A stretch of DNA of 63,161 nucleotides, counting the filler, from Thermodesulfobacteriota bacterium (lineage in GTDB: Bacteria > DASVDK01), in the NCBI GenBank assembly GCA_036381125.1. It is 4 parts of 4 records of this genome, joined end to end, with 100 filler letters (N's around TTAATTAATTAA, not from the genome) between each part and the next. Parts side by side here need not be neighbours in the genome. Positions count along the whole stretch, not along the records: positions 16,159 to 38,257 come from DASVDK010000107.1; 3 more parts are not named here. One strand, given 5' to 3'. Below are positions 1 through 63,161 of this stretch, piece by piece. A program made the position numbers and the translations under genes. The notes beneath the pieces were generated by a model. That model was not told the DNA's origin. It made no database searches and was given only the letters and a program-made list of their open reading frames with translations. Each line of letters starts with the position of its first letter. Within the stretch, counting starts at the first letter, position 1.

Positions 1-1009
1 CGACTCGCCCCGTCTCCGGCGCCGGCCGCCCGGCCAGCCCGAGCCTCTCCATCCGGTAGCGGAGCGTGTTGCGCGGGAGGCCGAGCCTGGCGGCCGCGCG
101 CGACAGGTTCCAGGTGGTGGCGGCGAGCGCCTCGAGGATGCGGGCGCGCTCGGCCTCGGCCGCGGCCTCGACGGCCGCCCGACGCGCTTCGGCGATCGAG
201 CCCGGGGGAGGGCGCGGGACGGCGGCGGCCGCGCCGGGGAGGCCTAGGCTGTCGGCGTCGACCAGGTCGGATTCCGCGAGGAGCGCGACGCGCTCCATGA
301 CGTTCGCCAGCTCCCGCACGTTGCCCGGCCAGGGATAGCCGCGCAGGGCGGCGCGCGCCGCCCGGCCGAGCGACTTGCGCGCGAGCCCGTAATCCTCGCA
401 GGCGCGCGCGAGGAAGTGCTCGGCAAGCCGCTCGACGTCCCCGTCCCGCTCGCGCAGCGGCGGCAGCCTGAGCGTCACGACGGCGAGGCGATGGTAGAGG
501 TCCTCGCGGAACCGGCGCGCGGCGACGGCGCGGCGCAGGTCGTCGCTCGCCGCGGCCACGACCCACGCGTCCACCGGCTCGCCGCGCGTGGCGCCGAGGC
601 GGCGGACCACCCGCTCCTCGATGACCTTGAGGAGCTTCGCCTGGAGCGCCTCCGGCAGGAGCGCCACCTCGTCGAGGAAGATCGTGCCGCGATGGGCGGC
701 CTGGAAGAGCCCGGCCTTGGCCTGCCGCGCGCCGGTGAAGGCGCCGCGCTCGAAGCCGAACAGCTCGGCCTCGAGCAGCGTCTCGGGGATGGCCGCGCAG
801 TTCACGTCGACGAAGGGGCCCGACGCGCGCGGGCCGGCACGGTGGAGGGCCGACGCGAGCAGCCCCTTGCCCGTGCCGGTCTCCCCCTGGATGAGCACCG
901 GGGGGAGTCGGGTCCCGCGCGTCGCGTAACGCACGAGGAGCCGAGCCGCCTGGTCGCGGACCGCGGCGATCGCCTCGCTCTGACCGAGGAGCTGACCGAG
1001 CGGGCTCAT
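1..1009 (-). CDS. sigma54-dependent enhancer-binding protein (AAA+ and Fis-type HTH, no N-terminal sensor domain), runs off the window edge
   Basis: Manual translation from ATG 1009: MSPLGQLLGQSEAI...VLIQGETGTGKG (Walker A), [21 protein letters not shown], and the HTH WNLSRAAARLGLPRNTLRYRM. No stop before position 1. Confidence 0.9.
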   Translation of the reverse strand, partial: MSPLGQLLGQSEAIAAVRDQAARLLVRYATRGTRLPPVLIQGETGTGKGLLASALHRAGPRASGPFVDVNCAAIPETLLEAELFGFERGAFTGARQAKAGLFQAAHRGTIFLDEVALLPEALQAKLLKVIEERVVRRLGATRGEPVDAWVVAAASDDLRRAVAARRFREDLYHRLAVVTLRLPPLRERDGDVERLAEHFLARACEDYGLARKSLGRAARAALRGYPWPGNVRELANVMERVALLAESDLVDADSLGLPGAAAAVPRPPPGSIAEARRAAVEAAAEAERARILEALAATTWNLSRAAARLGLPRNTLRYRMERLGLAGRPAPETGRV

Positions 1010-1126
1010 GGAGGCATCATACGCCTCCCCCGGGCGACGTGTCGAACGGTGTCGAAAACCGACGGGGCTCGACGGGCGGCCCGACCGGGCCGCGACACAA
1101 CCGGGCGAATTCGCTCGGTCTCGCGA

Positions 1127-1143
1127 TCGGCATCCCCCTTGCG
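1127..1143 (+). promoter_or_regulatory. putative sigma54 (-24/-12) promoter for the MFS gene
   Basis: CGGCATCCCCCTTGCG has GG-N10-GC spacing. It lies just upstream of the MFS RBS and is divergent from a sigma54 activator gene. Confidence 0.55.
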
Positions 1144-1175
1144 ACTGGCCGCACCGTACCGGAGGCCCCGCCGCC

Positions 1176-2357
1176 ATGTCGAGCGTTGCCGTCGTCGCCG
1201 GCTGCCTCATCGCGCTCGTCTCCTTCGGCGTGCGCAGCAGCGTCGGCCTCTTCACCGAGCCGATCAGCGCGGCCCACGGGTGGGGACGCGAGGTCTACGC
1301 GCTGGCCATCGCCATCCAGAACCTCGTCTGGGGCCTCGCGCAGCCGCTCGCCGGCGCGCTCGCCGACCGGTACGGTTCGGCGCGTGTGCTGGCCGTGGGC
1401 GGCCTGCTCTTCGCCGCCGGCACGGCGGTCGCGGCGCTCGACGTGTCACCGCTCGGGCTCTACCTCGGCTGCGGCGTCCTCGCCGGGCTCGGCATGAGCG
1501 GGGCCGCCTTCGCGTCGGTCCTCGCCGCGCTCGGTCGGTCCGTGCCGGAGGCGCGGCGGTCGTGGGTGCTCGGCCTCGCGACGGCCTCCGCGTCGCTCGG
1601 GCAGTTCCTCGTCGTGCCGCTCGCCGAGGCGGTGACGGCGGCCCTCGGCTGGCGGGCCGCGGTCCTCGCCCTGGCGGCGCTCGCCGGCGTCATCCCGCTG
1701 CTCGCCGCGAGCTTCGGCGGCGCGACGGCCGGCCCCGCGCGGCGGGACCCCGACGGCTCGGCGCTGGCCGCCCTGCGGGAGGCCCTCGGCCACCGCAGCT
1801 ACGCGCTGCTCGTGGGCGGCTTCTTCGTCTGCGGCTTCCAGGTCGCCTTCGTCACCGTGCACATGCCGCCCTACCTGGTGGACGTCGGCTTCGGGGCGGC
1901 GATGGCCGCCTGGGCGCTCGCCCTGGTCGGGCTCTTCAACGTGGTGGGCGGGTACGCGTCGGGCGTGCTCGGGGGGCGCCGCTCGCGGACGCGGCTGCTG
2001 TCGGGGATCTACCTCGGACGGGCCGTGGCCATCGGCGCCTTCGTCCTGTTGCCGGCCTCGCCGACGACGCTCGCGGTCTTCTCGGCGGCGCTCGGGATCC
2101 TCTGGATGTCGACGGCGCCGCTCACCTCCGGGCTCGTCGCGGCGCTCTTCGGCACGCGGCACCTCGCCACGCTGTTCGGCGTCGTCTTCCTGGGCCACCA
2201 GGTCGGCGCGTTCCTCGGCATCTGGCTCGGCGGGGTCGTGTTCGCCTGGACCGGGTCCTACGACGTCGCCTGGTGGCTCGCGGCGGGGCTGGCGATCGCG
2301 GCGGCCATGGCGCACGTCCCGATCCGCGACGCGCGCGCGGTGCTGCAGACGGCATGA
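1176..2357 (+). CDS. MFS transporter
   Basis: About 12 hydrophobic segments, MFS motif A GALADRYGSARV, and a GGAGG RBS before ATG 1176. Confidence 0.9.
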   Translation: MSSVAVVAGCLIALVSFGVRSSVGLFTEPISAAHGWGREVYALAIAIQNLVWGLAQPLAGALADRYGSARVLAVGGLLFAAGTAVAALDVSPLGLYLGCGVLAGLGMSGAAFASVLAALGRSVPEARRSWVLGLATASASLGQFLVVPLAEAVTAALGWRAAVLALAALAGVIPLLAASFGGATAGPARRDPDGSALAALREALGHRSYALLVGGFFVCGFQVAFVTVHMPPYLVDVGFGAAMAAWALALVGLFNVVGGYASGVLGGRRSRTRLLSGIYLGRAVAIGAFVLLPASPTTLAVFSAALGILWMSTAPLTSGLVAALFGTRHLATLFGVVFLGHQVGAFLGIWLGGVVFAWTGSYDVAWWLAAGLAIAAAMAHVPIRDARAVLQTA

Positions 2358-2545
2358 CCGCGCATCCGCACCGCTTCGCGCTGGTCCTGCTGGCGGCCGT
2401 GCTCGTCGCGTGGCTCGGCGCGATGCGCGGCATCACCCTGGCCGGCGGCTCGGCGGCGAGCCTTCCGGCACCCGGCGCCTCGCTGCCCATGTGCGGGCAC
2501 GCCGCGCCGGCAGCTCCGTTCACGACGGGTGGAGAGACACGATGA
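2354..2545 (+). CDS. small single-TM or secreted hypothetical protein
   Basis: MTAHPHRFALVLLAAVLVAWLGAM...; ATGA overlaps with both flanking genes indicate translational coupling. Confidence 0.55.
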   Translation: MTAHPHRFALVLLAAVLVAWLGAMRGITLAGGSAASLPAPGASLPMCGHAAPAAPFTTGGETR

Positions 2546-3309
2546 GCAAGCTCACCGCCATCGAACGCGCCGTCCGGCCGCTCGCGCAGTCGCAGGAGCC
2601 TCGGCCGGACGCCCTGATCGCGGCCTTCGCGCACGAGCTGCGGACGCCGCTCGCCTCGATCACCTGCGGCATCGCCCTCCTCGAGCAGAGCCTCGCCAGG
2701 GTGATGGACGAGGAGAGCCGCTACGTCCTGGCCCTCGTCGGCAAGGAGACCAGGCGGATCTCGACGCTCGTCCACGACTGGCTCGCCCTCGGCCGGGCCC
2801 GCGCGGTGCGGCGCGCGGCGACCGACCTCAACCGGCTCGTCGTGGACGCCGTGGCCATCGCCCGGCGGAGCCGCCCCGGCGGCGAGCCGATCGCGATCGA
2901 GGTCGCGCTGGACGCGGGGATCCCCCACGCCCCGGTCGACGCCGAGCAGATGACGCAGGTCCTCCTGAACCTCCTGGTCAACGGCCTCGACGCCTGCCGG
3001 GTCGCCCTCGGGGGCGCGGCCGAGCCGCGCCTGCGGGTCTCCACGGCGTGGCGCGGCGGCGAGGGGGGCGGCTGGACGATCCGCGTGGCCGACACGGGGC
3101 CCGGGATCGACCCGGCGGACCTGACGCGCGTCTTCGAGCCGTTCTTCTCGCGCAAGCCCGACGGGACGGGGCTCGGCCTCGCCATCAGCCGCCGCATCGT
3201 CGAGGCGCACGGCGGGCGCATCCGGGCCGAGAGCGGCGGGCCCGGGCGGGGCAGCGTCTTCACGATCGTCCTGCCGGCCGGCGCCGTCCCGGTGGGGGAC
3301 GCGGAGTAG
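2542..3309 (+). CDS. histidine kinase (HisKA + HATPase_c only)
   Basis: H-box FAHELRTPL, N-box QVLLNLLVNGLDA, G1 DTGPGI, F-box FEPFFS, G2 GTGLGLAI. Confidence 0.9.
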   Translation: MSKLTAIERAVRPLAQSQEPRPDALIAAFAHELRTPLASITCGIALLEQSLARVMDEESRYVLALVGKETRRISTLVHDWLALGRARAVRRAATDLNRLVVDAVAIARRSRPGGEPIAIEVALDAGIPHAPVDAEQMTQVLLNLLVNGLDACRVALGGAAEPRLRVSTAWRGGEGGGWTIRVADTGPGIDPADLTRVFEPFFSRKPDGTGLGLAISRRIVEAHGGRIRAESGGPGRGSVFTIVLPAGAVPVGDAE

Positions 3310-3419
3310 AGGCCCGCCGGCGCGCGCGCCTTCGTCTCCGCCGCCCGCCGGGGGGCGCCTCGGGGGCGGTGTCCGGCGCCTGCTCGGCGTCGAGGGTACG
3401 CGTGCGCGGTGTCTGCTGC

Positions 3420-3625
3420 TCGCCCGCCACGAGGGTCGGGACGTGGACCTTCGAGATCGGGTTCGCCGGGTTCTTCTGGTAGTGCTGGAGCAGCCGCGGG
3501 TAGGGATCGTCGTGGAGGTCCTGCGTGGGGCGGCCCGGGATCACGTCGGTCTTGCCCTGGAGGATCTCGTCGGGGTCCTTGCCGTGGATGAGGTCGAGGA
3601 GCTGCGAGAACCGGCTGCTCCTTCT
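3420..3625 (-). pseudogene. orphan protein-coding fragment of unknown origin
   Basis: Coding-like codon usage (FSQLLDLIHGKDPDEILQGKTDVIPGRPTQDLHDDPYPRLLQHYQKNPANPISKVHVPTLV) with no credible start. The flanks are non-coding-like. Confidence 0.35.
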
Positions 3626-3768
3626 CGTGCCCGGCGCTCGCGAACGCGAGGCGGTGCGCGATCGGGAGCGGGCCGGGTGCCGCGAGCGTGCCTCGCGGGT
3701 GGAAGCGGCGAGAGGCCGGGATCCGGCCGGCGCTCGGGACGGCGCCGGCCGCCGGCGTCGAAGAGGAA

Positions 3769-3819
3769 GGGATCAGGCCTCGACGCGTTCCAGGCTGGAA
3801 AACGGAATGGCCTGACCCC
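3769..3819. repeat. degenerate copy of the GGGGTCAGG...CCTGACCCC REP-like element
   Basis: GGGATCAGGCC...GGAAAACGGAATGGCCTGACCCC resembles the copies at 13226 and 57472. Confidence 0.6.
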
Positions 3820-3838
3820 GGGCGCGGGGGCGCCCCCG

Positions 3839-4354
3839 TTACCGACCCGCGGCGCGCACCTCCAGGGCGAGCTTCGGCGGGCGGGCGAGCGTCTGGAAGA
3901 CGACGCAGTAGCGTTCGGTGAGCCTCGTGAGCGTATCGATCCGCTCCTGCGGCTCGTCGGTGTCGAGGTCGAACCGCAGGCGGATCTCCCGAAAGCCGAC
4001 CGGCGCCTCCTTCGAGACGCCGAGCGTGCCGCGGAAGTCGAGGTCCCCTTCGGCCGAGACCGTGCCGCCGCGCAGGTTCACGCCGAGCGCCGTCGCCACC
4101 GCCTTGAGCGTCACGCCGGCGCAGGCGACGAGCGCCTCGAGCAGCATGTCGCCCGAGCAGGCCTGGAGGCCGCTGCCGCCGGTGGCGGGGTGAAGGCCTG
4201 CCTCGACGAGGGCCCGGCCCGTGTCCACCTTGCAGGCGATCCCCTCGGCGTCGAGGGCTCCCTTCGCGCGCAGCGTGATCATCGCCGCCCCGGGGTCGAC
4301 CTTGTAGCGCTCCTTGAGGGGCGCCTGCAGCGCCCGCAACTCGTCGGCGTTCAT
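3839..4354 (-). CDS. OsmC/Ohr family protein
   Basis: Two-Cys pattern DMLLEALVACAGVT...TERYCVVFQTL and the motif GDLDFRGTLGV. Confidence 0.85.
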   Translation of the reverse strand: MNADELRALQAPLKERYKVDPGAAMITLRAKGALDAEGIACKVDTGRALVEAGLHPATGGSGLQACSGDMLLEALVACAGVTLKAVATALGVNLRGGTVSAEGDLDFRGTLGVSKEAPVGFREIRLRFDLDTDEPQERIDTLTRLTERYCVVFQTLARPPKLALEVRAAGR

Positions 4355-4364
4355 CGTGGCCTCC

Positions 4365-5144
4365 TCATGCCCCGAGCCCCGTGGCCCCGACGGGGAAGGG
4401 CTCGTCGCCTTCGGGCCGCATCGTTCGGTTCAGCTCGATCAGGAGGCGGCGCTTCCACTCGTGGAAGTCGCGCTGGGCCCGGTCGCGGGGCCGGGCGAGC
4501 GGCGGCGCGACGATCGTCCGCACCCGGCCGGGGGCGGGCTGCATCACGACGATCCGGTCGCCCAGCATGAGCGCCTCCTCGATGTCGTGCGTGACGAGCA
4601 GCATGGTCGGGCCGTCGTAGGCCCACAGCTCGAGCAGGTGTTCCTGGAGGTCGTAGCGCGTGAGCGCGTCGAGGGCGCTGAAGGGCTCGTCGAGCAGGAG
4701 CACCTCGGGCCTGCCCACCAGGGCCCGCGCCAGGGACACGCGCTGCGCCTGCCCCCCCGACAGCTCGCGCGGCCAGTGCCGCGCGTAGCCCGCGAGGCCG
4801 ACGCGCGCGAGCGCCTCCGAGACCCGCGTCCGGCGCTCGGCCGCCGGCAGGTGGCGGATGCCGAAGGCGACGTTCTGTTCGATCGTGAGCCACGGCATGA
4901 GCCGCGGCTCCTGGAAGACCACGCCGATCTCGGGACGGGGCGCGGTAACGGGGGTGCCGTTCAGCTCCACGCGGCCGGCCGTGGGGGTGTCGAGCCCCGC
5001 GACGAGCCGCAGGAGCGTGCTCTTGCCGCAGCCCGATCCGCCGACGATGCAGACGATCTCGTGCGGCCCGACCGTGAGGTCGAGGCCCTGGAGGGCGAGC
5101 CGGCCGTTGGGGTACCGTCTGGCGAGCTGCGAGAGGACGAGCAC
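4365..5144 (-). CDS. ssuB: aliphatic sulfonate-type ABC transporter ATP-binding protein
   Basis: GGSGCGKST, VFQEPRLMPW, LSGGQAQR and LLLDEPFSALD. Confidence 0.85.
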   Translation of the reverse strand: MLVLSQLARRYPNGRLALQGLDLTVGPHEIVCIVGGSGCGKSTLLRLVAGLDTPTAGRVELNGTPVTAPRPEIGVVFQEPRLMPWLTIEQNVAFGIRHLPAAERRTRVSEALARVGLAGYARHWPRELSGGQAQRVSLARALVGRPEVLLLDEPFSALDALTRYDLQEHLLELWAYDGPTMLLVTHDIEEALMLGDRIVVMQPAPGRVRTIVAPPLARPRDRAQRDFHEWKRRLLIELNRTMRPEGDEPFPVGATGLGA

Positions 5145-5156
5145 GGGGCGCGCCTC

Positions 5157-5987
5157 CTACTCGGCCGGCTTGAAGGCGTCCTGCCAGCGCAGGACGCGGC
5201 CCGAGACCGAGGCGAGGAGCTGATCCGTCAGCTTCCCCAGGAGGGCGAAGGCCACGATGGCGGCCAGGATGGTGGCCGGCCGCCCGGTCATCTGCCCGTC
5301 CACGAGGAGGAAGCCGAGGCCCGCCTCCGCGCCCATGAACTCCGCCGCCACGACGAACATCCACCCGAGGCCGAGACCGGCGCGCAGCGCGATCAGGTAG
5401 GTCGGCAGCGCCGCCGGCAGGAGGACGCGCGCGATCATCTCTCGGTGCGAGAAGCGGAAGACGCGCGCCACCTCGACGAGCTTGCGGTCGACGCCCATGA
5501 TGGCGCCGGAGAGCGCGAGGTAGATCGGGAAGAAGACCCCGACGGCGATGAGGATCACCTTCGACGTCTCGAAGATCCCGAACCAGAGGATGAAGAGCGG
5601 CACCCAGGCGATCGAGGGGATGCTGCGCAGCGCCTGCAGCGTGGGGTCGAGGAGTCGGCGCGCGAGCGGGAAGTAGCCGGTGACGGCGCCGAGGAGGGTG
5701 GCCGCGAGCACGCCGAAGACGAAGCCGGCCGCCACGCGCCAGAGGGTGGCCAGGACGTGGTCGCGAAGCTCGCCCGTCCTGGCGAGGTCCCAGAGCGCGC
5801 CCGCCACGGTCCACGGGGTCGGCAGGAGACGGCCGTCGGCGAGCCCCGCGGCGACCGCCGCCTCCCACCCGACCGCGAGGCCGACCGGCAAGACGAGACC
5901 GAGGAGCCACCGACCGCGCGGCCGGCCGGCCGCTCCGACGGCGGCGCCGGGCTCCGCGAGCGCGCCGTGGGCCGCGTCGGCCCTCAC
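5157..5987 (-). CDS. ssuC: aliphatic sulfonate-type ABC transporter permease
   Basis: LRSIPSIAWVPLFILWFGIFETSKV, VDRKLVEVAR and WMFVVAAE. The GTG start overlaps the upstream stop. Confidence 0.85.
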   Translation of the reverse strand: MRADAAHGALAEPGAAVGAAGRPRGRWLLGLVLPVGLAVGWEAAVAAGLADGRLLPTPWTVAGALWDLARTGELRDHVLATLWRVAAGFVFGVLAATLLGAVTGYFPLARRLLDPTLQALRSIPSIAWVPLFILWFGIFETSKVILIAVGVFFPIYLALSGAIMGVDRKLVEVARVFRFSHREMIARVLLPAALPTYLIALRAGLGLGWMFVVAAEFMGAEAGLGFLLVDGQMTGRPATILAAIVAFALLGKLTDQLLASVSGRVLRWQDAFKPAE

Positions 5988-6964
5988 CGCACCCCCAGCT
6001 TCCGCACGAACGACGAGTCGATCAGGTCCGCCGCGGCCCTGGCGACGTCGACGTGCGCGGGGATCACGCCGGCCTTCTGGAGCGCGAGGCCGGCCTCCTC
6101 GATCGTCTTGCGCTGGCGATCGCCGATGGCGGCGGTCGTGAGGTCCGTCCGCTCGAGCTGTCGCGCGGCCACCGCGTCGGACTGCCTGGTCTGCTCGGCC
6201 AGGAGCCTGCGCAGGTCGGCCGGGTTCTCGCGGGCCCACGCGCGGGCCCGCTCGTAGGCCCGGATCACCGTCAGGACCAGGTCCGGGTGCTCGGCGGCGA
6301 ACTCCTCCCGGGTGTTGAGCACGCCCCACGTGTTGAGGTCGGCGTTGCGGTAGAAGAGCCGCGCGCCGCTCTCGAGTTCCGACTGGGCCATCATCGGGTC
6401 GAGGCCGGCCCACGCGTCCACGTCGCCCTTCTCGAGGGCGAGCCGACCGTCCTGGTGCTGGAGCAGGACGACCCTCACGTCCCGCTCGGAGAGCCCGTGG
6501 TCGGCGAGCGCCCGCATGAGGAAGATGTGGGGGTCGGTCCCCCGCGTGGCGGCGATCCGCTTGCCCTTGAGATCGGCCACCGTCCGGATCGGCGAGTCCT
6601 TGCGCGCGACGAGCGCCGTCCACTCCGGCCTGGAGTAGACGTAGATGGACTTGACCGGCTGGCCGTTGATCCTGGCGAGGAGCGCCGCCGCGCCGGCCGA
6701 GGAGCCGAAGTCGAGGCTGCGCGCGTTGAGGAACTCGAGGGCCTTGTTCGAGCCGAGCGAGAGGACCCAGCGGACCTTGATGCCCTCCTTCGCGAGCATC
6801 TCCTCGAGCCAGCCTTTCTCCTTGAGGACGAGGCTCGTCGGGCTGTAGTAGGCGTAGTCGATGCGGATCTCGGACGGCCTGTCCGCCGCGACGGCGGACG
6901 CCGGGCCGATCGCGGCCGCGGCGGCGAGCGCGATCAGGACCCCTCTGCGCGTGGCGTGTCTCAT
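5984..6964 (-). CDS. ssuA: aliphatic sulfonate ABC transporter substrate-binding protein
   Basis: Signal peptide MRHATRRGVLIALAAAAAI, then IRIDYAYYSPTSLVLK, GSNKALEFL, DLKGKRIAATRGT and DAWAGLDP. Confidence 0.85.
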   Translation of the reverse strand: MRHATRRGVLIALAAAAAIGPASAVAADRPSEIRIDYAYYSPTSLVLKEKGWLEEMLAKEGIKVRWVLSLGSNKALEFLNARSLDFGSSAGAAALLARINGQPVKSIYVYSRPEWTALVARKDSPIRTVADLKGKRIAATRGTDPHIFLMRALADHGLSERDVRVVLLQHQDGRLALEKGDVDAWAGLDPMMAQSELESGARLFYRNADLNTWGVLNTREEFAAEHPDLVLTVIRAYERARAWARENPADLRRLLAEQTRQSDAVAARQLERTDLTTAAIGDRQRKTIEEAGLALQKAGVIPAHVDVARAAADLIDSSFVRKLGVR

Positions 6965-7127
6965 CGGTGTCTCGTCTCCAGTCGTGGGTCGGACCCGGGC
7001 GAAACGGCGACGCCCCCGGTGGCCTCGCGCGGAGGTCCGGGGGCGTCGTGACGAGAACCGCTCTCGAAGACTGCCGGACGGCCGCGCGTGGCGACGCGCG
7101 GGAGGGCCGTGCGGTTCGTGGCCCCTG

Positions 7128-7226
7128 TTACGCCACCTCACCACAGGCCGGCCCGCGCATGGGCATGCGACACGCACACATCCGGCGGCGCATGGCACGG
7201 CGGTTCCGGGCGAGGGTGGCAGGCAT
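7128..7226 (-). CDS. putative Met/Cys-rich leader peptide (32 aa) of the ssu operon
   Basis: MPATLARNRRAMRRRMCACRMPMRGPACGEVA* with a GGAG RBS. It sits between a sigma70 promoter and the ssuA start. Confidence 0.55.
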   Translation of the reverse strand: MPATLARNRRAMRRRMCACRMPMRGPACGEVA

Positions 7227-7251
7227 GGGCAGCTCCGACTCCTGGCGGCCC

Positions 7252-7280
7252 ATCATGGCGGGCGGCCGCTCCGCTGTCAA
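7252..7280 (-). promoter_or_regulatory. sigma70 promoter of the leader-ssuACB-osmC operon
   Basis: TTGACA-N17-CATGAT on the minus strand. Confidence 0.7.
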
Positions 7281-7372
7281 GCCGCCGGGCGGGCCGCCGC
7301 CCCTTGGCGACGGGGCGGCCGCCTGTTAGGCTGACCGCGCTGTCCAACTACCCGACTACAGGGAGGCGAGAC

Positions 7373-7534
7373 ATGGCGGGACTCTTCGGCATCTGGAACT
7401 GGCAGACGCGTCAGCCGGGCGCCGGCGAGCGGACGATCGCGGCCTGGATCATCCTCCTGGCCGCCCTGGCGTCCACGGCGGCCCTCATCCTCGGGGTCGC
7501 CGGCCTGATGTTCACGTTCGTCCCCACGCACTGA
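7373..7534 (+). CDS. small single-TM protein (53 aa)
   Basis: GGGAGG RBS; MAGLFGIWNWQ...AWIILLAALASTAALILGVAGLMFTFVPTH. Confidence 0.65.
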   Translation: MAGLFGIWNWQTRQPGAGERTIAAWIILLAALASTAALILGVAGLMFTFVPTH

Positions 7535-7553
7535 GCGCCGCGGGGCGGCCGGG

Positions 7554-8543
7554 CTACCTCGGCGTCAGCGGCGGCTCGTCCATGAGGGCCACCTGCTCGC
7601 GCAGCTCGAGGATCCGGTCCTGCCAGTAGCGGTGGGTGTTGAACCAGGGGAAGGCCGCGGGGAAGGCGGGGTCGTCCCACCGCCGGGCGAGCCAGGCGGA
7701 GTAGTGGATCATGCGCAGCGTCCTGAGCGCCTCGACGAGGTTCAGCTCGCGCGCATCGAACTCGAAGAAGTCCTCGTAGCCGGCCAGGACGTGGCCGAGC
7801 TGCCGCTCCATGGCGGCGCGCTCGCCCGCGAGCAGCATCCAGAGGTCCTGCACCGCCGGTCCGGTCCGCGCGTCGTCGAAGTCCACGAAGTGGGGCCCGT
7901 CGTCGGTCCAGAGGACGTTGCCCGCGTGGCAGTCGCCGTGCAGCCGGATCTGCCGCACGTCGCCGGCGCGCTCGTAGGCCCGCCGGACGCCGTCGAGCGC
8001 CAGGCCGACGACGCCGGCCCAGGTGTCGACGAGGTCGGGCGGGACGAAGCCGTGCGCGAGCAGGTAGTCGCGCGGCTCCTCGCCGAAGCTGGCCAGGTTG
8101 AGGGCGGGCCGGTGCCGGAAGGGGCGTCGCGCGCCGACCGCGTGGATCCGCGCGACGAAGCGGCCCATCCACTCGAGCGTCTGCGGGTCCTCCAGCTCGG
8201 GCGCCCGGCCGCCCCGCTTCGGGAACACGGCGAAGCGGAAGCCGTGCGCCTCGTGCAGCGTCCGGCCGCCGATGGCCAGGGCGGTGACCACCGGCAGCTC
8301 GTGATCGGCCAGCTCGCGCGTGAAGGCGTGCTCCTCGAGAATGGCGGCGTCGCTCCAGCGCCCCGGCCGGTAGAACTTGACGACGACGGGCGGCCCCTCC
8401 TCCATCCACACCTGGTAGACGCGGTTCTCGTAGCTGTTGAGCGCGAGCAGGCGCCCGTCGCCGCGAAGCCCGAGGGCGTCGAGGGCGTCCAGGACCGTGT
8501 CGGGCGTGAGGTCGGCGTAGGGATGCGGCGCGGCGGATTCCAT
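7554..8543 (-). CDS. srkA: stress response Ser/Thr kinase SrkA (RdoA/YihE)
   Basis: LNSYENRVY, KFYRPGRWS, RLHGDCHAGNVLW, DFDD and RRWDDPAFPAAFPWF. Confidence 0.93.
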   Translation of the reverse strand: MESAAPHPYADLTPDTVLDALDALGLRGDGRLLALNSYENRVYQVWMEEGPPVVVKFYRPGRWSDAAILEEHAFTRELADHELPVVTALAIGGRTLHEAHGFRFAVFPKRGGRAPELEDPQTLEWMGRFVARIHAVGARRPFRHRPALNLASFGEEPRDYLLAHGFVPPDLVDTWAGVVGLALDGVRRAYERAGDVRQIRLHGDCHAGNVLWTDDGPHFVDFDDARTGPAVQDLWMLLAGERAAMERQLGHVLAGYEDFFEFDARELNLVEALRTLRMIHYSAWLARRWDDPAFPAAFPWFNTHRYWQDRILELREQVALMDEPPLTPR

Positions 8544-8679
8544 GCCGAGCATTGTACGCGGTCGGCGCCGTTCGGCCCGTGTGAACCCTTGCGGCCTCGG
8601 CGATGAAGCCCCTGCCTGTTGCCTTTGCCGGAACGAGGGGGCTATAAGACGCCGATCCCCGTCGACCGGAGGAGATCGG

Positions 8680-9984
8680 ATGCCGAGCCCGCTGCCGCGT
8701 GCCGCGGATCATGCCGACGTTGGCGGCGCCAGGTCGAGAGACTCCCTCGTCGCCGACATCATCATCGCCAATGCCCCCGACCCGGTGTTCGTCTCGGACC
8801 TGGAGGGGAAGATCCTCCAGGCCAACGACGCCGTCTCGCAGCTCCTCGGCTTTCGCCGGGACGAGGTGCTCGAGCAGTCGCTGTCGCGCTTCATCAGCCC
8901 CGAGGAGACGCGGGAGTTCACGGCGGCGCTGCGCGAGGTGGTCGAGCGCGGCGTCACGCGCAACGCCCGGCTGAACCCCCGCAGCGCCTCGGGCGAGGTG
9001 ATCCCGACCAGCCTCAACGCCTCGGCGCTGCGCGACCCCGACGGCAAGGTCATCGGCGTCATCGGCATCCTGCGCGACATGCGGGAGCTGGACAAGGCGC
9101 GCGCCTACGCCGAGAGCCTCATCAAGAACGCCCCCGACCCGGTGTTCGTGTCGGACCTGGAGGGGAAGATCCTCCAGGCCAACGACGCCGTCTCGCAGCT
9201 CCTCGGCTTCAGGCCCGACGAGCTGATCGAGCAGTCGCTGTCGCGGATCCTGTCGCCGAAGGAGACGCGGGAGCTCACGGCGGCGCTGCGCGAGGTGGTC
9301 GAGCGGGGCGTGACGAGGAACGTCGTCCTCAACCCGCGGACCGCCTCGGGCGAGGTGATCCCGACCAGCCTCAACGCCTCGGCGCTGCGCGACCCCGACG
9401 GCAAGGTCATCGGGGCCATCGGCATCCTGCGCGACATGCGGGAGCTGGACAAGGCGCGCGCCTACGCCGAGAGCCTCATCAAGAACGCCCCCGACCCGGT
9501 GTTCGTGTCGGACCTGGAGGGGAAGATCCTCCAGGCCAACGACGCCGTCTCGGCGCTCCTCGGCTTCCGCCCGGACGAGCTCCTCGAGCAGTCGCTGTCG
9601 CGCTTCATCAGCCCCGAGGAGACGCGGGAGTTCACGGCGGCGCTGCGCGAGGTGGTCGAGCGCGGCGTCACGCGCAACGCCCGGCTGAACCCCCGCAGCG
9701 CCTCGGGCGAGGTCATCCCGACGACGCTCAACGCCTCGGCGCTGCGCGACCCCGACGGCAAGGTCATCGGGGCCATCGGCATCCTGCGCGACATGCGCGC
9801 CTACGAGCAGGTCGTGCGCGACCTCGAGGCGTCGAAGACGGAGCTTCAGGAGAAGATCCTCGACCTCGAGAAGTTCGAGGAGGTGGTCGTCGGCCGCGAG
9901 CTGAAGATGATCGCCCTGGAGAAAGAGGTGGAGCGGATGCGGGCCGAGCTCGAGAAGGCCAGGGCGGAGCGGGCCAGGGCCTGA
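8680..9984 (+). CDS. triple-PAS protein with C-terminal coiled coil and no output domain
   Basis: Three near-identical PAS/PAC units (NAPDPVFVSDLEGKILQANDA...IGILRDMR), followed by the tail LEKFEEVVVGRELKMIALEKEVE. Confidence 0.9.
   Translation: MPSPLPRAADHADVGGARSRDSLVADIIIANAPDPVFVSDLEGKILQANDAVSQLLGFRRDEVLEQSLSRFISPEETREFTAALREVVERGVTRNARLNPRSASGEVIPTSLNASALRDPDGKVIGVIGILRDMRELDKARAYAESLIKNAPDPVFVSDLEGKILQANDAVSQLLGFRPDELIEQSLSRILSPKETRELTAALREVVERGVTRNVVLNPRTASGEVIPTSLNASALRDPDGKVIGAIGILRDMRELDKARAYAESLIKNAPDPVFVSDLEGKILQANDAVSALLGFRPDELLEQSLSRFISPEETREFTAALREVVERGVTRNARLNPRSASGEVIPTTLNASALRDPDGKVIGAIGILRDMRAYEQVVRDLEASKTELQEKILDLEKFEEVVVGRELKMIALEKEVERMRAELEKARAERARA
8770..9797 (+). repeat. 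intragenic tandem repeat, 357-bp period, about 3 copies
   Basis: AAYGCCCCCGACCCGGTGTTCGT recurs at 8770, 9127 and 9484. Confidence 0.95.
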
Positions 9985-11141
9985 TGGCCTCCGCCGATCG
10001 ACCGGCGCGCGGCCGGCGCGCCCGTCCGCTCTCCCCGTCGAGGCTCCTCGACGAGAACCGGCGGCTGCGCGAGCAGGTGGGCGCGCTCGAGCTCCGGCTC
10101 CGCAGGCGCGACGAGCAGCGGCGGGCGATGCTCCACATCATGAGCGACCTCAACGAGGCCAACAGGCGCCTCGACGACCAGCGGACGGCGATGCTCCACA
10201 TCCTGCGCGACTACGAGCGCGACCGCAGCCGGCTGGCCCGCCAGACCGAACGCCTCGACAACTCGCGCCGCGCGCTCCTGCACATCCTGCAGGACTCGCA
10301 CCGGTCCATGCTCCGGCTCGAGAGCACCCGGAAGGCGATGATCCACATCATGAGCGACCTGCACGAGACGACCGCCGAGGTGCGGCGGCGCGAGCAGGAG
10401 CTTCGGGACAAGCAGGAGCAGCTCGTCCAGGCGGGCAAGCTGGCGACGCTGGGGGAGCTGACGACCGGCGTCGCGCACGAGCTGAACAACCCGCTCAACA
10501 ACATCGGGCTCTTCGTCGGCAACGTCATCGACCAGGTGGAGATGGGCCTCGAGGACAAGGCGCGGATCCTCGGCGAGCTGCGCAAGGCGATGCAACAGGT
10601 CCGCAAGGCGACCGAGATCATCTCCCACCTGCGCACCTTCGGGCGCGCCGCGCCGGCGACGCGCGAGCCGATCGCCATCAACGACGTCGTCGAGCGGGCG
10701 CTGTCGCTCGTGCGGGAGCAGTTCCGGCTGCGGCAGATCGAGGTGGCGCTGTCGCTCGGCCCGCCGGACACGCTGGTCGTCGGCAACGCGATCCAGCTCG
10801 AGCAGGTGGTCATCAACCTGCTGACGAACGCGCGCGACGCCGTGGCCGCCTCCTCGAGGAAGCTGGTCTCGATCACCGGGACGACTCGCGGCGGGGTCGC
10901 GGAGCTGGTCGTCGAGGACACCGGCCCCGGCATCCCGAAGGGGCTCGAGCAGCGGATCTTCGACCCGTTCTTCACGACCAAGGAAGTCGGCGCCGGGACC
11001 GGCCTCGGGCTGTCGATCACGTACGGGATCGTCAAGGCGCACGAGGGCACCATCCGCGTCGCGACGCGGCCGGGCGCGGGGGCGACGTTCGTCATCGAGC
11101 TGCCGCTGGCCGGGCGGCGTGAGGGGGAGGCACGGGCGTGA
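9984..11141 (+). CDS. cytoplasmic histidine kinase with repeated His-containing coiled-coil N-terminus
   Basis: LVQAGKLATLGELTTGVAHELNNPL, NARDA, DTGPGI, FDPFFTTK and GTGLGLSI. The ATG overlaps the TGA of the PAS gene. Confidence 0.9.
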   Translation: MASADRPARGRRARPLSPSRLLDENRRLREQVGALELRLRRRDEQRRAMLHIMSDLNEANRRLDDQRTAMLHILRDYERDRSRLARQTERLDNSRRALLHILQDSHRSMLRLESTRKAMIHIMSDLHETTAEVRRREQELRDKQEQLVQAGKLATLGELTTGVAHELNNPLNNIGLFVGNVIDQVEMGLEDKARILGELRKAMQQVRKATEIISHLRTFGRAAPATREPIAINDVVERALSLVREQFRLRQIEVALSLGPPDTLVVGNAIQLEQVVINLLTNARDAVAASSRKLVSITGTTRGGVAELVVEDTGPGIPKGLEQRIFDPFFTTKEVGAGTGLGLSITYGIVKAHEGTIRVATRPGAGATFVIELPLAGRREGEARA

Positions 11142-12973
11142 CGCCCTCCCGGATCCTCCTGGTGGACGACGACCGGGCCCTGCTCCAGGCGCTCCCCGAG
11201 CTGCTGCGGCTGCGCATGCCGTGGGTCGCCGCCGACGCGTGCGACGATGCGGCCGCGGCGCTCGAGCGGCTCGCGGCCACCGACTACGAGGCCATCGTCA
11301 CCGACGTGAAGATGCCCGGCATCGACGGGCTCGCGCTCCTGCGCGAGATCCGGGCGAGGCGGCCGGAGACGCCGACGCTGCTCATCACCGGGCACGGCGA
11401 GCACGACCTCGCCGTGCGGGCGCTCCGCGGCGGCGCGTACGACTTCGTCCAGAAGCCGATCGACCGGGACTACTTCGTTGCCTCGCTCACGCGGGCCATC
11501 CGGACCCGCCAGCTCTCCCGCGAGGTCGAGCGGCAGAGGGCGGCGCTCGCGTACCACGCCGGCCAGCTCGAGCGGATCGTCGAGGCGCGCACGCGACAGC
11601 TCCTCGAGGCGAACGCGGCAAAGGACCGCCTGCTGCGGCGCGAGCAGGAGGCCAGGGCCGCGGCCGAGGCGGCGCAGAGCAGCCTCGCCTTCCTGGCGGA
11701 GGTGAGCAGCCGGCTCGCCAGCTCGCTCGACTACCGGGCGACGCTCACGAGCCTCGCCGAGCTCGCCGTCCCGACGCTGGCCGACTGGTGCGCGGTCGAC
11801 GTGGTCGAGGAGGCCCGGTCGATCCGGGAGCTGGCCGCGGTCCACGTCGACCCGGCCCGGGTCGACCTCGTGCAGGACGCGCGGCCGGGCGGCCCGGCCG
11901 CGCCGGAGGCGCCCCTCGGCGTGCGTCGCGTGGTGGAGACCGGACGCGCCGAGCTGGTCCCGGAGGTGTCGGACGCGATGCTGCGGGCCGCCGCGCGGGA
12001 CGAGGCGCACTACCGGCGCCTGCGCCGGGTCGGGTGCGCATCGTACATGGCCGTACCGCTCATCGCGCGGGGGCGGACGCTCGCCGTGATGACGCTCGCG
12101 ACGGCGGACTCCGGCCGCCGCTACGGTCCGGCCGACCTCGCGCTCGCCGAGGACGTGGCGCGCCGGGCCGCGCTCGCCGTGGACAACGCCCGGCTCTACC
12201 AGGAGGCCCAACGGGCCGTCCGCGCGCGCGACGCCTTCCTCGCGCGCGCCTCCCACGAGCTGCGCACGCCCCTCACCTCGGCCCTCGGGACCGTCCGGCT
12301 CCTCCAGCGGAGCATGGCCGATCGGCCGAGGGAGGACAGCGCCGCCCTCGTCGACATCGCCTGCCGGAACCTGAGCGCCATGGCGACCCTGGTCGACGAC
12401 CTGCTCGACGCCTCGAAGCTCGGCCTGGGCCGCGAGACGCTCGCCATCGAGCCGGTGGCCGTGGCGGAGCTGGTCCGCGCCGGTCTCGAGGTCGTCGGCG
12501 AGCAGGCGCGCGAGAAAGGGGTCGCGTTGCAGGCCTCCGTCCCCGACGACCTCCGCGTGCGGGCCGACCGGATCAAGCTCGAGCAGGTCCTCGTCAACCT
12601 CCTGATCAACGCGATCAAGTTCACGCCCGGGGGCGGGTCGGTGGCGGTGGAGGCGGAGGCCGGGCCGGACGCCGTGACGATCCGGGTGCGGGACTCCGGC
12701 GAGGGCCTCGCGCGCGAGCACCTCGAGTCGATCTTCGAGCCGTTCGTCCAGGCCTCCCGCGCCGCCTCCTCGGGCCCGACCGGCCGGCGCCACCCGCCGC
12801 GGCCGCGCGGCACCGGCCTCGGGCTCGCCATCTGCCGCCAGATCGTCGACCTCCACGGCGGGGCGATCTGGGCCGAGAGCGACGGGCCGGGCCGGGGGAG
12901 CACTTTCACCTTCCGGCTCCCGCAGTCGGCCGCGACCCGCAGCGAAGGCCCGCCCTCCGCCGTCGGCTTCTGA
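11138..12973 (+). CDS. hybrid REC-GAF-histidine kinase
   Basis: REC (ILLVDDD, TDVKMPG, FVQKP), GAF (ADWCAVD, YMAVPLIARG, ALAVDNARLY), ASHELRTPL and NAIKFT. Confidence 0.9.
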   Translation: MTPSRILLVDDDRALLQALPELLRLRMPWVAADACDDAAAALERLAATDYEAIVTDVKMPGIDGLALLREIRARRPETPTLLITGHGEHDLAVRALRGGAYDFVQKPIDRDYFVASLTRAIRTRQLSREVERQRAALAYHAGQLERIVEARTRQLLEANAAKDRLLRREQEARAAAEAAQSSLAFLAEVSSRLASSLDYRATLTSLAELAVPTLADWCAVDVVEEARSIRELAAVHVDPARVDLVQDARPGGPAAPEAPLGVRRVVETGRAELVPEVSDAMLRAAARDEAHYRRLRRVGCASYMAVPLIARGRTLAVMTLATADSGRRYGPADLALAEDVARRAALAVDNARLYQEAQRAVRARDAFLARASHELRTPLTSALGTVRLLQRSMADRPREDSAALVDIACRNLSAMATLVDDLLDASKLGLGRETLAIEPVAVAELVRAGLEVVGEQAREKGVALQASVPDDLRVRADRIKLEQVLVNLLINAIKFTPGGGSVAVEAEAGPDAVTIRVRDSGEGLAREHLESIFEPFVQASRAASSGPTGRRHPPRPRGTGLGLAICRQIVDLHGGAIWAESDGPGRGSTFTFRLPQSAATRSEGPPSAVGF

Positions 12974-13030
12974 ACGCCGCTTGCCAGGCGCCTCGAGCCG
13001 GCATTCCCTCGCGGCGATGCGGTCCGCCGC

Positions 13031-13221
13031 GAGACGCTCACGGCCGCCGACGACTTCGCGGTGCACAGCCACGGCTCGGTCGGGCCGTCGTGCGCCGTCG
13101 CCGAGGTGGTCGACGGGAAGCTCACCGTCTGGACCGCCTCGCAGGCCGCGCTCCTGGCCCGCGAGGTCGGCGCGCCGTGCCGTTCACCCCCGACGAGGTC
13201 CTCGCGGCGCTGAAGGCCTGA
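13031..13221 (+). pseudogene. collapsed remnant of a xanthine-dehydrogenase-family molybdopterin-binding subunit
   Basis: Three normally distant motifs are juxtaposed: HGSVGPSCAVAEVVDGKLTVWTASQ, ALLAREVGAP, and (frameshifted) VPFTPDEVLAALKA*. Confidence 0.7.
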
Positions 13222-13225
13222 CCAG

Positions 13226-13330
13226 GGGGTCAGGCCTCGACCGACGGGGTCAGGTCTCTACTTTTTCCCGGGCTGGACCGGCGGAAAATGGAAAGACCTG
13301 ACCCCATGGAAAATGGAAAGACCTGACCCC
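13226..13330. repeat. REP/REPIN-like nested inverted-repeat element
   Basis: GGGGTCAGGCC..GGGGTCAGGTCTCTACTTTTTCC-loop-GGAAAATGGAAAGACCTGACCCC, with the right arm duplicated in tandem. Confidence 0.85.
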
Positions 13331-13333
13331 GTG

Positions 13334-13921
13334 CTAGAGCGCGAGCATGAGGAGGCCGGAGAGGAGGAGGACGAGCGCCCAGAGGAGGTCGAGGTTCACC
13401 CAGGCCCGGCGCAGGAGGCCGAGGCCGAAGCGGTCGAAGACCGCCAGGGCGATCACCCCGGCGACGGCGAGCATCGCGGCGGTGTGGATCCCCACGGCCG
13501 CTGCCGTCGTCGCGGCGCCGAGTTCGAGGAGCGCCGGCATTGCCATGAGCCCGGCGCCGTGGACCGACGACGCGAGGAACGACCAGAGGGCGAGGCCGGC
13601 GAAGCCGACGCGCATGCCGGCCCGCGCCTTGTGGCGGACGCCGCGCACCAGCCGGTAGCCGCCGAAGGCGACGAGCGCGCCCGACACGCCGAGGCGCACC
13701 GTGCGCTCGTCGAGGGTGCCGCGGGCGGCCGCCAGCAGGGCGGCCGTCGCGGCGAGCGAGGCGGCGTGCCCGAGGGCGATCGGGACCAGCGCTCTCCCGA
13801 CCGCCCTCCGGTTCCGTTCCTGAAGGCCCAGGCCGACCGCGAAGAGCCAGCCCATCGCCGGGTTGAGCCCGTGGAAGGCGCCGAGCAGCGCGAGCGTCAC
13901 CCAGGGCCAGAGGTCGGCCAC
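13334..13921 (-). CDS. multi-TM membrane protein with intramembrane His residues, co-oriented with SBP56
   Basis: GAFHGLNPAMGWLFAV, IALGHAAS, SVHGAGLM, GIHTAAML and RRAWVNLD. Confidence 0.8.
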   Translation of the reverse strand: MADLWPWVTLALLGAFHGLNPAMGWLFAVGLGLQERNRRAVGRALVPIALGHAASLAATAALLAAARGTLDERTVRLGVSGALVAFGGYRLVRGVRHKARAGMRVGFAGLALWSFLASSVHGAGLMAMPALLELGAATTAAAVGIHTAAMLAVAGVIALAVFDRFGLGLLRRAWVNLDLLWALVLLLSGLLMLAL

Positions 13922-13928
13922 GCCGCCT

Positions 13929-15320
13929 TCAGGGGAAGCAGAACGAGTCGGACGAGGCGTCGCCCCCCTCGAGTCGCACCTGGTGCGGGCGGTATCCCGG
14001 CGGGGTCTCGAGGAAGAAGCGCCGGTCGAACGAGAGGCCCCCGTTCGGACCGACGTCGAGCCTGGCCATCCAGCCCGAGATGCCGTCCGGGTAGAACTGG
14101 CCGTCCCAGGGGCCGTAGAGCGAGTTCGTGACGTAGACGCGCCGGCCGTCGCGGCTCACCTCCACCATCTGCGGGCCGCCGTTCCTGGGCGTCGGCGACG
14201 CCGGATGCGGCGCGCGGCGGACGATGCCGCCGACGTGGACCGAGCCGGTCAGCGACGGGTTCAGCGGATCGGATACGTCGTATTGCCGCATCTCGCCCGT
14301 CCCCCAGCACGAGACGTACAGGAAGCGGTCGTCGAGCGACAGGTCGATGTCGGTCACGAGCGGCGGCACCGCCTTGAAGCCCTGGAGCAGCGGCGGCAGC
14401 AGCGCCGGGTCGGCCGGCTCGGCCGGGATCTCGATGACCTTCTGGACGTGGAACGTGCCGCCGGAGAGGTACCAGAGCCAGATCGACGAGGAGAGGTCCT
14501 CGAGGCTGACGACGACGCCCGCGAAGCCGTACACCCGGGTCGGGTCGTGCGCGGGCCGAAGCTCGAGCACGAGCTGCTGGGCGTCGCCGAGGTCGAGCGT
14601 CTGCAGGTGACGCCGCCGCCGCAGGTCGAAGACGTGCAGCCGCTTGCCGTACTTCCCGGCGAGCAGGAGCTCGGGCACCAGGCCCCCCTCGATCATGTTC
14701 GGCGTGCCCCACTCGCTCGTCACCATCGTGTCGTACCCGAGGTGCCAGGCGAAGTCGTAGGCGAGGTACTGGGGGCCGCGGTCCACCTCGAAGCGCCCGA
14801 GGACGTCGAAGCTGTCGTGGTCGAGCACGAAGACGCCGCCGGGGCCGTCTCCCTCGGGGTTGCCGAGGGCGCTCACGTAGATGCCGTCCGGACCGCAGTG
14901 GAGCGTGTGCGGCCGCGAGTAGCCGGTGCGCCTGGCCAGCTCGCCGGCCTCGATCGCCTTGATCAGGCTCGGCCGCCTGGGATCGGGGCGGGTATCGATG
15001 ACGTGAATGCGCGACGAGCGGAGCCCCGGGACGATCAGGTAGCGGCGCTCGACGTGCGGGTGGGGTGCGTACGGGCAGAGGGCGGAGCTGCAGGCGTTCC
15101 ACCCGAAATGGTGCAGCTCGTCGCCGGCGTTCGGCATGTCGAGCTGCCCGACCGTGCGGCCGTACGTCGACGAGGCCGGGTCGACGTCCACGACGGCGAG
15201 CGCGTCGGGCCGGCTGCCGTCGACGTTGATCATCGCCACGTAGGCGAGGCGTTCCGGGGGCGCCTCCATGGCCATGCGGGCCGACGGGTAGAAGGTCGGG
15301 TCGGGTCGGAAGGTGGCCAT
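13929..15320 (-). CDS. selenium-binding protein SBP56 / SELENBP1-type methanethiol oxidase homologue
   Basis: GDELHHFGWNACSS, SRPHTLHCGP, YDFAWHLG, SEWGTP, SLDDRFLYVSCW, GGPQMVEVSRDG and GGDASSD. No signal peptide. Confidence 0.9.
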   Translation of the reverse strand: MATFRPDPTFYPSARMAMEAPPERLAYVAMINVDGSRPDALAVVDVDPASSTYGRTVGQLDMPNAGDELHHFGWNACSSALCPYAPHPHVERRYLIVPGLRSSRIHVIDTRPDPRRPSLIKAIEAGELARRTGYSRPHTLHCGPDGIYVSALGNPEGDGPGGVFVLDHDSFDVLGRFEVDRGPQYLAYDFAWHLGYDTMVTSEWGTPNMIEGGLVPELLLAGKYGKRLHVFDLRRRRHLQTLDLGDAQQLVLELRPAHDPTRVYGFAGVVVSLEDLSSSIWLWYLSGGTFHVQKVIEIPAEPADPALLPPLLQGFKAVPPLVTDIDLSLDDRFLYVSCWGTGEMRQYDVSDPLNPSLTGSVHVGGIVRRAPHPASPTPRNGGPQMVEVSRDGRRVYVTNSLYGPWDGQFYPDGISGWMARLDVGPNGGLSFDRRFFLETPPGYRPHQVRLEGGDASSDSFCFP

Positions 15321-15504
15321 CTCGTGGTCCTCCTCGCTTCGAACATACGCCTCCCATACGGGCGGGACAACGTGTACGTGGAGGAATGTGCGGCGGCACG
15401 GGTTGGGCGGGTGCCGGGCATGGTTCCTGTAACGTTTCAACGTCTTGCCCGTCGCATGGGGGCGACACGGCGCGCGCCGCCACACGCGGGCCAGGAGGAG
15501 AGCC

Positions 15505-16058
15505 ATGCACCCCACCTCACCGAAGCACCGGCTCGCGGCGGCGATCACCGCGACGGGCGTGCTCGTCGCGACCGGGGTGGTCACGGCATGGGGCCAGACG
15601 AGCGGCACGGTGCAGCCCGACCAGCCGGGACAGCTCGACGTCCCCGGCAAGGGTCCGGCGCAGCCGGAGGCGTTGCCGGGCCAGCGGACGCAGCCGGGCG
15701 ACACCCAGCGGACCGGACCCCTCAAGGAGCAGGCCGTCCAGCAGGGCACGAGCGGAACGACCGACGACAGGCTGGCCGCCTACGTCAAGGCCCGGCAGCA
15801 GCTCGAGCGAGACGATCCGAGCATGAGACGTGCGCTCGAGACCGGCGACTTTGCCGGGCGAATGGACACCGTCCGGGCGGCCCTCAGGGGCTCGCAGATG
15901 ACCCCCGAGGAGTTCGTGCAGATGCACGAGCAGGTGCAGCGCGACCCGGCGCTCGAGGCCCAGGTCGAGGCGCAGCTCGGCGCGGCCTCCGGTACGTCGG
16001 GCTCCGCGCGCGGCACCGGCGTGCCCCATCCGGCGGGCGGGGCCGAGGTGCCCGCGGG
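15505..16058 (+). CDS. secreted protein, DUF4168-like, truncated by contig end
   Basis: AGGAGG RBS, signal peptide, and LAAYVKARQQLE...MTPEEFVQMHEQVQRDPALEAQV. Confidence 0.6.
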
Positions 16059-16158
16059 NNNNNNNNNNNNNNNNNNNNNNNNNNNNNNNNNNNNNNNNNN
16101 NNTTAATTAATTAANNNNNNNNNNNNNNNNNNNNNNNNNNNNNNNNNNNNNNNNNNNN
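16059..16158. other. assembly spacer (contig join)
   Basis: N run containing the six-frame-stop linker TTAATTAATTAA. Confidence 0.99.
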
Positions 16159-16703
16159 CCGTGCGGGCCCAGCCACGCGCTCGCCTGCGCGACCGCCGCC
16201 GCCGTCGAAGCCCCGAGCGCCTCGCCGGCCGGCACGAGCCGCACGGCCTCGTCCAGATCGAGCTTGCCGGCACGGCGCAGCAGGAGCATCGTCAGGACGA
16301 GTGGTCTGGCGACGGCGCCCGCGCTCACCGCCGCGTCGGGCACGGCCAGCCGCACGACGATGGGCATGTACACGACGGTGACCGGCGGCAGGAGCACCAG
16401 GAGCGTGGCGGCGATCGCCAGGTCGCCCTCGGCGGCTTCCGCCAGCTTGATCAGGAACGGCGCGCCGGCTGCCGTCGCGATCAGGATCAGCCCGACTTCC
16501 AGCGGCCGGTTCGGGCGGAGGGCCTGCACGACGGCGAACGCCAGGAGCGGGACCAGCGCGAAGTTGGCGACGAGCGCACGGATCACGCCGCGCGCGTTGC
16601 GCAGCGGCTCGAGGATCTGCCGCACCGTGTAGCTGAAGCCTACCGACAGCATGCTGCTCACGGCGAAGACCAGCACGGCGAGGCTCGAGAGGAGGTCGGT
16701 CAC
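16159..16703 (-). pseudogene. bile acid:sodium symporter-family fragment fused to an unrelated (possibly SulP/STAS) tail
   Basis: VFAVSSMLSVG...ALVANFALVPLLAF...AAGAPFLIKLA switches abruptly after VLTMLL to RRAGKLDLDEAVRLVPAGEALGAST. Confidence 0.6.
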
Positions 16704-17545
16704 GACGTCTCCCCGTGACGGCGGCCCCCTGGTCGGTCGCCACCGCCGCCCGCGTGCCCGTGCGCGCTCGATCGGCCCTGACCGTCTTGCCCATGCCGTC
16801 CGGTGATGTCGATGTCGGCGGCCTGCTCCTCGCCGGACAGGCAGGCCTCCTCGACCTGGATGGTCGAGAAGTAGACGTGGAAGCGCTGCTTCAACCGGTC
16901 GGTCGCCTCGCGCAGGACCCGCTCCCCATCTTCTGCGAAGCGTCGAACGCAGACGTGTCCGGAGAAGAGGTTGCGCCCGGAGGTCAGGCTCCAGGCGTGG
17001 ACGTGGTGGACGTCCGTGACGCCCTCGATGCTCCGCAGCGCCCCGATCGCCGCGCCGAGGTCGAAGCCTTCCGGCGTGCCCTGCAGGAGGATCCGCAAGG
17101 CCGGGCGGAGGACCCTCCACGACGCCCAGAAGAGCACGAGGCCGAAGGCCATGCCGAGGAGGGGATCGATCGCGAGGAAGCCGGTCGCGCGGATCACCAC
17201 CGCCGACACGACGATGATCAGGCTGCCGACGAAGGTCTGGATGATGTGCCAGAACGCCCCCTTCATGTTCAGGTTGTCCTTCTGGCGCTCGTAGAGGAGC
17301 CGGAACGCGATCAGCTCCGTGATGATCCCGCCGAAGGCCGCGTACAGCATCACGGTCGTCGGCAGCTCGATCGGCTCCCGGAGGCGCATGGCGCCCATCC
17401 AGAGCACGTACGCCGCCATGACGACGAGGAAGACGCCGTTGAACAGGGCGCCGATGATCTCCGCACGGCCCCAGCCGAAGGGGTGCGACGGCGTCGCCGG
17501 CCGTTCGCTCAAGCGCTGCGCGACGAGGGCGATGAGCACGCCTCC
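16700..17545 (-). pseudogene. cation diffusion facilitator (CzcD-like), 5'-truncated
   Basis: FGWGRAEIIGALFNG, NLNMKGAFWHII, ILLQGTP, HHVHAWSLTSG and STIQVE. TM1 and most of TM2 are missing. Confidence 0.75.
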
Positions 17546-17549
17546 GACC

Positions 17550-17765
17550 GCCGCGCCAGCTCGACCACCGACACGTCGGTCGAGGACGCGAACACGTGGA
17601 ACAGGACCGAGAGCGCCACCCCGAGGCCCACGGCAGCCTGGATCGGCAGGGTGAGTGCCGACAGGAACGTCGTGACGCCGGCGATCCGGGAGGGCCAGCC
17701 GGCGCGCCAGACCTCGGCCACGTCCGAGGGGTGGATGCTACGTATGGCGACGACGACGAGCTGAC
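17550..17765 (-). pseudogene. internal fragment of a SulP-family anion transporter
   Basis: VWRAGWPSRIAGVTTFLSALTLPIQAAVGLGVALSVLFHVFASSTDVSVVEL resembles the last SulP TMs before the STAS domain. Confidence 0.55.
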
Positions 17766-18210
17766 GAAGGAGATCGCGCAGAAGCTGGCGAGCCAGACCT
17801 TCCCGAACGCCGAGGCACAGCAGGACTGGTTCTACGGATGGGAGGTCGAGAACTCGAACCCCGACTGGGAGTTCGACGTGGAGGTCGACAACGGGGTGGT
17901 CCAGATGCACGGGACCGTCGGGTCGTTCTCCGACATCCGCCGCGCGGTCGAGACCGCCATCTCGGTGCCGGGCGTGCGCGCCGTGCGCAACGACCTGCGC
18001 GTCGAGGGCCTCCCCTACTACGGGCGCTACTACGGCGGGTACTACGGCCCCTACGGCGCGTACGGTCCGTACGTCTCCGGCCCCTACGACGCCTACGGTC
18101 CGTACGGGCCCCCGATCGTGTACGGCCCGGCCGCGTACGGGACGTCCGGCGCGCAGACCTCTGGCGCCGAGCCCCAGGCGAGCCCGTCGCCCTCGCCCGG
18201 CCAGCAGTAG
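17750..18210 (+). pseudogene. BON-domain protein, 5'-truncated, with Tyr/Gly/Pro-rich tail
   Basis: DDDELTKEIAQKL...FDVEVDNGVVQMHGTVGS...AISVPGVRAVRNDLRV. No proper start is visible. Confidence 0.7.
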
Positions 18211-18397
18211 GCCCGCGGCCGACGCCGGGGCCCGTCTGCGCCGGATGCCGGGGACGCGGGCTTCGCTTCGCCGACAGCCGGCTACACGGGCAAGGCCTTC
18301 CCGGGCCGGAAGGGAAACGCCCGCTGGCCGGCTCGCGCAGGCCGGGGCTCCTCGTGCGGCTCGTCCTCGAGGGTGACCGGGTCGTCTGCGAGGAACG

Positions 18398-19024
18398 CTA
18401 CCCCGGCGACCTCGCCTGCCGCGCCACCGTGCGCAGCCGGAAGCCGAGCGCGACGAGCACGACCCCGAAGACGATCGCGTAGGCCCCGATCAGCCAGATG
18501 ATCGAGAGGGCGCCCGCCGCGGGGAAGAGCACGACCAGGATCCCGAAGACGACCGACAGGAGGCCGGCCAGCCCGAGCAGCCACTCCCCCTCGATCACCC
18601 TGCGCAGCCGGATGGCCTCGACGATCTCGAAGACGCCGTTCGCGATGGCCCAGATCGCGACGAGCGCGATCAGCGCCACGGCCGTGATGCCGGGGAGGAA
18701 CAGCGTCACCAGGCCGGCCCCGATGCCCACCACCCCCTCGAGGACCAGCGGCCAGCGACGCCCCGTCCAGGTCCGGCCGAAGATGGCCGCCCCGAGGGCG
18801 AAGAGCCCGTTGACGAACGCGTAGGCGCCGAAGAGGGCCACGAGCACGACGAACGTGGCGGCCGGCCAGGCGAACGCCAGCACGCCGAACAGGACGTTGA
18901 GCGCCCCGCGCAGCGCCACCACCCACCAGGACCCGATGAGGGCGCTCTCGAAGGCGGTCCGGACCGGGACCGTGACGGCGTCGTCCACCCCCCGCTCGTC
19001 TCGCCTCGGTCTTCTCGCTTCCAT
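18398..19024 (-). CDS. HdeD/DUF308 family membrane protein
   Basis: WWVVALRGALNVLFGVLAFAWP...AIRLRRVIEGEW...LIGAYAIVFG. Confidence 0.88.
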   Translation of the reverse strand: MEARRPRRDERGVDDAVTVPVRTAFESALIGSWWVVALRGALNVLFGVLAFAWPAATFVVLVALFGAYAFVNGLFALGAAIFGRTWTGRRWPLVLEGVVGIGAGLVTLFLPGITAVALIALVAIWAIANGVFEIVEAIRLRRVIEGEWLLGLAGLLSVVFGILVVLFPAAGALSIIWLIGAYAIVFGVVLVALGFRLRTVARQARSPG

Positions 19025-19160
19025 GCCTGGCAACCTCCTCTCGGGGGCGGCCGTGCTCGAGGAGCCGATCGCCCCCGTCCGGTATGGAGCGGTCCGCCGC
19101 CCTGGCTGCGGTATTGCCGGCCGCCCCGGTGTGGGAGAGCGCGCGCCGAGGGGACGAGCC

Positions 19161-19499
19161 TTACGGTGCGCGGCTGCCCGGGGCGGCCATGGGAAAGCCG
19201 GCCGTCTGCCAGGCGGAGACGCCGCCCTTCAGGGCCTTCACGTTCCGGAAGCCGAGACGTACGTACTGATCGACCCGACCGGCCGAGGTCGCCTCGGCCG
19301 GTCAGCCGCAGTAGAAGACGATCTCCTGTGCCCTGTCCAGGCTCCCCTCGCGCGCGCGGAACTCCGAGAACGAGAGCGAGCCCTCCAGAGCCATCTGGCG
19401 GCACTTCGCGTCGTCCTCGTACGCGCAGACCAGGAGCGCCTGTCCGGATTCGACCGCCCGGCGAGCCTCCTCGGGGCTGATGCGTTCGGCGGTGGCCAT
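19161..19499 (-). CDS. rhodanese-domain protein with in-frame UGA (probable selenocysteine, CGU motif), 112 aa
   Basis: MATAERIS...EIVFYCG-UGA(19302-19304)-PAEATSAGRVDQYVRLGFRNVKALKGGVSAWQTAGFP...TAA. The rhodanese C-terminal signature lies after the UGA. Confidence 0.85.
19272..19301 (-). promoter_or_regulatory. candidate bacterial SECIS hairpin
   Basis: GACC-U-CGG-CCGG-UCG-GGUC begins 11 nt after the UGA (bulged U, G-containing loop). An alternative perfect hairpin is CCGGCCGAGG-CGA-CCUCGGCCGG. Confidence 0.55.
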
Positions 19500-19554
19500 C
19501 GTGCATGCCTCCGGGATGGATGAGGTCGCTCGCTCGACCCGAACCGCAGAGCGG

Positions 19555-19570
19555 TGCAAGCTCCGCGCCC
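19555..19570 (-). promoter_or_regulatory. possible sigma54 promoter for the rhodanese gene
   Basis: GGGCGCGGAGCTTGCA has GG-N10-GC spacing, about 55 nt upstream of the ATG. Confidence 0.4.
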
Positions 19571-19604
19571 CCGCATCGGCGACCAGGCGCCGCAGGAGGA
19601 GCCC

Positions 19605-21310
19605 ATGATCGGACCCGTCGCCCGGCATCTCCTCGTGCTCGTCTCGGCCGCGGCCCTCGCCGCCTGCGGCGGCGGTGGAGGTGGCGGCGGTGGGGGTGGC
19701 GGGGGCGAGGGCGGAACCGGCGCGCCGGCGGCGACCTTCACGAAGGCGGTAGAGCTGCCTACCACGGCCCTCGGCTGGGCAGGGCCCTTCGAGACCGGCG
19801 GCGCCCGCTTCCAGATGCTGGTGCGCGCCCCCGACATCGGCGGCGCCGGGCCGATCCGGTCGATCGCGTTCCGCCTCCACGACGCCGCCGCCGAAGCCAA
19901 CAGCTGTCCGGACGTGACGATCGTCCTGGGCCACACGAGCAAGGCCAACCTCGAGACGACCTTCGCGAACAACGTCGAGGAGGGACGCGGCTCGGCGGCG
20001 GTCGTGCTCGACGGCGCCGTCACGATCCCCGCCGGGGACGCCGGTGACTACGTCACGATCCCCTTCGACGAGCCGTTCCTCTACAACGGCGTCGACAACC
20101 TGGTGGTGGACGTGATCTCGAGCGGGTGCAGCGGGGAGACGACCTTCGAGTCCTCGCAAGCCTCGACTCCGTACACGGCGGTCGTCTGGTCACCCAACAC
20201 GGCGGGGACGACGGGCATCGCCGGGACAGACCTTGCCGACCTCGAGCTGACCTTCGCCGGCGGCGACAACACCCTCGTCTACGCCGCGGGCGCGGCGGTC
20301 GACAACACCATCCCCTTCACGACCGGGGGCACGAGGAAGATCCAGGCCCTCTACCTGGCCGAGGAGATCGACGGCCGCGGCCCCATCACCGCGGTCGGCT
20401 TCCCGGTCGGCAACGACACGAGCACCGCGTGGACCTACACGGTCACCGTGCGGCTCGCCCACTCGACCGACCGCGCCCTTTCGGGCACCTACGCCGACGC
20501 CTACGCCGACACGCCGGTGACGGTCGCCGACGAGGTCCCCTTCGTCGTACCGGCCGGCCTCACGGCCGGGACCTACGTCTGGCTGCCGGCGCCCGACGGG
20601 GTCTTCAGCTACAACGGCGTCGACAACCTCGTCCTGGAGGTCGACGTGAGCACGGCGACCGGCCTCACGCGGTGGCGCATGCGCGACCCGGCCAGCGCCT
20701 CGTGCGGCTCGCCTCGGGGGCGTCGGGCGGCAGCGCCGGCGCCGGCGGGATCGACTGGGTCCCCGACGTGAAGTTCCGCTTCGCCGGCGGGACGATGGAC
20801 GTCATCACGCCCGGAGGGGCCGCCGACGCGGTGCCGTTCGGCCAGTTCGACGGGAAGCGGCAGTACCTGTACCTCGCCAGCGAGCTGGGGAGCGCCGGCA
20901 CCATCACGAAAATCGCCTGCCGGCTCAGCGACCCGCTGGGCTCCGCTGCGGCGACGTACTCCGGGTACGAGGTGGCCATGGGTCACACGACGGCGGCGGC
21001 GCTCGACACCGACTTCGCGGCCAACATGGTCGACGCGACGCAGGTCTTCAGCGGGAGCATCGCGGTGCCGGGTGGGCTCACGCGCGGTGACTGGATCGAG
21101 GTCCCGCTGTCCACGCCGTTCCGCTACAACGGCAAGGACAACCTCGTCGTCCAGTTCGCCGGGCCGGCCGGCACGGTCAACAACAGGTGCATCCTGGATA
21201 ACACGTCCGCGGTGCGCTACGCGAACCGGCGGCTCGCCAGCAACGACCCGGCGGCCGCCAGCGGGACGCTCCTCTCCGACCTCGCCGACATGCGGTTCTT
21301 CGTCCGGTAG
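19605..21310 (+). CDS. lipoprotein with three beta-rich repeat domains, frameshifted near 20690
   Basis: Lipobox LAAC followed by poly-Gly. The motif F.YNG.DNLV occurs three times; repeats 1-2 are in ORF 19554 and repeat 3 is in ORF 20126. Confidence 0.75.
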
Positions 21311-21384
21311 CCGGGGCGCCCGCCGGCCGCGCGCACCGGGGCGGCGTTCGTGGCAAGATGGTCGCCGGGTGGTCCGGAGGTGCC

Positions 21385-22317
21385 ATGCCGGCGATGAGTC
21401 GACGCGAGGGGCTGCGCCTGATCGGCGCGGCGATGGCAGGTCTGGCAGCCGCACCTTCGGGCGCCGCCCCGGGAACGGCCTCGTCCCCGGCGGAGCCCAT
21501 GCTGTCCCGGCGCATCCCCTCGTCGGGCGAGATGCTCCCGGTGATCGGCCTCGGGACCTGGCAGACCTTCGACGTCGGCCCGGACCCGGCGGAGCGCGCG
21601 CCGCTCGAGGAGGTCCTCGCCACGTTCGCGGCGATGGGCGGCACGCTGGTCGACTCCTCGCCCATGTACGGCCGGGCCGAGGAGGTGGTCGGCGACCTCG
21701 CCGCCCGACTCGGGCTCCACTCGACGCTCTTCCTCGCCACGAAGGTCTGGACCTCGGGCAAGGCGGCCGGCATCCGCCAGATGGAGAGGTCGATGCGCAG
21801 GCTCCGGGCCGAGCGGATCGACCTGATGCAGGTCCACAACCTGGTCGACGCCGCGACGCACCTCGACACGCTGCGCGAGTGGAAGCGCGAGGGCCGGGTC
21901 CGGTACATCGGGGTGACCCACTACACGGCCGGGGGTCACGACGACGTGGCGCGGATCGTCGCCTCCGAGCCGATCGACTTCGTCCAGATCAACTACTCCG
22001 TCGGCGAGCGGGAGGCGGAGCGGCGCCTGCTGCCGCTCTGCCTCGAGCGGGGCGTGGCGGTGATCGCCAACCGGCCGTTCGCGGGCGGCAACCTGTTCCG
22101 CCGCCTGCGAAGCCGGCCGCTTCCGCCCTGGGCCGCCGAGATCGGCTGCGAGAGCTGGGCGCAGCTCATGCTCAAGTTCGTCGTCTCGCACCCGGCGGTC
22201 ACCTGCGCGATCCCCGCCACCTCCCGGGCGGCTCACCTGCGCGACAACATGAAGGCCGGCCGCGGCCCCCTCCCCGACGAGGCGCTGCGGGCGAGGATCG
22301 CCGCGGAGGCGGCGTGA
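21385..22317 (+). CDS. aldo/keto reductase with Tat-like signal
   Basis: SRREGL..., IGLGTWQ, DSSPMYG, FLATKVW, IDLMQVHN and CAIPATS. Confidence 0.9.
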   Translation: MPAMSRREGLRLIGAAMAGLAAAPSGAAPGTASSPAEPMLSRRIPSSGEMLPVIGLGTWQTFDVGPDPAERAPLEEVLATFAAMGGTLVDSSPMYGRAEEVVGDLAARLGLHSTLFLATKVWTSGKAAGIRQMERSMRRLRAERIDLMQVHNLVDAATHLDTLREWKREGRVRYIGVTHYTAGGHDDVARIVASEPIDFVQINYSVGEREAERRLLPLCLERGVAVIANRPFAGGNLFRRLRSRPLPPWAAEIGCESWAQLMLKFVVSHPAVTCAIPATSRAAHLRDNMKAGRGPLPDEALRARIAAEAA

Positions 22318-23063
22318 GCGCGACGCCCGTGCGCGTCACCTTCCTCGGCAGCGGCGACGCGTTCGGCAGCGGCGGCCGCTTCCAGGCGTGCATCCTCGTC
22401 GAGGCGGGCGGCGGACGGGTCCTCCTCGACTGCGGCGCCTCGTCGCTCGTCGCCATGCGTCGTTTCGGCGTCGAGCCGAACGCCGTCGACGCCGTGGTCC
22501 TCAGCCACCTCCACGGCGATCACTTCGGCGGCGTCCCGTTCATGGTCCTCGACGCGCAGCTCGTCAGCAAACGGACCCGACCGCTCCTGGTCGCCGGCCC
22601 TCCCGGGACGGCCCGGCGGGTGACCGAGACGATGGAGGCGCTCTTCCCCGGCTCGTCGCGGGTGGCGCGCGCGTTCCCTCTCGAGCTGATCGACCTCGCC
22701 CCGGACGTCCCGCGGACCTTCGGCGGCTTCGTGGTGACCCCGACGGTCGTGCAGCACGCCAGCGGCGCGCCCCCCTTCGCGCTCAGGCTCGAGTGCGAGG
22801 GGAGGGTCATCGCCTACACGGGCGACACGGAGTGGACCGACGCCCTGGTCGAGGCGGCGCGCGGCGCGGACCTGCTCATCGCCGAGGCCTACTTCTTCGA
22901 CAGGTCGATCCGGTACCATCTCGACTACGCGACGCTCGCACGGGCCCTGCCGAGGATCGGCGCCAGACGGGTGATCCTGACCCACATGAGCCGCGACATG
23001 CTCGGCCGGCTCGCCGAGGTCCCCTGCGAGACGGCCGAGGACGGCAAGACGGTCACGATCTGA
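22314..23063 (+). CDS. MBL-fold metallo-hydrolase (RNase Z/BN-like)
   Basis: FLGSGDAFG, LDCG, SHLHGDHFGG, YTGDT and LTHMS. Confidence 0.9.
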   Translation: MSATPVRVTFLGSGDAFGSGGRFQACILVEAGGGRVLLDCGASSLVAMRRFGVEPNAVDAVVLSHLHGDHFGGVPFMVLDAQLVSKRTRPLLVAGPPGTARRVTETMEALFPGSSRVARAFPLELIDLAPDVPRTFGGFVVTPTVVQHASGAPPFALRLECEGRVIAYTGDTEWTDALVEAARGADLLIAEAYFFDRSIRYHLDYATLARALPRIGARRVILTHMSRDMLGRLAEVPCETAEDGKTVTI

Positions 23064-23724
23064 CGGCGCCCTCGCGCCGCCGGTAGACCGCGATCGCGAC
23101 CGGCCGCGACGCGAGCGCCGCCCGGCGGCGATCGAGCGCGACGAGCCCTCCGCCGACGAGCCGGTCGAACGGGCGGTGCGCGAGCGCGTGCCGCGGATGC
23201 TCGAGGACCAGGTCGCCGCCCGGCGCGAGCCAGGCGACGAGCCGGTCGCGGACCAGCCCGCAGGCGCGGCCGAAGGGGAGCGGGTAGCAGTAGTAGAGGA
23301 CCTCGGCGCAGACGACGAGGTCGAAGCCGCCGGCCGGCGCCTCGGGCGGCAGGGCGGGCGCGAGCAGGTCCCCCCTGACCACCCGGACGTTGGCCGGCAG
23401 CTCGACGGCGCGTGCCACCGCCCGGCCGGAGATGTCGAGGCCCACGACGCGGTCGCCCCGCTCGGCCAGGCGGCGCGTGGTGTGTCCCTCGCCGCAGCCG
23501 GCCTCGAGGACCGATCGGTATCGGGGCCGCGGTAGGGCGGCGAGCACCGCCTCTCGCCGCGCCGCCTCGTACGGCGAGGCGGCGTAGCCCCACGGGTCGG
23601 GATCGGCGTAGACCCGATCGAAGTAGGCGCCGTCGAAGTAGCGCCGCCCGGCCAGGCGCGCGAGCCCCGCCGCGACGTGCTCGGCCAGCCGGCTGCCGAG
23701 TTCGGCGGCCCGCTGCCGGTTCAC
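23053..23724 (-). CDS. class I SAM-dependent methyltransferase (NodS-like)
   Basis: DPWGY..SPYE, VLEAGCGEG, GLDIS and FDLVVCAEVLYY. Confidence 0.85.
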   Translation of the reverse strand: MNRQRAAELGSRLAEHVAAGLARLAGRRYFDGAYFDRVYADPDPWGYAASPYEAARREAVLAALPRPRYRSVLEAGCGEGHTTRRLAERGDRVVGLDISGRAVARAVELPANVRVVRGDLLAPALPPEAPAGGFDLVVCAEVLYYCYPLPFGRACGLVRDRLVAWLAPGGDLVLEHPRHALAHRPFDRLVGGGLVALDRRRAALASRPVAIAVYRRREGAVRS

Positions 23725-23952
23725 GGCGCCTCCGCGGCGAGCCTCGTTCCCGCCGGAGCCGGTCGAGGTGCTCGCGGACGGCCTCCCCCATCGGCCACGC
23801 GACGGCCGGCTCGCTCCGCGTGCTGCCGAGTCGCCGCACGGCGCTCGTCGATGACCCCGGGCAGCGGCTTCACCCGCACATTCCAGGCTCGGTCCGTCCA
23901 GTCGTGCGCGCCGGCGGCGTGACGCTCGACACCGCCGCCGCGCGAGGGGGCT

Positions 23953-26109
23953 TCAGGCGGCGCGCTCGCGGCCGGTGGCTGCCGGCAGGCGGAGGACGAA
24001 GGTGCTCCCGCAGCCGAGCCCCGCGCTCTCGGCCCAGATCCGGCCGCCGTGCAGCTCGGTCAGCCGCCTGGCGATGGCGAGCCCCAGGCCGGCACCCTGC
24101 CGCGCGGCGGTCGGGCGCCCGGAGACGCCGGTGATCTGGACGAACGGCTCGAAGATCCGCTCCAGGTGCTCACGCGGGATCCCGGCGCCGCTGTCCTGCA
24201 CGCGCACCTCCAGCTCGCCTCCGGCGGCGTACCCGGTCACCCGGATCGTCCCTCCCGATGGGGTGTGCTTGATGGCGTTCGTCAGCAGGTTCACCAGGAT
24301 CTGCTCGATCTTCAGCCGGTCGCCGACGAGCGCGAGCCCGGGCTCGACGGCGTTCAGGATGGCGACGCCCTTCTCCTGCGCGAGCGGCGCGACCTGCCCC
24401 AGCACCTCGGCGACCTCCGCCGCGAGCTCCACCGCCTCGACGTCGAGCGGCAGTTGGCCGGCCGCCAGGCGCGAGGCGTCGAGCAGGTCGTTGAGCAGCC
24501 GGATCATCTGGTCGACGTGCCGCCTGGCGGCCGAGACCAGGTTGGCCCCCTCCGCAGGCGCCACGCCTCTCGTGAAGAAGGCGAGGTTCCCCTTGACGAC
24601 GGTGAGCGGCGTCCGCAGCTCGTGGGAGGCGCGGGCGAGGAAGTCGTCGCGCACCCGGATCGCCTCCTGGGCCTCCTCGTAGAGCCTGGCGTTGTCCGCC
24701 GCGAGCGCGGCCCGTCGCGCGAGGTCCTCGGCGAGGGCGAGGTCGGCGTCGTCGTAGCGGGCCGAGCTGGTCGACGCGAACGTGATCGCGCCGAGCGTCC
24801 GGTTGCGGGCCACGAGGGGGACCACCATGAGCTGGCGCAGGCGCAGCGCCTCGAGCACCTCGAGCTGGCGCGGCTCGTGGCCGACGCGGGCGGGCAGCAC
24901 CCCCTGCGCGTCGGCGAGGACCTCCGGCCGGCCGCTCCGGATCGCCTCCGGGATCGGGTGCCGGCTCGCGGCGTCGGGCGGGACGCGAAGCAGCTCGCGC
25001 GCGAGCGCCTCCTTCTCGGGGTCGACGTGCGTCGCCGCGAGCCGGCGGATCGACCGGTCCCGGTCGACCAGGTCGACGACGCAGCAGTCGGCGAGTCGAG
25101 GCACCGCCAGGCGGCTCACGCTCGCGAGCGTCGCGTCGTAGTCGAGCGAGCCGGCCAGTTGCCGGCTCGCCTCGGCGAGGAAGCGCTGGGACTCGTCGGC
25201 CCACTTGCGCTCGATCGCCATGGCGAGCACGTTGGCGACGGCCTGCAGGAAGTGGATGTCGTCCCGCGTGAAGGTCCGCGGCCGGCAGCTATGCGCGCCG
25301 AGGACGCCGAAGGGACGACGCCGGCCGTCGATGATGACGGTCACGCCGCTGGTGAGCTGATGCGCCTGGTGCACCGGGGGGAGCTTGAAGCGGCGCTCGG
25401 TCCGCCAGTCCTCGACGATGACCGGCTCGCCGTAGAGCAGCGTGTAGCCCGCCTGGGAGTCGCGGCCGCTGCCGACCGTGGCGCGGCCGACGAGGTCCGC
25501 GCCCCACCCCACGCCCGCCCGGAGGCGAAGCGTGGCGCCGTCGGGGAGCAGCTCGAGCACCTTCGCGTACTCGACCTGGAGCGTGCGGGCGACCAGACCG
25601 ACGGCGTCGTTCATCAGCGTCGCCACGTCGACGCCCGCGAGGGCCCGCTGCCCGAGGTCGGCGACCGCGGCCTGCTGCCGCACCCGGGCCTTGAGCGCCT
25701 CCTCAACCCGCTTGCGCGCGCTGATGTCGAGCATGACGCCTCGCAGCTTCTGCGCCCGTCCCTCCGGGTCACGGACGACGTGCACCAGCTCGTGCAGCCA
25801 GACGACGCGGCCGTCGGCCGCCACGACCCGGTACTCGACCTCGTGGTCACGCCCGTCGCGCATCGACTCCTCGCAATGCGCAATCGCCGCCTCGCGATCG
25901 TCCGGGTGGACGAGCGAGACCCAGAAGTCGGGCGTGCCGAGCCAGCGCTCGATCGGGTAGCCGAGGATGTCCTCGGCGCGCCGACTCACGAAGGTGAACT
26001 GCCAGGTCGCGGCGTCCGCTTCCCAGAAGATCGCGCCGAGCCCCTCGATGAGGTCGCGGATGCGCCGCCTCGCCTGGACTGGCCACATGGGCCGGCCGGC
26101 GTTGGTCAT
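23953..26109 (-). CDS. PAS-GAF-GAF histidine kinase
   Basis: PAS (VHPDDRE), two GAF domains, ASHELRTPL, NAIKHT and GAGLGLAI. Confidence 0.9.
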   Translation of the reverse strand: MTNAGRPMWPVQARRRIRDLIEGLGAIFWEADAATWQFTFVSRRAEDILGYPIERWLGTPDFWVSLVHPDDREAAIAHCEESMRDGRDHEVEYRVVAADGRVVWLHELVHVVRDPEGRAQKLRGVMLDISARKRVEEALKARVRQQAAVADLGQRALAGVDVATLMNDAVGLVARTLQVEYAKVLELLPDGATLRLRAGVGWGADLVGRATVGSGRDSQAGYTLLYGEPVIVEDWRTERRFKLPPVHQAHQLTSGVTVIIDGRRRPFGVLGAHSCRPRTFTRDDIHFLQAVANVLAMAIERKWADESQRFLAEASRQLAGSLDYDATLASVSRLAVPRLADCCVVDLVDRDRSIRRLAATHVDPEKEALARELLRVPPDAASRHPIPEAIRSGRPEVLADAQGVLPARVGHEPRQLEVLEALRLRQLMVVPLVARNRTLGAITFASTSSARYDDADLALAEDLARRAALAADNARLYEEAQEAIRVRDDFLARASHELRTPLTVVKGNLAFFTRGVAPAEGANLVSAARRHVDQMIRLLNDLLDASRLAAGQLPLDVEAVELAAEVAEVLGQVAPLAQEKGVAILNAVEPGLALVGDRLKIEQILVNLLTNAIKHTPSGGTIRVTGYAAGGELEVRVQDSGAGIPREHLERIFEPFVQITGVSGRPTAARQGAGLGLAIARRLTELHGGRIWAESAGLGCGSTFVLRLPAATGRERAA

Positions 26110-26326
26110 ACACGCCCTCCCCGTTCGGCTACGCGCACGGCGTGTGGAGGATCACGTGGTCGGACGAGTCGTCGGCAGGTAGGGCCCTCATGCTCGATGG
26201 TGCGAGACGGGCTGGATGCAGGTGCCCCTCCCTCCCCCGCGAGGTAATCACGGTCGCCGGAGCGTTGTCAACCCCAAGGTGGCCGCGGCGGCGTGACGCC
26301 GACGCAGCCGCGAGTAAGATGTCCGG

Positions 26327-27700
26327 ATGCCCTCGACCCCGTACCATCGTCCCGAAGCCTCCCTCACGGCGCTCCTCGGCCTCGCCTGGCCGATCATCGT
26401 CTCCCGCTCCACCCAGGTGGTCATCGGCCTGGCCGACGCGGTCATGGTCGCCGGCCTCGGCGAAGCCGCGCTGGCCGCCACGACGGCCGGGGCGCTCAAC
26501 ACCTTCTGCATCCTCATCCTCCCCATGGGGATCGTCTTCATCGTGTCGAGCTTCGCGTCGCAGCTCTTCGGCCGCGGCGACCTGGCGGGCGCTCGGCGCT
26601 ACGGGTTCTACGGGCTCGCCGTCGCCGCGGCGACGCAGGCCGTCTGTCTCGGCGCGATCCCCTGGATCCCCGCCGTCCTCGGCCGGTTCGCCTATGCGGA
26701 GGACGTGCAGCGGCTGATGACCGGTTACCTGACCTGGCGACTTCTCTCCGGGGGCGCGGCCATCGGCATCGAGGCGCTCGCCAACTACTACGGAGGGCTC
26801 GGCCGCACGCGCCTGCCCATGGTCGTCAACGTGATCGCCATGGTGATCAACGTCCTCGGCAACTGGGTCTTCATCTTCGGCCACCTGGGCGTCCCGGCGC
26901 TCGGCGTGACCGGCGCGGCCATGGCGTCGACCCTCGCCACCTGGCTCGCCTTCCTCGGCTTCGCGGCCCTGTTCGTCTGGGAAGGGGAACGGGCGGGCCC
27001 CCGCATGCCCGGCTTCCGCGCGCAGGAGCTGTGGCGGATGCTCCGCTTCGGCGTCCCGTCGGGGCTCAACTGGTTCTTCGAGTTCTTCGCCTTCATCTTC
27101 TTCGTGAACGTGGTCGTGGCCGGCCTGGGGACCACGGCGCTCGCCGCCCTGATGGCGGTGTTCCAGATCGGCTCGGTGGCCTTCATGCCGGCCTTCGCCC
27201 TGGCGAGCGCCGGAGCGATCCTGGTGGGCCAGAGCATCGGCGCCGACCGGCGCGACGACGTCCCGCGGATGGTGTGGCTCACCTTCCTGGTGGCAGCCGG
27301 CTGGCAGGGGGTCGTGGCAGTCGTCTACCTGACGACGCCGGAGCTGCTGATACAGCCCTTCCTCGAGCGGGGGGGCGACGGGGCGTTGCTCGCGATCGGT
27401 CGCCGGATGCTGATGCTCTCGGCGGCGTGGCTCCTCTTCGACGCCGCGGTCGGGGTGCTCGCCGAGGCGCTGCGCGCGGCGGGCGACACCGCCTTCACGC
27501 TCTGGGCACGCCTGGCGATCGCCTGGCTGATCTTCGTGCCCGGCTCGTACGTGACCGTTCGCCTGCTCGGGATGGGAGACGTGGCGGCCGTCCTCTGGGT
27601 CGTCCTCTACCTGTCCCTGCTCGCCGCCGTCCTGGCGATACGCTTCTGGGCCGGGACGTGGCGGCGGATCGAGCTGGTGGGGGAGGTGCCGGCCGGGTGA
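26327..27700 (+). CDS. MATE family efflux transporter
   Basis: LAWPII...ADAVMVAGLG, GLGRTRLPM, FGHLGVPALGVTGAAMAS and LRAAGDT. Confidence 0.9.
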   Translation: MPSTPYHRPEASLTALLGLAWPIIVSRSTQVVIGLADAVMVAGLGEAALAATTAGALNTFCILILPMGIVFIVSSFASQLFGRGDLAGARRYGFYGLAVAAATQAVCLGAIPWIPAVLGRFAYAEDVQRLMTGYLTWRLLSGGAAIGIEALANYYGGLGRTRLPMVVNVIAMVINVLGNWVFIFGHLGVPALGVTGAAMASTLATWLAFLGFAALFVWEGERAGPRMPGFRAQELWRMLRFGVPSGLNWFFEFFAFIFFVNVVVAGLGTTALAALMAVFQIGSVAFMPAFALASAGAILVGQSIGADRRDDVPRMVWLTFLVAAGWQGVVAVVYLTTPELLIQPFLERGGDGALLAIGRRMLMLSAAWLLFDAAVGVLAEALRAAGDTAFTLWARLAIAWLIFVPGSYVTVRLLGMGDVAAVLWVVLYLSLLAAVLAIRFWAGTWRRIELVGEVPAG

Positions 27701-27721
27701 GGGGCCGCCGGAGGGCTCCCG

Positions 27722-28810
27722 TTACTTCGCGAGCCAGGCGCTCCACCGTTCCAGCAGGCGCGCCCGGTTCTCGGACACCCACCGGTAGTCGATGGTCGCG
27801 ATGTTCCGCCAGTTGTCGGGATGTGTCGGCCGCGTCAACCGGTCGGGCTCCGGCAACAGGTCGAGGGCCTTCTGGTTCGACGTGTCGTAGTTGACCTCGC
27901 GGCTGAAGGCGAGGTGCGCCTCCGGCCGGCCCATGAAGAAGTCGAGGAACGCGAGCGCCGCCTTCGGGTGGGGCGCGCCGGCGAGGAGGCCCCACGGCGC
28001 CACGTCCTTGGGCGCCCCCTTCCACGAGACCTCGATCGGCACGCCGGCGGCCTTCAGGCTCAGCGCCCGCCCGGACCACATCATGGCCATCACGACCTCG
28101 CGCGAGCGCATGATCTGCTGGCTCTGGTCCCCGGTCCTCCACCACACCTTCACGTGAGGCTTGATCTCGTCGAGCTTCCGGAAGGCGCGGTCGAGGTCCA
28201 GGGGGAAGAGCCTGTCCGGCGGCACGCCGTCGGCCATCAGCGCGGCCATGAGCACCCACCACGGCGTGCCGGCGTCCATCAGGGCGCGCGGCCCTGGAAA
28301 GCGCTCCACGTCCCAGAAGTCGGCCCAGGTCTGGGGGGCCCGGCCGTGAGGAAACGCCTCGGCGTCGTAGGCGAGCACGCCGCCGCCGATCGTTCGCAGG
28401 AGGCTGTAGTCCTGGCAGGCACCCTCCACGCCGTACTTCCCGGCGTTGGGCAGGCGCCAGCAGTCGAGCTTCGCGAGGAACGCGCGATGGTCGAGGACGT
28501 CGGCAGGCCCCATCGAGACGATGTCCCACTCGATCCGGCCCACGCGGCTCATCGCCTTGACCTTCGCCCACTGCTCGTCGAGGTCCGCCGCGACCGACCG
28601 GATCGTCACGCCGGTCGCCCTGGTGAAGGGCTCGTAGAAGTGCCGCCTGAGCGCCCGCTCGAACGCGCCGCCGGTGGTCACGATGACCAGCTCCTTCTCG
28701 AGCGCCTCCGCGGCCCGCGACGGCCGGCCGCCGCCGAGCAGCGCGGCGGCGACGGCGCAGGTCACGAGCGCCCACGTCGAACTCCGCATGCTCAACGTTC
28801 GGTATCGCAT
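27722..28810 (-). CDS. orphan ABC substrate-binding protein (PotD/PotF-like family)
   Basis: TTGGAFE...PFTRATGV, TWADFWDVERFPGPRAL, ALMADGV and DLDRAFRKLDEIKP. No adjacent permease or ATPase. Confidence 0.85.
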   Translation of the reverse strand: MRYRTLSMRSSTWALVTCAVAAALLGGGRPSRAAEALEKELVIVTTGGAFERALRRHFYEPFTRATGVTIRSVAADLDEQWAKVKAMSRVGRIEWDIVSMGPADVLDHRAFLAKLDCWRLPNAGKYGVEGACQDYSLLRTIGGGVLAYDAEAFPHGRAPQTWADFWDVERFPGPRALMDAGTPWWVLMAALMADGVPPDRLFPLDLDRAFRKLDEIKPHVKVWWRTGDQSQQIMRSREVVMAMMWSGRALSLKAAGVPIEVSWKGAPKDVAPWGLLAGAPHPKAALAFLDFFMGRPEAHLAFSREVNYDTSNQKALDLLPEPDRLTRPTHPDNWRNIATIDYRWVSENRARLLERWSAWLAK

Positions 28811-29151
28811 GGCTCCTCCATGGCGCGGCCCGCGCGGCGGTCGCCGGCGATGCTCCCCCGACCGACCTCGGGCTTCGACGGGCCGAGCGACGACCCGGCC
28901 AAGCATGCGTCGATCGACCCCGACCCGGAAGGTCGATCGGCGGACGTGCGCGGTCTCGCGTCGGAAGCGGAGCTGTCTCGTCCTGTGGTGCCCGAAGCGA
29001 CCGGCGAGCTGCGAGGTGCGATGGGTTCTCTGTCGCAGGAGAGCGGCGCCGGGTGAGCGGCCGCGGGGTCTCGAAGAGCGGCTCACCCGACGATCGACCG
29101 TGCGGGACCGGGATCCGGACGCCCGGCCTTCGCCCGGTCGAGAACCGGACG

Positions 29152-29544
29152 CTACGGCTCGGCGGCGGCCGGGGCCGCGCGGGTCCCGGCGGGGGCCGGC
29201 GCGAGGACCGTCACCCGGCTGGCGACGTACCGGCCGCCGTCCTCCCGGTAGGTCACCCGGACCGACTCGCCGACCCGCAGGCTCGTCGCCTCCCGCCGCT
29301 CCCCGCCGGCCGCGAGCGTCGTGTCGGGCGTGCTGTAAATGGTGAGCCGTTCGCCGTTTCCGGCCCTCGTCCGCCGCTCGACGACGAACGACCGCGTCGC
29401 GGCGTCGACCGAGACGACCTCGCCGGTCGCGCGCAGGTACCGGACGCGCTCCGGCGGCCCTCCGGCCGTCATGGCCAGTGCCGGCACGGCGCAGAGGACG
29501 AGCAGGACGACGAGGATCGAGATGGGGCGCTTCGTGGCGCTCAT
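29152..29544 (-). CDS. small secreted OB-fold-like protein
   Basis: Signal peptide, then GEVVSVDAATRSFVV...LRVGESVRVTY...VASRVTV; AGGAGG RBS. Confidence 0.7.
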   Translation of the reverse strand: MSATKRPISILVVLLVLCAVPALAMTAGGPPERVRYLRATGEVVSVDAATRSFVVERRTRAGNGERLTIYSTPDTTLAAGGERREATSLRVGESVRVTYREDGGRYVASRVTVLAPAPAGTRAAPAAAEP

Positions 29545-29576
29545 GGCTGGTTGCACCTCCTTTCGCCCGAGGAGGG

Positions 29577-29592
29577 AGCAACCGGCGTGCCA
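29577..29592 (-). promoter_or_regulatory. consensus sigma54 promoter
   Basis: TGGCACGCCGGTTGCT matches TGGCAC-N5-TTGCW. Confidence 0.8.
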
Positions 29593-29620
29593 CCGGCGCC
29601 GCGGCGCGACGAGGCGTGCG

Positions 29621-30076
29621 TTACGCCGGCCGCCTCGGCACGAGGATCACGGCGATCTCCTCGAGGACCACCTCGCCGCGCTGGTTCGTCAGGACGTTGC
29701 GCAGCCGGACCACGCCCTGCTGCGGCCTCGAGCGCGAGACGCGCCGGTCGACCACCTCGCTGTCGAGCGCGAGCGTGTCTCCGGGCCGTACCGGGCGCGG
29801 CCAGGCGAGCGACTCGACACCCACCCCCACCGCGCCCCCGGCAAGCCGCGGCCCGCCGGTCACGAGGAGCCGCATGGCCAGGGCGGCGGTGTGCCAGCCG
29901 CTGGCGGCGAGCCCGCCGAAGACCGAGTCGCGCGCCGCCTCGGGGTCGGTGTGGAACGGCTGGGGATCGAACGCCTGCGCGAAGCGGACGATGTCCGCCT
30001 CGGTCACGGTGACCGACCCGGCGCGGAAGCGACGACCGGGTTCGAGGTCCTCGAAGTAGAGCGCCGCGTCACGCAT
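29621..30076 (-). CDS. MaoC-family dehydratase
   Basis: LYFEDLEPG, FDPQPFHTD, GLAASGWHT and PVRPGDTL. Confidence 0.9.
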   Translation of the reverse strand: MRDAALYFEDLEPGRRFRAGSVTVTEADIVRFAQAFDPQPFHTDPEAARDSVFGGLAASGWHTAALAMRLLVTGGPRLAGGAVGVGVESLAWPRPVRPGDTLALDSEVVDRRVSRSRPQQGVVRLRNVLTNQRGEVVLEEIAVILVPRRPA

Positions 30077-30163
30077 GTCGGGACGACCTCCGGAGACCCA
30101 GGGTAACACGGGCGGCGGCGCGATCCGCGGCCGCGATCACCGCCGCGCCGGCTCCGGAAGACC

Positions 30164-31309
30164 TCAGCGCCCGGGCTGGAGCCAGAGCGTGAAGCCGGGA
30201 ACGTAGGTCGTCAGGACGAGCACGATCAGCATGACGACGATCTGGGGCCAGATCGCGCGCGAGACCCGGCCGAGGCCGAGCCCCGAGATCGCCATCCCGA
30301 CGAAGAGGCAGTAGCCGATCGGTGGAGCCGCCATGCCGATGGCGACGTTCGTCACGATGATCGCCCCGAAGTGGATGGGGTCGACGCCGAACCTCGAGGC
30401 GACGGCGATGAGCAGCGGCCCGAGGATCACCATGATGGCGATCTCGTCCAGGACGGCCGCGAGCAGGAAGAAGGCGACGTTGAGGCCCGCCAGCGCCGCC
30501 CACCGCTCGTCGACGTGCTCGGCGAGCCAGGTCGCGAAGCGCACCGCCACCTGCTCCTGCGCGACGAGGACGCCGAAGCCGGCCGAGACGGCGATGATGG
30601 ACGTGACGATGGCGCTCGTCCCGACCGCCTTGAGCACGATCCGGGGCAGGCCGGCGAGCGTGAGCCGGCGCTCGACGAACAGGCCGACGACGAGCGCGTA
30701 GACGCAGCTCATGCCGGCCGCCTCGGTCGGCGTGAAGACGCCGCCGTAGATGCCGCCGAGGACGAAGACCGGCGAGAGGAGCGCCCACCTGCCGCGGGCG
30801 AAGGCCGTCCGGGTCTCCGACCAGCCGGCCCGTGCCTGCCGCGGCACGCCGCGGCGCCTCGCGTGGACGTAGCAGACGACGAGCAGCCCCGCCGCGATCG
30901 AGAGGCCCGGGATGACGCCCGAGAGGAAGAGGCGCCCGATCGACTCCTCGGCCACGACGCCCCAGATCACGAAGGCGATGGAGGGGGGGATGAGCGGCCC
31001 GAGCACCCCGGCGCTGACCGCGATCGCGACGGCGAAGCCCTTGTCGTAGCCCGCCTCCACCATGGCCGGCACCAGGATGGTGCCGATGGCCGCCGTCGTG
31101 GCCGGCGCGGAGCCGGAGATGGCGGAGAAGACGAGCGCCGCGAGCACCGTCACCATGGCGAGCCCGCCGGTCCTGTGACGCACGAGGACGCCGGCGACGC
31201 CGACGAGCCGCTGCGAGAGCCCCCCGGCCGTCATGAGCTGACCGGCCAGCATGAAGAGCGGGATCGCGAGCAGGCTGAAGGACTGGGAGCCCGCGATGAG
31301 CTGCTGGGC
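30164..31309 (-). pseudogene. TRAP transporter large permease (DctM), 5'-truncated and orphan
   Basis: Homology begins abruptly at QQLIAGSQSFSLLAIPLFMLAG and includes ISGSAPAT, LIPPSI, GVFTPTEA and DPIHFG. No dctP or dctQ nearby. Confidence 0.75.
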
Positions 31310-31450
31310 CCGGCCGGGGCGCCGGCCGGGGGGCCGGCGGCAGCCGAGAACAGCGTTTTTCTATCATACAGGCAACGGGGCCGGGCGGGCGATCCCGGCG
31401 GCCCGGGCCGTGGACGGCGGCCCGGGGGCGTGCGACGATCGGCGATAGCC

Positions 31451-32380
31451 ATGCGGAACCTCGCGATCCTCCTCGTGCTGGCCGCCCTCCTCCCGGGGCC
31501 TGCCCACGCGGCGTGGCTGCTCGAGCGTGCCGACCTGCCCGACGGGACGGCCAGCCTCTGGGCGACCGTCGACGCCGCCGAGTCGCCCCGGACGGCGCTC
31601 GGGACCTCGATGCCCGGCCGCCTCCGGCTGGGCTGCCAGCGGGGGGACGACCCTCCCGGCGCCTTCGGCGTCCGGCTCGGCTGGCGTCCGGCGGCGCCGG
31701 TGGGGCAACACCCGACCGTTCGCTACCGCGTCGACGACGGGCCGGCGGTCGAGGAGGTCTGGACGGCCTCGGAGGGCGGCGACGAGGCGGTCCGGACCGG
31801 CGGGGACCACCTCGACCTGGTGGCGGCGCTCGCGCGCGGCCGCACGGTCGATCTCGAGGTCGCCGTCGCCGGGACCGCGGCGCTCGCCTGGCGGATCGAC
31901 GTCGCGGCGGCGCGGCCGGCGCTGATGCGGGTGCTCGCGTACTGCGCAGGAGTGCCGTTCGACGAGACGCTGACCGTGGACGCCCTGGTCGGCCACTGGC
32001 GCGAGGCCGCGGAGGTACGGGCGCGGGCGCTGCGCGAGGCCCGGGCCCGCATCCGCGAGGCGGCGGCGGCCCGCGAGCGGGCGCTCGAGACCTACGCCGA
32101 GACGGTGCGCCGGGCGGTGACCGCGTACTGGGTGCCCCCGGAGCGCCGGACCCGCCGGGCGGCGCGGGTCTCGCTCACCGTGGCGCGCAGCGGCCGCGTC
32201 CTGGCCGCCGGGCTTGCGGAGCTGTCGGGCGACGGGGCCTTCGACTGGTCGATCGTGAGCGCGCTCGACAAGGCGCTGGAGGCCGGACTTCCCCCGCTGC
32301 CGCCGGAGGTGGAGGGCGAGCGGCTCGAGATGGAGGTCGTCCTCCGCCTGCCGGCGCCCGGCCGGCGCCGCGGCCGATGA
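31451..32380 (+). CDS. secreted protein with C-terminal TonB/TolA-like domain
   Basis: Signal peptide MRNLAILLVLAALLPGPAHA and C-terminal VRRAVTAYWVPP...LSGDGAFDWSIVSAL...LPPLP. Confidence 0.7.
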   Translation: MRNLAILLVLAALLPGPAHAAWLLERADLPDGTASLWATVDAAESPRTALGTSMPGRLRLGCQRGDDPPGAFGVRLGWRPAAPVGQHPTVRYRVDDGPAVEEVWTASEGGDEAVRTGGDHLDLVAALARGRTVDLEVAVAGTAALAWRIDVAAARPALMRVLAYCAGVPFDETLTVDALVGHWREAAEVRARALREARARIREAAAARERALETYAETVRRAVTAYWVPPERRTRRAARVSLTVARSGRVLAAGLAELSGDGAFDWSIVSALDKALEAGLPPLPPEVEGERLEMEVVLRLPAPGRRRGR

Positions 32381-32532
32381 GGCCGCGGGGTGAACCCAGT
32401 CATCCGGGACGCGACAGTGGTATCCTGAGGCGACACCGGGTCAGCACTGATCGCACCGATCCGGCGGGCCTGTGCCGGGTCGCGGGCTTACGTCCGCCGG
32501 ATGGATCGCACGATCGTACGGGACGGGGGGCG

Positions 32533-33201
32533 ATGCTGCCGAAATCGTCGGTCGGGAAGAAGATCGTGATGGCCGTGACGGGCCTCCTCCTGGTGGGCTT
32601 CGTCATCGGCCACATGGCGGGCAACCTGAAGATCTACACGGGCCGGGAGTCGTTCAACGCCTACGCCCTGGCCCTGCGCGAGTTCGGCGCGGACTTCCTC
32701 GGCTACTCGGGCGCGCTCTGGATCGCCCGCGTCGTGCTCCTGGTGGCCGTGGTGCTCCACATCGCGTCGGCCTACCAGTTGACGCGGCAGAGCCACGCGG
32801 CGCGGCCGGTCCGGTACGTGCAGGCGAAACCGCCCGACAACTACGCCGCCCGCACCATGCGGTGGGGCGGGGTGATCATCCTCCTCTTCATCGTCTATCA
32901 CCTGCTGCACTTCACGTTCGGCGCGGTCGGGTACGCGCCCGGACAGTTCGTCCCCATGGACGTCTACGGCAACGTCGTGACCGGCTTCCGCGTCTGGTAC
33001 GTCTCGCTCTTCTACATCCTCGCCATGGTGGCGCTCGGCTTCCACCTGTCCCACGGCGTCTCGAGCATGTTGCGGACGCTCGGGGTCGAGGCCCGCCGGA
33101 CGGGGCGCGCCCTGAACGCCCTCGGGCCGATCGTGGCCGCGATCGTCGTGGCGGGCAACGTCTCGGTGCCGCTGGCCGTCATGACCGGACTCATCGGGTA
33201 A
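32533..33201 (+). CDS. sdhC: succinate dehydrogenase/fumarate reductase cytochrome b subunit
   Basis: [20 protein letters not shown], heme-ligand His residues, and position upstream of sdhA. Confidence 0.92.
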
Positions 33202-33211
33202 GGAGGCGCAC

Positions 33212-35152
<1,941 letters not shown>

Positions 35153-35159
35153 GGTCAAC

Positions 35160-35936
35160 GTGGAGTTCACGCTGAGGGTCTGGCGCCAGCGCGACCGGAA
35201 CGACCCGGGCCGGCTGGTCACGTACAAGGCCACCGACGTCAACCCGGACATGTCGTTCCTCGAGATGCTCGACGTGGTCAACCAGCAGCTCGTCGCCCGC
35301 GGCGAGGAGCCGATCGCCTTCGCGCACGACTGCCGCGAGGGGATCTGCGGCTCGTGCGGCTTCGTCATCAACGGGCGCGCCCACGGACCGGGGCGAGGGA
35401 CCGCCGTCTGCCAGCTCCACATGCGCAGCTTCAAGAGCGGCGAGACGCTCACGCTCGAGCCGTGGCGGGCGAAGGCGTTCCCGGTCATCCGGGACCTCGT
35501 GGTCGACCGGAGGGCGCTCGACCGGATCATCGAGGCCGGCGGCTACATCACGGTCAACACCGGCAGCGCGCCCGAGGCCAACACGATCCCCGTGCCGAAG
35601 CCCAACGCCGACCGGGCCTTCGACGCCGCCCAGTGCATCCAGTGCGGCGCCTGCGTGGCGGCCTGCCCCAACGCGTCGGCCATGCTCTTCGTCTCGTCCA
35701 AGGTGTCCCACCTCGGGCTCCTGCCCCAGGGCCAGCCCGAGCGCGACACGCGCGTCCTGCGCATGGTGGCGGCGCACGACCGCGAGGGCTTCGGCAACTG
35801 CACCTTCTACGGGGAGTGCGAGGCGGTCTGCCCGAAGGAGATCAGCATCGGCTTCATCTCCCGCCTCAACCGCGACTTCATGGCCGCCTCGCGGCGCGCC
35901 AACGGCGCGGGGCCGGCCAAGGACGACGCGGCGTAG
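35160..35936 (+). CDS. sdhB: succinate dehydrogenase/fumarate reductase Fe-S subunit
   Basis: [21 protein letters not shown] and [12 protein letters not shown]. Confidence 0.95.
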
Positions 35937-36058
35937 GAGCCGGGAGGGGGCCACGCCCCCTCCTTTCGCCGATCGGCTCGATAGGCCGGAACGCGCCAGA
36001 CCCCACTCCGTATCTGGTACCATCCGTTCGGGACCCGCAACCCCGAACGGAGGCATGC

Positions 36059-37710
<1,652 letters not shown>

Positions 37711-37714
<4 letters not shown>

Positions 37715-38257
37715 GGCGCCCCGGTCGCGGCCTCTCGACCGAGGCGCGCCGGGGGTGGGACGACCTCACGGCGCTCGCGCTCGACCTCCGGTGGGCCTGG
37801 GACCACGCGGAGGACGCGCTCTGGGGGCGGATCGAGCCGGAGCTGTGGACGCTCACCCACAACGCGTGGGCCGTGCTGCAGACGGCCTCGCTGACGCGCC
37901 TGCACGAGATCTGCACCGACCCCGACCTGCGCGCCAGGGCCACGGCGATGATCGAGGCGCGGCGCCGCTACCTCGGGCGCGACACCTGGTTCGCCCGCGC
38001 CCACCCCGACTCGCCGCTCACGACGGTCGCCTACTTCAGCCTCGAGTTCCTGCTGAGCGAGGCGCTGCCGATCTACGCGGGCGGGCTCGGCAACGTGGCC
38101 GGCGACCAGCTCAAGGCCGCGAGCGACCTGGGGGTCCCGGTCGTCGGCGTGGGATTGCTGTACCAGCAAGGCTACTTCCGCCAGGCGATCGACGAGGACG
38201 GGGCGCAACAGGCCCTGTTTCCGTACAACGACCCGGGGCAACTGCCGATCACGCCGC
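37711..38257 (+). CDS. glgP: alpha-glucan phosphorylase, N-terminal part (contig end)
   Basis: [42 protein letters not shown]. Confidence 0.9.
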
Positions 38258-38357
38258 NNNNNNNNNNNNNNNNNNNNNNNNNNNNNNNNNNNNNNNNNNN
38301 NTTAATTAATTAANNNNNNNNNNNNNNNNNNNNNNNNNNNNNNNNNNNNNNNNNNNN
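38258..38357. other. assembly spacer (contig join)
   Basis: N run with the TTAATTAATTAA linker. Confidence 0.99.
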
Positions 38358-39720
38358 CCCCGCCTCCGGCGTCCACGAGATCGACCGGCTCCGGAACGGG
38401 GAGGAGACGCAGGGCGAGGGCGGCCGGCGCCGGCCCCAACGGCTCGCGGCCGCCGTCCGCGCCATCGACGGCGGGCAGGCCGCCGTCCGCTCCACGGCTG
38501 CCCGGCGCCGCCAGTTCCTCGACCCGTGCCGGCACCCACGCCACTCGCTCCTCGGGCAGGAACCGCGCGGCCAGCGTCGGGCGGACGACCGATCCCGCCC
38601 CGAAGGCCGCCTCGAGTCGCGCGAGGGCCCGGGCAAGGGCCGCCTCCCCCTCGTCCTGCCGCCGCGCGTAGAGGCGGAGCTGGCGGGCCACGGCCGGAGC
38701 CACCTTCGAGGCGACCACCCGCACCGATCGCAGGGGGGCCGGGAAGGGGGTGCGCTCGAGCCAGAGCCGCACGAGGTCCAGGAGAGACCGGGCGTCGAGC
38801 GTCGGCTCGGCGGGCGCGAGGCGGTGGACCACCTTCGTCCGCTCGGCGTCCTCGAGGTCGGCCTCGATGGTCATCTCGGCCAGGGCCAGGCGGGCCCCGG
38901 CCACCCGGTCGAGGAGGCCGTCCACGAGCCCCTTCAGGAGGAAGAGGAGCGGCTCGAGCGACTCGACCGGGCTCTCGAGGTCGAGCGCGGCGTCGGCCGG
39001 GTCGCGCGGCAGGGCCGCCGCGGTGGGGCGCGTCCCGGGAGCGAGCCACTCCCCGCGGCAGAGCCGCTCGAGCCGCTCGCCCTCGGGTCCCAGGCGGCGG
39101 GCGAGCGTGCCGCGCGGCAGCCGCGCGATCTCGCCGGCGGCCGTGATGCCGAGCAGCTCGAGGAGCGCCCGTGCCTGGTCGCCGAGGTCGAGTTCGGCCA
39201 CGGCGACCGCCGCGAGCAGCCTCGCGTCGCCGCCCGGAGCGATCGGCCCCAGATCGCGCCGCGCCGCGATCCATGCCGCGAAGGGGTGTCCCGCCACGGC
39301 CACCCGCGCCGGCAGCCCGAGCGCGGCGAGCGCCCCGCGAACCCGGGTGGCGTAGTCGCGCTCGTCGGCGATCAGGCGGTCCATCCCGGCGAGGCCGAGG
39401 AAGAAGGCGCCGCGGTGGTCGGTGGCGAGCCTGGGGGCGTGAGCGGCCAGGACGCCGAGCGCCTCCGCCTCGGCCGCCGCGCGCTCCTCGGGGAGCGGCG
39501 GGTGGGCGGCGAGCCCCGCGCAGAGCACGCTCGCCTGGGCGAGCGTCATGCCGGGCCGAACGCCGGCCCGTTCGGCGGCGGGCGTCGCCTCGCGGACGAG
39601 GACCGGCGACTCGGCCAGGTCGGCGATGACGACCGGCCGCCGCCAGAGCGAAGGCCCCTCGCGCCGGGCGAGGAGGACCAGCTCAAACCGTGGTATCCAG
39701 GCGCAGGCGGTCCGGGTCAT
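38358..39720 (-). CDS. imuB: ImuB, inactive Y-family polymerase-like protein (3' end at contig edge)
   Basis: MTRTACAWIPRFEL..., AERAGVRPGMTLAQA, LGITAAGEIARLP, the clamp-like motif RQLRLY and LARLEAAFG. No catalytic acidic motifs. Confidence 0.85.
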
Positions 39721-40558
39721 GGTGCGGGGCGACGAACGTGCGGCCGCCCGGGCCGCGCTTGTACCGGGCGACGCCCACCTCGAGGACGGGCGAGTCGTGG
39801 CGCCGGCGGACCGCGAGGCGCAGGCCCACGAGCGCGCCGATCGAGGCGGCCCCCTCGGGCCGCCCGGAGAGGAAGACGAGGACCGCACCGCCGCGCTCGG
39901 CGAGACGGTGCAGGCGCGTGACGCGCGCCTCGCGCGGGCCCGCGCGGGAGACGAGGTCCACGACGACCAGGTCGACCGCGCCGGCCGTGCCGAGGAGGAT
40001 GTCGGCCGCACGGCAGGCGGCGTCGTCGTCCGGTGTGCGGACGACCACGAGACGGTCCACCGGACCGCCCGCCTCGAGGGGGACGAGCGGCCAGAAGCCG
40101 GCGCCCGGGTCCACCCAGGCGGCGCGCCCACCGGCCGCGAGGACGCCCTGCGCCATGCCGAGGGCGAGCGTGGCCTTCCCCGAGGAGACCCCACCGCAGA
40201 CCTCCACCACCTCGCCTCGCGGCAGCCCTCCGCCGAGGAACCGGTCGAGGTCGGCAAGCCCCGTCGGCAGACGCTCGACGGGGGCGAGCGGCCCCGGCGC
40301 CGGCAGCGGTACGGGCGGCCGCGGGCGGGCGGCGACCGCCGCCGGCGCGGCCTCGTCGTCGCGCACCACCACGAGCGGCGGGCGGACCGCCATCCGCTCC
40401 GGCCCCGGCGCGGGGGCCCCACGGAACCGGAGGTTCCGCGGGGTGCCGTTGCCGGGCGCCGCTGCCGGCGCCGACCTCGAGGAGACCGCCCGGAAGGCGG
40501 CCCGCGCCACCGCGCGCGGCACCGGCGCGAAGAGGGAGAGCTGGGCGGCCGCGCTCAT
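39683..40558 (-). CDS. imuA: ImuA (RecA-like mutasome accessory protein)
   Basis: LPTGLADLDRFLGGGLPRGEVVEVCGGVSSGKAT, AAWVDP and DLVVVD. Overlaps the imuB start. Confidence 0.82.
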   Translation of the reverse strand: MSAAAQLSLFAPVPRAVARAAFRAVSSRSAPAAAPGNGTPRNLRFRGAPAPGPERMAVRPPLVVVRDDEAAPAAVAARPRPPVPLPAPGPLAPVERLPTGLADLDRFLGGGLPRGEVVEVCGGVSSGKATLALGMAQGVLAAGGRAAWVDPGAGFWPLVPLEAGGPVDRLVVVRTPDDDAACRAADILLGTAGAVDLVVVDLVSRAGPREARVTRLHRLAERGGAVLVFLSGRPEGAASIGALVGLRLAVRRRHDSPVLEVGVARYKRGPGGRTFVAPHHDPDRLRLDTTV

Positions 40559-40621
40559 CGCCCGCTCCATCGAATATGGCTCGGGTATGGCGGAGTATGG
40601 TACGCTGCCTGCGTGGTCAAG

Positions 40622-40903
40622 ATGACGTTCACCCTCGACGACGAGACCGTCCGGCGCCTGCGCGAGCTGGCCGCCCGGCTCGACCGCCCGCAGAGCTACG
40701 TGGTGCGGGAGGCCATCCGGGAGTACGGCACGCGGGGCAGCGCCTCCGGCAAGCTGAGCGAGACGGAGCGCGCGCGGCTGCTCTACATCATGGACCACCT
40801 CCTGCCGAAGCTTCCGAAGCGACCCCAGAAGGAAGCCGATGCCGAACTGCGGGAGATCCGCCGGGCCAGGCGCCACGGCGGGCGGCTCCACCCGGTCGAA
40901 TGA
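40622..40903 (+). CDS. vapB: ribbon-helix-helix (CopG) antitoxin, VapB-type
   Basis: MTFTLDDETVRRLRELAARLDRPQSYVVREAI; ATGA overlap with the PIN gene. Confidence 0.85.
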   Translation: MTFTLDDETVRRLRELAARLDRPQSYVVREAIREYGTRGSASGKLSETERARLLYIMDHLLPKLPKRPQKEADAELREIRRARRHGGRLHPVE

Positions 40904-41271
40904 TCCACCTCGACACGTCGGCGCTCGTCGGTGCGATCGCCGGCGAACGGCCTGCGGAGTCTCGCCTGTACGAGTTGATCGATCGCGGCGAGCAGATCTC
41001 GATCAGCTCACCCGTCCTCTACGAATGGCTCCGCGGGCCTCGACGGCCCGGGGAGCTGACGATCCAGGAGGCGCTCTTCCCGCCGGAAACCGTCGTGGCC
41101 TTCGGGCCCCTGGAGGCGGCGCTCGCCGCCGATCTCTACCGGAAGGTGAGGCGCGCCCGACTGCGGACCGTCGACCTGGTCGTCGCCGCCTGCGCCATCT
41201 CGCACGGCGCCGCGCTCTGGACCCTGAACCCGAAGGACTTCCGGGACATCCCGGGGCTCGTGCTCGTTTGA
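40900..41271 (+). CDS. vapC: PIN-domain toxin, VapC-type
   Basis: MIHLDTSALV, VLYEWLRG, VDLVVAACA and LWTLNPKDF. Confidence 0.9.
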   Translation: MIHLDTSALVGAIAGERPAESRLYELIDRGEQISISSPVLYEWLRGPRRPGELTIQEALFPPETVVAFGPLEAALAADLYRKVRRARLRTVDLVVAACAISHGAALWTLNPKDFRDIPGLVLV

Positions 41272-41290
41272 GATCGAGGCCATTCGTGTC

Positions 41291-41467
41291 ATGCCGATGC
41301 GGCAACCGCCCAAGAAGATGAGTCCGAAGGAGACTCGCCGGATGCTCGCCCTGTCCGACAGGTTCGTCGCGACGATTCCTCCGAGGCCGCGCGAAGAGGT
41401 CGAAGCCGATCTCCGGGAGATCCGCCTGGCGAGGCGGCACGGCGGCCGCCGCCACCCTGTCTCCTAG
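41291..41467 (+). CDS. 58-aa paralogue of the antitoxin C-terminal half
   Basis: MPMRQPPKKMSPKETRRMLALSDRFVATIPPRPREEVEADLREIRLARRHGGRRHPVS* aligns with VapB LSETERARLL...PKRPQKEADAELREIRRARRHGGRLHPVE. Confidence 0.7.
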   Translation: MPMRQPPKKMSPKETRRMLALSDRFVATIPPRPREEVEADLREIRLARRHGGRRHPVS

Positions 41468-41470
41468 CCC

Positions 41471-42079
41471 CTACCCCACCTTCCGCATCTCCGCCGTGAC
41501 CGGCCGGTCGTCGTCGAACCGGAGGTGGAGGTCGGCCATGGCGGCTATCCGCGGGACGAAGGCCGCGCGGGGGCCGCGGGCCGCGACCGCCGGCAGGTCG
41601 GGGCAGACGACGAGAGCCGAGCGCGGGGGGGCGCCGAGCGTCGCGAGGGCGCGCACGATGCGGTCGAGGAGGTCGCCCTCCTCGGCCCACATGAGGTCGT
41701 CGCGGCCGAGGAGATCGAGCGGCCCGAGGAGCAGCGTGTGCCTGCCGGCCTCCTGTACCGCGTCGGCCGACGCGGCCTCGAGGAAGGCGGCCACCTGATA
41801 GGGAGTGGCCGCGTACGCCACGTGGACGCGGGCGGCGAGGTCGCGCGGCGCCTCGCCGGTGAAGCCGGCAACCTCGGTGAGACAGGCGGCGTCCACGCAC
41901 CCCGCGCCGTCCACCACCACCAGGGGCGAGGGGGGCGCGACGCGCGCGACGAGCCAGGCGAAGCCGGCCGCAAGCAGGCTGCGCGGCCCCGTGAGGAGCC
42001 GGAGGCCTGGATCGGCCAGCATGGCGAGAGGATCTCGGGTCACGACGGGGAAACGCGACGCGGTCAGGACCAGGTCCAT
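41471..42079 (-). CDS. degenerate RecA/RadA-fold protein lacking Walker A
   Basis: [11 protein letters not shown]...[16 protein letters not shown] resembles the Rad51/RadA 'YIDTE...L.NI.VARA.T..Q' segment. GAGG RBS; co-oriented with imuAB. Confidence 0.6.
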
Positions 42080-42115
42080 GCCTCACCTCTCTCACCACAC
42101 CAAGCAAGCAGGGCC

Positions 42116-42144
42116 AGCATACGGCACGTATGAGCAGGTGTCAA
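42116..42144 (-). promoter_or_regulatory. sigma70 promoter overlapped by a palindromic operator CATACG-N3-CGTATG (42118-42132)
   Basis: TTGACA-N17-TATGCT on the minus strand. A perfect 6-bp inverted repeat covers the spacer and -10. Confidence 0.8.
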
Positions 42145-42183
42145 GTGAACACGATCTGGCCACTTCCGGGTCCGGCTGAGAGA

Positions 42184-44304
<2,121 letters not shown>

Positions 44305-44363
44305 CGCTCGACGAGTGCTGACGGTCTCTTGCACGCGTCCGCGTCGCGGGTCATCCTGTCGCC

Positions 44364-45356
44364 ATGCGATGCCTTGCCCGTGCCTCCGTCTTTGCGGTCC
44401 TCTTCCTCATCGCTCCCGCCGCTCCGGCCCTCGCCCAGTCCGAAGTCGCCGGATGGCTCTCCCCGCGCATCGGCGGCCTCGCGCCGCGCGCCGACTACCG
44501 GATCGGGCAGCTGGACGACCGGCCCGTGCACGGGCGCGGCGGCCAGCTCGGGGCGACGCGGCACGAGTTCACGCTCCTGGTACCGGTCGCGCAGGGCGAC
44601 GTGGGCGAGTGGTCCGTCTCGTTCCGCGGTCGCCTCGACGACGTGGACACCGGCGTGCGCCTGCCCGACACGGGCGACCCGTTTCCCGACGAGCTGTGGG
44701 ACCTGCGGGCGGGCGTGACCTACCGGCGGCGCGTGCGCCGGGACTGGATCGGGACGCTCAGCGTGACGGGCGGCTCGGCGAGCGACAGGCCCTTCGCGAG
44801 CCTCGACGAGGTGATCGCCTCGGCAACGGCGCTCCTCCGGATCCCGCACGGATACTCCAACGCCTGGGTGGCCGGCCTCACCTGGTCGAACGACCGCGCC
44901 TTCCTCAACTACGTGCCGATCCCGCTCGTCGGGTACTGGTACCAGCCCGTGCCGGACCTCCTCCTCTTCGCCGGGGTGCCGTTCCTCCTGATCCGCACGA
45001 AGCCGGTCGAGCCGCTCACCTTCCAGGTCAGCTACTTCCCGACCACGCGGGTCAGTGCGCAGCTCACGTACGACGTCACGCAGCGCCTGGCGCTCTACGC
45101 CCACTTCCGGACCGACGAGGTCCGCTACCTGCGGGCCGACCGCGAGCGCCGGCGCGACGGCCTCACCTTCCTCGACAGCCGGGTGGCGGGGGGCGTGCGC
45201 CTCGCGCTCGGCCGGCAGGTCGCGCTCGACCTCTCCGCAGGGTACGCCTTCGACAAGATCGTCTACGAGGGCGAGGACTTCGACGACCGCGACCAGAACC
45301 GCCTGAACATCGGCGACGGCCTCTACTGGGCCGCCTCGCTCTCCGCCAGGTTCTGA
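44364..45356 (+). CDS. outer-membrane beta-barrel protein
   Basis: Signal peptide, alternating amphipathic strands and C-terminal LSARF. Confidence 0.75.
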   Translation: MRCLARASVFAVLFLIAPAAPALAQSEVAGWLSPRIGGLAPRADYRIGQLDDRPVHGRGGQLGATRHEFTLLVPVAQGDVGEWSVSFRGRLDDVDTGVRLPDTGDPFPDELWDLRAGVTYRRRVRRDWIGTLSVTGGSASDRPFASLDEVIASATALLRIPHGYSNAWVAGLTWSNDRAFLNYVPIPLVGYWYQPVPDLLLFAGVPFLLIRTKPVEPLTFQVSYFPTTRVSAQLTYDVTQRLALYAHFRTDEVRYLRADRERRRDGLTFLDSRVAGGVRLALGRQVALDLSAGYAFDKIVYEGEDFDDRDQNRLNIGDGLYWAASLSARF

Positions 45357-45465
45357 CCTCGTTCGACGGGTACGGCTCGGTGGCCGGCGAGCGCGGAGCC
45401 CCGCACGCCGGCCTCGACGAGGGCTCCGGCCGAAGGACGGCCGCGGCGGATGCGGAGGCCGGGCC

Positions 45466-45570
45466 TGTCGATTCCTGGACACCTGACTGTCGACAAATCG
45501 ACACCACCTCGGTGTCGACCATATCTCTCTAAGGCATATCCAACACTTATGGCACGGCACGGCGGTTGCG
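45466..45570 (+). promoter_or_regulatory. sigma54 promoter with two UAS and an IHF-like site
   Basis: TGT-N10-ACA at 45466-45481 and 45488-45503, TATCCAACACTTA (IHF-like, one mismatch) at 45537-45549, and CGGCAC-GGCGG-TTGCG at 45555-45570. Confidence 0.75.
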
Positions 45571-45618
45571 ATCGGCTTGTGCGAGTTCGCACGAGCGTGG
45601 CGGAGGTCCCTCGACGCG

Positions 45619-45855
45619 ATGAGCCAGCAGGCCGTGGAGCGCGCCCTGGGGCGACTGGTAACGGACCCGGCCTTTCGGCGCCGGTTCTACCGGGAGCCGG
45701 AACGGGCGAGCCTCGAGCTGGGGCTCGACCTCTCGGCCGGGGAACTGGAGGCGTTGCAGCGCGTTCCCTGCCTCGCCCTGGCCGAGCTTGCGGCGCGTCT
45801 CGACGATCGGCTCCGTCGCCTCTCCCTGCCCGACGAGCCGGCCACGGACGACTGA
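45619..45855 (+). CDS. NHLP-clan (Os1348-like) small protein
   Basis: MSQQAVERALGRLVTDPAFRRRFYREPE...GLDLSAGELEAL matches the nitrile-hydratase-leader-like pattern. Confidence 0.75.
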   Translation: MSQQAVERALGRLVTDPAFRRRFYREPERASLELGLDLSAGELEALQRVPCLALAELAARLDDRLRRLSLPDEPATDD

Positions 45856-45871
45856 CGCGGATGGAGACGAC

Positions 45872-47095
45872 ATGGTGGTGAAGCGCAAGGGACTCGTCCT
45901 GGCGCCGCTCGCGGCGCTTTTCCTCGCGGCCTGCGGCGCCTCCGAGGCGACGATGGAGCCGTCGTCAGCGGCCGCGCCCGCGCCTCCCGTCCGCGTCACG
46001 GCGGTGGCCGCCGAGTTGCGCCGCGAGCCGGCGACGCTCGACGTGACCGGCACGCTCGTCGCCGACGCGAAGACCGACGTGGCAGCCGAGGTTCCCGGCC
46101 GGGTGCTCGAGGTGCTCGTCGAGCGCGGCCAGCCCGTCGCGGCCGGGCAGGTGCTCGCGCGGCTCGACCCCCGCGACGCCGAGAACCAGCTCGCCGAGGC
46201 GGAGGCCAACGTGGCACAGACCCGCGCGCGGCTGGGCCTCGAGGAGGGGCAGGCGTTCGATCCGAACGCGACGCCCGACGTCCGGCAGCAGCGCGTGGCG
46301 CTCGAGCGCCGGCGGCTCGACTTCGAGCGCTTCGAGCAGCTCCTCGAGGAGGGCATCGTGTCGCGCTCCGAGTACGACCTCCGGCGCACCGATTACCTCG
46401 CGGCGAAGGAGCAGCTCGACGCCACCGTGAACCAGATGCGCCAGCTCTACCAGACGCTCAAGAGCCAGCAGGCGGTCGCCGCCATGCGGCGCAAGGCGCT
46501 GGCCGACACGGTGATCCGCGCCCCCTACGCGGGGCTCGTGGCCGAGAAGCAGATCGACGTCGGGCAGTACGTGGACAGGGGGGACAGGATCGCGACGATC
46601 GTCCGCATCCACCCGCTCCGGATCGAGCTCGCGATCCCCGAGACGGCCGTGTCCTCCGTCCGGCGCGGGCAGAAGGTCTCCTTCGCCGTGCAGACCTATC
46701 CGGACCGCCGCTTCGACGGCACGGTCAAGTACGTCGGGCCGTCGCTCGACCCGAACTCGCGCGCGCTCGTCGCCGAGGCCGTCGTCCCGAACCAGGACGG
46801 CACGCTGAAGCCCGGGCTCTTCGCCACGGCGCGCGTCGAGCTGCCGGCGATGCGCGAGTCGGTCGTCGTGCCGGCCGCGGCGGTTCGCACCGACGCGGGC
46901 GTGTCGCGCGTCTTCGTCCTGGCCGGCGGCCGGGCGGATCTGCGGGTCGTGCAGGTCGGCGATCGGACGGGCGACCTCGTGGAGATCGTGCGGGGGGTCG
47001 AGGCGGGCGAGCGGGTCGTCACCCGGGGCCTCGAGCAGGTCAGCGACGGCGCGGCGGTCGCCGAGGTCGCGGCAGCCGCCGCCCGGGTCGAATAG
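45872..47095 (+). CDS. RND efflux membrane fusion protein (lipoprotein)
   Basis: Lipobox LAAC, VAAEVPGRV..VERGQPVAAGQVLARLD, IRAPYAG and LKPGLFA. Confidence 0.92.
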   Translation: MVVKRKGLVLAPLAALFLAACGASEATMEPSSAAAPAPPVRVTAVAAELRREPATLDVTGTLVADAKTDVAAEVPGRVLEVLVERGQPVAAGQVLARLDPRDAENQLAEAEANVAQTRARLGLEEGQAFDPNATPDVRQQRVALERRRLDFERFEQLLEEGIVSRSEYDLRRTDYLAAKEQLDATVNQMRQLYQTLKSQQAVAAMRRKALADTVIRAPYAGLVAEKQIDVGQYVDRGDRIATIVRIHPLRIELAIPETAVSSVRRGQKVSFAVQTYPDRRFDGTVKYVGPSLDPNSRALVAEAVVPNQDGTLKPGLFATARVELPAMRESVVVPAAAVRTDAGVSRVFVLAGGRADLRVVQVGDRTGDLVEIVRGVEAGERVVTRGLEQVSDGAAVAEVAAAAARVE

Positions 47096-47097
47096 CG

Positions 47098-50000
47098 ATG
47101 CAGTGGCTCGCGGAGATCTCGCTCAGGCGGCCGGTCTTCGCGACGGTCCTGGTCCTCTCGCTGGTCGTCGTCGGCGCCTTCTCGTACGTCAACCTCGGCG
47201 TCGACCGCTTCCCGAAGGTGGACTTTCCGACCGTCTCGATCATCACGACCCAGCAGGGCGCGGCCCCCGAGGAGATCGAGACCGAGATCACGGAGAAGAT
47301 CGAGCGGGCCGTCAACACGATCTCCGGCATCGACGAGCTGCGGTCGGTCTCGTCCGAGGGCATCTCGCAGGTCTTCGTCCAGTTCCAGCTCGAGAAGGAC
47401 CCGGACGTGGCGGCCCAGGAGGTGCGGGACAAGATCAACGAGATCTTGCCCGACCTGCCGAGCGACGCGGAGCCGCCGGTCATCGCCAAGTTCGACACCG
47501 ATGCCGCCCCGGTGCTCTACGTGGCCGTCTCGGCCGATCGCGGCATCCGCGAGCTGTCCGAGTTCGCCGACAAAACGCTCCGGCGCGAGATCGAGTCGCT
47601 CCCCGGCGTCGGCCAGGTGAACGTCATCGGGGGGCGGCTGCGCCAGGTGAACCTCTGGCTCGATCCGTCGCGCCTGCGCGCCTACGGGCTCACGGTGGCC
47701 GCAGTCACGCAGGCCATCGCGAACCAGAACCTCCAGCAGCCCGGCGGCAACCTCGACCAGGGCAGCCGCACCCTCACCGTGCGCATGAAGGGGCGCGTCA
47801 ACTCGGTCGCCCAGTTCGACACGCTCGTCGTCGCCAACAAGGGGGACGCGCAGATCACGCTGCGCGACGTGGGGTACGCGGAGGACGGCACCGAGGAGGC
47901 CACGAGCACGGGCAACGTCGACGGCAAGCCCCTCGTGGTCCTCTCGATCCGCAAGCAGTCCGGGACGAACTCCGTCGCGGTCGTCGATGGGGTCAAGGCG
48001 CGCCTCGCCGAGATCGAGTCGCGCCTGCCGGCCGGCTTCGACATGAAGGTCATCCGGGACGAGTCGACGTACATCAAGGCGGCCGTCGACACCGTGCAGG
48101 AGCACCTGCTCGTCGGCGCGCTCCTCGCGGCCGGCGTCGTCTACTTCTTCCTGCGCAGCTGGCGCTCGACCCTCATCGCGGCCATCGCGATCCCGACCTC
48201 GATCGTGAGCACGTTCGCCCTCATGTGGTTCATGGGCTTCACGCTCAACATCCTCACCCTCTTCGCGCTCACGCTCGCGGTGGGCATCGTCATCGACGAC
48301 GCTATCGTGGTCCTCGAGAACATCTTCCGCCTGATGGAGGAGAAGGGCCTCTCGCCCTTCGAGGCGGCGCGCGAGGGGACCCGCGAGATCGGCCTGGCCG
48401 TCCTTGCGACCACCCTGTCGCTCGTGGCGGTCTTCCTGCCGGTGGCGTTCATGGGCGGCATCGTCGGCCGCTTCCTCCACTCCTTCGGCCTCACCATGGC
48501 CTTCGCCATCATGGTGTCGCTCCTCGTGGCCTTCACCCTGACTCCCATGCTCGCGGCGCGACTCCTCAAGCCGCAAGCGGCCGGCGCGAGCGGCCAGGCG
48601 CACGGATCGAAGGCGTCCTGGCTCTTCCGCTCGCTCGACCGGGGCTACGAGGCGGTCCTCCGCCGGGCGATGGCGCACCGCTGGGTCGTCGTGGTCGCCT
48701 CGATCGCCGCGTTCCTGTCGACCGTGCCGCTCGGCGCGATCGTCGGGAAGGACTTCCTCCCGAAGAACGACGAGTCGCAGTTCGAGGTCGTGGTCCGCGC
48801 GCCCGAAGGCACGAGCCTCGAGCAGACGGAGGTCATCGCCAACCGCATCGCCCGGGACGTGAAGCGGCTCCCCGGCGTGGACTACACGGTCGTCCTCGCC
48901 GGCGCCGACTCCCGCGAGACCCCCAACCTGGCCACCATCTTCGTGAAGCTCGTCGACGTGGAGGCTCGCGAGGCGGGGCAGTTCGACATCATGAACCGCG
49001 TCCGGGAGGAGGTGCTGCCGCGGTACGCCGGCGACGGCTTCCGCACGAGCGTGTCCGAGGTGGCGGCGATCGGCGGGGGCGGCAACGAGAACAAGGACGT
49101 GGCCGTCTACGTGAGCGGCCCCGACCTCGGCACGCTGTCCGGGTACGCGGCGCGCCTGGCCCAGGCCCTCGAGAAGGTGCCGGGCGCGGTGGACGTCGAC
49201 ACGAGCCTCGTCCTCGGCAAGCCGGAGCTGTCGGTCAACCTCGACCGGCGCAAGGCGGCCGACCTCGGCGTCCAGGTGGCGGACGTGGCGAACACGCTGC
49301 GCGTCATGGTCGGCGGGCGGCAGATCTCGACGTACAACGAGGGCGGTGAGCAGTACGAGGTGCACGCCCGCGCGCTCGGACGGTGGCGGACGACGGCCGA
49401 GGGGCTCTCGCAGATGACCGTCCCCTCCTCCACCATGGGGAGCGTGAGCCTCGACAACGTCGCGTCGTTCGTGCCCGGCGAGGGGCCGGCCCAGGTGGAC
49501 CGGCTCGGCCGCCGCCGGCAGGTGACGATCACGGCCAACATCCTCGAGGGCTACGACCAGCAGACGGCCCTGACGGCGCTCGACGCCGAGGTGAAGGCCA
49601 TGAACATGGAGCCGGGGTACACCTACGGCACCGCCGGGACGTCGAGGGAGATGGGCAAGGCCGCGAGGAACTTCCTCCTCGCCTTCACGCTGTCGATCGT
49701 CTTCATGTACCTGATCCTCGCCGCGCAGTTCGAGTCGTGGATCCACCCGGTGACGATCCTGCTCGCCCTGCCCCTCACGGTGCCCTTCGCGATCCTGTCC
49801 GTGATCCTCTTCGGCCAGTCGCTGAACATCTACACGGCGCTCGGGCTGCTGGTCCTCTTCGGCGTCGTCAAGAAGAACGCCATCCTCCAGGTGGACCACA
49901 CGAACCAGCTGCGCGAGCGCGGCATGTCGCGGGACGACGCCATCATCCAGGCCAACAAGGACCGGCTGCGGCCGATCCTCATGACGACCTTCGCCTTCGT

Positions 50001-50250
50001 GGCCGGCGCCGTGCCGCTGCTCGTCTCCTCGGGGGTCGGGTCGGGCGACAGCCGCGCCATCGGCTCGGTCATCGTGGGCGGGCAGACGCTCTCGCTGCTC
50101 CTGACCCTCCTCGCGACGCCGGTCGCCTACTCGATCTTCGACGATCTCGCGGCGCGAATCCGGGCCGGGCGCGCGAAGTTGCCGGCGGTCGTGTCGAGCA
50201 TCGCCGGGCGGCTCCCGACGCTCTCGAGCGCCTCCCGCAGCTCGCGCTGA
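47098..50250 (+). CDS. RND efflux transporter (AcrB/HAE1 family)
   Basis: 1050 aa; RRPVFA, GIVIDDAIVVLENI, KNAILQVD and RLRPILMTT. Confidence 0.95.
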   Translation: MQWLAEISLRRPVFATVLVLSLVVVGAFSYVNLGVDRFPKVDFPTVSIITTQQGAAPEEIETEITEKIERAVNTISGIDELRSVSSEGISQVFVQFQLEKDPDVAAQEVRDKINEILPDLPSDAEPPVIAKFDTDAAPVLYVAVSADRGIRELSEFADKTLRREIESLPGVGQVNVIGGRLRQVNLWLDPSRLRAYGLTVAAVTQAIANQNLQQPGGNLDQGSRTLTVRMKGRVNSVAQFDTLVVANKGDAQITLRDVGYAEDGTEEATSTGNVDGKPLVVLSIRKQSGTNSVAVVDGVKARLAEIESRLPAGFDMKVIRDESTYIKAAVDTVQEHLLVGALLAAGVVYFFLRSWRSTLIAAIAIPTSIVSTFALMWFMGFTLNILTLFALTLAVGIVIDDAIVVLENIFRLMEEKGLSPFEAAREGTREIGLAVLATTLSLVAVFLPVAFMGGIVGRFLHSFGLTMAFAIMVSLLVAFTLTPMLAARLLKPQAAGASGQAHGSKASWLFRSLDRGYEAVLRRAMAHRWVVVVASIAAFLSTVPLGAIVGKDFLPKNDESQFEVVVRAPEGTSLEQTEVIANRIARDVKRLPGVDYTVVLAGADSRETPNLATIFVKLVDVEAREAGQFDIMNRVREEVLPRYAGDGFRTSVSEVAAIGGGGNENKDVAVYVSGPDLGTLSGYAARLAQALEKVPGAVDVDTSLVLGKPELSVNLDRRKAADLGVQVADVANTLRVMVGGRQISTYNEGGEQYEVHARALGRWRTTAEGLSQMTVPSSTMGSVSLDNVASFVPGEGPAQVDRLGRRRQVTITANILEGYDQQTALTALDAEVKAMNMEPGYTYGTAGTSREMGKAARNFLLAFTLSIVFMYLILAAQFESWIHPVTILLALPLTVPFAILSVILFGQSLNIYTALGLLVLFGVVKKNAILQVDHTNQLRERGMSRDDAIIQANKDRLRPILMTTFAFVAGAVPLLVSSGVGSGDSRAIGSVIVGGQTLSLLLTLLATPVAYSIFDDLAARIRAGRAKLPAVVSSIAGRLPTLSSASRSSR

Positions 50251-50269
50251 ACGCCACGAACCACCGCCT

Positions 50270-51112
50270 TCACGCACTCGACGGCGCGCGCGAGCCCTTG
50301 CCGAGCGAGGCGCCGTCCGGATCCAGCGCGAGGCCACGCAGGGCCTCGGCAGTGGCGGCATCGGCCGGCAGGAAGGTCTCGATCGCCAGCTCCGAGAGCG
50401 TGACGTCGATGGGCGTGCCGAAGACCATCGTGGCGCTCAGAAAGGAAAGCATGCCGACATCGGTGACGAGCCGGAGCGGCACGGCGACATCCGCCCCTTC
50501 GCTCGGGGTCGAGGGTCTGGCAGCGGTTCCGCTCGGATAGCCCGACAGCTCCTGCAACAGATCCGCCAGGACCGGATCGGCCGCAACCCCCACCTGACGG
50601 CGCAGGCGGGCGAGCAGGTGCTCGCGCCATTCGCCCAGATTCGCGATCCGCGGCGCGAGGCCGTCGGGGTGGAGACTCAGTCGAAGCACGTTGATCGGCG
50701 GCCGCAGGAGGGCGGCCGCGGCACCGGCGAGCAGCGGGCTCACCGCCCGGTTCGCCGCCACAAGCGTCCAGTGTCGGTCCACGGCGAGCGCGGGAAACGG
50801 CTCGTGGGCGGCCAGCACCGCTTCCACCGCTCCGCGCGCCGCGCGCAGGGCCGGATCGTCCAGCGGCCGCTCGGGAAAGACCGGCGCGAATCCCGCAGCC
50901 AGGAGGAGCACGTTGCGTTCGCGTAGCGGCACGTCGAGCCGTTCGGCCAGGTGCAACACCATCTCGCGACTCGGCGAGGCACGGCCGGTCTCCAGAAAGC
51001 TCAAGTGGCGCGCGGAGATCCCGGCCTCGCACGCGAGCGCGAGCTGGCTCATGCGGCGGCGCTGACGCCACGCCTTCAAGTGTTCGCCGATGCGTCGGGC
51101 CTGACCCGCCAT
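50270..51112 (-). CDS. XRE-family HTH regulator with MmyB-like ligand domain
   Basis: WRQRRRMSQLALACEAGISARHLSFLETGRASPSREM...TPIDVTLSELAIE. Confidence 0.9.
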   Translation of the reverse strand: MAGQARRIGEHLKAWRQRRRMSQLALACEAGISARHLSFLETGRASPSREMVLHLAERLDVPLRERNVLLLAAGFAPVFPERPLDDPALRAARGAVEAVLAAHEPFPALAVDRHWTLVAANRAVSPLLAGAAAALLRPPINVLRLSLHPDGLAPRIANLGEWREHLLARLRRQVGVAADPVLADLLQELSGYPSGTAARPSTPSEGADVAVPLRLVTDVGMLSFLSATMVFGTPIDVTLSELAIETFLPADAATAEALRGLALDPDGASLGKGSRAPSSA

Positions 51113-51234
51113 AGCGTCACGATAGGGCAAGGACGCGCCGGCTTCCATTACCTCCGACGTAATCGACGCCGCTCCACCTGCGACGCGATACTGCACTCGC
51201 CTGGACGTACCGGGCCGTTTGCAGGGAGACTCCC

Positions 51235-51468
51235 ATGACCAATGCCGCAGAGACCGCCGATCGCCGCATCGCGCTTCGGAACGGGACCGGCGCGGGCCGC
51301 CGGCGCCACCCGATCGCATGCGCGTGGAACGAGAACGCGAGCGACATCGACCCGCTGATGCAGGGCGAGGGTCACGACGGCATCGACGCCATGGCCGACT
51401 TCGGCGTCGTTGCCGCCGGCGGACGGCTCGAGCACGTAACCGGCTTCCCGGACCAGGTCCCGGCATGA
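51235..51468 (+). pseudogene. SnoaL/NTF2-like protein with internal deletion
   Basis: N-terminal DPLMQGEGHDGIDA is joined directly to C-terminal DFGVVAAGGRLEHVTGFPDQVPA. Only 77 aa. Confidence 0.6.
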
Positions 51469-51818
51469 CAGGCTCCGATGTCGTCGTCGTCGTGTCCATC
51501 CACGTCAAGCCCGGTTGCGAGGAGGAGTTCCTCCGCCTCGTCACGCCGGTGCTCGATGCCATGCGGCACGAGGCAACCTTCATCAACGCCGTGCTGCATC
51601 AAGATCCCGAGGATCCGACCCGCTTCATGCTCTACGAGACCTGGGCGGATCGGGACGACGTCTCCCAGGTCCAGATCCATCGCGAATATCGGAAGGCCTA
51701 CTGGGCTCGTCTACCCGAGATCCTCTGCGAGCCCCGGCACATACAGTCCTGGCGGCCGTTGCGCGGAGATTTCGCGTTCTTCGCGGCGGGCGCGAGCCGG
51801 CGAGCGGAGACCGGATAG
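51465..51818 (+). CDS. ABM-domain (putative quinol monooxygenase) protein
   Basis: VSIHVKPGCEEEF...QDPEDPTRFMLYETW. Confidence 0.85.
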   Translation: MTGSDVVVVVSIHVKPGCEEEFLRLVTPVLDAMRHEATFINAVLHQDPEDPTRFMLYETWADRDDVSQVQIHREYRKAYWARLPEILCEPRHIQSWRPLRGDFAFFAAGASRRAETG

Positions 51819-51828
51819 CCGTCTCCGC

Positions 51829-51858
51829 TTGACATCTCAACCAATCACCCGTTTTACT
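51829..51858 (+). promoter_or_regulatory. putative sigma70 promoter of the catabolic operon
   Basis: TTGACA-N18-TTTACT in an AT-richer patch upstream of an AGGAGG. Confidence 0.5.
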
Positions 51859-51887
51859 AGAAGGAGGTGTTCGGGAGGGCCGCGCTC

Positions 51888-53159
51888 GTGGGCATGACCA
51901 TCACGCAGAAGATCCTCGCCCACAAGGCGGGGAAGGATCGGGTCGCGACAGGCGAGTTCGTAACCGTACCGGTGGACCTCGCCGCCTGCCACGACGCGGC
52001 CGCCAACCTCGTCATGGACACGTTCGAGGCGACCGGCGCCGATCGCGTCTTCGACCCCGAGCGGGTCGCCATGACGATGCGGGCCTACGTGCCGGCGCGC
52101 GATCCGGTGGTCGCCCAGGTGCACGAGCGGATGCGCCGCTTCGCCCGGCGCCACGGCATCCGCCACTTCTTCGACTACGACGGCGGCCCGCACGGCATCG
52201 AGCACGTCCTCTACCCGGCGCAGGGCCTCATCGCCGCGGGCGACGTCTTCCTCAACTCCGACTCCCACACGCCCACCGCGGGCGCGTTCGGCGCCTTCGG
52301 GCCGGCCATGGGGTGGAGCGACGTCGGCGTCGGCCTCGCCCTCGGCACCACGTGGTTCCGGGTCCCCGAGTCGATCAAGGTCGTCGTCGACGGCCCCGTC
52401 CGCCCGTACGTCGGCGGCAAGGACATCGTGCTGACGCTCATCGGCACGATCGGCGTGGCCGGCGCGACCTACCAGGTCCTCGAGTGGACCGGGTCGACCA
52501 TCCGCGCGCTGCCGATCGAGGAGCGGATGACCATCTGCAACATGGCGGTCGAGGCGGGCGCCAAGTCGGCCATCATGGAGCCGGACGAGACCTCCCAGGC
52601 CTACGTCGCCTCGCGGGGCGGCCGCCCGGGGATCGTCTTCCGGAGCGACCCGGACGCGACGTACGCGCGGACGGTGAGCTTCCGCGGCGACGCGCTCGAG
52701 CCGGTCGTGGCGAAGCCGTCCCTGCCAGACCGGGTCTCCCCCGTGAGCGAGGTGCGCGGCACGAAGGTCACGCAGGTCTTCATCGGCACCTGCACCAACG
52801 GCCGTCTGAGCGACCTGCGCGCGGCGGCGTCGATCCTCAAGGGGAGGAAGGTGGCGAAGGGCGTGCGGCTCCTCGTCTCGCCGGCCACCCGCGAGACCTA
52901 CGTGCAGGCCCTCAAGGAAGGGCTCGTGGAGGTGCTCATGGAGGCCGGCGCGACGGTATCGCCCGCCTCCTGCGGCCCCTGCGCGGCGCTCCACTCCGGC
53001 GTCCTCGGGCCGGACGACGTCTGCGTCTCCACCAGCAACCGGAACTTCAAGGGCCGCATGGGCCATCCGGACTCGAAGGTCTACCTGGCGGGGCCCTACG
53101 TCGCGGCCGCCGCCGCCGTGGCGGGCGCCATCGTGCCGCCCGAGGAGGTCGCGCGATGA
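51888..53159 (+). CDS. LeuC/HacA/DmdA-like aconitase-family large subunit
   Basis: MTITQKIL, DSHT, IGTCTNGR, SCGPC and STSNRNFKGRMG. Confidence 0.9.
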   Translation: MGMTITQKILAHKAGKDRVATGEFVTVPVDLAACHDAAANLVMDTFEATGADRVFDPERVAMTMRAYVPARDPVVAQVHERMRRFARRHGIRHFFDYDGGPHGIEHVLYPAQGLIAAGDVFLNSDSHTPTAGAFGAFGPAMGWSDVGVGLALGTTWFRVPESIKVVVDGPVRPYVGGKDIVLTLIGTIGVAGATYQVLEWTGSTIRALPIEERMTICNMAVEAGAKSAIMEPDETSQAYVASRGGRPGIVFRSDPDATYARTVSFRGDALEPVVAKPSLPDRVSPVSEVRGTKVTQVFIGTCTNGRLSDLRAAASILKGRKVAKGVRLLVSPATRETYVQALKEGLVEVLMEAGATVSPASCGPCAALHSGVLGPDDVCVSTSNRNFKGRMGHPDSKVYLAGPYVAAAAAVAGAIVPPEEVAR

Positions 53160-53662
53160 TCGTCGAGGGGCGGATCCACGTCTTCGGAGACAACGTCACG
53201 ACCGACGAGATCATGCCGACCCACAAGGCGGCCGCCACGGCGGCCGAGCTGGCGGCCTACGCGATGGTGGGCTGCGACCCCGACTTCCCGAAGAAGGTGA
53301 AGCCGGGCGACGTCCTCGTGGCGGGCGAGAACTTCGGCGCCGGCTCCTCGCGGGAGACCGCGCCGCTCGGCCTCAAGGGCGCCGGCCTCGGCGCGATCGT
53401 GGCGAAGAGCTTCGCCCGGACGTTCTACCGGAACTGCATCAACCAGGGGCTGCCGATCCTCGTCTGCCCCGAAGCGGCGTCCGCCGCGAAGCCCGGAGAC
53501 GTCATGCGGATCGACCTCGAGTCGGGACGCGTCGAGGTGGCCGGCCGGACGTTCCAGGCCGAGCCCTTCCCGCCGTTCCTCCTGACGATCATCCGGCACG
53601 GCGGCAACGTCGGCTACGCGCGGGCGGTCCTCGCCGAGCGAGCACGCGCCGCCGGTGCGTAG
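53156..53662 (+). CDS. LeuD/HacB/DmdB-like small subunit
   Basis: FGDNVTTDEI, NFGAGSSRE and SFARTFYRNCINQGL. Confidence 0.9.
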   Translation: MIVEGRIHVFGDNVTTDEIMPTHKAAATAAELAAYAMVGCDPDFPKKVKPGDVLVAGENFGAGSSRETAPLGLKGAGLGAIVAKSFARTFYRNCINQGLPILVCPEAASAAKPGDVMRIDLESGRVEVAGRTFQAEPFPPFLLTIIRHGGNVGYARAVLAERARAAGA

Positions 53663-54113
53663 GACCGAGACGGTCGCCGCGCTCGTCACCCTCGCCTTCG
53701 GGACCTTCGTCGCCGTCCAGGCCCGCGCCCTCGAGGACCCGGGTCTCGACGCCATCGGGCCGGAGGCGTTCCCGATGGTGCTCGGCCTCGTCATTGCCGC
53801 CTGCGGGGCGGTGCTCCTCGCGCAGTCGCTCGTTCCCGGGCGGCGCGAGGCCGAAGGGGACGCGGAGCCGCCCGCTCGCTGGGGGGCCCTCGCCGCAACC
53901 CTGGCGCTCCTGGTCGCGTACGCCCGGAGCCTCGAGTGGATCGGCTTCCCGCTCGCGACCGTGCTGTTCGTGGGGGCCTGCCTCGCCCTCCTCGGCGCGC
54001 GCGGCCTCGCGCGCTTCGTCGTGGCCGGCATCGCCGTCTCCCTCGCGGTGACGGTGATCTTCGGGCGCCTGCTCGGCGTGGACCTCCCGGCGGGCCGCCT
54101 CTTCGGCGGATAG
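53655..54113 (+). CDS. tctB: tripartite tricarboxylate transporter TctB
   Basis: GPEAFP, four TMs, LGVDLPAG; adjacent to tctA. Confidence 0.82.
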   Translation: MRRTETVAALVTLAFGTFVAVQARALEDPGLDAIGPEAFPMVLGLVIAACGAVLLAQSLVPGRREAEGDAEPPARWGALAATLALLVAYARSLEWIGFPLATVLFVGACLALLGARGLARFVVAGIAVSLAVTVIFGRLLGVDLPAGRLFGG

Positions 54114-54117
54114 CGCC

Positions 54118-55611
54118 GTGGACCTCTTCGGCGCGGTCGCCGACGGCATCCTGCGCTCGCTCACCCCCGCCGGCCTCCTCGCGGTCGTCGTCGGCGTGGC
54201 CTGGGGGATCGTCGCCGGCGCCCTGCCCGGCATCACGGCCTCCATCGGCATGGCGCTGGTCCTCCCCTTCACCTGGGGGGCCGACCCCGACGTCGCCCTC
54301 ATGCTCCTGGCCGGCGTCTACGTCGGCGCCGAGTACGGCGGCTCCATCCCGGCCATCCTGATCCGCGCGCCGGGGGAGCCCTCGAACGCGCCGGCCTCCC
54401 TCGACGGCTACGCCATGCACGTGCGCGGGGAGACCGGTCGCGCGCTCGGCTTCTCGCTCGTCCCGGGGACGATCGCGAGCGTCATCGGCGCCGTGGCCAT
54501 GGTGACGCTCCTCGTGCCGCTGGCGCGCCTCGCGCTCGCCTTCGGGCCGCCCGAGTTCTTCGCCCTCGCGGTCTTCGGCCTCTCGGCGGTGGTCGGCCTC
54601 TCGCGCCGCAGCCTCGCGAAGGGGATCGCCTCGGCCGCCTTCGGGCTCACCCTGGCCATGGTGGGGGTGGACGACCTGTCGGGCGAGGACCGCTTCACCT
54701 TCGGCATCGAGGGGCTCGTCGAGGGGATCCAGACCGTTCCGGTCGTCATCGGCATGCTGGCCCTCTCCGAGGTCTTCGCCGAGATCGACCGGGCGCACGA
54801 GCCCCAGGCGTCGATCAGCACGAAGGTCCGCACGGCGCTGCCGACGCTGATCGAGTACGTCCGCTGCCTGCCGGCGACGCTCCTCGGGACCGCCATCGGC
54901 ATCGTCGTCGGCGTCATGCCGGGGGCCGGCGCCACGGTGGCCTCGTTCCTCGCCTACACCGAGTCGCGCCGCATCTCGAAGGACGGCACCCGGTACGGCG
55001 AGGGGGTGCCGGACGCCATCGCGGCCCCGGAGGCGGCCAACAACGCCGTCGTGCCGACCTCCATGGTGCCGCTCCTGGCCTTCGGCATCCCCGGCTCGAC
55101 CTCCGCCGCGGTCATGATGGGCGCGCTCATCATGCACGGGGTCCGGCCCGGCCCGCAGCTCCTCACGGGGCAGCCGGAGATCGTCCACGCGCTCTTCGGC
55201 GGCCTCCTCACCGCGTCGGTCGCCATGTACCTGCTCGGCCGGCTCTTCATCCGGCCCTGGATCTACATCGTCAACGTCCCGAAGGTCTACATGATCACCT
55301 CGATCCTCGTCCTCGTCGTGGTCGGGATCCTCGGCCTCGAGCTGGGCGTCTTCGAGGTGTACATGGTGCTCGTCGCCGGCGTCGTCGGCTTCCTGATGCA
55401 GCGCTACGGCTACAACGTGGTGGCCGCCGTGCTCGGCCTCGTCCTCGGGCCCCTCGTCGAGCAGAACCTCCGCCGCGCGCTCGTCATGTCGCGGGGCAGC
55501 GCCGACATCTTCGTCGAGCGCCCCATCGCCCTCGCGCTGCTCGTCCTCGCGGCCGCGTCCATTGCCTACCCGCTCGTCGTCGATCGGGTGAAACGAAGGA
55601 GAAGCCCATGA
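54118..55611 (+). CDS. tctA: tripartite tricarboxylate transporter TctA
   Basis: GALPG, YGGSIPAIL..PG, APEAANNA and LAFGIPGS. Confidence 0.92.
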   Translation: MDLFGAVADGILRSLTPAGLLAVVVGVAWGIVAGALPGITASIGMALVLPFTWGADPDVALMLLAGVYVGAEYGGSIPAILIRAPGEPSNAPASLDGYAMHVRGETGRALGFSLVPGTIASVIGAVAMVTLLVPLARLALAFGPPEFFALAVFGLSAVVGLSRRSLAKGIASAAFGLTLAMVGVDDLSGEDRFTFGIEGLVEGIQTVPVVIGMLALSEVFAEIDRAHEPQASISTKVRTALPTLIEYVRCLPATLLGTAIGIVVGVMPGAGATVASFLAYTESRRISKDGTRYGEGVPDAIAAPEAANNAVVPTSMVPLLAFGIPGSTSAAVMMGALIMHGVRPGPQLLTGQPEIVHALFGGLLTASVAMYLLGRLFIRPWIYIVNVPKVYMITSILVLVVVGILGLELGVFEVYMVLVAGVVGFLMQRYGYNVVAAVLGLVLGPLVEQNLRRALVMSRGSADIFVERPIALALLVLAAASIAYPLVVDRVKRRRSP

Positions 55612-56570
55612 TCCGCACCGTCGTGCTCCTCGTCGCCCTCCTCGCGCCCGGCCTCGTTCGTGCGGCCGAGCCGTACCCGTCGAAGCCGATCGAGTTCGTG
55701 ACGCAGTCGTCCGTCGGCGGCGGCGGCGACGTCATGGCGCGCCAGATCATCGAGGCGACCAAGGACCTGATCCCGCAGCCCATGGTCGTGGTGAACAAGC
55801 CCGGCGCGGGCGGCCGGAACCTGGAGAACTACGTCAAGGACAAGAAGCCGGACGGCCACACGCTCGTCGTCACGACCGCGACGAGCATCCTCTGGTACTA
55901 CACCGGCGCGCTCACGTACAGCGTGAACCGGGACCTCGAGCCGATCATCCGGCTGCAGGTCGAGCCGAACCTGGTCGCCGTGAAGGGCGACTCGAAGTGG
56001 AAGACCATGGAGGACCTCATCGCCGACGCGAAGGCCGGCAAGGTCACCTTCGGCGGCGGGCCGATCGGCGGCCCGGAGCACCTCTTCTTCCACAAGCTCG
56101 CCAGGGACCACGGGTTCAGGCTGAACTACGTCGCCTACGGCGGCGGCGGCGAGGCCGGCACGTCGCTGCTCGGCGGCAACATCGACGCGACCTTCCTGCA
56201 GGCCTCCGAGTCGCTCGACCACGTCCGCTCGGGAGGCATCCGCTACCTCGCCGTCGCGTCGGCGAAGCGGGTCGCCGACATCCCCGAGCTCAAGGACGTC
56301 CCGACCCTGCGCGAGCAGGGGGTCGACTTCGTCTTCGAGCACTGGCGAGGGATCCACGCGCCGGCCGGGGTGCCGGCCGAGGTGGTCGAGTACCTCCACG
56401 CGCGCTTCAAGCAGGGGTCCGAGCGGGAGTCGTGGAAGAAGTGGCTCACCGACACCGCCCAGCTCGGCGGCTACCTGAACCCGTCGGACTTCAAGGCGTT
56501 CACCCTCGAGCAGGACCGGCTCATCGAGCAGATCACGACCGACGCCGGCCTCAACAAGAAGAAGAAGTAG
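55608..56570 (+). CDS. tctC: tripartite tricarboxylate transporter substrate-binding protein TctC/Bug
   Basis: YPSKPIEFV, VVNKPGAGG, YGGGGE..LLGG, DVPTLREQG and WRGIHAPAG. Confidence 0.92.
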   Translation: MIRTVVLLVALLAPGLVRAAEPYPSKPIEFVTQSSVGGGGDVMARQIIEATKDLIPQPMVVVNKPGAGGRNLENYVKDKKPDGHTLVVTTATSILWYYTGALTYSVNRDLEPIIRLQVEPNLVAVKGDSKWKTMEDLIADAKAGKVTFGGGPIGGPEHLFFHKLARDHGFRLNYVAYGGGGEAGTSLLGGNIDATFLQASESLDHVRSGGIRYLAVASAKRVADIPELKDVPTLREQGVDFVFEHWRGIHAPAGVPAEVVEYLHARFKQGSERESWKKWLTDTAQLGGYLNPSDFKAFTLEQDRLIEQITTDAGLNKKKK

Positions 56571-56572
56571 CC

Positions 56573-57448
56573 ATGCCGGCTCGCGACCGCGGCGCGATCC
56601 GGCGCCTCCTCGAGCAGGGACGGGTGACGCGCATCCCGTGCGCCTACGACGGCTTCTCGGCGAGGATCGCCGAGCAGGCCGGCTTCCCCGCCGTCGCCCT
56701 CTCGGGCAACGCCGTGTCGGGGAGCATCCTCGGGCTGCCCGACATCGGGGTCATGGGGATGTGGGAGAACGTGGCGCACTGCGGGCGGATCGCCCGCAGC
56801 CTCCGGGTGCCGCTCGTCTGCGACGCCGACACCGGCTACGGCGGCGTCACGAGCGTCGTCCGCACCGTCCGGGAGTTCGAGGCGGCCGGCGTGGCGGCGA
56901 TCCACATCGAGGACCAGGTGACGCCGAAGCGGTGCGGGATCCTCCCGCAGGGGATCCCGGTCGTCTCGCAGGCCGAGCACGTCGCGAAGATCCGGGCGGC
57001 GGTGGGGGCGCGCGAGAGCCGCGACTTCCTCGTCATCGCCCGCACCGACGCGAAGTCGATGCACGGCCTCGAGGAGGCCTGCCGCCGGGCGCGCGCCTAC
57101 ATCGAGGCCGGCGCCGACGCCGCGATGGTCGTCGGCGCCAACACGCCCGATGAGCTGCGCTACGCCGCGTCGGTCGTCCGCGCGCCGCTCGTGGCGGTCA
57201 TCCACGAGACGCCGCCCACGACGGAACTGACCGACGATCTCCTGAACGAGGTCGGCTGCGCCTTCGCGGTCCACGCCGGCGTCATGCGGTACGCCGTCGT
57301 GAAGACGCTCCGGACGGTGGCCGAGGCGCTCCGGAAGGACGGCAGCACGGCCCGCGTCCGGGACATGATGGCGACCTTCGAGGAGTACAACGCCGTCCTC
57401 GGCATGGACGAGTGGCTCGCCCTCGAGCGCAAGCACCTCGATACGTAA
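56573..57448 (+). CDS. isocitrate lyase/PEP mutase superfamily C-C lyase (PrpB/Dml-like)
   Basis: AYDGFSA, DADTGYG, IHIEDQVTPKRCG and IARTDA. Confidence 0.9.
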   Translation: MPARDRGAIRRLLEQGRVTRIPCAYDGFSARIAEQAGFPAVALSGNAVSGSILGLPDIGVMGMWENVAHCGRIARSLRVPLVCDADTGYGGVTSVVRTVREFEAAGVAAIHIEDQVTPKRCGILPQGIPVVSQAEHVAKIRAAVGARESRDFLVIARTDAKSMHGLEEACRRARAYIEAGADAAMVVGANTPDELRYAASVVRAPLVAVIHETPPTTELTDDLLNEVGCAFAVHAGVMRYAVVKTLRTVAEALRKDGSTARVRDMMATFEEYNAVLGMDEWLALERKHLDT

Positions 57449-57471
57449 GGACCGCGCGTTCCCGCCAGGGA

Positions 57472-57564
57472 GGGTCAGGCCTCTGGCGCGGGGGTCAGGT
57501 CTCTACCTTTTCCGAAGGAAAATGGAAAGACCTGACCCCCTGGAAAATGGAAAGACCTGACCCC
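57472..57564. repeat. REP/REPIN-like nested inverted-repeat element (second full copy)
   Basis: GGGTCAGGCC..GGGGTCAGGTCTCTACCTTTTCC-GAA-GGAAAATGGAAAGACCTGACCCC with a duplicated right arm, between convergent genes. Confidence 0.85.
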
Positions 57565-57567
57565 GCC

Positions 57568-58119
57568 CTACGCGGTGAGGCTGTCGGGCGCGAGGAAGGC
57601 GTCCATGTCGCCCGCGTGCCCCTCGAGCCGCGCGAGGAGCCGGTCGAGCAGGTGGCGCGTCGCGTGCTCCCTCAGGTCGAGCGCGCGCGTGATCCGGTCC
57701 CTCAGGTTCTCGATCACCCCCTGCAGGAGCGTCCGGTCGGCGGTGAGTCGCGCCCGGACGCCGCGGCCGCGCGCCTCGTCGACCGTCGGCTCGACGGCGG
57801 CCGCCTGCTGGATGGCCGCGGCCGTCTCGGGCGGCGTGCCGCCGAGGTCGGCCAGCCGCTCGGCCGCCTCGTCGACCCCCTTGAGGAGGTCGGCCGCGAC
57901 CTCGTCGAGGAAGAGGTGCAGGTCGCGGTACTCCGCCCCCTCCACCGTCCAGTGGTGCCCCTTGATCTGCAGGTACGCGGTGTAGAGGTCCCCCGCGGTC
58001 GCGGCGAGCAGCCCGCGGACCTCCTCTGCCACCTCGGGCGCGAGCCCGAGCGGCGCCCTGGCGCCGGCCTGCGCCGGCTTGCGCCCATCGACCCTCTTGA
58101 TCGTCTCCGAATTGGCCAT
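57568..58119 (-). CDS. dps: Dps family ferritin-like protein
   Basis: KGHHWTVEGAEYRDLHLFLDE...DEAAERLADLGG. Confidence 0.88.
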   Translation of the reverse strand: MANSETIKRVDGRKPAQAGARAPLGLAPEVAEEVRGLLAATAGDLYTAYLQIKGHHWTVEGAEYRDLHLFLDEVAADLLKGVDEAAERLADLGGTPPETAAAIQQAAAVEPTVDEARGRGVRARLTADRTLLQGVIENLRDRITRALDLREHATRHLLDRLLARLEGHAGDMDAFLAPDSLTA

Positions 58120-58146
58120 TGCGACTCTCCTTTCTGCGTTGTCTGT

Positions 58147-59415
58147 CTATCGAAGCGTCCAGACCAGCATCACGGCGTTCAGCCCCACGAGCGCGACGAC
58201 GACCGCCGCCGCAGCCATCCGCGTGCCGCGCCCGTTGCGGAGCGCGCCCATCACGTCCCCCCGATTCGTCAGGAGGACGAGCGGCACGACCGTGAAGGGG
58301 AGCTGGAGGCTCAGCACGACCTGGCTGAGGACGAGCGCGTGCAGCGGATCGAGCCCCCACGCGATCACCGCCAGCGCCGGGACCATGGTGATGACGCGGC
58401 GCAGCCAGAGCGGGATGCGGACCTCGAGGAAGCCCTCGAGGATCATCTGGCCGGCCAGCGTGCCGGTCGCCGAGGAGGCGAGCCCCGAGCAGAGGAGCGC
58501 CACGGCGAAGGCGAGCCCCGCCGCGCCGCCGAGCAACGGGACGAGCGTGCGGTGGGCCTCGCCGATCGACGCGACCGACAGGCCGTTGGCGTGGAAGGCC
58601 GCGGCCGACATGACCAGGATCGCCGAGTTGACGAGCCAGGCGACGTTCAGCGCCATGACCGAGTCGGCGACCGCGAACCGGTAGGTCGTCCGGTTGCGCT
58701 CGGGGTCCGCCGCCCGCCGGCTCAGGATCAGGCCGGAGTGGAGGAAGAGGTTGTGCGGCATGACCGTGGCGCCGAGGATCCCCACCGCGACGACGACGCT
58801 CTCCGGCGTGAGCGTCGGGCGGACGAAGCTCCGGCCGATCTCGGCCCAGTCGGGCGCGACGAGGCTGATCTCGTAGAGGTAGGCCAGGCCGATCAGCGAC
58901 ACGAAGGCGCCGATCGCGAACTCGACCGCGCGCACGCCGTATCGGTAGAGGCCGAGGGTCGCCATGACGACGATCCCCGTCAGCGCGGCGCCGGCCCAGA
59001 GCGGCAGCCCGAAGAGCAGGTGGAAGGCGATCGCGCCGCCGAGGATCTCGGCGAGGTCGGTCGCCATGACCGCGACCTCCGCGGCCGCCCAGAGCCCCAG
59101 GGCGACCGGACGGGACATGTGCGCGCGGCAGTTCTCGGCGAGCGTCCGGCCGGTGGCGAGGCCGAGCTTGGCGGCCAGGCTCTGCAGGAAGATCGCCACC
59201 ACGTTCGAGACGAGGATGACCCAGAGGAGCTGGTAGCCGAACCGGGCGCCCCCCTCGATGTCGGTCCCCCAGTTGCCGGGGTCCATGTACCCGACGCTCA
59301 CGAGGGCCGCCGGCCCCGCCACGCGCCAGAACTCGCGCGAGAAGAACGCCGCCCACGGCCGTCGGCCGAGAGCCGCTCCCCCCGCGTGGACGATGTCAGT
59401 GGCGCTGCCGTGCAT
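58147..59415 (-). CDS. mntH: Nramp family Mn2+/Fe2+ transporter
   Basis: GYMDPGNW, ILGATVMPHNLFLHS, GTLAGQ and SQVVLS. Confidence 0.93.
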   Translation of the reverse strand: MHGSATDIVHAGGAALGRRPWAAFFSREFWRVAGPAALVSVGYMDPGNWGTDIEGGARFGYQLLWVILVSNVVAIFLQSLAAKLGLATGRTLAENCRAHMSRPVALGLWAAAEVAVMATDLAEILGGAIAFHLLFGLPLWAGAALTGIVVMATLGLYRYGVRAVEFAIGAFVSLIGLAYLYEISLVAPDWAEIGRSFVRPTLTPESVVVAVGILGATVMPHNLFLHSGLILSRRAADPERNRTTYRFAVADSVMALNVAWLVNSAILVMSAAAFHANGLSVASIGEAHRTLVPLLGGAAGLAFAVALLCSGLASSATGTLAGQMILEGFLEVRIPLWLRRVITMVPALAVIAWGLDPLHALVLSQVVLSLQLPFTVVPLVLLTNRGDVMGALRNGRGTRMAAAAVVVALVGLNAVMLVWTLR

Positions 59416-59438
59416 CCGGTTCTCTCTCACTCTCTTGA

Positions 59439-59453
59439 AAGTAATAATTACTA
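59439..59453. promoter_or_regulatory. Fur/PerR-type operator upstream of mntH
   Basis: AT-rich palindrome AGTAAT-A-ATTACT. Confidence 0.7.
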
Positions 59454-59482
59454 TCGATCACCGGCCCCAAAAAACGACGCGG

Positions 59483-59917
59483 CTACCTTCCCTGCTGGCA
59501 GAGACCGCACTCGCCGAGCACCTCGAGGCGCAGCTCCGTCGGCCGGAACCCCTTGAGCTCGGCGCCGCGCAGCCAGCCGGAATCGGGCGCGAGGTCCAGG
59601 TCGTCGATCCGCCCGCACCGCACGCAGCGCGCGTGCGAGTGCTCGTCGGTGCGGATGTCGTACCGCGCCGAGGCGTCCCCGTACGTGAACTTGCTCGCGA
59701 GGCCGCAGTCGACGAGGAGCTCGAGCGACTTGTAGACCGTGGCGAGGCTCACGCGCGGCACCGTTTCCTTGACCGCCAGGTAGACCTCCTCGGCCGTCGG
59801 GTGGTGGTGGACGCGCCTGAGGTACTCGTACACCGCCTCGCGCTGGGGCGTCAGCCGCTGGTCGCGCGCCTCGAGACGCGCGCGAACCTCGTGCATCGGT
59901 GCTCCGCTTCCCGACAT
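59483..59917 (-). CDS. Fur-family regulator (PerR-like)
   Basis: RLTPQR, HPTAEEVY, SLATVYKSL, HSHARCVRCG and CGLC. Confidence 0.9.
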   Translation of the reverse strand: MSGSGAPMHEVRARLEARDQRLTPQREAVYEYLRRVHHHPTAEEVYLAVKETVPRVSLATVYKSLELLVDCGLASKFTYGDASARYDIRTDEHSHARCVRCGRIDDLDLAPDSGWLRGAELKGFRPTELRLEVLGECGLCQQGR

Positions 59918-59923
59918 GGCCAG

Positions 59924-59965
59924 ACGATAACCCGGAGGCGATGGCTTGTCAAGAATAATTATTAG
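59924..59965 (-). promoter_or_regulatory. sigma70 promoter (probably leaderless) with adjacent Fur/PerR-type box
   Basis: TTGACA-N17-TATCGT followed 6 nt later by the ATG. The palindrome AATAATTATT (59954-59963) abuts the -35. Confidence 0.7.
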
Positions 59966-59968
59966 TAT

Positions 59969-60786
59969 CTACTCAGCCGTGACGCCGGGCGCCGAGACGG
60001 CAGGCTCGATCTCGAACCGGATCCGCCGCCCCGCCTCGCGCAGCGCCGCCTCGACCGCCTCGGGCGTCTCCCCGCGTGCGAAGACGAAGCCGGCGTACTG
60101 CGCTCCCTCGGGGAGCGGGACGAGCGCCTGGCCGACGTGGGCCGTGATCGACACCTCGGTCACGCCCGGCACCTCGCGCGCCTCGGCGACGCCGTGGATC
60201 GCCTCGAGCCGGCCGGCGCTCGGGGGGTTCAGCATCAGGACGCCCGACGGCCGCTGCTCCCGCACGGGGGGCGCCAGCTCCCGGCCGAGCGCCTGGAGGA
60301 GGATCAGCTCCTCGAGCGTGTAGCCGGACTCGAAGCGGAGCGCCCGCGAGCAGTGGCCGCCGATGGAGCGCGCCGCCACCTCGAGGATCCAGGCGCCGGC
60401 GTCGTTCACCCGCAGCTCCGCGTGCACCGGCCCGTCGTGGAGCCCGAGCGCCGCCGCCGCCCGCCCGACCGCCGCGTCGATGTCCGCCTGCACCCGCGCC
60501 GGCAGCCGTGACGGCGTCACGTAGATCGTCTCGGGGAAGAACGGCCCGTCCATCGGGTCGGGCTTGTCGAAGAGGGCGAGCCTGAGGAGACGGCCGGCGA
60601 GGAGGAGCCCCTCGAGCGCGACCTCGCGGCCGGGCACGAACCGCTCGACCAGCAGCTCGCGCGCCGGCGCGCCGCAGGCGGCCACCTCGGGGTCCTCGAG
60701 GATACGGCCCACGCGCCGGTACGCCGCGGCGAAGGACGCGTCGTCGTCGGCCCGGATGACCCCCCGCGAGGCCGCGAGGACGAGCG
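59969..60786 (-). CDS. ATP-grasp domain protein, C-terminal part (contig edge)
   Basis: LAASRGVIRADD, VERFVPGREVALEG, LFDKPDP and HAELR..LEVAARSIGG. Confidence 0.85.
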
Positions 60787-60886
60787 NNNNNNNNNNNNNN
60801 NNNNNNNNNNNNNNNNNNNNNNNNNNNNNNTTAATTAATTAANNNNNNNNNNNNNNNNNNNNNNNNNNNNNNNNNNNNNNNNNNNN
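60787..60886. other. assembly spacer (contig join)
   Basis: N run with the TTAATTAATTAA linker. Confidence 0.99.
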
Positions 60887-60907
60887 ACCGCTCGCCTTGC
60901 AGGCGGC

Positions 60908-61717
60908 TCATGCCGCCTCCAGGACCCGCAAGTAATAGTAGACGAGCGGGGCCACGAAGAGGAACGAGTCGAGGCGGTCGAGGAGGCCGCCGTGGCCCGG
61001 CAGCAGGCCGCCCGAGTCCTTGACGCCGGCGCCCCGCTTGAGGAGCGACTCGCACAGGTCCCCGAGCTGGCCCACGACCGCGGCGACGACGCCGAGGACG
61101 AGGACGTGGCGGACCGGGACGTCCGGCAGGAGCCACGCGCGGACGAGCAGCGCGGCGGCGACCGTCCCGACGAGCCCCGCCGCCGCCCCTTCCCAGGTCT
61201 TCCCGGGGCTCACGGCGGGGTAGAGCTTGCGCCGGCCGAGGGACTTGCCGCCGTAATAGGCCGCGGTGTCGCCGCCCCACGCGGCCGCCAGGGCGAGCAG
61301 CACCGCCCCGGGGCCGAGGTGGTCCGGCATCGCGCGGGCGAGCACGGCGTGGGACAGCAGCACGGGGCCGTAGACGAGGCCGAACACGAGGAGCCCCACC
61401 CGCTCGGCCGCCGACCGGGCCGCCTCCGGCCGGAAGAGCGCGTAGAGGAAGACGGCGAAGGTGGACCCGGTCAGCATGGCCAGGACCGCCGCCGGCTCCC
61501 CCGTGACGGCGGCAAGGCTCGTGACGAGGCCGAAGATCACGGCGGCGCGCCACTCGGCCGTCGGGAGCCGGGCGGCGTGGAGCCGGTAGAACTCCACCTG
61601 CACGCCGGCCGCCGCGACCGCGACGGCGCAGCCGAACGCCCAGAGCGGCGCCAGGAACAGGACCGCCAGGAGGAGCGGCAGCCCGATCAGGGCGACGACG
61701 ACACGCTTGCGGTGCAC
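60908..61717 (-). CDS. cdsA: phosphatidate cytidylyltransferase
   Basis: DTAAYYGG, SPGKTWEG and GDLCESLLKRGAGVKDSG.LLPGHGGLLDRLDS. Confidence 0.95.
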   Translation of the reverse strand: MHRKRVVVALIGLPLLLAVLFLAPLWAFGCAVAVAAAGVQVEFYRLHAARLPTAEWRAAVIFGLVTSLAAVTGEPAAVLAMLTGSTFAVFLYALFRPEAARSAAERVGLLVFGLVYGPVLLSHAVLARAMPDHLGPGAVLLALAAAWGGDTAAYYGGKSLGRRKLYPAVSPGKTWEGAAAGLVGTVAAALLVRAWLLPDVPVRHVLVLGVVAAVVGQLGDLCESLLKRGAGVKDSGGLLPGHGGLLDRLDSFLFVAPLVYYYLRVLEAA

Positions 61718-61734
61718 GCCGGAGCGCCCCGCGG

Positions 61735-62499
61735 CTATCGGGGCGAGGCGGCCAGGTCGCCCGCGAGCTGCTGGCTCGTCTGGCCGAACCGGCGCTCGCG
61801 ACGCTGGAAGTCGGCGAGCGCCTCGATGAGGTCGCCCCGGCGGAAGTCGGGCCAGAGCGTGGGCGTGACGTAGATCTCCGTGTAGGCGAGCTGCCAGAGG
61901 AGGAAGTTCGAGAGCCGGAACTCGCCGCTGGTGCGCACCAGGAAGTCCGGATCGGGCAGGCCGGCCGTGTCGAGGTACGCCGAGAGCAGCTCCTCGGTGA
62001 TGACGGACGGCTCGGACAGCCGGCCGCCCTGGGCCAGGTCGGCCACGAGCCGCCGGACGGCGTGGACGATCTCCGAGCGGCCGCCGTAGGAGAGGGCGAC
62101 GTTGAGGATCATGCCGTCGTTGCCCTTCGTCCGCTCGACCGCCTCCTCGAGGATCGCCCGGACGTCGGGCGGCAGGTCGCCGAGCCGGCCGATCGCGGTC
62201 AGGCGGATGTTGTGCTCGAGGAGTTCCGAGAGCTGCTCGCGCAGGTGGACGCGGAGGAGGTCCATGAGGGCCGCCACCTCCTCCGGCGGCCGGCGCCAGT
62301 TCTCCGACGAGAAGGCGAACAGGGTGAGGACCGGGATCCCGAGTTCTCGCGAGGTCCGGATGACCTCCTTGGCCGCCTCGAGTCCCCGCTGGTGGCCACG
62401 GATCCGGGAGAGCGCCCGCGCCGTGGCCCACCGGCCGTTGCCATCCATGATGATGGCCAGGTGACGCGGCAGCCGGCTCGGGTCGAGCTGGACTTCCAT
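61735..62499 (-). CDS. uppS: undecaprenyl diphosphate synthase
   Basis: HLAIIMDGNGRWA, FSSENWRRP and RTSGEFRLSNFLLWQ. Confidence 0.97.
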   Translation of the reverse strand: MEVQLDPSRLPRHLAIIMDGNGRWATARALSRIRGHQRGLEAAKEVIRTSRELGIPVLTLFAFSSENWRRPPEEVAALMDLLRVHLREQLSELLEHNIRLTAIGRLGDLPPDVRAILEEAVERTKGNDGMILNVALSYGGRSEIVHAVRRLVADLAQGGRLSEPSVITEELLSAYLDTAGLPDPDFLVRTSGEFRLSNFLLWQLAYTEIYVTPTLWPDFRRGDLIEALADFQRRERRFGQTSQQLAGDLAASPR

Positions 62500-63056
62500 C
62501 AGACCTCCATCAGCTCCTTCTCTTTGGCCGCGAGCGTCTCGGCGATGCGGCTCGTGTAGAGGTCGACCACCTTCTGGACCTCGTCGCGCGCCTTGCGGTG
62601 CTCGTCCTCGGAGACGGCCTTCTCCTTCTCGAGGTCCTTCAGCATGTCGAGCGCCTCGTGCCGCGCGTTGCGGATCGCGACGCGGCCGGTCTCGGCCATC
62701 CGGTGGAGCACCTTGGCCAGCTCCCGGCGGCGCTCCTCGGTGAGGGGCGGCACCGGCAGGCGGATCAGCTTGCCGTCGTTGGACGGCGTGAGGCCGAGGC
62801 CCGACTTCTGGATGGCCTTCTCGATCTCCGGAAGCGCCTTCTGGTCCCAGGGCTCGATGACGATCAACCGCGCGTCGGCGACCCGCATCGTCGCGACCTG
62901 GTTGATCGGCATCTGCGAGCCGTAGTAGTCGACCCGGACGTGGTCGAGGATCGAGAGCGAGGCGCGCCCCGTGCGCACCGTCGCGAACTCCTTGCGCAGC
63001 GCCTCGAGCGCCTTCTCGCAGCTCTTCCTGAGGTCGGCGAGGACGTCGTTGACCAT
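62499..63056 (-). CDS. frr: ribosome recycling factor
   Basis: VRTGRAS, DYYG, PPLTEERR and RVAIRNAR. Confidence 0.97.
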   Translation of the reverse strand: MVNDVLADLRKSCEKALEALRKEFATVRTGRASLSILDHVRVDYYGSQMPINQVATMRVADARLIVIEPWDQKALPEIEKAIQKSGLGLTPSNDGKLIRLPVPPLTEERRRELAKVLHRMAETGRVAIRNARHEALDMLKDLEKEKAVSEDEHRKARDEVQKVVDLYTSRIAETLAAKEKELMEV

Positions 63057-63059
63057 GAC

Positions 63060-63161
63060 CTACCCCCGGACGACCGTACCGATCCGCTGGCCGGTGACGA
63101 CGCGCCGGATGTTCCCCGGCCCGCTCAGGTCGAAGACCACGATCGGCATGTTGTTGTCCAT
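63060..63161 (-). CDS. pyrH: UMP kinase, C-terminal end
   Basis: [28 protein letters not shown], in canonical pyrH-frr synteny. Confidence 0.9.

Follow-up and report, generated by a model that had tools for sequence, protein, structure and literature searches.

A probable C-x-U rhodanese selenoprotein, cut short at its in-frame TGA by gene callers, in a Thermodesulfobacteriota genome

The minus-strand reading frame at 19499-19161 of the window, by which we mean the whole stretch of DNA that was analysed (63,161 nucleotides, filler included), is in all probability a genuine selenoprotein gene that encodes a stand-alone rhodanese domain of 112 residues; we put the probability of this reading at about 0.88. 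A hidden Sec rhodanese of this length, with a C-G-U loop and cut by gene callers, had been proposed in an earlier note made from the sequence. The proposal is upheld by the structure of the gene, by the conservation of an in-frame TGA, by the pairing of Cys with selenocysteine (Sec, U) among homologues, by a covarying hairpin downstream of the TGA, by the presence of Sec machinery in the genome, and by the ends of database homologues, 69 of 72 of which fall at TGA positions. The features of the gene are as follows.

19161..19499, minus strand: Sec rhodanese gene, 112 codons plus TAA, translated with TGA as U
19508..19512, minus strand: Shine-Dalgarno-like GGAGG, 8 nt upstream of the ATG at 19499, by direct reading
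19499-19497, minus strand: start ATG, codon 1 of the Sec rhodanese gene
19308..19310, minus strand: TGC, Cys64, aligned with the canonical rhodanese catalytic Cys
19302..19304, minus strand: in-frame TGA, codon 66 (U66), read here as selenocysteine
19163-19161, minus strand: stop TAA, which ends the 112-codon frame

From the ATG at 19499 to the TGA, the minus-strand frame reads MATAERISPEEARRAVESGQALLVCAYEDDAKCRQMALEGSLSFSEFRAREGSLDRAQEIVFYCG, and translation of the 46 codons past the TGA in the same frame, up to the TAA, gives PAEATSAGRVDQYVRLGFRNVKALKGGVSAWQTAGFPMAAPGSRAP. With U66 the product has 112 residues, and its active-site context is ...EIVFYCG-U-PAEATSAGR.... Both the end of the called frame at IVFYCG-TGA (19302-19304) and the 46 open codons behind it had been described in the earlier note and are found as described. 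The table-11 ORF has 65 residues and ends ...EIVFYCG at the TGA 19304-19302, and gene callers return this 65-residue fragment because they take the in-frame TGA as a stop. The N-terminus, MA..ERI, is common to homologues, and the start site agrees with the ATG of the window. The rhodanese assignment of the read-through protein likewise stands on several lines: a profile search matches the 112-residue product to Pfam PF00581 at 31 bits (cut-off 22.2), an AlphaFold model built from an alignment of 42 homologues has a mean pLDDT of 91.7, and the top Foldseek matches are all rhodanese domains, with a probability of 1.00 and query-normalised TM-scores of up to 0.73. The window contains contigs C106, C107 and C108 of one MAG, joined by runs of N, and the gene lies on C107. 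A scan of 18900-19700 for promoters and terminators found nothing.

Homologous loci were collected in a one-genome-per-species scan, which found 165 relatives, and the best 80 loci of 165 together with the window form a set of 81. The MAGs that hold the best 80 of 165 loci carry the labels Acidobacteriota, Rokubacteria/Methylomirabilota, Thermodesulfobacteriota, Verrucomicrobiia, Brocadiaceae, Nitrospiraceae, Myxococcales and others, with two or three paralogues from some of the genomes. Codon 66 is TGA in all 81 loci (window plus best 80 of 165), and plain translation of the best 80 of 165 stops at the same place and is followed by a conserved frame. Codon 64 is TGC in 41, TGT in 12 and TGA in 28 of the same 81. 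A genome of the same genus (G001) has a copy of the gene that is 88% identical and likewise contains this one TGA.

Full-length homologues most often have Cys opposite the TGA. HMMER, run exhaustively, returned 1695 hits at E <= 0.001, from which the 150 best cluster representatives were classed. The site is spanned by 109 of these 150, with CxC in 52, CxS in 19, CxW, CxD and CxG in 4 each, WxW in 1, and rarer types besides; 25 of the 150 stop at ..YCx and 15 at ..FY. Such a lead of Cys over every other residue at the place of a TGA is a classical mark of selenoproteins. The earlier note had held that Trp or another non-Cys residue at this position would count against its proposal; Trp and other residues are indeed found there, but less often than Cys, and a W at the site probably reflects a TGA read under a Trp code by gene calling. 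Of the 72 matches from a word-indexed protein database, 60 break off exactly after F[YF]Cx and 9 after F[YF], which means that each was cut at the first TGA that the gene caller met. The remaining three are one full-length CxC protein (P0003, which reads FYCACPAEASAA), one WxW protein and one frameshifted protein. Two 65-residue fragments are named "ArsR family transcriptional regulator" in public annotation, and other homologous fragments "hypothetical protein".

The pairings considered for the RNA at and downstream of the UGA are these.

19270..19286, minus strand: conserved hairpin, the putative SECIS, with 5' arm UCGGCC at 19286-19281, loop GGUCG at 19280-19276 and 3' arm GGUCGA at 19275-19270
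19272..19290, minus strand: bulged-U pairing GACC-U-CGG / CCGG / UCG-GGUC, which starts 11 nt after the UGA and is judged non-functional
19276..19304, minus strand: genus-specific 13-bp hairpin, UGACCGGCCGAGG / CGA loop / CCUCGGCCGGUCG

The 51 nt from the TGA align without gaps over the 81 loci (window plus best 80 of 165) and comprise 73 distinct sequences. The conserved hairpin lies 16-32 nt after the UGA and has a 6-bp stem (alignment columns 19-24 paired with 30-35), which in the window contains one G-U pair where 80 of the 81 loci have G-C. Over the 73 distinct sequences, 95.7% of its cells are paired, a value reached by none of 500 shuffles, with slid controls at 26-51%; its covariation score was likewise reached by 0 of 500 shuffles. 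The pair that carries most information lies between two wobble positions, both synonymous (UA 42, CG 22, UG 5, GC 3, other 1), with a mutual information of 0.855 bit versus at most 0.266 bit for any other column. GC3 bias was considered as a source of this covariation and rejected: the split between UA and CG is equal in the low- and high-GC3 halves of the set, and base composition is therefore no explanation. The four inner pairs that form the core of the hairpin are found by RNAalifold unaided. The loop sequence is GGUCA in 57, GGUCG in 8 (the window among them) and GGUCU in 4 of the 81 loci. Among Rfam families, none matched 19100-19560 at E up to 1.

The bSECIS model, as published in the Fig. 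2 legend of a review (PMC13188914), has a loop of 3-9 nt with G in the first two loop positions, a stem of 4-16 bp, a distance of 16-37 nt from the UGA to the loop, and an energy of -7.5 kcal/mol or lower. When this description is applied by hand, the conserved hairpin lies within it throughout, with a 5-nt loop that starts with GG, 6 bp, a distance of 21 nt and an energy in the window of -9.1 kcal/mol. This hairpin, with its 6-bp stem and a GGUCG loop that starts 22 nt after the UGA, would be the intragenic element by which SelB is recruited.

The earlier note had assigned this role to the bulged-U pairing, with the geometry of the E. coli fdhF SECIS. The stem GACC-U-CGG-(CCGG)-UCG-GGUC is indeed present at 19290-19272, its start 11 nt beyond the UGA, and has an energy of -7.3 kcal/mol as drawn on the window. 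That it is the functional SECIS is nonetheless very improbable, since over the 73 distinct homologues only 37.2% of its cells are paired, a level that 191 of 500 shuffles also attain, while the same nucleotides pair otherwise in a hairpin that covaries and that becomes the minimum free energy (MFE) structure once the nucleotides covered by the ribosome are removed. Set against the bSECIS model in the legend cited above (PMC13188914), the bulged-U stem lacks the required loop G and falls slightly short in energy.

The naked RNA of the window is predicted to fold differently from both. The competing perfect hairpin to which the earlier note had drawn attention, CCGGCCGAGG-CGA-CCUCGGCCGG at 19301-19279, is present and extends to 13 pairs that take in the UGA itself; the 5' arm and loop of the SECIS are then bound to the UGA and to the 10 nt that follow it. 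This extended hairpin is the MFE fold of the naked RNA (55 nt, -32.8 kcal/mol, z = -3.84, with none of 200 shuffles as stable); the 13-bp helix alone has an energy of -26.8 kcal/mol and is far more stable than the SECIS at -9.1 kcal/mol. The 88%-identical homologue (L028) has the same 13-bp fold as its MFE. What this hairpin lacks is conservation in the family, as the 10-bp perfect form has 54.2% of cells paired over the 73 distinct sequences, which is below shuffles. The helix arises because the codons for P-A-E-A-T-S-A-G stand in a very G+C-rich genome. Its spacing of 10 nt puts the 10/13-bp hairpin outside the bSECIS model of the same legend (PMC13188914).

When the UGA and at least 11 nt, approximately the stretch covered by a ribosome paused at the UGA, are removed from the window RNA, what remains has the conserved SECIS hairpin, and precisely that, as its MFE structure. 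Over the 73 distinct sequences of the family, the SECIS belongs to the MFE structure in 49 with the UGA region included and in 71 after removal of the UGA and 11 nt. The naked mRNA of this genus would prefer the 13-bp hairpin, which would sequester the UGA together with the 5' arm of the SECIS, and a ribosome advancing to the UGA would melt that hairpin and allow the SECIS to form. From the shift in the modelled fold we infer that the ribosome itself unmasks the SECIS in this genus.

Of the genes on which Sec insertion depends, and whose presence the earlier proposal presupposed, selA, selB and selD were detected in the window genome, but selC was not found there, although it is present in the congener. 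The window genome (G000; 4.33 Mb, 382 contigs, 96% complete) contains selA at 577 bits (cut-off 268), selB at 339 bits (cut-off 242) and selD at 351 bits (cut-off 125) in profile searches. The selD gene has a single in-frame TGA, ...EYAACAG*ASKLGP..., at a position that we take to be the catalytic Cys/Sec site, and 18-20 nt further downstream comes a 9-bp hairpin whose loop is GGC. Two Fdh-alpha-like matches in the same genome also have a single in-frame TGA each.

The search for tRNA-Sec in G000 took several forms. With RF01852, the best scores were no higher than 46.4 bits and belonged to tRNA-Ser or tRNA-Leu. ARAGORN, run on the whole genome, called 53 tRNAs, none of them SeC; two odd calls with four-base anticodons are apparently false positives. 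A scan of the genome for the anticodon-loop and T-loop motif of tRNA-Sec gave only two matches, both in coding-like sequence. BLAST of the congener's selC against G000 returned nothing significant, and Rfam searches of the loci around selA, selB and selD in G000 found nothing. The tRNA-Sec of G001 scores 71.7 bits (cut-off 47) and ARAGORN draws it, with an acceptor stem of 8 bp, as tRNA-SeC(tca). The flank of this selC matches the last bases of contig C236 of G000 at 90% identity, and because the match ends at the edge of the contig, the selC of G000 was most likely lost in an assembly gap, its expected place being some 0.7 kb past that edge.

The missing selC speaks in favour of a read-through without selenium, in which Cys or Trp insertion or near-cognate suppression at the UGA would yield a full-length protein that is not a selenoprotein; the W in some public proteins (CxW 4 and WxW 1 of the 109 site-spanning sequences among the 150 best representatives) could be cited on the same side. 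We regard this as very improbable in a genome with selA, selB and selD above their cut-offs, a classical in-frame TGA in its selD, and a congener with a canonical tRNA-SeC(tca). The conserved GGUCR-loop hairpin, moreover, fits a SelB-type bSECIS model in the published form used here, and the ORFs of the window are delimited normally under table 11, with TGA as a stop. Decoding of UGA66 as Sec by a bacterial SelA/SelB/SelD/tRNA-Sec system would account for these observations, and Sec insertion at UGA66 itself is what the sequence evidence points to.

Were the TGA a genuine stop, the product would be a 65-residue N-terminal fragment and the frame behind it a relic in decay or a by-product of high G+C. 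The sequence downstream does not behave in this way. No in-frame stop occurs within 35 codons after the TGA in any of the 81 loci (window plus best 80 of 165), and the other two frames contain stops over the same 35 codons in 55 and 23 of the 81. Variation after the TGA is concentrated at the third codon position (entropy 0.56, 0.68 and 1.33 at positions 1, 2 and 3 in the same 81 loci), and the mean pairwise amino-acid identity downstream is 0.61. Long open frames are common at 72-76% G+C, and the ends of the 69 database homologues described above could be taken at face value as termini. The downstream part, however, forms the C-terminal half of the rhodanese fold and is modelled at high confidence, a hairpin covaries at SECIS distance, and full-length homologues have Cys at the site; termination at this codon is hardly credible against such a pattern.

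A TGA that stands in all compared loci, G001 and the best 80 of 165 among them, ahead of an open and conserved frame excludes such a decaying remnant and likewise a sequencing or assembly error in the MAG, an explanation of next to no weight even though the assembly may itself derive from the only run that spans the stretch in full. That run (X1) has a covering contig with 0 differences at a depth of ~8.6, a support that is not independent because X1 may be the source of this DNA. A look through the sequencing runs for RNA found none. Runs X2, X3 and X6 give partial cover in short contigs, in which the codon is not settled independently.

The position of the TGA within the rhodanese fold suggests what the residue might do. 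In phmmer and profile alignments, the FYC of 6mxv and of BH2092 falls on F62-Y63-C64, and the loop after C64 (C-G-U-P-A-E-A-T-S) is two residues longer than in 6mxv. Within the clade (alignment A3, in which U is written as C), R6, the ALLVCAY block with C25, D29, F62, C64, U66, G92, G93 and W97 do not vary, and E69 hardly varies. Cys64 corresponds to the canonical catalytic Cys of rhodaneses, and Sec66 would stand two residues on in the lengthened loop. Such a C-x-U centre may take up sulfane sulfur or selenium; alternatively, it may cycle via an intramolecular Cys-S-Se-Sec selenenylsulfide by which a chalcogen adduct would be carried or reduced, for which UxU loci (28 of 81; best 80 of 165 plus window) would use a diselenide instead. 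The acidic loop would argue against classical anion (thiosulfate) chemistry, and the motifs lead us to infer a protein of thiol/selenol redox chemistry or chalcogen transfer, not a classical thiosulfate:cyanide sulfurtransferase.

Conserved gene neighbours were sought among 1187 flanking ORFs of the 81 loci (best 80 of 165 plus window), and no family occurs in more than 7 loci. The genomic context therefore provides no functional clue, the biochemical role is argued from motifs alone, and the protein would act alone or with general partners. In the window, the neighbouring genes encode a DUF308 membrane protein, a BON-domain protein, a cation-efflux protein and an aldo/keto reductase.

At the level of annotation, the result turns a 65-residue fragment into a 112-residue selenoprotein, and it adds evidence that a poorly sampled, very G+C-rich lineage uses selenocysteine. 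The clade marked by ALLVCAYEDD...F-Y-[C/U]-[A/G]-U-P-x-E is widespread in soil and sediment phyla and is represented in databases mostly by its Sec form; the di-Sec (UxU) type makes up about a third of the loci (28 of 81, best 80 of 165 plus window). A dedicated model for the clade would mend hundreds of records. The existence of CxU and UxU rhodaneses is not new, and they form a reasonable target for enzymology. If true, the capture of the UGA and of the SECIS 5' arm in one helix would amount to a built-in switch for Sec insertion. The broader proposal that the clade is a distinct uncurated subfamily, that its loop serves selenenylsulfide/diselenide redox chemistry and not sulfur transfer, and that the genus-specific hairpin is a ribosome-dependent Sec switch is tentative, and we doubt that all of these parts hold jointly.

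The earlier note was right that Sec-containing rhodaneses are known, and both CxU and UxU forms are in print (PMC13188914, PMC1976440, PMC9312934). A "Rhodanese-related sulfurtransferase" is among the Sargasso Sea selenoprotein families (PMC1088965), and a UxU form is described from deltaproteobacterial symbionts of Olavius algarvensis (PMC1976440). Two reviews (PMC13188914, PMC9312934) give the CxU form as Rhodanese-like selenoprotein 'form 3' or COG0607 form 2, with the NCBIfam model NF041203 (rhodanese_LYCAU), and credit its prediction to Zhang & Gladyshev 2005.

NF041203 is the best NCBIfam match of the window protein, at 57 bits over positions 21-123 of 126, under the curated cut-off of 115, and membership in that family was rejected on this score. 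All 13 full-length clade members tested against the model score 51-73 bits, and a search of G000, G001, G007 and G027 gave no match above the cut-off. The window protein has the C-x-U motif of the NF041203 form, as F-Y-C-G-U, and it shares with that form a single rhodanese domain, a Sec two residues after the catalytic Cys and an intragenic SECIS. Unlike NF041203, its clade has the signature ALLVCAYEDD ... F-Y-C-[AG]-U-P-x-E in place of L-Y-C-A-U. The Olavius UxU form has its counterpart in the 28 of 81 loci (best 80 of 165 plus window) with TGA at positions 64 and 66, a likeness by description; the window gene retains Cys first (C-G-U).

The classical rhodaneses, among them E. coli GlpE (1gmx), YgaP and the Francisella protein 6mxv, share the fold with the window protein (Foldseek query-normalised TM-score 0.63-0.73, a range that includes BH2092). 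The window protein differs from them in its Sec and in a loop Glu69 that is nearly invariant in its clade. Classical rhodaneses have Arg/Ser-type residues at the corresponding place in the loop. BH2092 (3o3w/3nhv, from structural genomics) aligns over the loop of the window protein without a gap and with the catalytic Cys aligned, and therefore has the same loop length; it does so without Sec.

The conserved hairpin resembles the E. coli fdhF SECIS and the bSECIS consensus, in the published description used here, in its small GG-U apical loop, short upper stem and 21-nt spacing. It differs from the fdhF element in that the conserved stem lacks a bulged U and the 13-bp hairpin competes with it rather than stacking below. 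In fdhF, the lower helix includes the UGA, an arrangement mirrored here by the 13-bp hairpin. Judged by sequence comparison, the window gene is homologous to the known CxU rhodanese selenoproteins, would work as they do, and belongs to a sister clade that NF041203 misses; as this clade falls below the cut-off of that model, public protein sets systematically give its members in truncated form or with a Trp mistakenly translated.

Besides the rhodanese, three further loci of the window's own genome (G000), all outside the window, contain a single in-frame TGA:

C156:487-1425 (locus L009), selD, with the TGA at C156:517
C349:518-1303 (L126), formate-dehydrogenase-alpha-like match
C171:43-552 (L130), formate-dehydrogenase-alpha-like match

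The in-frame TGA of selD lies within ...EYAACAG*ASKLGP..., a context from which SelD itself appears, at the level of sequence, to be a selenoprotein, and 18-20 nt downstream of this codon lies a hairpin of 9 bp whose loop reads GGC. The two formate-dehydrogenase-alpha-like matches are likely to represent additional selenoprotein genes of the organism. ARAGORN also returned two tRNA-like structures with four-base anticodons in G000:

C104:2812-2889, anticodon cttc
C377:3535-3628, anticodon cctg

Both have poor arms, lie within sequence of 70-84% G+C, and are probably false positives.

The window, with a G+C content of 69-76%, is composed of three contigs of one MAG, C106 (1-16058), C107 (16159-38257), and C108 (38358-60786), and is not one molecule; the joins are runs of N with short spacers at 16059-16158, 38258-38357, and 60787-60886, and neighborhood across them carries no meaning. 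The surroundings of the selenoprotein gene include:

16700-17539, minus strand, cation-diffusion-facilitator protein, nearby
17596-18210, plus strand, BON-domain protein, nearby
18398-19033, minus strand, DUF308 (HdeD-like) membrane protein, directly downstream
19554-20771, divergent 405-aa ORF, alongside

None of the first three is retained as a neighbor of the selenoprotein gene in other genomes, and the 405-aa ORF has no Pfam match. The poly-Gly run of this ORF is encoded by a GGC/GGT-rich stretch (19656-19700, plus strand) that is matched by many unrelated metagenomic contigs, with a summed depth of >200 in X1, the sequencing run that covers the whole stretch.

The lineage of G000 seems to be very thinly sampled in the reference set, as only one of the 60 relatives retrieved belongs to the same genus, the other 59 being domain-level kin only. 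This same-genus genome, G001, harbors another rhodanese-like gene, which contains one in-frame TGA (C396:17203-17508, L117); a counterpart of this gene was sought in G000 and not found. In the unrelated genome G027, two rhodanese paralogues are arranged in tandem (C60:78192-78476 and 78642-78920; L025 and L027), and the presence of two in-frame TGAs in one paralogue and none in the other suggests, as judged from sequence, that the two may form a side-by-side Sec/Cys pair.

In public protein records of the rhodanese family, tryptophan occupies the Sec position(s) of P0011, P0074, P0079, P0101, P0184, and P0219, as in FYWNW, FYWAW, and FYCGW. These records are probably mistranslated, because gene calling under a code in which TGA specifies Trp is the likely origin of the tryptophan. 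Two other records, P0002 and P0010, are 65-residue N-terminal fragments of the rhodanese. Both are named "ArsR family transcriptional regulator" at source, apparently a misannotation that has propagated.

Among 81 loci, comprising the window and the best 80 of 165 relatives, 28 carry TGA at both the catalytic-Cys and the Sec positions (F-Y-U-[G/A]-U): L030, L038-L041, L044-L047, L050, L055-L058, L062-L064, L067, L070, L085, L089, L090, L094, L095, L098, L100, L102, and L103. Most of these double-TGA loci come from MAGs labelled Acidobacteriota. The two UGAs are 6 nt apart, and both lie 5′ of one single conserved hairpin. A UxU form of rhodanese has already been reported (PMC1976440).
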